From: Octopus vulgaris
Lineage: Eukaryota
DNA length: 64,000 nucleotides
Assembly (NCBI GenBank): GCA_951406725.2
Contig: OX597833.1
Span: 25,792,001 to 25,856,000, forward strand
Reading direction: 5' to 3'
In this document: positions 1 to 64,000 of the stretch, one piece after another
How the letters are laid out: every line of letters begins with the position of its first letter
Position numbering within the stretch: the first letter of the stretch is position 1
Program-made: the position numbers and the translations under genes
Notes under the pieces: generated by a model
The model's database searches: none
Told to the model about the DNA's origin: nothing
The model's input: only the letters and a program-made list of their open reading frames with translations

Positions 1-557
1 GATGTTGATATTGCTTCTGTTTCTTTTGTTGAGAACACTGTTCTGTAGATTGATGCCAATATTTTTAAAAGTTTTTATTTGTTGTTGATGATGATGTTGT
101 TTTGATTGTATTTATTGATGATGTTGATGCAAATACTGATGATGTGTATACTGAGCATGGTGATGAATATGATGTTTGTGGTGATTATGATGTTGTTGTT
201 GACATTATTTGCCATATATCTGATGATATTTTTGTTCATCAAACATCTCATATTTTCATCTTTTGGCTTCGTGTGTCTTTACATTTGTAAAAAAAAAGTA
301 AAAATCAAATAAAACAAACTCACCAAAACAAAAAAACAATAAAATATAACAGTGAGAGTGACATCCCCTCCTTAACATTTTATACCATTCTCTTCATATA
401 AGAGTACAAAAATGTAAATGTCTTCATAGTCTTTTGGATTTTGCAAAGACCGTTTTCAAAGTCCCGGTTCATATAGCATTAAACACATGAAAAATCAATC
501 GATTTATCCAATAGATTGATAGAAAGATAGTGAGAGACAGACAGACCAACAGCTGTA

Positions 558-617
<60 letters not shown>

Positions 618-909
618 TGTATATACACGCATATATATATATACATATAAACATATACATACATGTACATATACATATATATAAATATATATATACATAT
701 ACATACATATATGTGTATGTGTGAGAGAGAGAGAAAGAGAGAGAGAGAGTAGCGAGATAGATGGAGAGGTGGATAAATATACCGGTAGGTAGACAGATGC
801 CTTAGTCCTTTGTAATAAGTTTGAACTGACGCTTATGGAATATACATATATATTCACACACTCACCCCAAACCCGGTCTACATATACAAACATACATACA
901 TACACACAC

Positions 910-1004
<95 letters not shown>

Positions 1005-1024
1005 CACATGTATACACACATATG

Positions 1025-1070
<46 letters not shown>

Positions 1071-2468
1071 CCTTTCAACGTTAATAATACATTCATATTA
1101 ATGATATCCTAACGACGTCATACATAGATAATTGCATGTTCTTTGGTTGAAGATCGGTAACATTAAACAGCTTATTTGCATAATAATAATAATAATAATA
1201 ATAATATACAATTTATTGTTATTATTAGTTGCATTATTATCTGCATATTAAGAATATAACCTATGCCTATATAACTATTAACATAAATTATAAGCACATA
1301 CACTCTTAGTCGAATATCTTGTTTTTTTACAGCTCATCTACTCTGACTGCCCCTCTCTCTCATTCTGATATGCTTCTTCCCCTCTCTTTCTCATGTGCCT
1401 CTCTCACTCTGTGTGCCATCCTCTCTCTCTCTCTCTCTCCTACCGCTTCTTTCTTTTTTTTTTCTTTAATGTCCCTTTCACCCATCTATCTGTCTGTCAC
1501 ATCATACTTAACTTTCATACTTCATCTCTGCAAAGTCCGCCCTACCGAGTCATAGATTCCATTAAAACTGCTGTACAGTAAGGGTCCTGTGAATATTACA
1601 TATTTGCTTCACAATGAAGCCCAGCTACAAATCATATAATTTCTTCATGATTAACATAGCAAGCATTTGAATTATATGGATTGACTGATCGATCTTACGC
1701 TGATATTTTCATATATTCATATGTTCAACTCGTCGTGTGAACATCTGCTCATATCTTCATATGTTCACTGCAATTTGTTCATTGGATAATTTGGTGTGTT
1801 TATGTTGTTTATTTTGCACATGTTGATAGGTGTTCATTTATTCAAACAAACATACTTCCATGTCTTTTTATATTTATATGTATTAAATGTTCATGGGCCC
1901 AAGCGTTTATGTGAACACGCTGCTCGTGTGTTCACGTTGTTCATCTATTCATTATGTGAGCATGGCGTCAAATATTCATAAGATGTTTTGTACCAGTAAC
2001 TTGTAATAATTAACTTATGTATCAATCGTGTCTCTTGAGACATTTATGTGGGCATTTGTTAATATATTTATTAACCTGCAGTTCACCATTAGTGAACCTG
2101 CTGTTAAACATTTGTTCACCATGTAGATGTGTTGAAATATTGAAGTGATCCTGAGCTCTATTTCCCCGCTCTGGTTTATTTACCATCGAATGAGATCAAA
2201 TATACATTGGTCCGTACATAGGTTTCTATCGACAGACTTTCATCCCAATAAATGAAGAAGCATTTCAAGCGTTTGCTTGAAAATTTGATTCAATGTCTTC
2301 GCATTTAGTTTGAAATTGTTCACGTTATACAGTCATTTCATTTATGTACACACAAACATACATTGATAATATATATGTCAATATATATATATGTATATAT
2401 ATAAATGTATGTGTATATAAATGCATGTATGTATATTATGTATATATGGACACATATACACACACACA

Positions 2469-2508
<40 letters not shown>

Positions 2509-2587
2509 CATAGATACATACATACATACATACATAATACAGATATATATATATGTATATATAGATTTATATATATATATGTATATA

Positions 2588-2660
<73 letters not shown>

Positions 2661-3110
2661 TAATATGCAAATTTTTTGTCACTATAGTTTTTCATGTATT
2701 CGAGTGTATATAAAATCAGGCGTTAAAATTACAGCACCAGGTCAAAACTTGTGACATTTTTAGAAGATGAGCTATCGTATTCATGTATCAGTTTGCCCTC
2801 TTTTCTTTCACTTAGAGTACTCGTATGAATATACATTCGAAATTAATGTTTTCCTGTATTTGCATCAGTTGCTCAAGACTTCACCTAATCTGGATTCCTT
2901 TGGATATGTGTTCTTGTGCTAAACACATTGGAAAATGAAACCCGTTTTCTGGGGGAGAAATTTTATCATTTTGTCTTCTTAAAAATGTAATACAACAAAA
3001 CAAATTAACATTGAATTTTCACTTACGATACGTTTGAATTTTCCAAAACAACTGGGCACATTTAAGAGTTATCAAACTGCAAATAGAGAGTAAATTAGGC
3101 ACAGAGGGCT

Positions 3111-3166
<56 letters not shown>

Positions 3167-3883
3167 CACATATATATACACGCACACACACACACATATA
3201 TGTATATATATATACATACATGCATATATATATATACATATATACGTATATAGATATATAGATGTGTATGTGTATATATTAGTATATAGATCTATCTATA
3301 TGTATATGTATATAGGAATATATATATATATACATATATATGTATATATATTTATATCTATATATATATATACACAGAGTTACAGACATGTACACACACA
3401 CAAAGATGTATATATATATACATATGTATACGTGCATATATACATATACATGTGCATATATAATTACGTATATATTTATAAATATGTACGAATATATATA
3501 TATATGAACACATATATATGTATACATACATATATATATAAACACATATATATATGTATATAAGATATATACATCCGCATACGTTACATACAGGCGTGTA
3601 TGTGTAACTGCGTGCGTTTTGATTATGCATGTATGTGTATAGATATGAATATTATATATCTATATCCACCTGTATGTATATGTTTGTGTAGGTTTGTATG
3701 TTCAACAATAAATCTATGTATGCATGTAGTATATAATAAATGTACAATCCGCGCGTCGTACAAAAAAAAAACGAATTTCTATAATTTTTATATATGGCGA
3801 TATAAATAAAATGTCCATCGTAAATATACAAATATCACTCACACACGCAGGTATATATGTATATTGTATACATATACATACAT

Positions 3884-3929
<46 letters not shown>

Positions 3930-4091
3930 TCACACATATCTATAAACATATATATATATATTCATACACATACAAACGTGTATTTGCGTACATATACAAA
4001 TATATACATATTTGTATATATGACAGGTATATGGTATATATGTATATATAAATTATATATATACATATATATATGTGTGTGTGTGTATTTG

Positions 4092-4133
<42 letters not shown>

Positions 4134-5017
4134 AATAATTATATACATTTGCTTATTTAGATATGTATACATATGCTTATATACATATACGTACATTATA
4201 TATATACATATACTTACATATATAGCGCGTAGTAGTTTGATAATCTTCTCGATTGCAATTAGCCGAAATAAGTAATTAATAATATGATGGAGAGTGGAAT
4301 AACTTCATTCATTCAAGGCTTAGAATGAATAAATACATATGTTTGCATGTGTATAAATATATACATGCATATATATGTATGTATATATAGGTATATATAT
4401 GTGTGTTTTTATATATATGTATATTTATATTTATGTATATGTATATATAAATCATGTATGTGTACGTATATATATATATATATATATATGAATATAAGGT
4501 AACGAATTGAAATTGTACGATATGTGGAATTCCATGTTAGATACTTGTGTGTCTTTGTGTGTTCATATGTATGAATATAAAACATACATATATATAAGCC
4601 CATATTATGTAGGTATATATGTATGTACATATATATGTAAATGCATTATAATGTGTGTGTATTTGTATATCTGTGTGCTTGAAATTATTTCTGTGGAACT
4701 ATATGTATTCGTATACGTAGTTTTTATTCGTATAAAATAATCATCTGGTGTAAATCTGTAGATATAAGTGTGTATAATAGATTGTATAGAATGGTGTACA
4801 AAGTCAACACAGCCATAGTGTATGTGGTTTTAAAACATACATGTTTAAGGTATTTTACAAAATATATATGCACATGTATATATGCATTTATATATCTATA
4901 TATGTATATTCCAATCAGTAAAGTTATATTGGCATATAAGAATGTAGTATATATATATATATGTGTGTGTGTGCATATATATGTATATGCATATGTGTGT
5001 TTGTTTCTATATATGTA

Positions 5018-5066
<49 letters not shown>

Positions 5067-5095
5067 GTATATACATATATATACATATATATGTA

Positions 5096-5136
<41 letters not shown>

Positions 5137-5247
5137 GTACTGATTGGTAAATTATTTTCAATTTTTCATTTTCTTCAATTGCCGATTTCATCTAATGTCT
5201 CTTGGGAATGTTCTGGAGGTACTGTGTACCTCGCTTCAAACAGTATC

Positions 5248-5322
<75 letters not shown>

Positions 5323-5653
5323 TGCTGATACTATTGTTATCAATAGTTATATTAATACTATTCATATTATGTTTATTATTAATATGAGGATAATAACGAT
5401 AATGCCCGTTCATATTTCACTGGATTCCGCGTTATTCTCAATCAGTCTCTTTATCAATATTAATTTTTTCTTCACTCTGGTTTATTGCAACGGTTTTGGT
5501 TTCAGAATCCGTTCCGTCAATATTATTAAACTTAGAGATAACATCCATTTCTTCGGGTGTGTTTTTTCCTTCTTCAATTGGGTCAGGGAATTGCTTTTGG
5601 TAGAAAATGCTGTTCAGCTTCCCTTGATTTCGCTGAACAGCGGGTGGTAATTG

Positions 5654-5851
5654 TCAGAAATGCACAACGTCCATTGATTTCGACTTGGGATGATTGTATT
5701 TCAGTGGTGTCCAGTCAGGAAATTTCTCCGAAGACGGTTCAGACCGTAGTGACGTTGCTTCTGTACTGGTTCTGTCACTGTTTTCTGGGTTTTGCCCGTG
5801 TTTATCTGCGTACTTTTCTTTGGCATCTTTCAATGTTGTCACCCATTGGCC
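5654..5851 (-). CDS. PLEKHG7: PLEKHG7-like terminal coding exon, GQWVTTLKDAKEKY...KSKSMDVVHF*
   Basis: ttttattctgcag|GGC CAA TGG; phase 0; supplies the conserved Trp of the PH C-terminal helix; TGA at 5656-5654. Confidence 0.9.
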   Translation of the reverse strand, partial: GQWVTTLKDAKEKYADKHGQNPENSDRTSTEATSLRSEPSSEKFPDWTPLKYNHPKSKSMDVVHF

Positions 5852-6324
5852 CTGCAGAATAAAACCAAATGATAGACTTAATATCAAGGCTAATGTGAAG
5901 TAAAACAACAAAATTTCTTAAAATCATTAAAGAGAAAAAGTACAAGAAAACCAGTCTCCACAAATTACAACAGCTGTATAAAAGACACAAAAGAGGGATA
6001 AAAACAGGTTTCAAATTAAAAATGGTTCATTGCGTGGAAACAAAATTATTATAAACGTAATACTAGACAATTCGCTAATATTAATTACAGGTTAACATTA
6101 GCCACAATGATCTGTTGTTTCTGTTGTTTGGGGTCTTTATGTTGATGGTGTTTGTGAAGATGCGATGGCCTTTGAGGGCGATGTCTCTTTTGTGTGTGTG
6201 TGTGTATGTGTGTATTACATATGCATGTATGTATGCATGTATATATATATGTACGTGTTTGCGCGCAGCGTGCGCGTATGCATAATACACATATGCTCAT
6301 ATATATCATATCATATCATATCAT

Positions 6325-7885
6325 ATCTATCGTATAATGGAGAAAACTGCTTATTAATAAGACATGCAACAATTACTAAAAGAATGCAATATTAAAAGCT
6401 TGACAGTCTGGAAAAATTCATGTTCTAAGAAATTGCCTATAATTTCAATTTCTGAATTCTCGCAAATTCTCGCAAATTTACATATTCATTGCATTCACTG
6501 CGTTCAATTCTTCCTAAATCTAATATCCATTGCATTCACTGCGGAGTAGATTTTAATGTTTAATAATAAACATTATTAATTCGTTGCAGGCAGTAATTTA
6601 TGTTTTTATTTGCAACAGTTTGTCATTCTCGCTCGCATCTATTTTCATTAATGATATTTTAATAATAGTTCTATGCCTTTGATACGAGTCACAATTTCAA
6701 GAATATTATCAGTTTCCGGAGTTTGTAAAATTAATATTTTTGATAAAATGAAAATTCTTTCTCTTTAAAATGAAGTTATTTTGTTGGTATGGGTACTTGG
6801 AACGCTATAAGCCTTTCAATAATAACTATGTGGTCGCTACTATTTCTAGCACGCAGAACAAGATAATTTTTAACGAATTTTGATTTATATGTAATATGCG
6901 ACTGAAAAAGAAAATTTAGCAGCAAAGGCACAATGGCAGAAAGAAAGATGGGCAACTGAATCAGATGAAACCAGAGCAAAGAGAATTAATCAGATGCCTG
7001 AATATACACAGAATTGTAAACGTGATTCTGTTTCCACTACACAAAATAATGGTGTCAGTTCACAAATTGTTGATGCAACACTTAAATATATCTTTTCTTT
7101 GCGATTATGTGGAAGTAGTGGAGTTAACAATCAATCTAAGACTTCTTATAGAAAGTCATTCTGATGAAAGAGGGTTTGCTAATTACCTTCTTGATGTACG
7201 AAATGGTAACATTTCTGTTGAACAAAACTTAGGTGAATTCAAAATAAAACTACCCGATAACCCTTTTACCTGAAAGTGGTATTCTTTCAGATCTAAGTCA
7301 TTTTATATATGGTGACCTCAAAAATAACTTCACAATCCCTGTGTGGCTTGCAAATAGAACCACCGTTACTCCATTTTGTGACTGATTTTCTGTTGACCAG
7401 GATCCCTGGTAAGTTAAAAATATATAGCTGATAATGAAACTCTGTACCCAATCGAGTTCATCAACATACTAACGCCATCAGAGTTTACACTACACATTCT
7501 CAAACTGAAGAAAAGACGATGCATAATGCTTCTGAGAAATTTAGATGCTACTAAGGGACATTGCAATGGCACACGCTACATCATTGTCAGTTTACAAACC
7601 AGCTTTTGCCTTGACGTGCAAACAAGGCACAAGGACAGACTATTTAACAAATTGGAATATATCTTCCGACACAATTCTTCTCACATGGCCAGCTGTACGT
7701 TGCGTTATCTAGAGGTCGAAAGAAGGCTAATATTGGCTGAAAAATGGAAGCAGTATGATTACTGACAACTGTGTCTACAAGGAGATACTATATATCTGTA
7801 TGGAATAAAATCATTTCGGCATATTTCAAAACATGCTGAATGAATAATATTGTTATATGAGATCATTTTAATTTTAACAGCTAGC
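6325..7885 (+). mobile_element. Helitron relic (Pif1-family helicase C-terminal fragments)
   Basis: Interrupted frames over about 7060-7790 give TINLRL..FANYLLDV.NG, PIEFIN.LTPS..H.LKLK, MLLRNLDATKGHCNGTRYII, FSHGQLYVALSR and VYKEIL. Outer boundaries (TC at about 6325, CTAG at about 7881) are tentative. Confidence 0.85.
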
Positions 7886-8159
7886 GAAAGAAAGAGGGAA
7901 GTGGGGGAGAAGAGGAACACATTGTTACTTTGGTAGCGTCCTTAAACAATGCGCTCCTCTTCTCCCCTTTACTTCCCTCTTTCGATTTAAGGTTTTCTTC
8001 GATTTTGCAATAGGATGAATTTATATTGAATTCATTTATTTTGTTCATTGTATGCTTAAGGCCGTTAATTGAAAGGACCAATGAAACAAATCCATTTTTA
8101 AAGATGTATCCTTTAACTAGTTTTGATTATATCGTTTTTTCTGTTCCATTTTAACAAAA

Positions 8160-8197
8160 CTGTCCGACGAACAGGAACGTGAAACTCTGAGTAACAG
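8160..8197 (+). ncRNA. Minimal type-I hammerhead-like motif (variant core)
   Basis: ctgt-CCGACGA-acaggaacgt-GAAA-ctctgag-TA-acag: stem I ctgt/acag, stem III ACTC/GAGT, GUA triplet; U4->C change and weak stem II. Confidence 0.5.
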
Positions 8198-8245
8198 ATT
8201 TTGTTGTATTTCTGATGCTTTTAAATAAGATATAATATATATGCA

Positions 8246-8317
<72 letters not shown>

Positions 8318-8339
8318 TGCATCATAATATATTGTTTCA

Positions 8340-9300
8340 TTGTTGGATATTTTTGTATCGTCGTTGTTGTTGCTGTTCCTGTTGCATTGGTTGGTGGTGG
8401 GTTTGATGTTGCTGTGGCCGTTCTCTGCTTTTGGTGCTGCTCTTGTCTTTGGTGTTATTGCTGATGTTGCTGCTGTGAAGAATGCTTTCAGGTGGTCTGC
8501 GTCACCAAAAGCGTGACATCTCAGCATTCTGCCCTCAACGGCTGCATATCGTTGTCAGCCGTCATGCAGACTCATTAGCGACGGGATACATTTCAGGATT
8601 TGGTGTTCCCTTTGGATTAGAAGCTCCATCCTTTGACCGGACCACTTTTGTTTCTGAAAAGAACTGTATTTTCCCACTATGTCAAAGGGGAGCGCTCTCA
8701 CCAGCCAGCAGATGTATGCCTATTGCTCGCGAGACGTCGACTATTTCTATTTTGAATACCTTCCGTTTAAAGTGGAACATTATGAAAACCAGTTTATCAA
8801 CCTTTCGGGTTCTTTTGGAGAGCTTTCTGGCCTCATCTTCCGTCAAGCATCTCATTTCTATTGTATCCTATTTTCTCCTGGCGAAGTATGTTTTGGTTCT
8901 CCAAATGGGTCTGTGGCAATTTATGTTTGCTGCTTTGTTGCCTGCTCTGTTTTCGAACATTTCTTCCTATGGTTTCTCTACAACAGTTTTCAGGCTTGGT
9001 TCTTGCCGGATGCTTTCTCGAATCTGCAAGCTGGGTTACGGTCACATTTTATCAGCATATCTTTCGCAATATCATTTCCTCCATTGACGGGATATTTGTT
9101 TCTTTTACTCGGCACACGGGTCTAATAAATGGAGCAACGCTGATTTGCAAGTTGTTGCTGGTGTTTCGTTAGGCACTAGTGGTAACAATGGTGGTGGTGC
9201 TCCTGGTGGTTTGTGCTAAATTTGGGAAGAGAATCAAAGTGGCTCTTCCAGTTTTCATTTTCACTCGCCTGACTGCCAGAATATCCGAGGCCATGCTTTC
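8340..9300 (-). mobile_element. Degenerate L1/Tx1-like ORF1 (gag-like) relic
   Basis: GC-richer coding-like island with broken frames; VEGRMLR-CHAFGDADHLKAFF at 8518-8477 has CX2CX4HX4C spacing with two Cys positions reading Phe (TTT, TTC). Confidence 0.55.
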
Positions 9301-9768
9301 ATGGATTTGTTTTTATTGCATATATTTTATAAAATCAACAACAAATTGTTTCCGAAAGGGTGAGAAAGCTGTTCTTCAGCAACTAGGTGACCTTATATGT
9401 CTCACATTTTGAAAGTAAATAAGCAAAACTTACTAACCACTTGAAACTGACGTGTTGTCGGTACAACCATACTACCGATAGTACAAACACAACAATCTTT
9501 TTCGTATAGGCACAGAGCATGGGAGTGTATGCTTGAATATCGGATTACATCGTCCCTAGTACTTGAGTGTTACTTTATGCAATCGACACAAGGAGAATGG
9601 ATAGCAAAATTAAAGACTCTCGTATCACTTAAAAAGATTTTGTAAAGATATTATCAGAGTAACATATATTCCATGCAGAACAAAGTTATTGGTTTCGGAT
9701 TGAAGTGGATAAACAAAATCTGAGAAGTTTTGACATCAACAATACGCACGCACACACACACACAAGTC

Positions 9769-9868
<100 letters not shown>

Positions 9869-10357
9869 AGAGGAGAGAGACACTCACACATATATACTTG
9901 ATTAGTTGTGATTTCCACAAATAAAACAGTCAACTACGAAACATTTAATGTAGACTTTTAATATAGGTATCTAATGAAGGCATATAATGTACAACGATCA
10001 TACTAAAAAGTGAAGAAGACAAATTGATGCATCATGACTCCAAGTTTCACGTATGATTCATACAGTACGTCCATCAGATATGCACGTTAAGGTGTCAAAT
10101 TTAATCCACATCGCGCACCTTTGGAGAGAGGCAAGGTTATCGATCTTACATAAAACTCAGTTATGCCAAGTTGTTTAATGGTATGGTTTGTTAGTACACA
10201 TTTATAGATATATAAACCTATAAACACACACTACTACACGCACAAACCCACAAACATACACACACACACTAAAACAAGCGCAAACCCACAACCATACATG
10301 CACGCACATACAGAGAGATATGTATGAAATCGGCATATATGCATAGTTTTTCCTTAC

Positions 10358-10455
10358 CTTGGAAGTTTCATTGCAAGCCTGGAGAGTATAAACTCCAATC
10401 ACCTGTTGAAATCGACTGATATGCAGCAACATAAACGTGTTTTTTAAACCACACG
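10358..10455 (-). CDS. PLEKHG7: PLEKHG7-like exon (PH), (S)CGLKNTFMLLHISRFQQVIGVYTLQACNETSK
   Basis: ttttgtctcgtttcag|CG ... AAG|gtaagg; 98 nt, phase 1-0; resembles PLEKHG7 GL.N.F...H..R..Q.I....LQA. Confidence 0.93.
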
Positions 10456-10558
10456 CTGAAACGAGACAAAAGAACATATACTGTGTTTAAGATATATAAT
10501 GTACATACGCTACGTGATATGCGGTGTATGAGAAACGACGTATAGTATACATGATACA

Positions 10559-10622
<64 letters not shown>

Positions 10623-10682
10623 AAACACACACATATATTCTTCTTCTTCTTCTTCTTCTTCTTCTTCTTCTTCTTCTTCTTC

Positions 10683-10727
<45 letters not shown>

Positions 10728-10729
10728 TC

Positions 10730-10781
<52 letters not shown>

Positions 10782-10842
10782 AGTTGTGGGCGGCCCTGTT
10801 AAAGATCTTTCTAACGGCTGAGGTATAAATACACACACACAT

Positions 10843-10915
<73 letters not shown>

Positions 10916-10916
10916 G

Positions 10917-11120
10917 TGGAGTCACAATGGCCCAGTGGTTACGGCAGCCGACTCGCGGTCGTAGGATCGCAGTTTCGAAAACACCTACAACTCCCTCTCA
11001 CTCGTTCTTCCTGTTTCTGTTGTACCTGTATTACGAAGGGCCAGCCTTGTCACACTCAGTGTCACGCTGAATCTCCCCCAGAACTACGATAAGGGTACAC
11101 GTTAATTTCACGAGCAGGCT
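10917..11120 (+). mobile_element. tRNA-derived SINE, head A, internally deleted, tail Z
   Basis: tggagtcacaatggcccagtggtt A-box head shared with 14122, 15216 and 44700; tail matches the 58710-58870 tail. Confidence 0.75.
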
Positions 11121-11267
11121 GAGGTATATATATAATACATATATATCATATGTTATATCGTATATTTGGAGGTGCAATCGTAGGATTGCAGTTTCAATTC
11201 TCAGACTGGGCGTTGTGAGTGTTTATTGAGCGAAAACGCCCAAAGATCCACGAAATTTTAAATATTG

Positions 11268-11480
11268 GTTTCAAATTTTAGAACAAGATCAGCAAATTCG
11301 AATATGGGTTCAAGTCGATCACACTAACCACAGTGCCCGATTGACACTTATTTTATCGACCTCGTAAGAATGAAAGGAAAGTTGACCTCTGCAGAATTTG
11401 TACTCAGAACGTGAAGACCAACGAAAAGCTGCTAAGCATTTTGCCCAGCGCAGTAAGGATTCAGCCAACTACCCGCCTTA
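11268..11480 (-). mobile_element. Abundant SINE (head aaggcggcgagctggcagaatcgttagc), family C
   Basis: More than 10 diverged copies in the window, e.g. 28300-28415, 44170-44385, 49780-49970, 50610-50765, 51895-52085, 57245-57410, 62565-62778; tRNA-like A/B boxes. Confidence 0.8.
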
Positions 11481-11843
11481 AAAATCTTAAATATAAATTT
11501 ATATTACACATCACGTGTATTAATTTCGCTTTTGAATAAATTCGTTCTATATTAAAACAAACCCGCTTTCAATACATTCTTGCTTCATTTTATCGTTCAG
11601 ATCCAAGCGCAGCCTCTGTTGAAGCCAATAAAAGAGCCTCGATGTATTTGCTCGACAAGCTGAAAATAGCTAAATGTACCATAAATCAAACTATAACGTC
11701 TAAACAACTTACGTTTGCTAATGGTATCATGGGAATGCGGCACATATGGATAAGACGGACACAGCGAAAATTAAAGCTACAGTAATAACAGCAAATTGAG
11801 CCTGTTCGCAGTCGTCCGTAGCAGCCAGTGGTATGTATATCGG

Positions 11844-12077
<234 letters not shown>

Positions 12078-13038
12078 ACATACATTTATAAAAGATGTAT
12101 ATAGATAAGTGAATATCGTAGGTATAAACATATATGTATTCATGAATGAATATCTACATGCACCAACATATGTGCATCCATGCTTGGAAGACGGCTTTAT
12201 TAACAGTCTACCCTAAACTCACGTCACCACCCTTAGATAATATCCAATCTATACCCTTTCATATATCTTCTGTTGTGCAGTTTTTTTTCGTATATACAGT
12301 CTATTTCATGTAACATGGCCGATTTCTGACCAGCCGATCTTTACTTTAGTTCTTCCTTCCTTTCTTTCTTTTTCTTTACCACTTTCTCTCTCTCCCCCTC
12401 TCTCTATTCCTCGCAATTTCGCTTCCTCACACACGTACATATACACACACGCACACATACAAACATACAAATTATAAATTTACGCCAAAAAAAAAAGTGT
12501 TTGGAATTAAAAACTAGAATCAATAAGCAAAAGGAATCAAAAATAAAATACAAAGCAAACAAAATAAATTCTACAAACAAATACAGATCCCGAATAATAA
12601 ACATCTCTGTTGTGCTTCATATTAATGCAGCTGCATGATCTGAGAGATGTTTGGGGCAGTGACAGTAGTGGTGTTGGAAGCAGAACATATAATACAATAA
12701 AACATAAAGGGTAAAAATGTATTGATGTATGATGCGTTGTGTAATTGCAAAAGTTATAACGGCGTTGGTGATATTTATTGGGAAGTGTTAACGCTAAAGC
12801 GGGTGCCAAATGGATCGTAAGCTTTGAATATATATATTACATATATATACTTGAAAAAAATGCTATACCGTATTTCAAAAGTCAATCTGTCTTTGGTTTC
12901 TTTGATGTAGTTTCATAATGGCTGTCAATAAACTGGAACGTACGTGTGTTTCCGTGTTAGTGAGTATGATTTGTGCATATGGCTGTGTTTGCGCATGCGT
13001 TTGTGTCGTGTCTTTGTGTATCTGTGTGTCTGTATGCC

Positions 13039-13111
<73 letters not shown>

Positions 13112-14121
13112 TTGTAGTTACGAAGTGAAATCTCCGTTAAATAAAGACGCATATACAGGCCAGTCATGTACATTAATCGATACTTATTAACGAAGTTCAG
13201 TTATACTCATTTATATTTCTTAACAAGCAAAGAAGAGATGATCACATTATGGAACAGAGTCGCTGCTATTGGATAATGGGAATATTAAGCCGAGAAAATA
13301 TGGTCACTGGAGATTTACTGGGGAGTTTTCAATTTAATAGTGACGTAGCTAGTGCATTTTTCAGGCTATTTATCATTAAAGACATAAGATAGTGAAAGAA
13401 TTAACGGTGAAGTCATCAAGTGGAGGAGCCACAATGCAGTAAGGCGTTAAGCAGTAAGGCGTTTTAGTATGGTGTTATTATATAGTGTATCAGTTAATTA
13501 ATATTCGTCAGTTTAAAGCTGGAAGGAGTTTTTAATTAATATGTCTTGGTTTCTCAGTGAAGCGAATCTTAAGGTTCTGTGCCTTGCATAAATTGTGGTA
13601 CTTAGGTAAAAGATACTGAAGAATTCGCATCGTGGATATAGAGAGATGGACGCTGTACAGATTCAATACCTTTTCACGTTTCACTTATAAAAGCTTCTCC
13701 ATATTTTGATGTTGAGAAGAGCAAAAACAAAAAAAATCCTTATTCAAAGCCTTTTTTCTCCCACAAAGTACTAAAACTGCCACCACAAGAATACTTGGAG
13801 AGAAATTATTATATATGTTACCAGAAAAAGAAAATATGATATATGATAATTTCTCGAAACAATATACGTAATTGCAGTAGCAAGAACTGTGTAGAAACGT
13901 TGTTCTTCATGTAACAGTGAATATCAATCAGATTTATTTCTGTATATTCACTTTCTAATAAATATGCAGTTTCTGAAATAATGGTCAAGTTAAATGTGTC
14001 AGCAAAAGTATAGAAATGTAGAGACAAAATAATAGGAAAGAGGAGGAGCCTGACGTAGAGGTTGGTCGAGAGAAAGAAAGAGAGAATATTGGGGAATTTA
14101 GATTTACCTAATTAACATTTG

Positions 14122-14445
14122 TGGAGGCGCAATGGCCCAGTGGTTATGGCAGCGGATCGCGGTCGGAAGATCACAGTTTCGATTCCCAGACCTGACGTTG
14201 TGTGGGTTTATTGAGCAAAAACACCTAAAAGTTCCACGAGGCTCCGGCAGGGGGTCATGGCGACCCCAGTTGTGCTTTTTCGCCCCAACTTTCTCGCACT
14301 CTTTTTACCTGTTTCTTGAGTAACTCTGCAATGGACTGGCATCCCGTCCAGCTGGGAGTGGGGGACACATACGCCATAGAAAACGGGGAAACCGGGCCCA
14401 TGAGCCTGGCTAGGCTTGAAAAGGGCGCATAAATAAATAAATAAA
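14122..14445 (+). mobile_element. tRNA-derived SINE, head A plus tail X, ending in (AAAT)n
   Basis: A box tggcccagtgg, B box gtttcgattcc; tail gactggcatcccgtcc...gaaaagggcgcat shared with 32655-32760. Confidence 0.85.
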
Positions 14446-14694
14446 TTATTATCATTTAGCATAGGAATGATTTATCTAATAGTTAATGTGAATATGTAGA
14501 TTAATTGACAAATTCTCTGCTAAATCATTACACGATGGACCTGATATCTGAACTCCATCTTCGCACCTCCTCGTCAAAAATGCCTATACTGGCATGATAT
14601 GTCAGTCCATGCACAATTGAAATAACCGGATGGTTATGGTTGAAATACCTTTTCGTCATAGGTCTAAAAAGCCGCTACCCCCCAAAAATATATA

Positions 14695-15500
<806 letters not shown>

Positions 15501-15554
15501 TTAGGTGAATTTTGTAATTACGTATGCAATATTATATTATAATTCATGACTTAC

Positions 15555-15690
15555 ACATTGATTCTGATGGAGTTAATTCGTGCATTATCAAACGGTCTAA
15601 GGCAATTGGTTGGCGGTAAACAGTGAAGGTACCACGGTCTAATGTCTGAACTATATTCTGACGCTGTACAGATTCAATACCAGCTTGACG
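15555..15690 (-). CDS. PLEKHG7: PLEKHG7-like exon (PH), RQAGIESVQRQNIVQTLDRGTFTVYRQPIALDRLIMHELTPSESM
   Basis: ttttccttctctttacag|CGT ... ATG T|gtaagt; 136 nt, phase 0-1; motif VYRQPI.LDRL. Not in the ORF track. Confidence 0.93.
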
Positions 15691-16664
15691 CTGTAAAGAG
15701 AAGGAAAATATAAATCAGAAAACGTATCTTTCTATGGAAAAATCGATTTCATACCCAAACAGAACGATCTATAATCAGGAAGAAAACAATACAAATGTAT
15801 TATAGTTTATCTCACTTTGTAGTAGAGAACAACATACTCACATTGTGATAAAAACCTCTTGAACAACTTAATAAACACTTTGTGTTGATTCTAAATGTTA
15901 TAATTTATTTATTCTGATCAAAGTAAAGGCTAGCTAGAGCTGCATACGAAATGCTATACAGTCATAGCATATAACCAGAATCGTCGACATCAGAAGCCAC
16001 ACTTAACGATAATAATTGGAATTAATGCCCACTTTATAATGAATGGTTAACAATAAACAACGGTAACAAAGCATACTAAATCATATTTAAGGAAAATACA
16101 GTGAAAATCCATTGCTTAAAATCTCATTATTTCGTTCTGTGAGACGTAATACAATGAAAAACATCAGAACACAAGGCCGAAAATAATATAGCAATAAAAT
16201 GGTCTGCAAGGAGTCTACCAAAGCTTCGACTACAGCAGCCAAAAATGTGATATTTACTTGGCAGATAAATACATTTTGACACAAAATTATAAGCCACTTA
16301 ATGGAATTCAAAAATTTGTCTTATGGCTTCTGGCACGAAAAATGTTTTTCTGCATAATTTTAACTATACTCAGGCATAATAGCAAAACATTTAGAGAACA
16401 GTGTAAGACATTGTTACTGACATTTATGCGACGGAAACCAATTAAAGAATAATAAGTGTGAACAACACGTGAGCTGTAAATGCGCTCAGAACGAATAACT
16501 TTTTCAATTACTGCCATCCATATATAAACGCATTTGTGATATATATGTAAACAAAACGTATATGTATATCTGTGTGTGTATGTGTGCGTGCTCGCGCATA
16601 CTTACATACAGTCATAAATATATACATATTTATATTTATATCTAAATAGGTATTTATTCATTTA

Positions 16665-16720
<56 letters not shown>

Positions 16721-16764
16721 TATATTATATTTATATATATATATATTTAAATATTATATATTAT

Positions 16765-16860
<96 letters not shown>

Positions 16861-18476
16861 ATATATACATACATGCGTGTGTTTTTGTGTATGTATGCGT
16901 CTATGTATGTATAACATATGATATAGTCTACGTATATTTATACGCCTTATCTAGTGGACGAAAATGTTGAATCATGCTTACGCGGTCCAGCATAAAATCT
17001 CAAGTCGAAGTCATCTGATGCACACAGAATAAAATGGCCAATAACAAAAGTACTTTGGTATATGGCGGAAGTAACTTCAAAATACGATTTTGTAAAAACG
17101 AATCATCATTCAGTCACACTGACAAAACATGTCACAAATTTACCAAACCACTCATATCGAATAACTATCCGATATGAGATCAAAGTTGAACATAAATGGA
17201 TAAAAATATGCAACTTTTGAATAGCAGAAAAATATACTTGCTGCTGAAGCTGAAGAGCTATTTGAATTCCAAAATTCCAGAATTTAGATTTAATCAAGAT
17301 GTATTCATCAATAAAGATTTATCTTAACGAGTTAGAAAGTATCTCCCACACTGTGATCAGTGGCTTAGGGAACTGTATTCTCTTAGCCAAGCCTTCATTT
17401 GTATATTTAAATGTGTGCACAAATATGCTAAATGCACGTATCTAATGCACACATCTATACTTTGAAAACCTACAATTTGGAGTATCGAAACAACTCCCTA
17501 AAAGAAGGTGCTAATATTCTTAAATACTCCAACTATCCACAACTCATGCACCAATAATGTGTGTAAATACTCGAATCAGTTCAATACAACACTATATGCT
17601 TTCAAAATACTTTTTGCACTATTTGGGAAAATAGTTTTTATGTTGTAAAAGGTAACTCGCGTTTATTACACTGAGTTTAAACCCAAAGGAAGCATTCCTC
17701 TCTAGTGACACATTTTCTGCCAAAAATCTGGTGCTACTCTTATTAAGTAAAATCCTGAAGATTACCGTTTAAGATGACCAGGGCATAACTTAAGCTAAAC
17801 CAGACATCTTTCTCCTGACATGAAACTTACGAAATTTGTCGCAAACGATATAATGTTTATATAATGAAATGAAGATAATTTGAGGCAAATCGGCTGTTCT
17901 GTTTTGTTTTGTCACATTGTATGCCCGAGCAGAGGTATTTGAGTTGTGGTAATTCCAGTTAATATATTGTTAAATATTAAATAATCTCTATCCGGTTCAA
18001 CGATGAATATTGATTTGTTTGAGCAAGTAAATTATCTTTTCACTGAATTAACCTGCAAATATTCTACAGACATATTTCCCTTTCATGTAATTTTCTGGTA
18101 GAATCAGTATGAATCAATTTGTGACAAGATTGTAGTTTTGCATTTCAGGTACAGCTTATGTGGTGGGACTCTATGCTACATATTTCGATGTCCTTATTTC
18201 ATTCACAAAATTAGGGTTGATTGAAGGATAAGAAAAATGACATTTACACAGGTTTTCCATGCAATGGGATCGAATCTGGAACTTGTAGCTGTGAAGTGAA
18301 CCTCTTAATTATTCAGTTATTCTGCGTTTATATTGTTCAAAAGAGCTTTCACTTAAGGGTATGATATGTAAAAGACTTGCTTGCTTTCTTCAGCAGTTTT
18401 AAAGATATTTTCTAGTTGTCAGTTCTACAAAAGTGTTTCCAAATAAACCCTAAACATATATCTCTATCAACCCTTG

Positions 18477-18690
18477 TACGAGGGTGTGCTGAAAATTTCC
18501 TGGCTTAGGGTAAAAGAAAATATAAGAGAATCAGTTAATTATGGATTTATTCAACACATTCCCCTCTCACACACTTATTGCAGCCTTGTTTCAGTTTTTG
18601 TAAACCCTGTAAAAGAACTCGGAAGATTCGGGCTCCATCCAGGCATTTAGCAATAAGCCTTAAAGCTAGAAACTCTTCAGCACCCCTGTA
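18477..18690. mobile_element. Mariner-derived MITE
   Basis: Imperfect TIRs tacgagggtgtgctgaaaatttcctggctt / aagctagaaactcttcagcacccctgta with TA ends; a related TIR starts at about 21722. Confidence 0.75.
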
Positions 18691-18938
18691 CAGTTTTTGT
18701 AAATACATAAATTTAAAATGGAGCAGAAACGAACACAAAGAAAACGCAAAACTATTAAATCATTAGAAATCTATTACTTTTTTCAACTATTTTACATTTT
18801 TCTCTGCACATTATTTAATGTTTGCAAATAATGTTTACAAATTTTTGAGAGCATTTGATGAGAAGGACTACTTCAGATTTCAGCACATTAATAAGGTGTA
18901 GTTTTGTTGTCGAAATTATTTGCAATAGAAGTATCTAC

Positions 18939-19094
18939 CTTTTGACAAAATAACAGAGGAGGACGAAGGGAGGCATTTTTACGGTTAGACATATAAGTGT
19001 CCTCGCTTGATTCATCATTACAGTGATTTATTACGCTTGTCAATGCAGTCTTTGTTGTTAGCGACTGCTTTGCTCGAGAAATTGTTGCTAATGA
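18939..19094 (-). CDS. Candidate alternative cassette exon of the same gene (52 codons, SLATISRAKQ...PPLLFCQK)
   Basis: ttgttttttgaag|TCA ... AAG|gtagat; 156 nt, phase 0-0, stop-free in exactly the frame needed between flanking exons; no recognisable homology; both splice sites are weak. Confidence 0.4.
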
Positions 19095-19198
19095 CTTCAA
19101 AAAACAAATTCAAGACACAGACACCAATAATAACATATAGCATTTTGTCTCATTAGTGGAATTAGGTGCACAAAGATATAAATCAAGCAATTATACCA

Positions 19199-19243
<45 letters not shown>

Positions 19244-19376
19244 TTTATGCATATATATTGCTAGATAGGTGGGTAGATAGTGGGTAGATAGTGAGAGAAA
19301 GAGAGATAGACAGCTAGACAGACACACAGAATGTATCACAACTGAAGCCAAGAATTTCTAAAGGTGAATAACATAC

Positions 19377-19465
19377 CTGGTGTTTCCTTGGAGATTTCTT
19401 ATACTTTGTAATAATTAGAATATCATCAAATAGAAAGAGATAAGCATCAAGTGTTTTGGTTGTTT
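19377..19465 (-). CDS. PLEKHG7: PLEKHG7-like exon (PH), (E)TTKTLDAYLFLFDDILIITKYKKSPRKHQ
   Basis: tttccttccag|AA ... CAG|gtatgt; 89 nt, phase 1-0; RhoGEF-PH motif YLFLFDD.L.ITK. Confidence 0.94.
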
Positions 19466-19923
19466 CTGGAAGGAAATGTAAGAAAAATAAAGAATAATTG
19501 CAGAGTGTTATAATGGATTGCAAATATAACCTCAAGCTCTTCTTTATAACATCAATCATAATTAATGGCTCCGGGAGCCACATGTGGCAACAAGAAATAC
19601 TTGAATAAAATTATATGCACTGATTTATATTTCATTTATATTTCTAGCGTAAAATGTTTGTGTGCATGACAGCAAAAATGAATAGACACACACACATACA
19701 CATATATATAAAACAAAGCTATTTTATTCTACACAGGTAGAAATATAGCAAAAACAAAACAAATAGAAAATGCACTTTTAAAGAGAACCGTTTTCACAGA
19801 TATTTCTTAAAAATTAGAAAATAATTTGAACGACACCTAGTCCATTTTTAATTTCTTTTATACATACATAGATACATATATAGATACATATATAGCTATC
19901 CTGTCTATATATGGATATATATA

Positions 19924-20046
<123 letters not shown>

Positions 20047-20325
20047 GTATATACATATATACAGTAGTGGACTGGTCAGGTTCCAAGCTTGCCCGATAGC
20101 AAGATGGGAGCCCATGTAATTATCTAAGGGGTTTATCCCCTCAGGTTTGAGATTTTTCATTCACTCCTGGAAGAATGCATTAATCATTTCATCCTCGCTG
20201 TGTTTGTAGAGAGTTGAAAAGAATAATTTTAACGAAAAGAAAAACAAAAATCAATTAAATGACAGCACTGTAGTTGCGATTAGGCCCCGTGTAGTAGCAG
20301 GTGGGGCCAAGAGAGAGATAGAGAG

Positions 20326-20369
<44 letters not shown>

Positions 20370-20485
20370 AGATAGCGGAGAACCCATAGAATATGCTACT
20401 CAGGGCGAATACTGCCGTAATACAAGCTTATTCACAGTGTCTATACATTAATTATCCTATACAAATTGCTATTTTAATACTTTCT

Positions 20486-20531
<46 letters not shown>

Positions 20532-22222
20532 TTGTGTGTGCGTGTTTGTGTGTGCGTGTGTGTGTGTGTGTGTTTATGTGTGTGTCTGTGATTGTGTGTA
20601 TGTGTGCATGTTTGTGTATGTGTAAGTATATATGCGTATGTGTGTGTGGGTGTGTGCGTGCGTGTATGAATGCACATGTATAAGTAAACATTATCAATAT
20701 TACATAATGTGTCACTAAATGCTTCACAGCTGCAGTATTTCGACTTAGATCCCTTTAAAGATGTCCTAAAATACACCATACTTCAAAGTTTGCTGGAAGG
20801 AATATTGCCCCGGAAGTGAATGAAAACGTGAGATACCGATATATCGTTGTTATTTCCGCTCATCAGTATCAAATACTCCTCTCCCGAAACAAATAGCAAC
20901 GTTTATCATTATACTCTTGAACTAAAATAAATTTAATAAATTAATACAAAATAAACTGAATACTTTTATTTTAATGTTTGGGTAAAACTGGACGGCAGGA
21001 TCCCATCCCCATTGATCTGTTTACAACAGCTACAAATATTGGAAGAAATCGAAGATCTAATCGAAGTTGTAATTACATTCATTAGTGACCACTTCCGTTC
21101 TGTAATCTATTCATTATCACATTCCAGCGTTGTTTAAATAATTTCATACTGACAGTGATTCATTTTCTTGGAAATGATGCAACACACTATCAAATGTATT
21201 ACTACAGGATATTTATGCAAAGCAAATTAGTTTTGCTACAGTAGTGTTGTAACTGCGACGTTATAACGAAGGTAAACGCTTAGCAATATTGTGACAAACT
21301 CATATTTCCCACTGGTGTATGTATTTATTTGTATTATTCTTAATAATTGGTCTTAATTACAACTTCACTTCTAGTAATGGAACTATTTACAGACGGAAGC
21401 TATTCTATAATGAATGCATTTCGATTTTCAATTATTTCATCGATATAGGCTGATCAAAGTAAGAACATATATGGCAAAGTAATCGTCTACTACTGCTAAT
21501 GTTTTCATTTCCCCTTGATATACATATCGAACCAGGTCAAGGTGTTCTAATAATGATAATCTGACATTTAGATTCATATTAACCCATGTGCATATTACAA
21601 TCGGTTACCTGTTTTATGAGACTGTATACATACTTTGCTAACAGATATATATTTCTCCATTTATAAATGTTTCTATATGAGCATTTGCATATATGCAAAT
21701 ATATATATGTATATATATACACGCGAGGGGTTACAGAAAGATTCCTGGCTTTATGGGTATTGCGCAAGGCCTGGTTGGAGATCCAAAACTTCAGAGTTCA
21801 TTGAGAGGCCTTAGTCAAACTGAAGGACAGCTGCGAGATGTGTATGTATTTGACGGTGTGACCGTCCAGATGAATATGATTTGCAAATTATATTCATCTG
21901 GACTGTCATACCGGTGATCTACGGACATTTATGTAAGTAATATTACGTAATATATAAATAGTGAAACATGTATGCGAATAAACCATATTATTATTGCTTT
22001 TTCTTTTGTCTTGCTCGATTACGTTTTTCTTGAGAACATTTCTTAGTGGTTAGACCATAGCGGATCTATTTCTAGCATAAGGGTGTCCGCATAGTGGTTT
22101 CCCTCTAATATGTATATAATACAATTTTATTGAACCTTCAGTTTTTTTTTATATGCTAGACCACTGGTGTGAAATCGATGTTAATTAAATTAATATCTAA
22201 TTTCTCACCCTCATTTTAAATT

Positions 22223-22306
<84 letters not shown>

Positions 22307-22463
22307 TGTAAATATTTACACATATCTACTATATAATTTTCTCTTTAGAATCAATCTCCAAAGCTGAAAATATAGAAACCAGAACATTTTTCTAAAAAGA
22401 AAGCAACAGTTCAGTTCATGCAGTGGGAAGATTTCTTCAGCATTCCGGAATACATATCTCAAC

Positions 22464-22518
<55 letters not shown>

Positions 22519-22722
22519 TGAAGTAGACAAATGAATTATCTAATACGGATAATTCAAATGATAACCGATACCTGGGTAGCAAAAATCACAACAGAAAAAG
22601 CACGGTTGAAGTTACGACCATGGGGCATAAAATCCGTGCCTTAGTGGGAAATTTGAAGTTTTATATATTAAGTGTAGGAAGAAGTGGAGCTGAACGAAGA
22701 TTTAACAAAATTCCTTTTTATT

Positions 22723-22808
22723 ATTTTCTACATATGTTTCGAAGGCTGCAAAGTCCCTAATTCGGATTGAATAAGGAGTTCATTTTGCAGCCTTCTCTTC
22801 AGGAAAAT
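22723..22808 (-). ncRNA. Type-I hammerhead ribozyme (intact core), sense to host pre-mRNA
   Basis: Exact reverse complement of 22963-23048. Confidence 0.85.
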
Positions 22809-22962
22809 GCAGGAACTTAATTCTCCAACAAAATGCACAGCAAGCTTTTCGACAAACGCTCACGAGGAGCCCATGAACTAAATGACCACTTATTTCATGG
22901 GCTCCTCGTGAGCGTTTGTCGAAAAGCTTGCTGTGCATTTTGTTGGAGAATTAAGTTCCTGG

Positions 22963-23048
22963 ATTTTCCTGAAGAGAAGGCTGCAAAATGAACTCCTTAT
23001 TCAATCCGAATTAGGGACTTTGCAGCCTTCGAAACATATGTAGAAAAT
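22963..23048 (+). ncRNA. Type-I hammerhead ribozyme (intact core)
   Basis: attttc-CTGAAGA-GAAGGCTGCAAA..TTTGCAGCCTTC-GAAA-CATATG-TA-gaaaat: 6-bp stem I, 12-bp stem II closed by G-C, palindromic stem III ACATATGT; predicted cut after A23042. Confidence 0.85.
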
Positions 23049-23099
23049 AATAAAAAGGAATTTTGTTAAATCTTCGTTCAGCTCCATTTCTTCCTACAC

Positions 23100-23143
<44 letters not shown>

Positions 23144-23153
23144 CATATATATA

Positions 23154-23233
<80 letters not shown>

Positions 23234-23604
23234 TACACATATATGACCTGCTTTTTTTAAGTTTTATCCCTCTAGCCACTTTTCACTTGGTTATCTCTCC
23301 AACTACGGAGGCTTCTGTCTGCTAACGCCATCTCCGTAATAGCACAAATATTTATAAGAAAGACAGTGATTATCTTTCATTCTTCAACCCCCACCTCACT
23401 CTGTCTGTCTCTGTTTCTGTCTCTTTCTCTGAGAAAATCTCAGGCCTGAAACATTATTAATTTCTCTTTCCGTGGCACCAATTTTCATGCGAAATTGCAA
23501 TCTTCATTAAATTTTATTATATAAAATTGATGTCACAGTTACCAAGAACATCCTGAAACATTTTTTGTTAATTATAGTATACAGATTAGTCATATTGTAA
23601 ATAC

Positions 23605-23698
23605 CGATGAGCGATAATTGTCCTTCATGGATGAGTTGCCTCTTGGGACATGTCAGCAGCTTCTCACAGGGTTGTTTCTGTAACATGTGTTTCATGAA
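23605..23698 (-). CDS. PLEKHG7: PLEKHG7-like exon (start of PH), FMKHMLQKQPCEKLLTCPKRQLIHEGQLSLI
   Basis: ttgcttctttcag|TTC ... ATC G|gtattt; 94 nt, phase 0-1; PH beta1 motif R.LIHEG.L. Confidence 0.92.
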
Positions 23699-23942
23699 CT
23701 GAAAGAAGCAAACAAAAGCAACAATTAAAAAAGTTATACAATTAACTGCGTATATAAATGTGAATTATTTGTTTGAGCGTCCACCTTGTATTTAGAAACT
23801 AAAACACAAATGGATAATTCCTTCCTAGTTTCCAGAAAATGGCGGATTCAAAACTTACAGGTGTTAGATTTAAAGTTTCTGAGACCACGTATACTATAAT
23901 TCATATGAATATAAATAAGTTTATAGCTTCAAAAACATATGA

Positions 23943-24470
<528 letters not shown>

Positions 24471-26269
24471 TATCATATAAAAAATAATTCTTTGTGAGAA
24501 GAAATGATAAAAAGTAAAACCAAAATCTCCCAAAAACTTCATTGTATTCTCTGATAAGAAAGGAAATGAAAAAGATATCAAGCTGATTTGTGTAGTGGTC
24601 ACAACATATGGAACAGTGAAGATTGGAAAAGAGCAGCAGCAGCGGGAAAAGGGATAAACACAGAAAGTTATACAGGAGAGCTAATGTAGTAAAAGGAAAT
24701 GGTAAGATATATATATATGACGTTAACCACTTTGCTTTCAGTTCTTCCTTAAACACTCTTTAATTTTTCTATCTCTCTCTCTCATTGTGTTTCTCATGAG
24801 TGAATTGCAATAAAGAGGCATAGAGAATGAGAATCACACATGATAAAAGAATCTTGGATAAAGAAGGAGGGAGCATGGTGTCGATAGTGCAATGACTAAT
24901 TAATATATGCAGTCACATAAAGAGTTCATTATATAAAAATAATCTTCTTAAGTGATCACCTAATACAATTTACAGGGGATACGAATAATTTATTACTGTG
25001 TTTTTCTCTCTCAGTTTAATTTAAATCCAATCAAGGAAATTATGGATTTGCATTTACTGAAATATAAAGGACTAAACAGGCGTATATTAACACAATATTA
25101 ATTTCTAAATTACTAACGGCGTGTTTAGAAGGATTACAAAAACGAATTCATTAATCTTGTAGTTTATAATTCGTGCTGAAATCTCAAAATTACCGAATAG
25201 TGTTACTTCGAAAAACTAAAAAAAACTAACAGGGCATCATCAGGTAATATGCTGGTATGTATGTATGTATGTATGTATGTATTATGTATGTATGTATGTA
25301 TGTATGTATGTATGTATCAATCTATCTATCTTTATTTATTTATTTGTTATTTACATACATAAATATACATAAATGAGTTAATATATTTACATTTGCACAT
25401 TAAACAAATATACATTTATAAATGCACCTATAGATGACCCTGTTCCAATACTAAATCGGGGTCTACTTACACAGTAATGATAATATTTTTATTAAACGTG
25501 CAAATGTATTTTTTTCTTTTTTGTAACATCTCCACAAACACGTTGTATCGATACTTTAGTTAATCTAATACACATAAGATCGCGGGTCGTAAATCAACGT
25601 AACGCAGTTCTGCAACGAGTTTTTCTTTTCCCTCCGCCACTCCACCGGTTCCGTTACTGAACATCCTGGCATCAATAAAAGTGTAACTTAAGCCTTCCAA
25701 GATAGGGTGTATGAAAGATGAGAAAGGATATTTCCTCACATTGCTATTTAATATTCGACATAGATCGACAAAGATGATAAAATGATGTCAAGGACTTCAG
25801 AAATTCCAATAATTCTTTTCATAACTGAATTATTTCGAAACACAATGTGTGACAATGATTTTATTCTCAACTGATCTAATCTCATAGCATCGACACTTCT
25901 TAAACAGGACTAACAAAGGATTAATTACCAGAATAAACAGATATGATAGAAAGTCGATCATCTGGAATATTCACGTTGATTATCTGATTCTGTTTGTGAC
26001 TTGTATGGTTGTTTCAGTTGTGAGTGACAATTGTGTACACATTATTTTAATTAGCCTTTCAATAATATTGAACACTTCGGAAGTTGGAAACGTGTTCTTA
26101 CACTAAAATACCAAAGAACGGTCAATATCAACACATTCTTACTGTCTGAATACAAAATTTATATATAAAAAAAAAATAGGAATATGTATTTTATTTAGCT
26201 CTAAAATCATAGTTTCCTCAGGCAGGTTACAATTTTCTCCAAACATCATTATATATATATATATATAAT

Positions 26270-27243
26270 CAAAATAAGCAGCAAGAATGACTCCGGTAAT
26301 TTGGTACAATTGTTTCGCACTACATCATTTTATTAAAAGTTGTAAGTATTACAACAGATTTAAGATGCTGAGTGCTCATCAGCCAATTAAATATGTTTTC
26401 CATTAACATAAAAGCTTTCAAATCAAGTAGCAACATTGTAGAGAAGGTAGATATGCAGACAATGATGTAGATTTAAATTTTAAGAACATATGAGGTAGTG
26501 AAGTCCAACCACTGACTGACCAAGCTATAGCTGTTTTTAACTGCTATAAGGTTAGAAGTAATAAAGATTTTTTAGTTGTAGGAATGGGGTAAAGGAGGTT
26601 TCAGAATACTGTAAAAAGAATTTCAAGTTGAAGACAGTAATTGCAACAAAATGCCAATTACTGCTATTTGGTGAGAAACTGGGTCAATGTCAAATGGTCA
26701 TTAATTCCCTTTACAGAGAGTAGAGAAAAACCTATTACTCATTATTATGAGTAGGCATAGTATTTTATAACTGGGGAAATCTTTATTAGTTTTAAAACTA
26801 GATTAGATTTAGAAAAAATTCCAAGTTCAAGTTTACAGCGAAGTTTTCTTAGTCATCTATGAAAGTTAAATTGAAAGCTAGTATAGTATATTTCTTAATA
26901 TTATTTTAATAAAAAGTTAAAATTTGAAAAATATAGGAATACTCGCAATTTTTATGTAAAATATTTAAACGTTCGGATTGTGGAATGTATACAAGATGCT
27001 CCCAACTCCAGACGATTATTTAACAGATTTATATTACTCTGATGTTTTAAAATTTCATAAGTTTCCATAGAACAAAGTTGACAACCTTCCCTACTATTTC
27101 TATAAGGTTTCGCCCTTCTAACTATATCCCATTTTAGGTTGAATCCTATATTGTTTGTTTTAGTTCCCAAATTTTGCTAGATAGTGTTGTGCAACCTGCC
27201 TTATGTTTTAGTCTAAAAGAGGAAAAATGATTGTTAAAATGTC
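26270..27243 (-). mobile_element. Penelope-like element 3' fragment (GIY-YIG endonuclease C-terminus and 3' region)
   Basis: RHFNNHFSSFR...TTLSSKIWELKQ, then a frameshift to LKWDIVRRAKPY...CQLCSME.YEI...LLNNRLEL...CIH; hammerhead at its 3' end. Confidence 0.85.
26301..26386 (-). ncRNA. Type-I hammerhead ribozyme (intact core)
   Basis: Minus strand ttgg-CTGATGA-gcact...agtgc-GAAA-caattg-TA-ccaa; palindromic stem III ACAATTGT; predicted cut between 26305 and 26304. Confidence 0.8.
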
Positions 27244-27317
<74 letters not shown>

Positions 27318-27347
27318 TATGTTTGTGTGTGTGTGTGCGTGTGTGTG

Positions 27348-27682
27348 TGGAGGCGCATGGATCAGTGGTTAGAGCCTTGAGCTTACGATCGTGAGGTTGT
27401 GAGTACGAATCCCGGACCAGGCTGCGTGTTGTGTTCTTGAGCAAGACACTTTATTTCACGTTGGTCCAGTTCACTCAGCTGTAGAAATGAGTTGCAACGT
27501 CACAGCTGCCAGGCTGTATCGGCCTTTGCCTTTCCCTTGGATAACACAGGTGGCTTGGAGAGGGGAGGCCGGTATGCATGGGTGACTGTTGGTCTTCCAT
27601 AAACAACCTTGCCCGGACTTGTGCCTGGGAAGGTTACATTCTAGGTGCAATCCCATGGTCAGTCATGACCGAAGGGGGTCTC
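27348..27682 (+). mobile_element. tRNA-derived SINE, head B plus tail W
   Basis: tggaggcgcatggatcagtggtt head and central ttcttgagcaagacactttatttcacgttg..ccagttcactcagctg, shared with 32760-32902 and 58890-59040. Confidence 0.82.
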
Positions 27683-27691
27683 AGATCTATA

Positions 27692-27780
<89 letters not shown>

Positions 27781-27870
27781 GTCTATCTATCAATCTGTCT
27801 GACTGTCTGTGTGCGTCTGCCAGTCTATCCACCTATCTATGTATCTTAACTATTTTATCATCATACTTAC

Positions 27871-27986
27871 ATCCGGGATATACACACGGGGATCAATCTC
27901 TTGTATGGTTGGCCATATTAGCTGTTGGTGGATCTCCCTAACTCGTTCATAGTTTTTCAGCCACTTCATTTTGTCTTCGAGTTCAT
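27871..27986 (-). CDS. PLEKHG7: PLEKHG7-like exon (DH-PH linker), (Y)ELEDKMKWLKNYERVREIHQQLIWPTIQEIDPRVYIPD
   Basis: tttctactttcag|AT ... GAT|gtaagt; 116 nt, phase 1-0; resembles PLEKHG7 LEGKVKWL..F....Q..I.WP....D.R..IP. Not in the ORF track. Confidence 0.94.
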
Positions 27987-28515
27987 CTGAAAGTAGAAAT
28001 TGAAAGAAATTGAAGCTATTAGTCACCTTGGTTACTTTATATATTTATGTAGAATATTTCAATTCCTCATCTAAGTAGAAAGTTGACACATCTAGACTTT
28101 TGAAAGCATCACATGACCCTGTTGGCAATTTGAGCCTCAGTTTGATTTCGGAATTCCGGAATTCAATTAGCGTAACCATATAATTAACCGTGTTATAGGG
28201 TGGACAAAGACACACAAACACACACAACCACACATATATTTATACATACCAGACATGAAATATTGGAAGAGAGAGCTATTCAATGAGTCCAGAACGTAAC
28301 ATCGACCCCGAAAGGATTAAAGGCAAAGTCAACCGCGGTGGAATTTGAAATAAAGGCGGACGAAATGCAGCTAAGCATTTTGGCCAGCGTGCTAACGATT
28401 CTGCTAGCTCACCGACGTAACAACAACAACAGCAGCAACAACAACAACAACAACAACAACAACGACGACGACAACGACAACAACAACAACGACAACGATA
28501 ACAACAATAATAATG

Positions 28516-28557
<42 letters not shown>

Positions 28558-28587
28558 TTAATAATAATAATAATAATGATAATAATC

Positions 28588-29210
28588 AGGCTTGTGTAGG
28601 ATGGAAGACTGCAAAGATAAAGCAGTGTACAAGCACTTGAGATTGAATGAATACTGGAAATAGATGGATAAAGAAAAGAATGCGTGGACAATTTCTTTGG
28701 GCGTTTGAAGATGAGACAGACAGAAAAAAGATGGCTCTAGATTACTAAAAGTGATTTAAAACCGCAAATGGTGGCTCTAACCTGTGCTGCCTAAGAGCAA
28801 GCATTAAGAACCAATTACATCAAATACAGAATAGACAACACATCAGAAAGTAATAAGTGCAGAATTTGCGGAAAAAATGGTGAAACCCTATGGCATATTA
28901 CCAGTCAATGTACGCTATTAGCTCAGGAAGAATATAAGAGACATCATGACAATTTTGCAACAAGTATGCACTTGACAGAGCAAAAGTGTGGTACGAACAT
29001 AAACCCAACGGCATCATCGAAAATGATAATGCAAAGATCCTATGGGATTTTATGATTCAGTGCGACCATGAGATAGAGAATAGGAAATCAGACTTAGTGT
29101 TAATTGAGAAAGAAAGCAAACGATGCTGGATCATATATATAGCATGCCCAGCTGACAACAAGGTATACGATAAGGAAGAAAGAAAAGTCGATAGATATGA
29201 CAGGTTAGCT
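28588..29210 (+). mobile_element. Dong/R4-clade non-LTR retrotransposon fragment (zinc knuckle and RLE endonuclease)
   Basis: EQALRTNYIK..CRICGKNGETLWHITSQC..EYKRHHDN; WYEHKP..ENDNAKILWDF.IQCDHEIENRKSDLVLI..IACP; begins directly after an (AAT)n tract. Confidence 0.9.
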
Positions 29211-29544
29211 TGTATATACTTGTGTGTATCACACTTACTTCAAAGAAGTGAGTGGCAAAGCGAGAGAGAAGAGGACAGAGAGGAAGAAAGAGTGAGAGAG
29301 AGAGTGAGAGAGAAAGAGGGAGTGGGTGACAGAGACTGTGAGTGGTGACGGTGTTCGTTTTATCTTCTTAAATGTTTATCACATCGCAAGAAGAGTAGAT
29401 ATATAGATGTATCCACACATTGTTCAATTAAAAGCGGGAGAGATGAGGGACAAAGAGGAAGTGAAAGAGAGAAAGTGAGAGAGACATTAGATACATAGAT
29501 CCAAAGAAAAGTTGATACACAGATAAATATACACAGCAAGAACA

Positions 29545-31661
29545 GACTAGAAGTAGTGCGTGGGAAGCAACCAGATCTAAGATTAACTAATGCATTGGTG
29601 AGTAAATTGGAAGGGCCCAGGGCCAGATTCAGTTCAAGGGTACTGTCTAAAGAAATTCAGTAGTTTATATGGGAGGTTGAGGGAACAGCTTCAAGATTGC
29701 CCTAATGGAGGAATACTACCAGATTGGATGATTAGAGAGAGGACCATACTTATTATGAATGACAAGAGTAAGGGTAATACAGATAGCAACTATTGACCAA
29801 TCACTTGCTTACCATTAATTTAGAAGATATTAACAGGAATACTTTCGGACAGTGTTTACTAGAACCTTGACAACCAGGATTTACTACCAGAAGAACAGAA
29901 AGATTGCAGGAAGAAGGCTAGAAGAAGGCATTATCTATTATATATAGACAAAGCATTTCTAAATGAAATAAGAGCTAGAAAGAAAAATCTAGCAATAGCA
30001 TGGATAGATAATAGGAAGGCCTATGACATGATCCCATACTCAGGGATAAGTGAATGCTTGGGTATATTTAGTGTACCAGACAACATAAAAGAATTAATTA
30101 GCTTTAGAATGAAGAAATGGAAAGTAGATCTCTACTCACGTGATGATTTCTTAGGGAAAGTTAATATCAAAAGAGGAATTTTCCAGGGTGACTCGTTGTC
30201 CCCTTTAATATTTGCCTTACGTTTGATTCCCCTCATTTTAGTATTAAAGAAGTTATCAATTCAGAAATTGTAACAGAAAAATCAACCATTTGCTGTACAT
30301 GGATGATCTGAAACGTTTTAACAAGAATAAGAAAGAGATAGATTCCTTAATAGAGACTGCAAAACTCTTTAGCAAAGATATAGGCATGGAATTTGGTATA
30401 GATAAGTGTGTAATATTAGTAATGAGAAGGGGACAGGTAGTCAACAGCGAAGTCATCCAATTAAAAGATGGCCAGACATTAAAATCATTGAAAGGAGAAG
30501 AGAGTTATAAGTATCTAGGAGCATAAGAATTTGACAAAGCATTAACTACAGAAATGAAAAGAAAATTGAGGAGTACATCAGAAGTGTGGGGAAGCTATTG
30601 AAGTCAAAGCTGGATGATCCGGGACAGCATCATTACTTAGATACTCAGTAGCTCTTGCAGATTGGGCAAAAACTGAATTAGCAAAGCTAGACGGAAAATC
30701 TAAGAAGGAATTCAATATGAACGGAGGACTCCACACAGTGGCAGGTGCAGCAACATTATACCTACCTCGGAATGAAGGTGGAGGAGGTTTAATATCAGTA
30801 CAAGACTGCGTGGAGTAAGCTAGAGTAGATACAGTCTCCTATGTAGGTAATAGTGAAGGAAGTTTATTAAGAGCTGCTAGAGCCACAGTAAGACATAGAA
30901 AACCTAAACACTAAACGAAGTTAAAAACCAGAAAAAAGAATAGAAATTATCTGACTGATAGGAGAAGGCGTGGCATGGTTGATTTCCACAGGAAGTTTCA
31001 GCAAATAGTACTGATGGGATATGGTTATAGCTGCAAAAAGGAAAGCTGAAGAGGGAGACAGAAAGTTTGTTAGTAGCAGCACAAGATCAAGCATTAAGGA
31101 CTAATTGGAAAGAAGCCATGATAAACAAAAAACTAAGTAGATTCCCAATGTAGGTTATGCAAATAAAAAAAGGAAAGCGTTACTCAAGAAAAGACATGAC
31201 AATCTAGGGAGAGCAAATTATTAGGAGCAATGTAGAAAACTGATAAATGGTATGAACATGAGCTTAGTAAAGCACTAGCGTAATAGAAGCTAGAAGACCT
31301 GATGTGATAAAGAGAATAGAAAGTGTCAGATAATTGACTTTACAGTCCCAAATTATGAAAAAATTAATCTGAGAAGTATAGAAAAGATAACAAAGTACCA
31401 GGACCTAGAAATTGAACTACAGAGACTATGGAAAGTGTTGGTAAAATGTATCACAGTAGTTATAGGTGCATTGAGAACTATCCCTAAAGATCTGAACAGA
31501 TGGACAAAGGAAATAGGCATAAAACCTAGTTTAGTACAGCTCCAGAAAACAATGTTATTAGGAACAGCTAGGATATTTAGGAAGGTTATTGGCATCTAAG
31601 GTTACTTGTTGTAGTCCGATGTTAGGATTCTTTAGTTTTCAACAGTCTAATCTGATGTATT

Positions 31662-31662
<1 letters not shown>
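29545..31662 (+). mobile_element. Dong/R4-clade non-LTR retrotransposon, 5'-truncated and decayed (RT plus RLE), ending in (TAA)n
   Basis: NY*PITCLP, WIDNRKAYDMIP, RGIFQGDSLSPLIF, HLLYMDDLK, DIGMEFGIDKC, YKYLG, LYLPR.EGGGGL, AAQDQALRT, KITKYQDL, LQKTMLLGTARI; many stops. Confidence 0.93.
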
Positions 31663-31742
<80 letters not shown>

Positions 31743-32544
31743 TATGATGATGATGATGATGATGATGATGATAATAATAATAATGATAATAATAATAATT
31801 ATTATTATTATTATTTCTATTGTCATTTCTATATGCATTCATAGATAATATATATTTATACAGAATACACCTATACGTACACACACACTTACGTTCATGC
31901 ATATGTATAAGTCTAATTGTGTTTACAATGCAGTCAAATTATTGATACTAGAATACCTGATTCACAATGATTTATATTGCCAGCAAATTGTAAGCAAGAA
32001 ACAAGAGTGTTATTTAAACGTGTTTACAATTACGTGTGCACATTATGCCTGGGGAGAACCACAATTTCATCAACAGACATTATACAAATACAGATAATCA
32101 AATAATATATCTTCCAAAATTAAGCTAATGTCATCCATGACCCTAAGTTCGTCAGAGGAAATAAAAGAAAATATCTTAAGTACAGTGGAAGTATATCTAG
32201 CAGTTGACGTAAGCACAAAATTTTGCTGTGAATGGTCCACAAATATTCCCTCTTCCATAAACCGAACAGATGAAAAATTGGATAGATTCTCTTGTTTGAA
32301 TGGATGCTAATGAATAATATTCTATAACGATATACTTCAGGAGCCCAAAAGTCGAATAAATATTCTAAAGCTATCTCATAATATAATAAATAACAGAATT
32401 TTCGGCGCAAAATCGCCTTATGCCCAGTGCACCAAATCGTATACAATAGTTATTTGCACACACAGATATACATATGCATGCGCACATACGTACGCACGTA
32501 CGCATTCATAAATATGTATACACACACACACAGCACTCCCCACA

Positions 32545-32653
<109 letters not shown>

Positions 32654-32654
32654 A

Positions 32655-32899
32655 ATGCGCCCTTTTAAAGCCTAGCCAGGCTCATGGGCCCAGTTTCCCG
32701 GTTTCCATGGCGTATGTGTTCCCAAGCAGGATGGGACGCCAGTCCATCGCAGCGTTACTCATTTTTATCAGCTGATTGGACTGGAGCAACGTGAAATGAA
32801 GTGTTTTGCTCAAGAACACAACGCGTCGCCCGGTCCAGGAATTGAAACCACAATCTTACGATCATGATGCTGACACCCTTACCACTAAACCACACGCCT

Positions 32900-32902
<3 letters not shown>
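32655..32902 (-). mobile_element. tRNA-derived SINE, head B plus tail X
   Basis: Head as at 27348; tail as at 14325-14430. Confidence 0.82.
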
Positions 32903-32942
<40 letters not shown>

Positions 32943-32959
32943 TACACACACATATATAT

Positions 32960-32991
<32 letters not shown>

Positions 32992-33834
32992 GTAAACACT
33001 TGTGTATATATGTATCGTTACGCGCATATTGTAAATTTTAGGGTTCATTCTGTTCATATTTTGCTTGTTGCTTCCGTTCTTAAAATCTTCTCCACTAATG
33101 CTAATGTTAAATATTCATTAACTGTAAGGGATTCGTGCAATTTGGTAATCTGGATAAATTATATGAATCTTCATTGTTTTAAATGAATTTCCCGCCACTG
33201 AACAAATATCCTGTTATTTTACTATCAATTTCCGTAGTGAAATGAACTCTAGCTAATTGTATACATAAATGCGAGTCTCGTTTTTTTCATGAAATACCAA
33301 ATGCATTATAGTTCTTATATTTTTAATAGTGCGCTTACTAGATTGAGGCTATCAGAACTGAATGACTTCCCAACATATTTGAAGTTGATAGTTTGTTCAT
33401 TTTGATTTTACCTTCACTATTTCCACAGATAAAAACTTCCGAGCAGCAAAGGCTGTTGGATTGATAACAGGAGGGTTACGATTAGAAGAAATAGTGCTCA
33501 AACGAGGGAAGTGTATATAGAAGAAATTTAATGAATATCATCTCGGTGACTATCTGATGGAGGAGGTGGACGATAAGGTTTGTGAGTATATTTGAAATCC
33601 CGTCCCGTATGAAAGACATAACATTACTGAGTAAACGTGCGCCAAATTTATGGTGCTTGTTATCAATGGTTTCTTTGTCTCACTCTTCATGTTTTGCTTA
33701 ACTCTAGATGGTTTCAGAAAATATTAGAGAAATAATTGAAATGTTGAGATACTTTTTGAATTAATTTCTCTATTTCTCAATATTTCTCAAATGCTATATA
33801 TTTGTTGATACTCCAGGTATATATTCATCAAGTA

Positions 33835-33878
<44 letters not shown>

Positions 33879-33964
33879 TAATATATAAATAAAATGATAA
33901 TAATAATAATAATAATGATAATAACCTATAAGTTTAAAGCTTATAAGCGATCACCGTGCGATGT

Positions 33965-34042
33965 CTAAGGAAACTCGTCTAATAATGGGGCATATAAGCG
34001 TACGAGGTCTTATACACCCCATTATTAGACCGTTTTCTTTAG
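33965..34042 (-). other. 78-nt stem-loop with pre-miRNA-like geometry
   Basis: Minus strand GUCUAAUAAUGGGGUGUAUAAG / CUUAUAUGCCCCAUUAUUAGAC gives 22 bp with 2 G.U, a 10-nt loop and an imperfect lower stem. Confidence 0.45.
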
Positions 34043-34537
34043 TCTTCTTTAGTCAAGCTCATAAAATACTAATATTATTACTTACAGGATTGTAAAAATC
34101 GACGCTGTTTAACAAAAACCATCGCATAAATATATATAGGCAACATTAAATCTCTGAGCGAGATGTAAACAGTAGCAATACGGAATTGTAACATTATTGC
34201 CAACCAAGTGTTGCATCCCAAATGGGGGTAGTGCTACTGAAGACATCACCTCCAGCTGACTAACGACACACAATCTAAGTCCGATTAGTATTTGCGAGGA
34301 CATGTCATCACTCCTATCCCTAGCCTTACGTGATACGCACAGACTCGAGTTTCTGGATGATTAGTCGTCCTCTGTGTGCGTTAATCACCAGCTACTGATG
34401 AAAACTCACCCCACTCGCAAAATACTATATGCTTTTCCAGCGACGAACCGTCGCTCATCTAGAAAGAGGAGAAACAAAGCTATATTAAATCTCTGAACTA
34501 GATGTAAGCAGTAGCAATACGGAATCGTAACATATAA

Positions 34538-34748
34538 TTGCTAACCAAGTGTGGTGTCCCAAACGGGATAGTGCTACTGACCTTTTATAGACCCAGGAAG
34601 ACATTTCCTCTAGTTGGCGAATGGCACACATTCTGTGTTCGATTAGTATTTGTGAATGTGTGTCATTAGCCAGCTGGAGGAGATATCTTCCTGGGGCTAT
34701 AAAAGTCAGTAGCACCATCCCGTTAGGGACGCCACACTTGGTTGGCAA
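34538..34748. repeat. Palindromic (MITE-like) element, arms about 95 bp; left part also present as a direct repeat at about 34145-34300
   Basis: ttgctaaccaagtgtggtgtccc...ggcacacattc / gaatgtgtgtc...gggacgccacacttggttggcaa. Confidence 0.8.
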
Positions 34749-36330
34749 ATACATATGTATATATATATATATATATATATACATATACACACACAAAATG
34801 GGACAAGAACGCAAAACATCCGGATAGCTAGGTGAAACAAAAAAGGACAACAAAACATCCAGGTAGACGATACAAAGAAAACAAGGATGGGGCATTCAAA
34901 GTTTTCTTTCCTCAGTCAAGCACCAGATTATCCTCGCAATTTCGGCTGATTATTCTTGAGATTGCTCCAATCTGGCCAGCCCCAAGGAAAAACTAAGCTA
35001 AGAGCATTAGATTGCTTGGCAGAAAGCAGTGAAGGTATACAAAAACAAGGACGGAAAAAAACAGACAAAGATACACAAATATAAATACAATAAAAATAAT
35101 AACCGTGCATACCAACATGTGTCTTTTGATTAAGGACGAATTGAATTAAGCTGGCGCGTGTGGAATAACGAAGAGTGATAATGAGTGCTCAACACCGCAT
35201 TGGTGGGTTAATATTCTTTAGTTGTAGATTAATAAGGCTACTAATGTTTCCATGAGGAAAAAAATGACACACACAAACATACACTCACACACATACACTC
35301 ACACTCACACACGTACACTTACGCATTCATGATTTGAAGTGTAAATCTTGAATTTGATACATCTACAAATAATAAAAAATATTGAAGTGTCTCACAATCC
35401 TCTTGGTTGGAAAAATAGGCTACCTGCAGGATTTGAACCTATAGCTTTTTCTACTTATGTTAGAATTTCTACCTATCTCGCTAAACTAAATTTTACAGAT
35501 TCACGTACGTGCCAGTGCGTGTGTCCATGCGTGCATGTGTTTATCGTGCACGTATTCGCGCGTAACAGGTGTTCGAAAGTCGAACGCATCCTTAAACTAT
35601 GATCAACTAAGTTTACTATGTAAACTCATATTCCCTCCAACCAAACGATGTTTTGTTAATATTTCTGTTTTGCATCTTTCTTTCTTTCAATTTCCGATGT
35701 TAAGCGATATATTGTTCTTGGTATCAGTAAATCGAAATCTTATATTATTTTATGCAACGTGAAACTTTTATGTAACAGAAATCGCCACAGTCACAGAGAA
35801 TGTTAATCATTGTACAAACATTCCTTCGCTGCTTCGATAGCTTCATTGGAAATTGACCTGTAGAGTAAACTGTTTTTAATCTATCTGTCTCTCTATCGAT
35901 GCATAATTCCGCGTGGGTTATTTTTTGCTTTATGTTGCATATGTGTGTGTATGTGTGTGTATGTGTGTGTGTATGTGTGTGTGTGTACGTATACACACAC
36001 ATACACACACAAAGGAAACTTTTAGAGGAATGTTTTTACTGTACTACATTGATGTTACAAATGCAATACACTGATATGTTTCACTCTGTCTTGTTTCATG
36101 TATATGCATGGCACCTTGGGCAAGTGTCTTCTACTACAGCCTCGATGATGACGAAAGCCTTGTAAGTCGATTCGGTAGAAGGAAACTGAATAAAGCACGT
36201 CCTATATATACATGTTTATATATTTGTTTGTGTGTCTCTGCTTGTCCCCCCCCCCCCCCCCACCATCGATTAACAACAGATGTCGGCGTGTTTACGTCCG
36301 TATAACTTAGCACTTCGGCAAAAGACACCC

Positions 36331-36397
<67 letters not shown>

Positions 36398-36603
36398 CGC
36401 AAAATATCAATATATTGTATCATATTACATCAATGTTGTATAGTCATATATATATATATGTATGTATGTACATATTCTATTGATAATCTTTGCCGAACCA
36501 CAATGTTGCGGGTATGCAAACACGCAAGAACCGGTTATCAAGTGGTTGGGGGGGGGGGGACAAAAAACAGGCACAAAGACACACACACACATATATGTAT
36601 ATT

Positions 36604-36791
36604 ACTCTATTACTTGTTTCAGTCATTTGACTGTGGCCATGCTGGAGCACCGCCTTTAGTCGAGCAAATCGACTCCAGAACTTATTCTTTATAAGCCTAG
36701 TACTTATTCTATCGGTCTCTTTTGCCGAACCGCTAAGTTACGTCGACGTAAACACACCACCATCGGGGCAAACACAAACAAATACACACAC

Positions 36792-36827
<36 letters not shown>

Positions 36828-36948
36828 GTCAGGCTTCTTTCAGTTTCCGTCTACCAAATCAACTCACTAGGCTACAGTAGCAGACACTTGCCCAAGGTGC
36901 CACCATGTGGTTGGTAAGCAAATTACTTACCACACAGCCACTCCTATG

Positions 36949-36952
<4 letters not shown>
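36604..36952 (-). mobile_element. SINE family D copy
   Basis: Reverse complement of 14695-14865 plus 15311-15500, with an internal TA tract. Confidence 0.85.
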
Positions 36953-36998
<46 letters not shown>

Positions 36999-37806
36999 TG
37001 CGTGACCACTAAGCCATGAGTAGTAACATTTATGCATGATACTTAATACAAATACACTGTGACAAGTAAAATTTACTGCTGTGTGCGTCCGGAGATAATA
37101 TCTCCTATGTAGGTGTTGTGTTTAAAAAATTAATTCGTATATATTGAATGAAGAAGGAAATACTTGCTACAATAAGTAAGTCAATAGAATTTAGTTACAT
37201 AGATATGCATTTCTCAAAAATCCCATGTGAATGAAAGAAACGAGAATTGGCATCCTGGTGTATGAAAGATATTGTTTGGTCAACAAAAAATAAAACATTC
37301 AAAACCCACGAAACCGGAGGTAAAATTCATTCTCACTTCATAAGAAATGCTTCCCACTTCTACACAAGCAAACACTCGTGCATTGATTACTATTTTTCGC
37401 CTTACAGTAATTGACACAAAGACAGCTATTTACTAGAAAGTTATACTAGTTGTCTGATCATACATACACGCGCACACGCGCACACACACAAACAGACACA
37501 CACACACACACTCACTCACATACATGTCTGTATTTCTGCATGTGTGCGTGCATATGTGTATACCATTTACATACGCACTCACATACACACATATATATAT
37601 AATGGAATAATTTTTGTTTTTTATAAAATGTTATGTCCCTCTTGTACATCATATAGATTTATATGAACAGTTAATAGTAGAGGCAGAATAAAGCATTGGC
37701 AAACACCCTTCTACAGAAATGTTCATTTCTGATACCAGAAAATTTGAAATAAATTATATATGAAAAACAGCAACAGCAGCAGCGGAAAATGTAGCAAAAT
37801 GTACAG

Positions 37807-37909
<103 letters not shown>

Positions 37910-38048
37910 TATTAGTACAGAGATATATATATATAGAGAGAAAAAGAGAGTGTGTAGTATATATATATATATATATACATATATATAGGTATGTAGGTAG
38001 GTAGGTAGGTAGGTAAGTAGGTACACACACACACACATATATATGTAT

Positions 38049-38086
<38 letters not shown>

Positions 38087-38221
38087 GAAACTTACTTGGA
38101 AGAGGAAGCGTGGCGTTGGATCATATAATAATATAAATGATACATAAATATATGCGTATATACATACATATATTTACAAACCTACATATATATGTATATA
38201 TACATGCATGTATGGGTACAT

Positions 38222-38620
38222 GACTTCTTTTCGAACAACGAAAAAGCAAACAGAGAACCGAGACATGCAACATAAAGAACATTCCCTTCATCAGTTGTCC
38301 CTGTTTAATCTACTCCGCGTCACGAAGGTGAGGACAATACGTGACATAATTTTTCACATCGTCTTGGCTTAACAACCCTCACTGTTTGTTTTTAATGTCT
38401 CACTATCCTGCTTTTGCTACCACTTTCACCCTCCGCAAATAATACCAAATTTTAATTAATTTGCTTTGCGGGAAGGACTGTTTCAATGAAGTCGCGTATT
38501 GTCCTTACCTTCGGAACGCGGAGTATTTGAAACAGGGAAAACTGATGAAGGGAATGTTGTTTATGTTGCATGTCTCTGTTCTCTGTTTGTTTGTTTCTTT
38601 CGTTGTTCGAAAAAAAAGTC
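38222..38620. repeat. Diverged inverted repeat (arms about 125 bp) of a Penelope-like terminal repeat
   Basis: Arms 38222-38346 and 38491-38620; carries a ctgatgaaggg / cccttcatcag half-core but no intact hammerhead. Confidence 0.75.
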
Positions 38621-38892
38621 GTTTTCTATATTTTTGTTCATGTTTTCGTTTCTCATATAGGGTGTGTGTGTATGTATATATATATGCATGTATGAGCGTT
38701 ATCAAACACATATACTTGATGAAAAGGAGTAGCGTATTTACCGGAAGGCTGCGATTTAGAGAGGTGCAGAATACTATTACTTGTATTATTTATAATATTA
38801 TATGATTGAACGCCACGCCCGGCCCAGGAATCGAAACCGCAATCTTACGATCATGATGCTGACACCCTTACTACTAAGCCACGCGCCTCAAC

Positions 38893-39404
38893 ATTTAAAG
38901 TATAATTGTAAATATATAATTATAAATAAGAGCACTGGAGGAACAGCGTCTATACCCATGAAATAGACATCAAAAGGCTCCAAAGCACTTAAGTTAGCAC
39001 TCCGTTTATCACAAGGCCGTATGTAAGGAAAATGGACAAAAAAGGATTTGTAAAATATTGATAACCATATATCTAAGATTCCATGTTTTGCAATATTAAA
39101 TTTGCTTTCTGATCATCAGTAGGGTACACCGACCGTAAATACATGTGGAATACATATACATACCCATAGGGATAAACTCAAATATACGAATATACACATA
39201 TATTTCGCACATATATACGAAGTAAACCCTCGTCCCTGTGTGTATTTTCTCAGAATAATACCGCAGTAAATATGTTTGTGGAGTTAATAAGGTGGAGTGA
39301 ATAAATATTGTGATAAACGGAGTGCGAACGGTTTGTTGTCAGTTAATTCTATTTCAAGCATACATCATTATTTGTAATTATATATTTATAATTATACTTT
39401 AAAT
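38893..39404. mobile_element. Putative MITE with 37-bp AT-rich terminal inverted repeats
   Basis: atttaaagtataattgtaaatatataattataaataa versus the reverse complement of 39368-39404: 35/37 match. Confidence 0.55.
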
Positions 39405-39488
39405 ATTTATTTAACCCATATGTTTCTTTTGTACGCTAGCCACTGATAAATCATTAATTACTGACTTTTTAAAAATTAATTATATATA

Positions 39489-39720
39489 TTCGGTTGGTGC
39501 ATAACTATTGCGGCTTTTATTCAACAAATTTTATTCAACAAAACAATAAAAAATATACAAAAGCATCTTTGAATCATTATTCCGGAGCATATTCACTATC
39601 TACTTTAATTACTGCTTCCCATTTGCTTCACAGACCATCATTTAAAGATGTTGTTAAATATTGTTATTGTTGAATAAAATTTGTTGAAAAATAAGCCGCA
39701 ATAATTATGCACCAGCTCTC
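39489..39720. mobile_element. Mariner-derived MITE (Hsmar1/MADE1-like TIR)
   Basis: ttcggttggtgcataactattgcggc / gccgcaataattatgcaccagc, plus sub-terminal inverted ttcaacaaattttattcaaca; preceded by TA. Confidence 0.8.
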
Positions 39721-41406
39721 TCTATATATACCTACACATTCGAGTACTGAGTTTTACTTCAGTTGTTCCTTCTACGGAACTGATATATAATTACAACGAA
39801 GAAATTTTCCTTTAGATCAAGCCAATATCTAACCTGCAGTTAAGATATTCTGCAATACGTTAACTTTTAACAGCGTTTGAATATGGCGACGAAAATCTTC
39901 ATAATTTTATTTCACCTGGTTTATATGAAGCTTTATTTCCTGCCAATGATGGCATTATATGATTTATTCGATCCATCCATTTTCACTTCCTGAAACAGGG
40001 CTATTTTCCCTTTTCTCTCTCTCTTCAATTCTCTCACTCCTTTTCTTTCTCTGTCTCTTTACATTAACACATACACGTATTTGTATATATCTGCGTGTGA
40101 CTTCTTACATATGTGTGCTTGCATGTGTCTATAGGAATATATCTGTCTGTCTGACTGCCCATTTATCTGTCGGTCTGTCTACATACATACATACAAACAT
40201 ATTCATACGTACACACACACACGAGTGTATATGCTGTATATACCAATGGTTCAGGTGATCGGTTCAGTGTCATGAAGTCCCTAATTTAGCATTTGTTCAT
40301 GGGCAACTATATTCTAGTGCTCTGTTAAGTTAACGGTTTGAAAAAGAGACCCATTGAATAAATACCATGCTTTAAAAAACAAGTAGCTGTGTCGATTCGT
40401 TCGACTAAACCCTTCAAGACTTTGCTCCAGCATGGTCCATGGTCCTAGTCGAATGGCCGAAACAAGTAAAAGATAAAATACAAAAGGTATATATATACAT
40501 ATGTGGTAGATTCTCCTGTTGTAGGCCAAAGATGACGATTCTGGATTTTGTTGCTTTGTTCATCTCAAATGTTTGAGCTGTACATTAAATCATTCCCTTC
40601 TTCAAATTGATATTGCCTGTACACAAGCACGGTATGCCACGCTTTAGAGGCCGAAGAGATCGCAGAGAAACGTGAAATGAAGTATTTTACAGAAGAACAT
40701 GTTGCATCAGAAATGGAATACTCAACCACTAGGCCTAACCACTAAGTCACACGTCTTTACACTCACACTTACATACCTGCATATACATACACACACACAA
40801 ACACTCATGCGCATGCTATAGAAGCGACAGGAGAAACGGAACTTAGTACTCAACTTATTAGGTTACAGCTGTTTCCGCTATAAGTGAAATTAGAGCTGAG
40901 TGCTTGTATATCACCTTATAGCAACCGCAGAGCCTCTTAAATCAAGTGCAGGTTTATTTGGGAAAACATCTTTTATATGGAAATGATCACCTCCGAAAAT
41001 GTAAAACTACATGGAAGATGGTTTGTAGAGTTTGGGGGAAGGAAATCACTCCCAGTAATTTGTAGATTTAGATAATGATTTGTATTCGCAGAGTCGTGTA
41101 ATGAACCCGAATATAAATACGTATATACTGAGAATATTCCAATACAGATCATGGTGGAACACAAGAGCCACGCTATTCAAGAGACTTTCACTGCTTCTTA
41201 ATTGTTACTTCTCCGGTGCAGTAGACGCAGATGGCAAGCGTTGAAATGACCAAAGATAATTATTCGGTTAGAGTCAGTATGGATATCAATGAGCTATTTA
41301 ACCCCGGTGATCATAACATGATTCTATACCTGTGACCTGGTTTGTGTGTAAAAATATCACGTGTCTAGTGCTGCGCTTATGACAATAAGGGTTTTCTAAC
41401 ATAATG

Positions 41407-41444
<38 letters not shown>

Positions 41445-41661
41445 TGTGTGTGTGTTTTTCTCTTTGTGTGCAAAATAATAAAATAGCAGTAGCTGCAGTT
41501 GGAACGTCTTTTATAATAGGTTGTCTCGATCAAAGTTGACTAGACGTTCAGCTGCAACGAGATCATGTCTACTAACTCAACGGCACGATAGTGATCTGCA
41601 GATGCATTATTCTCATACGTAAAAAAGTGAGAAAATCACAATTTAAAGCAGGTATACTTAC

Positions 41662-41836
41662 AAAGTGAGCTTTCCACCTTCTCTATGGAATCTGTGATTT
41701 GTTGACGTTCTTCTTCTTCTTCTGTGTAGGCGCGAACATTGCTGAGCATGAGAGGTAGTTTGGTACAGTGCTGAATGGGAGCGACTAGCAGATCAGGTAC
41801 CTGTAGTCTGTTACAGCGAGCGTCTTGTTCACACCA
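41662..41836 (-). CDS. PLEKHG7: PLEKHG7-like exon (DH CR3), WCEQDARCNRLQVPDLLVAPIQHCTKLPLMLSNVRAYTEEEEERQQITDSIEKVESSL
   Basis: ttttccaatgcag|TGG ... CTT T|gtaagt; 175 nt, phase 0-1; resembles the PLEKHG7 WCEQ..C.RL.VP.LLVAP.Q segment. Confidence 0.95.
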
Positions 41837-42009
41837 CTGCATTGGAAAATAGATATATGTGAGAGTGTATGTGCGTGTATATGTGTGTTGGCTCACATGT
41901 GTATGTGTGCCTTGGCAAGTGTGTGTGTGTGTGTGAAAGTATGTGTGTAAAAGTGTGTGTTTGTGAAAGTATATATGTGTGTGTGTGTGTGTGTTCTGTA
42001 AACTTATGT

Positions 42010-43300
42010 AGAAAACTTAAAATTAGTCAATCCACAGAGTGAAGTGTATACTTTTTGGTGATCAGTTAGGTAAGTATCCATTCCATTGTGACGCGGAGTT
42101 GCACGCCCGAAATATGGCGTGCGAGCGGACATACAATAAATAATAAATGTTTGATTTGTCCACTGGTAATTGTTTGTTCTAACGCCCAAGATTGTTAAAC
42201 GGATGCTCAATGTTTCACTCCTTTAGAAAGAGAGCATCACGTCAGTAAGAAGTTAGAGGATTTGGGCATCGGTTGTGTGGCTGATTCTTTTTTCGGTTGG
42301 AGCGTGTCACTTGAAAAGTAACATTGTCCACGCAGGAATAGCTACCTTTTACACTGTGTGTATCGAAAATTTAGTTGCATTTGTGTTTTGGTTACTAGTG
42401 CTGAAATAAAACCCCTGAGGATATCAGTGGTAATATCCACGCTGGAGTGTAGATGATATCAAGTTGTCTCTTTCATCTTGATTCCACTCTGCTGCAATCA
42501 ACAGAAGAAATGGCTTTCTATAAGGGTGGTGTTTATTTCTGCTTCAATTTAATGATGTATCTAGGCAGTTGATTTATCTTTAAGTCTCTACTGATAATTA
42601 TGTTTAAACCCTATTCCTTAAATATTGCTATCAAATCCTTTCTAAATCCTAGGGTATGGGCATATTTTTGTAACGGCATCGAGGATCCAGTAACGCATGT
42701 GCATAGTGCATCAATTTTATCATAGGTCTTCATTGAAGTGCCAAACAATGTAGTGTCTTTTTCTTTAATCCAGGCATACAGCGAAGTCACGGGAATGCAG
42801 TATGGCAGGTTGGGAAGAGGCAGCGGAAGAGCTCAAGAATCAACGGTACTTCTTACATTGATGCTGAGCGGTGAAATCTTAGAAGCTCAACGGTCAAGAT
42901 CACCAAACTCTATCAAGAGAGCAACTGCAACACATCCATAAGGGTGACGACAATGGTGGTGTAATCAGCTAATGAAACAGTATGATTCAAATCTGAGGGT
43001 TCTGTCCCCATGACTCTCTGAGGAATCCTGGGCGGAGTAGTGACAGAGAGTTATGGGAATCCGTGCGAGCAGCGCGACCAAAATTGTAGGACGAGGCATT
43101 TAGAGAAGTATAGATAAAAGCCGACGACTTAGTCTAAAATTTATCCACTGGGTGCTTTGTTGAGGAAGGAAGAAGCGTAAAATCACTTCGAAATGATAGC
43201 ACTGACACTGGCTGGTTCTAAACTCGTAGTATTCCTAATTTGGACATCAGTTGCATCTTCAATTATGGATGTGTTGATTCCTTTGTTAGAGTATGGTAAA
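42010..43300 (-). mobile_element. Decayed Penelope-like element (RT region and linker)
   Basis: Fragments AWIKEKD..LF.TSMK.YD, RKDLIAIFKE*GLNI and IFDTHSVKGSYSCVDNV match Penelope-type RT motifs (LFDVTMGS.DG; K.SYSC..N). Confidence 0.7.
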
Positions 43301-43606
43301 TCCTTCTATATAGTCTATTTTGGACGTCAAAATTACATGGACGATTTTGGACGTTAAATTTGTTTTACTTTCACTTTAATAGAAGTACACACGTGAAGCC
43401 TTTTTGTGTTTAATTCCTATGTTCTTTGCAACTATGTAGATATTGAAGCGTTGTTTAAATGATTTCATGTAACTGCTTTGGAAGGTTGCTAGTGTGGACA
43501 CAGCTTCTACCATTCATCATATTTTGCGTAATATTATTATTATATATATTTATCTGTGTATGTATGTGCGTGCATGTGTATGTGCCTGTGTGTTCGTGCG
43601 TGCACA

Positions 43607-43647
<41 letters not shown>

Positions 43648-44500
43648 CATGCTTCTTTTTGAATCTATCAACCTAAGTTTATGCATCTATGTATGTGAGT
43701 ATGTGTGTGTGTGTGTGTGTATGCATACACATAATATGTATAACAGCGTATAAAGATATATATAAATATATACATACACACACGCACACATTACGAAACA
43801 TATATAAAGCCTCTCAACAAAGCATTGAAGTCAGAACCAGATGCTAGAATGCAGTTGAAAAACATAAAACAAAGTGGAGGTGGCAGAAGTGATTCAAAAG
43901 AGATGTCTGAACACATTTAAGAAAAGTCTATAAAACTATAGCAACTAATGATGAAAGCATCTACGTCAAATCATGGGTGTAACGATATAAATGCTGACAA
44001 TGCTCTCCTGCCTCAGCTTTTCATTGGTGTTTCGAAAATCTGAAGTTAATTTATTAATTTCAGAATAATTAGTTGGATAGAATATGTTCAAAATACATTT
44101 TTGTTTGCTTTTCACTTTAATACAGCGAATAGAATATATCATACATGAGCCATTGGCAACTGGAAATGCTTTGCATTGCGAGCCGGCAGGATCGTTTGCA
44201 TGCCGGGAAAATGCTTACCGACATTTCGTCCGTCTTCTGAGTTCAAATTCCGTCGAGGCTGATTTTGTCTTTCATCCTCTCGGGCTCGATAAATTAAGTA
44301 CCAGTGAAACACTGGAGGTCGAAGTAATCGACTGGTCCTCTCCCCCACAATTCCTGGCGTCGTCCTTATAATAGAAAGGATTATATGTCCTGCACCTCCA
44401 TTTCCCCAAATATTAATAGAAAGGTAGCTTTAAATTCAGGGTTTCAGGATTCTTCACTTTCTCTTTCTGTCTCTGTTTCTTTCTCTCTCAAAGTATCTAC

Positions 44501-44531
<31 letters not shown>

Positions 44532-44549
44532 CGCGTGGGAGCGCGCCTG

Positions 44550-44700
44550 AATATGTCGCCACCACCACTACCGGAGCTTCGTGAAGCTTTTTTTTTAGGT
44601 GTTTTCGCTCAATAAACACACAACGCCTGGTCTGGGAATCGAAACCGCGATCCTCCGATCGCGAGTCCGCTACCCTAACCACTGGGTCATTGCGCCTCCA
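44550..44700 (-). mobile_element. tRNA-derived SINE head A (3'-truncated)
   Basis: Near-identical to 15080-15216. Confidence 0.82.
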
Positions 44701-45341
44701 CCCAATGATTCATAGTAGCCACAAAATGTTTACCATGCTATTACTACTACTACATCACTCGCCTGTCTTTTTCTGTAACTATATCCCTTCCTGCTACTCT
44801 AACGGGCAATGGCCTTCTGAATTACTATTCTGTGTAGATCCCTTTTTATTCGATTGACCAGTTTTGACATAGTACTATATGCGGGCACCAAAACGATCGC
44901 TCTTCAATATTTCCACCGCTGGCGTCATGCTAAAAGTTGTCGACATTAATACCACTTTAATTGAACAAGAAACGGGTCGTAATGGTGGTGGTAGGAGTTC
45001 TGCGAAGGACCATGATCATTCACTCTAGAAAATTATTCTGCTAGTACTTATTAAGTACTGGCCTTTTAATTATTTATTTATTTCGTTGATCACGTTTTGC
45101 TCTCTAGTGTCATCCAACCTCTGCAACTCATATTAGCAGAATTCACTAATTTCATGATCAGACATTTGCAAAAATTTATAAGCATATGTTTGTCTAGAAA
45201 GTCTAAAAGGCTCATCAAGAAACATTCAACATTTCACACCTTCTACTCATAAACAATCATCACGGCCTTCCACGGTGACAGTATGTTACGAATATGACAG
45301 AAATATGACAGTAAAACAAGCAACTGAATATATGTCATAAC

Positions 45342-45963
45342 GGTTCCAAATGTTGGCCCAACACAGCAGTTTTTGAAGGGATGGGGGAACTCGATTACAT
45401 TGATTCCAGTAACTTGACTGGAACGTATTTTATCGATACCAAAGGAAGAAAGTCAAATTCAACCTGGGTGAAATTTGAAATTAGAATATAAAGACGAACG
45501 AAAAGCATGTTTTGCATGGCATGCAAATGATTCTGCCAATTTGTTGCCTTGATGTAGATTAGTCATAATGATTTCAAATTTTGTTACAAGGCAAGCAATT
45601 TAAGGGGAGGGTGTAAGTCGACCCCAGTGATCAATTGGTGCTTATTTTATCAATCCGGAAAATATGAAAGGACAAGTCGACCTCGGCGGAATATGAACTT
45701 AGAATGTAAAGGCGGATGAAATACCGCTAACATTTTGCCCGTCGCGCTAATAATTCTGTCAAATCACTGTCTTAATATAGATTAGTGATAATCCTTGCTA
45801 TTATAGGCACAATGTCTGAAATTTGGGGGAGGACGATGGTCGATTACATCGACCGCAGTACTCAACTACTACTTAAATTATCGACCCCGAAAACGTAGCC
45901 ACGCGCGAAATACCGCTAAGCATTTCGTCCAGCGTGCTAACAAGTCTGCCAACTCGCCACCTT
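45342..45963 (-). mobile_element. Three head-to-tail SINE family C copies
   Basis: Copies at about 45342-45550, 45570-45775 and 45792-45963, each followed by tagattagt. Confidence 0.85.
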
Positions 45964-46246
45964 TATAGATTAGTAGTTATAACAAGAGTATAGGCATAAC
46001 CTAGTTCACTAGATCATCACCATCTTTAAAAACAAATCGTCTTAGTTTGAATCCAGTCAGAAACCATATAGATAATTCAAAATGAGGATAACCTATAACG
46101 ATAAAATATTGGGGGAAAAAAAGAGGAAACGTAGCGTAGATAGATATGATTATTGTGAATCCTATTTACTTATTTGCATGATACTAATGTGAAAACTTAT
46201 CACATTATTTACAGTATCTCTTCTCAGGCAATAGATTTTTGACCAC

Positions 46247-47345
46247 CGAGAATGGGCTGAAAAATTCATAGGCTGAATTTGGAGTGACAGTAGAGCTGTG
46301 AAATCTTCCACGTATTAATTTCAGCTTCTTTTATATATAACTGCATTATTTCATTTCAGGTAAACTAATATCTAGCTGTTCAAAGAAGACTTCAAATGTA
46401 ACTAGTGGGGTATTTGCTTCAAAATGGACAAAATTTGGCAATGTGATATCAAGTCCCGGCAGAAGACAGTTTAGCCACCCCCAGCCCGAGGAAACTTGTG
46501 TTGACTTGATTGCTACATTAGGAGATGACGTTCCAGCTTTATCAACAGTTCAAAAGTGGGCATCTGAATTTAGGAGGGGTGGGGGAGATTCTGTTCGGTT
46601 GTTTTGAAACTGCCATCACCGAGGTAAACATTGAATTGTGTTCACCACAGGGTGATGGATGACAAGTGAGGGACTATCAATTAAATAACAAATCAAATAG
46701 CTATTAGCATATTCCGCGAGAGAGTTGAAAATTTTCTGCGCGATGAACATGGCGTGACAAAGTTTTCTGCTCGGTGAGTGCCTCGTCTTCTAGCATCTGA
46801 TCAAAAGTGTCCCAGGCTGTTCACACCTCGTGAAAACCTGACAGATACAGCTAGTTTCCTTGAACGTTTCCTAACCCTAGTTACGTGTTAGGTTCATCAC
46901 AGGGACAAAGAGAAAATCCATGCAGCAGAAACATCCACCTCCTCACCTCTGCCAAAGTAGGCTATGGTGGTTTCATCTACAAGGATAAAGATCGCCTCAG
47001 ATTTTTAGAATGCAAAGACATAGTATTTATTGACTATCTTCAAAAGAGCCACACCATCAATGGAGAGTACTATGCCAACTTGCTGAGGAAGTTACCAAAG
47101 TCTATCAAGACCAAATACCAAGGAAAAACTGATGAAAGAAATTTTGTTTCATGAGGTTAATGCTCCAGTACAAAATTCTTGGTATCAAAGGCTGCTGTGT
47201 TCGATTGTAGCTTTCAACTGCTGGATCACACTCTCTATTCTCATTTGGCCACTTCGAAACTATCATTTGTTACCTAATATGAAAAGACACTTGACTGGAG
47301 ACATGTATCGCAGGTGATGATTATTTTTTTGCCAACAGGACGAAA
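46247..47345 (+). mobile_element. Decayed mariner (Tc1/mariner) transposon
   Basis: TLGDDVPALSTVQKWASEFRRG, IVFIDYLQKSHTINGEYYANLL, LFHEVNAP (HDNAP), degenerate YSPDLAPSDY; frameshifts. Confidence 0.88.
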
Positions 47346-47374
47346 GCTACATTATTTACATTATTTACAATTGA

Positions 47375-48595
47375 CAGATATTTATCCTCATCTTGTTTGT
47401 TGTTAACACAACGCTTCCGCTGATATACCCTCCAGCCTTCATCAGGTGTCTTGGGGAAATTTCGAATCTGGCTTCTCATTTTCTATGTTGTTGTTGTTAC
47501 TATTATTATTATTATTATTATTCAGGTCACTGCTTGGAATCGAACTCGGAATCTTAGGGTTAGTAGCTCGCGCTCTTAACCACTATGCCATATGTCCGTA
47601 GGTAATTATGGAGTGAATTTTAGGGCATATAAATATAATATTCTCCTATCCTTCCTTAATACCGGTTCCCACATGCTGTTCATATCTGCACTCGGTCTAC
47701 TTAGGAGGTTGTTGTGTCCTAGCATATGTGTTGCTTCTTTTATTTTCGTATTTCCATTGGTATTCTCTGTCTATTATTTTAACTTCATTCTGCAGGTGGA
47801 GGTTGTCTCCGTTTTTCCATACATGATCAGCTATACTTAATTTATGAATATCTCCCCGTGTCACAGTTTTGCGATGTTCGTCTATCCTTATATTGAGGGG
47901 GCGCCTTCTTTCATCTTTGTATAACCTACCATAGCTGCATGGGATGGAGTACACGTAGTTTTTGGTTATATTTTCTTCTATTGGTGGTTTTACTCGAAGG
48001 AGATGTTTGTGAAGTGTTGTATTACTCTTGAATACTGTCCTGGTCTCATATGGGCCGCATATCTTTTGTATCTTTTCGGAGAGGCCTTTCACATAGGGTA
48101 GTTAGACTGTGGATAGTTTATCGGTTTCATCCTCTCTTTTCTTCCTAATGGGAGTGGATACTATGTTTTGGGGGTAGTTGTTGCTTAATAGATTGTTACT
48201 GAGCTTGACCATTTCTTCACGGTGGCTATCACGATCGCTACTTATATTCATTGCTCGATGTTTCAGGCACTGAGCAATCCCTCTCTTTACACTGTATGGA
48301 TAGTGGGAGCTGAAGTTAAGGTATCGTCCAGTGAAGGTCGGCTTGCGGTATACGGATGTCCTGAATCAAAACTTGATGCGTGTTATTACTACGTCCAGAA
48401 ATGCCAGCTGATTGTATTTTCATCTTCCAGTGTGAACTGTATGGATGTCTTTATTGATTTCGCATGATCTAACAACACTTGGACATCTTCCTGGTGGGGC
48501 AGAGTATGAAGGTGTCATCAACGTAGCACAGCCATAGGGTTGATTTTATTGGTGTTGATCCTACAGCCTTATTCTCAAGGTATTCCATGTAAAGG
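47375..48595 (-). mobile_element. Penelope-like element (RT C-terminus plus GIY-YIG), decayed
   Basis: LWLCYVDDTFIL at about 48540-48500; PYVKGLSEKI..VFKSN.TL..VYSIPCS.GRLY..E..RPL..RI.EH; 3' hammerhead relic at 47406-47449. Confidence 0.92.
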
Positions 48596-48733
48596 ATAAA
48601 AGATATTCACCAATGGGTTCAAAGCACTGCATCACCGACGTGAGAGGTGTGTGGCCTGCAAGGGTGAATATAGTTAAAAAAAATAAACTTCAGTTGGTCA
48701 CATTCCATGAGAGCCTCTAACGATTTCATCCGT

Positions 48734-48834
<101 letters not shown>

Positions 48835-48858
48835 TATGCATATATTCTAAATTCTTAC

Positions 48859-48975
48859 CTTTTCAAATTCACAGAATTCTTCGTGTTTCCGAAGCTGCTC
48901 TAGATAGTTCATAGCATTCATGTAATTGAGGCAATAGACATGATAAACATCACCATCCTTGGAGTGGCAAGAAAA
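48859..48975 (-). CDS. PLEKHG7: PLEKHG7-like exon (DH), FSCHSKDGDVYHVYCLNYMNAMNYLEQLRKHEEFCEFEK
   Basis: ttctctttatatttatag|TTT ... AAG|gtaaga; 117 nt, phase 0-0; DH motif Y-x-x-Y-C-x-N-Y...F-x-x-F. Not in the ORF track. Confidence 0.93.
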
Positions 48976-49607
48976 CTATAAATATAAAGAGAAGAAGGCA
49001 ATGGGCATGAATAATTGATTATAAACGTACTGAGTGTCTGAACACAAATAAAAAATTATTATATAACACGTAACGTGATTGTCCCTGACATGTTAGCAAC
49101 ATAAGCCGAGTATTTAGTAGATATACTGTTACCTATGAATACAGATTGGCTAAGTTTTAAGATACAATTTCATGAGACTTAGCGTAAATTATTCCTTACT
49201 ACTAAGGTTTGATTAGCTGAGTAATTACGGTAGTATGTATGGTTTCCTAGTATGATTTATAACTGATGTATGAATTCGTATATTGATTTATTACTGCATC
49301 AATCACACCAATTGCGGAAGCTCGTAAACAACGCAAGCACTGTCCCATTGCCACTCCTTTCAACGACTTATTAGAACAGAATGTGTACGATATATATACA
49401 CACACACAGACACACAATCACAATCAAACACACACAAACACACACACACCACACACACGCACGCACACACACGTGGCTTCCCATACACATGTTTTCGGAT
49501 TCAGTCCCACTGCGTGGCAACTTGCGTAAGTGTTGTCAAGCATAACGTTGGGTCGATTAAAGCTTTGTGAGTGGGTTTGGTAGATGGAAACTGAAAGGAG
49601 CCTCTCG

Positions 49608-49661
<54 letters not shown>

Positions 49662-49989
49662 TATATATGTATATGTATATATTTAAGCGACCGTGTCTTT
49701 CTGCCTGTGTTACCCCCACTACCATCACTTGACAACCAACGTTAGTGTGCAATTGACTTAACCTTTCCCTCCAAATTTCAAACATGCCAGGCGAAATGCT
49801 TAGCGGCACTTCGCCCGTCTTTACGCCCTGAGTTCAAATGCCACCGAGGTCGACATTGCCTTTCATCCTTTCGAGATCGATAAATTAAGTACCAGTGATA
49901 CACTGGAGTAGATGTTATCAAGTAGACCTCTCCCATGAATTTCAGGTCTTGTGCCTGTAGCAAAAAGGATATTTTTCTCTTTATCATTT

Positions 49990-50600
49990 TCTCTTTATTA
50001 CAGGTTTTGTTGGAGCCCCTGGAGTCTTGCATACGTAGTGGGCTTACTACCTGCTGCCTGGGGTACCATACTATTCGTTCTTGCGAGTTATCTGAAACTT
50101 TCCTGATAATACTAGCTGTGCCAAGGAGGCAAACCTTTTGTTACAGTTCTATTGGGCACTGTATTCTCGTTTCCTTTATATTCCCCTTGATGCCTTCTGA
50201 TACTGTTCCCAAGGACCCAACAATAATTGGCACTGTCTTCACCTTCTTCATTTTCCTTATCCGGGCTACTTCGTACTTAAGAGGGTTTGCACCTTGTCCA
50301 CCACCACTAGCTCCGGTCTCTTATGCTCTAGCAGCTGATCTATTGCGATTGGGAAATCGCACAGGATCTTGCTAGTCTCCGACTCCGCAGCCTTGTGCAT
50401 TTGTGCTCGTCCCACGCCCTTCCTCTCTCTAGCCCCCACTTTTTACACAGTTTATAGTGTAGCACTTTCTCTACTTGGTCGTTTCGCTACAACCTGTAGT
50501 GGTTTGGGGCATGTCTAGGGCATTCGTTTGTAATATAGGCAATGGTTTCATCGACTCTATTGTAGATGTGGCACAGCGGAAACACATGCTAATTCATAAG
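49990..50600 (-). mobile_element. Dong/R4-clade 3' fragment (zinc knuckle and RLE)
   Basis: DETIAYITNEC..RNDQV.K.LHYKLCKKWG; KILCDFPI..D..LEHKRPELVVVDK; LKYEVARI..VPIIVGSLGTV..QKVCLLGTA.IIRKV. Confidence 0.88.
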
Positions 50601-50846
50601 GTTGACACTCCATTTCGCCCATCGCTACGTGCTGAGTTCAAATTCTGCCGAGGTCGACTTAGCCTTTCATCCTCTTGAGTTCGATAAAATAAGTAGCAGT
50701 TGTTCACTGGTTTCCACGTAATTGACTTTCACACCTACTTCGAAACTGCTAGCCTTGTGCTAAATTATTAATTCTATACATTCATTATAATGAATTAAGT
50801 ACTTTCCTCTGAAGTTCGTATAAAGAATTATACTTGCCCGCGTGAT

Positions 50847-50883
<37 letters not shown>

Positions 50884-50889
50884 ACGCAC

Positions 50890-51058
50890 ACATATCTTAC
50901 TGTTAATAATCACTAACAATATAATTATATACTCATATTTTGAGTTCAATGTTCCTATTACATTGCCAATCCTATACCCACACATACGCACATATATAAT
51001 ACACATCCTATTCATATATATTACACACAGTCACACACATACATATGTATATATACTG

Positions 51059-51096
<38 letters not shown>

Positions 51097-51315
51097 TACA
51101 TATGTCGACCAGTTTTCATGCGAGTTAAAGTTAACATGGGTTTCCTTGACGACAACGTAACCTGCATTTGACTAACGTATGTTTAGCCTGAAGAGTAGCT
51201 AACTGTGTATCCCTCGTTGAGTAATTACTATTTTCGAGGTTCCGCTAGCTAGGAAACTTATGTAACCTGAATTTTATCCATTCCATTTCCTAAACTTGGA
51301 TTTTTATTCGCATTT
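50890..51315 (+). repeat. Copy 1 of a duplicated segment containing a hammerhead-like motif (51188-51264)
   Basis: Unique sequence near-identical to 56655-57192; differs mainly in microsatellite lengths. Confidence 0.9.
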
Positions 51316-51496
51316 ACAATAAACTCGGTTACTAACCGTAAACTATAAAATAATTTATTTCAGCTTATCAAACTTCGGTATGGGAAAAATTCACAACCTT
51401 CTACGGCCTGCTGGAAGCTTACTAACCTCCTACACCTTGATCCTTGGATCTTATCATTACACACATACACACAAACAAACCAACACGCGCACACAC

Positions 51497-51553
<57 letters not shown>

Positions 51554-52813
51554 AACATATATATATATATATATATTATATCATGTAGTTATTCTTGAAC
51601 CGGTAGAGAAGCACTTGATCTGCTAAGTAAGTAAGTATAAGCTTATAATAAGAACCCACAAATCTTGTTAAATACAGTTATCCAGGGTTTGCTTGTGAAA
51701 ATAATAATTCATTACGTCTTTTATCATGCTGGGAACAAGTCCGTTTGTCAGTTGTCTTTTGAGCAGACAATTTTGAAAGAAGTGATGTTGGTAAAGAAGA
51801 AAACAAAAAGAAAAACAACACAATAGATTTAACCTATTCTACAATAATTCGATGCTAAGCATTTGCTATAATCGTTTCTGTTATAAGTAAAAGCCTAAAA
51901 TTTTCAAGTTGGAGGCTTGTCAAATTTATTCACTATAGTGCTAAATTGGTACTTATTTTATCAAATCTGAAAGGATGAAGGCGAAGTCGACCTCGTTTGA
52001 TATTTGATCTTAGAATGTAAAGTCGGATGAAATGCCGCTAAGCATTTTGTCAGGTGTGCTAACGATTCTGTCTGTTCGATTCCTTTCCACTTACTTCAAT
52101 AAAAACTATGTTTTGTATGTTTGTTGTTGTCATAAAAATTTCATATACTTTCGAAATGATAAAACGTGAAAGGATTCCTTTTTGGAATAGTATATCTCAC
52201 AGCACACGTGTTAAGTTATAAATAATAGCACGTAAATATTGAGTTGAAAAACCATTTTGGATAGAAAAATCGAAGACTATTGGTAGAACTAGAGCCTAAA
52301 ACATTTGTGAGCATGCGTGCGTGTGTTTCAGTGCATTCGACTTTGAGCGCATGGTTATATGTGTATATGTGTTTTGACTATCGTAGCTGATGAAAAAGGT
52401 TAACTTGTTTCTCAACACTTGGTGCACCCTATATGCTTGGTACACTCACTTTAATGATTTGTCTCACCTAGATCCCGTCAGGACCTCAGGACCTCAGGTA
52501 AATTACAAAACAAAACGTGCGCAAAATATCGATATCGCTACCAGACAGGAAGAAATCAATATCTCCACCAAAATAGCTAATAAGTAGCAAAGTTGAAATT
52601 ACTGCTTAATAACTTACCAAAATTGGTATTACTTACACCCACTTCTATTGTCTTGCCAATTTTTGTCTTCCCTATCGCTCTAACATATTCAGAGCGTGTA
52701 TGCGTGTGGGCACTCATATATATGTATTCCTCTAAAACACTTCAAGATGTTGCTCCTGCCTGGTCGTAGTCAAATGACAGAAACCAGTAAAAGAACATAT
52801 ATACATGCATACG

Positions 52814-52899
<86 letters not shown>

Positions 52900-53189
52900 T
52901 ATATGGTTAAATATGTTGTAAGAAGTTTGCTTCGCAACACATGATTCCAAGTTCGCTCCCACCGCCTGACATCTTAGGTAAGTGTCTTGTATTCTCGCAC
53001 TGCATCAAACACCGCCTTATCTGTTTGTATCCATGTGTGTCTTAATTTAGATCTCTCTATTTTGTATCTTATCTAAATGAACTATTACTTAACCATCCTC
53101 TCACACCATCTCCGATGAAGGTATATAATAAATGTCCTGGAAACCGTTATAAGACCTTCTATCTACAAATGTTCGAAAATCTACTCGGC

Positions 53190-53241
<52 letters not shown>

Positions 53242-53872
53242 ATTAGAAAAGCATAAATATGACGTATTTTATAGTCTACACGTAAAAGTAATTGGGAATT
53301 TAAACACACTCGCGTGCGCATACATGTGCGAACACAAACACATATACGCGCGCGCACGGGCACGCGCACACACACATGCACACACACACACAAATATATA
53401 TTTATATTCTCACATCATGTTCATAATTTAATCGTCCTCAACAGCGGCTGCATTGAAACAAACTCCATTAAATATATAGTACATATTTTGACACATAGTT
53501 AATGGATTTCTATTAATGATCATTCATTTAATTCAAATAAATTAATTATGCAGCATAATTATGAAATTGTACATTTAATGATATTCGTCTTAATGAAACT
53601 GACGTGCAACACATTGAAATAATTTACTAAATATGTTCCCTTAAATGCCATACGTCCATACATACATGCATAATACACATATACACACATACATACACAC
53701 ACATATATGTATACATGCACACACATATTATCTTTTACTTTTTAGTCAATAGACTGTGGCCATGTTGGGGCACCGCCATGAAGGGTTTTGTCGAGTGAAT
53801 CGCGCACACTCCACCCCAGTACTTAGTTCTTTTTTCTAAGTCTATTTATATATATATATATAATATATACAA

Positions 53873-53915
<43 letters not shown>

Positions 53916-54682
53916 CATACACATATTTAAATGGAGGTATGTTGGATTTTTGGTATGGCTGTTATTGTACGATAGTATAGTTTTATAAGACACCCATTTG
54001 ATATACATATATACATGCATACATACCTATATATATACATACCTATATATATATATATATATATATACTTATGTATATGAATGTATATGCATATACCTAT
54101 ATCTATATGTCTATCTGTCTGCTTGTGTGTCTCCCTATGTATGTATGCATCTACCTATCTATAAAATACACCGCTTGTTTTGAGATTGCTAGTGTTAACA
54201 ATACCCGCAAATATAATACAGACTGGCGTTGCAGTGCTCCATGTGAGCTATATTCCGCTTAACAATCTCAATGGAGGCAATGTAAGCGGAAACTAGAGGA
54301 ACATGATTAATAACCACACTCAAAATCAAATATATATGCATTTATTCTTCTACATTTATAAAACGGATATAAAAATTTCAAATATATAAATATAAAAATA
54401 CATATAAATAGATAAATATCGATGTGATACATAAAACACAGCGAAGCTTAGATTTAAAAGTTATAACACATTGCTGTAATAAAAATTTGAGATGATAAAA
54501 CATTCAAAGGACGTACTAAAATACAACGAAAATAATATATATATATATATGTATGTATGTATGCAAGTATATAGTGAATCCAAACAAACAAGAACAAACA
54601 AGAACAAACAAGAAAAAACAATAACGCGGGGACGTGGTACAAGTACTGTATTATCAGACGTTTAGGAAAGGAAAGAAAGAGG

Positions 54683-54717
54683 ATTTAACGTTTCGAGCAA
54701 AGCTCTTCTTCAGAAAT
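54683..54717 (-). ncRNA. Minimal Penelope-type hammerhead motif in a short TA-flanked element (about 54575-54790)
   Basis: Minus strand attt-CTGAAGA-A-gagctttgctc-GAAA-CGTT-aaat; palindromic AACGTT stem III. Confidence 0.65.
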
Positions 54718-54789
54718 AGAGGAAAGTTCAAAGGAAGGGAAGACGATGAAATAAAATCGACAACGATACACACGTGGCTCTCTCTCTCT

Positions 54790-54869
<80 letters not shown>

Positions 54870-54881
54870 GTATATATGTAG

Positions 54882-54962
<81 letters not shown>

Positions 54963-56654
54963 TACATATATGTACGTATGTATATATGTATGAGTGTGTA
55001 TGTGTGTGCGTGTGTGCACTGTAAGGTTAGAGGAGAGTAAGAGAGAGATCTCAATATAAATCAGTGTAAAGTATACAACTGAAATAAGCCCCTCAACCAC
55101 CGGTACCGAATTTCACGACCGGATGTTCAAACAAATAAAGTGTACGCATATAGTTAATCAAATGATTATATCAGAAGTTACAGGTGACATTTAAGAAGTT
55201 TGTAATTTGTAAAGGTAACCTTCGGCTCTCAAAAGTACACATGAAGCATTTACTGTCACGCGCAATAGAATGTAAATAGAATAATTTATTCCTAAGTTAA
55301 TAGCTTACTTTCTATCTTACTTTGCAATCAGCAGGGCGATGAATTGCAAAAATTGTACAAGTTGTCAATGAAAAGTGAAAAAACAAAGTAATGCAGATGC
55401 AATTAAGTTCGCAAGAAGTAATATGTAATGGAAAAAAGCAACAATGAATGTATAGAAGGAAGGATCTCATAAGAATTTAATTCACTTTTACCTATAGTGG
55501 TTTTCGAGTCTCCATGTGTCCTAGTTTTTACCATGACGATATGACTCGGTAAAAGACGTGACCAAAGAAGACGAATGGTGAAAACAAATCAATATACACA
55601 CGAACGGAGTTTATTATTTGTTTCGTCTGTCTCTGTTAATCGTGAAATGGGCTTCCAAAATTATAACAGAAACTTGTTAAGCTTTCTACTGAAAAGTACT
55701 GATGTTGAATTTAAGCACTTAGTTAGGCACTGAATATTCAGTATAATGATTTCTTTCGCTCTGAATAAATGGAGTGACCATGTGAATATGTGTGTGTTAT
55801 GCGTATAAGTGTGGCTTTGTTCGAGCTGTTGCGTGCTTGCTGAGCCGTAGCCATTGTTATTCCTGCTACATTTTAACTTAAACATATTTTTGAATTTCCA
55901 TCTAATATTTTCCAATTTATTTGATAAATTATATTCCTCTCTTTCAGTTGCCAGATGTAATTAGATTAGTCTGTGGTTTACTATTTTATGTTAGAAGTAA
56001 TCAGTGTTGTTAATATATCGCATGAACTCGCCGTTTATCATTCCTGTGTAGAGTTTACTGTTGACTGATCCGTTTGAATCTATAGAGGTAACTTCCATGT
56101 CGAACAATAGTGCCTCAATTTTTATTCAATTCCTTCGTGTATGCCACCTGCTTGTGTTCGTATCAATATTTGACGTGCTTTTATTGAACATTTTCCTTTA
56201 ACAGTCATGTCTACTAGAACCGGAAAGCTTGTAACTTTGTTAGTTTTTTGTGTTTAATGAGTTCGAGTGCGTGAAACATATATTATTGCTTTGTGTAATA
56301 GCTTTAAATAACATTTCGTATGTACTTTTAATAGCCTAGACCAATAAACAGCTGCAACTAACAAAGTAGAAATTTCAAATTTCTTAAAGATCTCATCTCT
56401 CTTAGAAAATTAAAACCCAACAAGTTCAATGAACAAGTGATATGTTCATTGTTTCAAATTTTGGCACAGCGCCAGCAATTTCGGGCGTGGGTGGAGAGTG
56501 GAAGTCAATTAAATCGAGCCCTGTGCTCAATTGGTACTTTTATCGAGTCTGAAGGAGGAAAAGTCGTTCTCGGCGGAATTTGAAATTACAGCATAAAGGT
56601 GCTACGAAATGCCGCTAAACATTTTGCACAGACACGCACACACACACACACACA

Positions 56655-56825
56655 TATATCTTATTGTTAATAATCACTAACAATATAATCATATACTCAT
56701 ATTTTGAGTTCAATTTTCCTATTACATTGCCAATCCTATACGCACACATACACACATATATAATATATATGCTATTCATATATATTACACACAGTCACCC
56801 ACAAACACACATACATATGTATATA

Positions 56826-56917
<92 letters not shown>

Positions 56918-57192
56918 TCAGATACACACACACACACACACACTCACACACACATACACACACATACACACACACACACGTACATATGTCAACCAAATTT
57001 CGTGCGAGTTAACATGGGTTCCCTTGATGACAATCTAACCTGCATGTAACTAACGTATGTGTCGCCTGAAGAGTAGCTAACTGTGTATCCCTCGTTCAGT
57101 AATTACTATTTTCGAGATCTGCTAGCTAGGAAACATATGTAACCTGAATTTCATCCATTCCATTTCCTAAACTTGGATTTTTATTCGCATTT
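56655..57192 (+). repeat. Copy 2 of the duplicated segment (hammerhead-like 57066-57141), interrupting a family C SINE
   Basis: The SINE at 56450-56627 breaks at cattttgc and resumes at about 57193-57228. Confidence 0.85.
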
Positions 57193-58120
57193 TCAGCCGC
57201 TAGTCATTTCTGCCAGTCCGCTGCCATTACAAGTGATGTATATTGGTTTCAAACTTTGGCACAGGGGCACTGATTTAGGACTTCAGTATTCAACTGATAC
57301 TTATTGTGTCGATCTCGAAGAAATGAAAAGCGAAGTCGACACCGGCGTCATTTGAACCCAGAGAGTAAAGGCGGACGAAATGCCGCTAAGAATTTTAATC
57401 GCCGCCTTAAACAAATAATATATATTAAGACGAAATTGTTCAAACAACTTGACAACATTAGTATAAGAATCTCTAAACTCGTATCTAATAAAAAAATCTT
57501 CAACAGAGCAGTTCATAATAATTTAGTCCATATACTTTAGCAAATAATGACTTCCAAGACAAAATATATGCTCGAAATAAGAGTAGATTCAGCAATAAAG
57601 TTGACATAAATTTATATAAGCCTTTCATTTCTAGTCATACCTTACTCCGTATTTCCATATTTTCCCTGTAAAATTCATAATCACATTTAAATATTGATGA
57701 CTTTTATTGATGCAGAGATTAGAGCTGAACTTAGACACCCAACAGGTGCAGATAAAGTCTTCTATTTTAGATGCTTCCTCCTTACGCCATTCTGTGAAGA
57801 TATTTACAAAATGTTATCTTCAAGTGACCAAAATATGTTCATCAATAATAACGCTAAGAAAGATATTATGTCACGATTTGGCGAAACTTTAAGCAGCATT
57901 ACATGCATCAGAGACGATATATCATACATGCACACTTATATACACGTGTGAATGTATATATGTGGGTGTGTACTACGTATGTGAGAAAATAGGTATGAAT
58001 TCACATGCACACGCACACACATACATCCACACATGCACACACGCGCACACACACTCATACACACACACATATAATCGATTTTTCTGTCTGTCCTTCCCTT
58101 CCATTCACATGCATTCATTC

Positions 58121-58160
<40 letters not shown>

Positions 58161-58174
58161 ATAGTTAGATGGAT

Positions 58175-58310
<136 letters not shown>

Positions 58311-58709
58311 CAGGCAAATAGAGAGATAGATTAAGAGAGATATATTGAGGTAGTGACAGAAAGAAATATTCATTGATATATAAATGAATAGATAAGAGAA
58401 ATAAGTAGGATGGGAGAGAATGATATATTTCTTTTCAAACTGGTAAGTTGCGTGAAATAATTACATATGACCTAGTACATATTAAAACTAATTTCAACGA
58501 TTTTAAGCAATTATTTTAACGCATACATGCACATATCTAAGAGATATTTCAGTGTCTCCTATGCAGTGTATTCATTTTATATCACAATTGGTGAACGACG
58601 GTAGATTAGCTATAGATATCCAATAGACAAATAATTAGTTCGGTATACATCATACGGTGACAGTGTCAAGGAAATGTCTATTATTCAAGGCATAACAAGT
58701 ATCGTACAC

Positions 58710-59040
58710 TAGCACTCCGTCAGTTACGACGGTGATTGTTTCTGTTGATCATATCAACAGAACAGTCTGCTCGTGAAATTAACGTGCAAGTGGCTGAGCA
58801 CTCCACAGACTCGCGTATCCTTAACGTAGTTCTTAGGGAGATGCAGCACGACACAGAATATAACAAAGCTAGCCGTTTGAAGTGCATGTACTATTACTCA
58901 TTTTTGACAGCTGAGTGGACTGGAGGAGTGTGAAATGAAGTAAAATGAAATGAAGCTGAACGACACAACGAGACACCAGGAATCGAACTCACGACCTTAC
59001 GATTATTAGGCGAAAACTCTAACCGTTAAGCCACGCCTCA
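58710..59040 (-). mobile_element. tRNA-derived SINE, head B plus tail Z
   Basis: Head as at 32760-32902; tail ctgctcgtgaaattaac...ccttaacgtagttc matches 11060-11120 in reverse. Confidence 0.78.
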
Positions 59041-59049
59041 TTACTACAG

Positions 59050-59575
59050 GTATCGTATAAGTCATTGCTGGAATAGCAAGACTGTTGTATTTTATTTTCC
59101 GCTGATATACAATTGTCATCGTTATGCAACGGCAAAAATGTATACAGACCTACACATGCATGCACCCAACCACGCAGCACTGCCTGGCGGTCTTAGGGGG
59201 CCGCCTGAACTCCTTTGCTACTAGAATTCCTTTGGTACCAGAACCATTGCTCGGATTTCATATCCAACCAACGACTATATTCAGAACCAAGGATGCGTGC
59301 AGTTACTTGTATGATTCAGACGCATCAGCTTAGACTGTTCCGACTTGCTGCTCGAGTTTTTGAGCTGGATCCTGCGTACTGCATTCTATTCTCTGAGGAT
59401 CCGACTGGGGTGACAGCACGTGTTGGTCGGCTATATGCTTCATGGTCATGGCAGATGAGGAACTATTTCGCAGAGATGGGATCTGACAGTAAGGATGATC
59501 TGAGCAGATAACGACAAATAGTGGATGCAACGGCGAACTGCAGTGGCGTATGCTCCCTTACCTGACCTGACCACA
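59050..59575 (+). mobile_element. RTE-clade LINE 3' end
   Basis: RLNSFATR..W...DFISNQRLY...V...IQ..QLRLF...AR...DPA..IL...GR...SW; ends in short tandem acctg repeats. Confidence 0.75.
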
Positions 59576-59699
59576 TACGCACACATACACACGCGCAAAA
59601 GCGCACGCATATACACGTTGCTCCATCCATCCATCAATGCATCCTTCCATAAACATACATACATACAAACGTATTTGCTAAATATTTATTCTTTTATTA

Positions 59700-60113
59700 T
59701 TTTCGTTGTTCCAGTCATTTGACTACGGCCATGCTGGAGCACAGCGTTTAGTCGAACAAATCGAGCCTAGAAGTTATTCTTTAGAAGCCAAGGACTTATC
59801 CTATTGGTCACTTTTTCCGAACCGCTAAGTTACGGGGACGTAAACACACCAATATCGGATGGACATAAACACACCAATATGGTAGATGGAGAAACACAGA
59901 CACACTAATACACACTACATACACACACACACATATGTATATATGTATACGACATGCTACTTTCAGTTTCCATCCACCAAATCCACTCACAAAGCCTTGA
60001 TCGACCTGAGGTTATAGTTGGAGACACATGCCGAAGATGCCACACAGTAGGACTGAATCCTGAACCATGTGGTTGGGAAGCAAGCTTCTTAGCATTCAGC
60101 GAGTCCTGCGCCT
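59700..60113 (-). mobile_element. SINE family D copy
   Basis: Same modules as 36604-36952. Confidence 0.85.
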
Positions 60114-60683
60114 AAATAAAGAAATTATGTGAAAACGGCGCCTTTCGTGGAAGCTTTTGCCTGCTTCTTAAGACCGTCTGATTCGTGCTTGACCGCTGTT
60201 ATAGAGTATATTAGGGAAAATCTTGCGGTTACAGTTCCCTTTGTCTGCACATTATATTTCAACGTTCTATACAAGTCATTCAGATTGCATTTTAAGATAA
60301 CAATGAAAGCGACCACCAAATTCAAGGTATCGCTTTAAGTGCGACATGATGATCGTATATGGAATTTAATTCACTATTAAAAGCTATGACCAACGAAATG
60401 GAAGTGACCAAATTGTAATTGAGAGGAAATAATTAAAGTGGATGACATAGATGCTGCTGAAGATTAATTCAAAGGGAAGTTGTTTGAAGAGGAATGATTT
60501 AGATGAAGGAAACATTAGAAAGAAAAAAAATAGATGCCTTGCTAGGAGAACACATAAAATGAGTTCAGAAACATTATAGGCCATGTTACACCTAGCCTCT
60601 GATCAAAGACAGGTAATTATTTCAACGAAACAACTGTAGCCTAAACAATCCAATGGAAAGTGAAATGTGTTTAGTCATCAAAA

Positions 60684-61995
60684 TATTGGATTATCATAAC
60701 TTCTTTATTTTTTTTAATTCAATGCCATTTGAATTAACACAAAAATATTTTCCTCATAGTGTCTTAAGGTTTATTTAAGTCTGTTGTTTCTCTACGTTTT
60801 TGGAAGTTGAATAAATTTCACCTTTTGCCAGGCATGTGACGATGTGGTGTCATGTAAGAAAAGGAGAAAAAAATGAATAAATAAGATAAACGTGCATTTT
60901 CGACACCCGTCTCTCTTTAATTGAAGAGTGAAGGCTCGAAAGCTGTTAAAGCCGCTCATGGCATTTGTGTTGTGTACAGAGACGGTGCTATCATTGAAGA
61001 AACTGCACAGAAATGGTTTAAAACTACAAGGAAGACTCTCAGACTATTCAGGCCAACCTAGCCAATTCAATGAGGATCGATTGTACGAACCAATGCACGA
61101 GTTTCTGCTGAAATTCACGAGATAAATGGTGTAACTGATTGTATGCTGTCATGGTACCATCACCCGTCACCTTACTTCAACGGGCAAGGTTTAAAAACAC
61201 GGTGTATAAGTGCCACACTCTCTAATCTGAGCAACAGAGACAAACTCCAGGGTTTCTTGACTGCCGCCAGTTTGGTCACTTGACACCGGACTACTCGTAA
61301 GTACAAACACAAATTTCTTTACTGTATCATGAGTGGCGTTCAAAAATAGAATGTTTAAGTTAAAATGTAGCAGAGATAACAATGGCTACAGCTCAGCAAG
61401 CATGCAACGGCTCGAACAAAGCCAGAGCTACATTCACAGAAATCAGTGGCCCGTGTTTGATAGGGCTAGTAAATGCTAATCCACTACAAATTTCTTGAAA
61501 GTAATATTATCGATACTGCAGTGCTTTACGTTCAGCAAATGCATCGTTTCAGCGAAGCATTCCAGCTGAAACGACTCATCCAGTGACACAACATTGCATG
61601 CATCTTCAACACGACAACGTTCGCTCCGGTTCGCTAATTTGACCAAAAGCGATGTTTCAGAGCTCGCTTGCAACGTTCTACTGCACCTCCAGCCTCATAT
61701 TCTCCTGCTAAAGTGCCTTCAGATTATTATTTTTTTTAGGTTGTTCTCTAAAAGTCTGCCAGGCATTTTGATCAATAACATACGTTTTGAGGCTGGAAAC
61801 GCGGATCACTGATTTGTCCGAGTCAAGAAACGATGATTTTTACCGCCAAGGCTTTCACATGCTAGTGGAATATTGCCAAGAGGTGACGAACAATGAATGA
61901 GAATACATTATTGATTGATATGTTCGAATTGTTGATGAAAAATATGGTTTAAAATAAATGGGGAAAAATCGAAGTAATTAATCTGACAGTCCTCT
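60684..61995 (+). mobile_element. Decayed mariner transposon (second lineage)
   Basis: QKWF, G.*VPH.L, degenerate HDNA and HPPYSPDL.PSDY, C-terminal FYRQG...LV...QEV....EYIID*; ends tentative. Confidence 0.75.
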
Positions 61996-63462
61996 GTACA
62001 CTGTATTCTATAGACATGAACGTTAAACAAATATCAAATGTAACACAATGGAATTGCGGTATTACCACGATTCACTAGGTTAAAACTATTCAAGATAAAT
62101 CGATCAGTAAATTCATTTTAATTAACATTGAAGAATACAATTTATCTAGTTTTAGAAGTCTTCTACCACGAACATTTTCGAATTTGGAAAACATGCATCA
62201 CCTTAAACGACACTGATACAAATATTAACATTGAACGCAAGAGAGTCATTATTCTTCCTTAAATCGCTGTAGGCCAAGAAGAATAGAAATGGACACGTTG
62301 CTGTATGAGCAAGGAGATACGCTAGCGCGCAAATACCAGATCTTATCGGATTATTCACTGAGAAGTAGAATAGAATGCACTAACATAAAGCTATAAAGAG
62401 ATAATGGATTTGTATCCCATAATACTAACGGTTAGGATATGGAAAGAATTAGAAAATCCTTTGACATATAAACAATCTAATAGTTACAATAAACACGAAC
62501 CTGAATTTTTTTTCTGGGCGTAATAATAAACTTAAACACAAGACGAAGTTACACTAATAAATAATGGTTCCAAGTTTTAGACCAAGACCAGCAATTTTAG
62601 GCTGGGGATAAGTCTATTAAATCGACCCCAGTGTTCAACTGGTGCTCAGGTTATCGACTGCGGAAAGGTGAAAGGCGAAATAGAACTGCGCAGAATTTAA
62701 ACTCAGAACGTAAAGCGCACGAAATACTGCTAAACATTTTGCCCGCTATTCTAACAGTTTCGCCAGCTCGCCGCCTTAAGTTACATTTATAAATATTATA
62801 ATAAAAAAAAGTACAGTTATCAAGTGTATCACAGAAATATTCATTAGGTGCATTTTTATCATCGGCTAAAGAGAAAATCTAATAAAGCCACCTGCAGGAT
62901 TCTAAGCATAAAACTACTTCAAAATAGGCTAAAGTACATAGAACAATGGCGTACATGCTCATTTTTAATAATTCTAGCAAATTCGATGTTACATTTCATC
63001 TTCGGAGAACAAACTCTCCTTTCCGACGATGTATATTCTCCACAGACCCGATACATTGAAATGAAGGGGATTTGAGACCCCCTGATATTTTGATCTGGTT
63101 ATGTAACATTGAAGAAATAAAATGTTGATTTGTGTGTATAGTGTAATGTACTGAAATAGTACCACTATAAAAGGCATTCTTACCTCATAGACTAAGCATA
63201 GAACTAAACGTATAGCAGCCAAGTTTATTTTAAACTGGCCTCCGCTGTCTTGAGACGAGAATCACGTGTTCAGCAATGTATCACAACTATACAAACACAA
63301 TGGAATATTTTTGTTTACAGGTCGGATTGACTAGTGCTGACCTACATATAACTGACCCGATATCTTCGTTTGGTGAAAAGAGATTATTACAATGCAGCTA
63401 CTTTGGAAGGATATATCTAATAGCAAAAACAAATATTGCATAGTCGTGTTTTAGAAACTTAC

Positions 63463-63564
63463 CCTCTGGAAGGCTTTGATGAAAACCGACGTGCTGCCAA
63501 ATTGTGTTGAGCTCATACTCTTGAGTAAGGCCGAGAGGAAATCTTTACAGAATGTGTAGCTCAC
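63463..63564 (-). CDS. PLEKHG7: DH-PH RhoGEF (PLEKHG7-like), first exon in window (DH domain), VSYTFCKDFLSALLKSMSSTQFGSTSVFIKAFQR
   Basis: Acceptor cttctactcttgcag|GTG and donor AGG|gtaagt; 102 nt, phase 0-0, open frame; joins in frame to the next exon. Gene identity comes from recalled similarity of the spliced protein to vertebrate PLEKHG7, not from a search. Confidence 0.85.
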
Positions 63565-63727
63565 CTGCAAGAGTAGAAGTGAAAATTCATATATCTATAT
63601 CTATATATATGTATGTAAACAAATGTGTGTGTATGTGTGGTGTGCGTGCGCGTATTCCTGCGCGTTTAAATATATACATATATATGAATGTATGCATAAA
63701 TATATACTCACATACATATGAATAACA

Positions 63728-63800
<73 letters not shown>

Positions 63801-64000
63801 TTCATTTTTTATTTTTATCAACCTTTTGAGGAATGCAGTAAGGATCTGTCTTTTTTTAAATTTTGTTTTGAAGAATACGCAGAGAGGTCAATGTAAATAA
63901 CAATGTTCAGATTAACAAATACTGGATGAGAAAGATCAGTTGATTGTTCTTCAGTGCACGTTTATTTTTACCTTTAATGAATTTAAAGACTGTTTGACGA

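Follow-up and report, generated by a model that had tools for sequence, protein, structure and literature searches.

A mirror-image pair of hammerhead ribozymes in an octopus PLEKHG7-like intron as a probable by-product of head-to-head Penelope-like insertion

An intronic 216-bp hairpin of Octopus vulgaris that carries one hammerhead ribozyme on each strand is best read, with a probability of about 0.9, as a young, 5′-truncated copy of a Hydra-type Penelope-like element in a (TA)n tract, its two halves likely having been joined head-to-head during insertion, so that the hairpin is a by-product with no regulatory job in the host. Elements of this kind are well known, and the locus is one of their ordinary products. 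In what follows, the window is the whole 64,000-nt stretch of DNA that was analysed; its features are collected in Table 1. The host is a PLEKHG7-like gene on the minus strand, for which nine exons were placed by tblastn, one of them 98% identical to PLEKHG7-named proteins of Octopus bimaculoides and O. sinensis. The element lies in a 4.1-kb intron (23604-19467), and the original prediction had correctly put it about 500 nt downstream of a PLEKHG7 exon (the exon ends at 23605 and the next starts at 19466). A contig of run X7, guessed to be RNA, contains the upstream exon followed by letters matching the next exon, and, since it crosses from exon to exon, the intron was spliced in that sample. 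The O. bimaculoides protein P0001 is without both exons that flank the element, which may reflect an isoform or an annotation gap.

Table 1. Coordinates of the insertion, its parts and neighbouring features in the window.
Feature	Position	Strand	Basis
(TA)n run beside tail end, target site	22497..22517	.	
Whole insertion: 5′-truncated Penelope-like element in two head-to-head parts	22518..23103	.	BLAST with L064
Family tail, 144 nt, single-copy here, outside the hairpin	22518..22661	-	
Left arm: 3′ part of pLTR, sense in PLEKHG7 pre-mRNA	22662..22885	-	inverted repeat, motif scan
Type-I minimal hammerhead, sense in pre-mRNA, predicted cut between 22729 and 22728	22723..22808	-	
Head-to-head junction (palindrome centre, three mismatched pairs)	22878..22893	.	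arm comparison
Right arm: 3′ part of pLTR up to pLTR end, antisense in pre-mRNA	22886..23103	+	
Type-I minimal hammerhead, predicted cut after 23042	22963..23048	+	
(TA)n run beside pLTR end, target site	23104..23231	.	
PLEKHG7-like exon upstream of element	23605..23698	-	tblastn with P0002; run X7 contig record 32
PLEKHG7-like exon downstream of element, PH-domain piece	19377..19466	-	tblastn
Hammerhead of a second Penelope-like family, sense in preceding intron, internal control	26299..26388	-	motif scan

The inverted repeat (22662-22884 / 22887-23109) is the longest among those listed for the window. When 22662-22877 was compared with 22894-23109, the arms differed at 2 of 216 positions (pairs 22684/23087 and 22809/22962), exactly the 214/216-bp repeat that had been predicted. 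What had been taken for a 16-nt loop is instead the degenerate middle of a head-to-head junction without any loop: the central 16 nt of the palindrome hold three additional mismatched pairs, and the remaining 416 nt of the arms hold two (P about 7e-5 relative to the mismatch rate of the arms). Error-prone joining, mutation at the hairpin tip or base-calling error are possible origins of this cluster; a templated source was also sought, and the best match, of 9 nt, was unconvincing.

When both window strands were scanned for a motif made up of CTGANGA, a stem II of 4 bp or more and GAAA, three sites emerged, namely the two hammerheads of the hairpin and a third at 26382 on the minus strand. Both arms contain the type-I core (CUGANGA, GAAA, UH) with stems I-III, each arm reading stem I ATTTTC/GAAAAT, CTGAAGA, a 12-bp stem II with a 31-nt inner hairpin, GAAA, CATATG and TA. 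One complete hammerhead per arm and per strand is therefore present as anticipated, and the cleavage positions given by the original prediction agree with the sequence as predicted cuts. The search with hammerhead models that it proposed gave nothing in its favour: Rfam returned no hammerhead match over the window at the gathering threshold or at E<=10, the matches at E<=10 being below-threshold ones alone, chiefly to miRNA hairpin models. The call thus rests on the motif scan and on a covariation test. The core pattern was found in the pLTR of 43 of 46 ORF-bearing loci, across subfamilies down to about 62% protein identity, with stem III variants (CATATG, CATGTG and CACGTG) that all self-pair at computed duplex energies of -8 to -12 kcal/mol and with a cleavage triplet that is either GTA or GTC. 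Among 15 representatives, which are mutually related, 89% of cells pair, two-sided changes occur in 6 of 31 pairs and stem III is paired throughout (100%). The observed covariation score was reached by none of 500 shuffles, and the remainder of this control was mixed, 49/500 shuffles reaching the two-sided pair count and 228/500 the pair-type count. Such compensatory changes indicate that the hammerhead is probably maintained by selection on the element, and the self-pairing of stem III in every variant supports the dimer-type hammerhead with palindromic stem III that had been proposed.

The Penelope-like origin put forward at the outset was borne out by ORFs with RT and GIY-YIG domains, by the arrangement of pLTR and tail, and by the hammerhead. 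In five of eight fetched regions the element has an ORF of 891-934 aa (stop-to-stop) with YRDD and a C-terminal YIG domain, that is, a single ORF combining RT and GIY-YIG endonuclease as in EN+ Penelope-like elements; pLTRs from partial tandems, an inverted 5′-truncated copy and a tail at one end were found as well. In a feature search with the ORF, the matching clusters were annotated as GIY-YIG (31-50% of members) and RVT_1 (18%). Pfam gave no RT or GIY-YIG match on the element ORF, and searches of PDB sequences and of a phage collection gave no match. The family is large: an exact 26-mer had 126 matches in the genome and a degenerate 24-mer, at no more than one mismatch, had 2,190, the reversed control having 0. 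Open frames near 900 aa are kept in many subfamilies, and the family ORFs (L064, L068, L103-L118) carry Asn-rich stretches between RT and endonuclease.

We then compared the family with the Hydra clade, for which PMC8557442 (Craig, 2021) gives DKT, absence of CCHH, CxxC/CxH, RWK, CxCX5C and (TA)n targets as criteria. DKT (for DKG) is present in 15 of 21 family ORFs, the remaining six being shorter (116-762 aa); CxxCxxE is found in 21/21 and CxH in 19/21, and there is no CCHH within GIY-YIG. At the position matching RWK the family has RWL, and RW[KR] occurs in 0/21 family ORFs versus 97/120 database homologs, almost all of them unnamed proteins. The CxCX5C linker before the endonuclease is likewise absent from all 21 (one of which does not cover the region) versus 116 of the 120 homologs when a relaxed CxCX5C pattern is used. 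By its protein motifs and its insertion into (TA)n the family fits the Hydra clade, and since the linker is missing we call it a Hydra-type, linker-less variant and no textbook member. Hydra-clade elements, for example Penelope-13_HM and Hydra-1_Obim, as described in PMC8557442, share with it the C-terminal GIY-YIG, DKT without CCHH, CxxC/CxH around conserved E and N, (TA)n targets and a hammerhead near the 3′ end. Unlike them, the octopus family has RWL rather than RWK, no CxCX5C and an ORF of about 900 aa with Asn-rich stretches; its element measures about 3.6 kb (Hydra elements being mostly <3 kb), its tail 144 nt versus the 30-40 nt of that paper's general description, and its hammerhead sequence differs from the one given there for Hydra-1_Obim. 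That a family without the Zn-finger linker, which has been proposed to steer insertion towards microsatellites, still inserts at (TA)n, as judged from the genomic copies, is the mildly new point here. An assignment to Neptune was considered and dropped after the Hydra motifs had been tested. A non-LTR retrozyme was ruled out, the copy being head-to-head and the family ORF-bearing and without head-to-tail non-coding units, as was a MITE or DNA fold-back transposon, given two different ends and a junction that differs from copy to copy.

When the natural full-length copy L064 was aligned to the window by BLAST, it matched 22884-22516 at 94% and 22886-23109 at 96%; the right end of the insertion is ambiguous up to 23109 because TA letters are common to element and flank. 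The hairpin portion of the predicted inserted unit stands, and the 144-nt tail that carries the insertion to 22518 had been missed. In tandem copies the tail continues into the 5′ UTR of the following unit and its ATG. In this family ATATATA stands at the pLTR end, adjoining the (TA)n target, and (TA)3 borders 64 of 67 element ends versus 515 of 5000 random 20-mers (a background of about 10%); target-site duplications are unreadable within (TA)n. At 22571 on the minus strand the tail bears a donor-like CAG/GTATCG that is unpaired and sense within the host intron, and tandem copies (L067, L093, L102) have a matching AG about 68 nt after the donor-like site in 3/4 copies, which on sequence makes the two a candidate 5′ UTR intron. 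The insertion is young, as had been surmised: among 1,449 first-look candidates genome-wide, the closest sister copies are 98-99.5% identical to the arm, and both arms have an A at 22991 that is found in none of 87 other aligned arm copies. This private variant, shared by the arms and absent elsewhere, means that the arms came from one source copy or were later homogenised.

The head-to-head layout proved to be routine. With the 26-mer, the 100 matches listed, out of 126, fell into 78 clusters containing 18 head-to-head pairs and one tail-to-tail pair. The first 100 of the 2,190 matches of the 24-mer, all mismatch-free and from contig C1 and the start of C2, grouped into 73 clusters; 22 pairs within 1 kb were head-to-head, 17 of them spaced for two whole hammerheads, and no tail-to-tail pair was present. 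Single and fold-back copies were told apart at 47 non-redundant loci (60 fetched minus 13 duplicates of the same place), where 26 were two-part and 21 single within a 3-kb locus; two whole hammerheads were present in 7 of the 47, the window counted. Thirty of the inspected loci came from the arm search and were ranked by full-length identity, which makes that part a biased sample. Among the two-part loci, 24 of 26 combine a pLTR end with a tail end, the other two being unclassed and none a pair of the same kind; among the 46 ORF-bearing loci the same holds for 17 of 19 two-part cases, with one tail plus tail. Among single copies the two sites are used about equally as ends (10 at the tail, 11 at the pLTR). 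At the junction most two-part loci are asymmetric, and at six the parts do not overlap. If 15-23% is extrapolated to about 1,600 loci, such hairpins may number a few hundred. Head-to-head pairs also occur in the second hammerhead family. The predicted order, antisense copy first whichever strand is transcribed, is thus confirmed as a layout, and because head-to-head pairs are routine across the genome it is generic family geometry, not special to this locus.

From these end patterns we infer twin priming at two fixed start sites, one per target strand. The element endonuclease would nick both strands of a (TA)n site, after which one target 3′ end would serve as primer for reverse transcription from the pLTR end of the element RNA, and the other from its tail end; both cDNAs would terminate early, at this locus nearly at one base, before error-prone repair joined them end to end via a few complementary bases. 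Halting of both cDNAs at a near-identical base would leave a loop-less palindrome, and the geometry of two-strand priming would, with no need for selection, put the antisense copy ahead of the sense copy whichever strand is read. The hammerhead would serve to cleave tandem element transcripts, likely as a dimer through the palindromic stem III. More tentatively, and at somewhat less than even odds, each of the two fixed start sites may be used once per two-part insertion, with TA-rich letters of the RNA start sites directing (TA)n homing without the linker. If this is true, hundreds of ribozyme-bearing long hairpins, many of them intronic, would feed ADAR and small-RNA pathways. In LINE-1 twin priming the second target strand primes internally, at a variable site, and the inverted 5′ part is joined by microhomology, the parts barely overlapping. 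In the octopus family, by contrast, neither start site varies, and the parts frequently overlap and so give hairpins.

The closest competitor, which we regard as unlikely though of some weight, is snap-back self-priming, in which the tail-end cDNA folds at a short self-complementary end and copies itself up to the pLTR end. The window locus taken alone, with its symmetric junction and both arms ending at the same place, fits this equally well, as does the private A at 22991 in both arms; one shared template RNA or source copy, however, accounts for that variant just as well. The palindromic junctions of Adineta vaga Penelope elements are interpreted as self-priming on an antisense template in PMC3846280 (Arkhipova, 2013); these elements resemble the octopus family in head-to-head pLTRs, junction palindromes, a tail at one end only and Asn-rich ORF inserts. 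Against that paper's preference, the asymmetry of most octopus two-part loci, and above all the six whose parts do not overlap, lie beyond fold-back copying and favour two primers. Priming on both target strands also has a counterpart in the Anolis Poseidon element PAc (PMC11167929; Frangieh, 2024), whose protein cuts and extends both strands in vitro, whose two start sites bound a tail and whose hammerhead likewise lies in the pLTR. PAc belongs to a different clade, and its start sites are non-homologous to the cut DNA, whereas the octopus pLTR end is ATATATA beside (TA)n.

Mirror-image hammerheads have been described in Penelope elements before. PMC4209133 (Cervera and De la Pena, 2014) reports hammerhead pairs on opposite strands 100-700 bp apart, and the supplement of PMC8557442 has a 5′-truncated inverted copy of Penelope-13_HM with the same hammerhead on both strands. 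The minimal hammerheads of metazoan Penelope-like elements in PMC4209133 are also type I with a long stem II and a short palindromic stem III; relative to those motifs the octopus version differs by its 12-bp stem II, which holds an inner hairpin of 31 nt. How tandem and inverted structures form, and the bias towards microsatellites, are listed in PMC8557442 among the open questions on Penelope-like elements. The present family, young, high in copy number, linker-less and strict in its pairing of pLTR end with tail end, would allow both inverted ends and microsatellite targeting to be tested, and as a rule of thumb, in such genomes, hammerheads paired on opposite strands within (TA)n can be read as the ends of Penelope insertions. 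Among non-subscription papers, searched by title or start of abstract, none was found on octopus Penelope hammerheads, on twin priming in Penelope elements or on editing-gated intronic hammerheads.

Within the host pre-mRNA the copy would form a 216-bp duplex that is removed with the spliced intron, and its ribozyme would likely be silent. The co-transcriptional masking put forward in the original prediction is indeed what folding models predict, the nascent core pairing with the antisense arm at P 0.96-1.0; by computation the hammerhead fold costs about 111 kcal/mol in the full hairpin versus 2.6 in a single arm. This difference invites the idea that, in sense introns, fold-backs outlive single copies thanks to silencing of their ribozyme by the antisense arm, no switch being involved, and the preprint 10.64898/2026.07.22.740005 reports tandem retrozymes to be under-represented in Xenopus introns. 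We consider it improbable. One intron upstream, the hammerhead of the second family is sense, has an intact core and is without an antisense partner within the window, which suggests, from this one example, that single sense copies need no muzzle. In PMC4209133, moreover, single minimal hammerheads show no detectable cleavage and dimers cleave at a low level, and the Anolis hammerhead in PMC11167929 required the element's own protein. The upstream copy itself is about 1 kb long and truncated (26249-27252, minus strand; 2,057 first-look candidates for its family), with the hammerhead palindrome ACAATTGT, in PLEKHG7 intron 27870-23699; a relative, L130, has a CxCX5C linker and a GIY-YIG-like end.

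Much further down in probability comes the dsRNA-gated switch of the original prediction, taken as a host-selected device in which ADAR or a helicase would free the sense hammerhead so that the PLEKHG7 intron is cut. The sense copy does have an intact core and does lie within a real intron, and the duplex is a likely ADAR substrate because squid show widespread editing of intronic and UTR repeats (PMC9068888). The energy gap nevertheless persisted when editing of 10-50% of adenosines was simulated in six runs per setting with the six essential ones spared, mean gaps being 96-109 kcal/mol with inosine treated as G and 60-98 kcal/mol (minimum 50.6) with inosine unpairable. When the essential adenosines were not spared, all six remained untouched in 53%, 18% and 2% of molecules, the last value at 50% editing. 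A second sense copy of the hairpin family with which a dimer could form was found nowhere else in the window, the insertion is young and the layout is common genome-wide, and the switch is very unlikely. The A>G differences in run X7 (22610 and 22991) are found in DNA runs too and are thus family variants, and a T>C at 22982, seen in X7 only and in one contig, is not assignable to the window locus.

An equally faint prospect, that the palindrome is an artefact of assembly or of a chimeric read, could draw on the mismatch cluster at its centre and on the fact that none of the listed contigs bridges the junction, yet contig graphs collapse palindromes, so a missing bridging contig is expected, and two interior positions distinguish the arms, which finish at two different family-specific ends, equivalent layouts with other junctions occur at many loci, and fold-back junctions, some with short inserted letters, are present in short-read contigs of three other runs.

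Further elements were noted during the analysis. Unrelated hammerhead-like motifs occur in the flanks of L041, L046, L066, L067 and L124, so that several hammerhead families populate the genome. On contig C6 (11312870-11313404; L096-L098), a unit of about 255 nt with the hammerhead 3′ motif stands three times in direct tandem, resembling a small retrozyme-like array derived from the hairpin family. In the window, broken RT-like and endonuclease-like frames of another non-LTR element were recognised by eye at 29863-31599 on the plus strand, and frames at 6920-7765 on the same strand resemble, also by eye, what we take to be a Helitron-type helicase.
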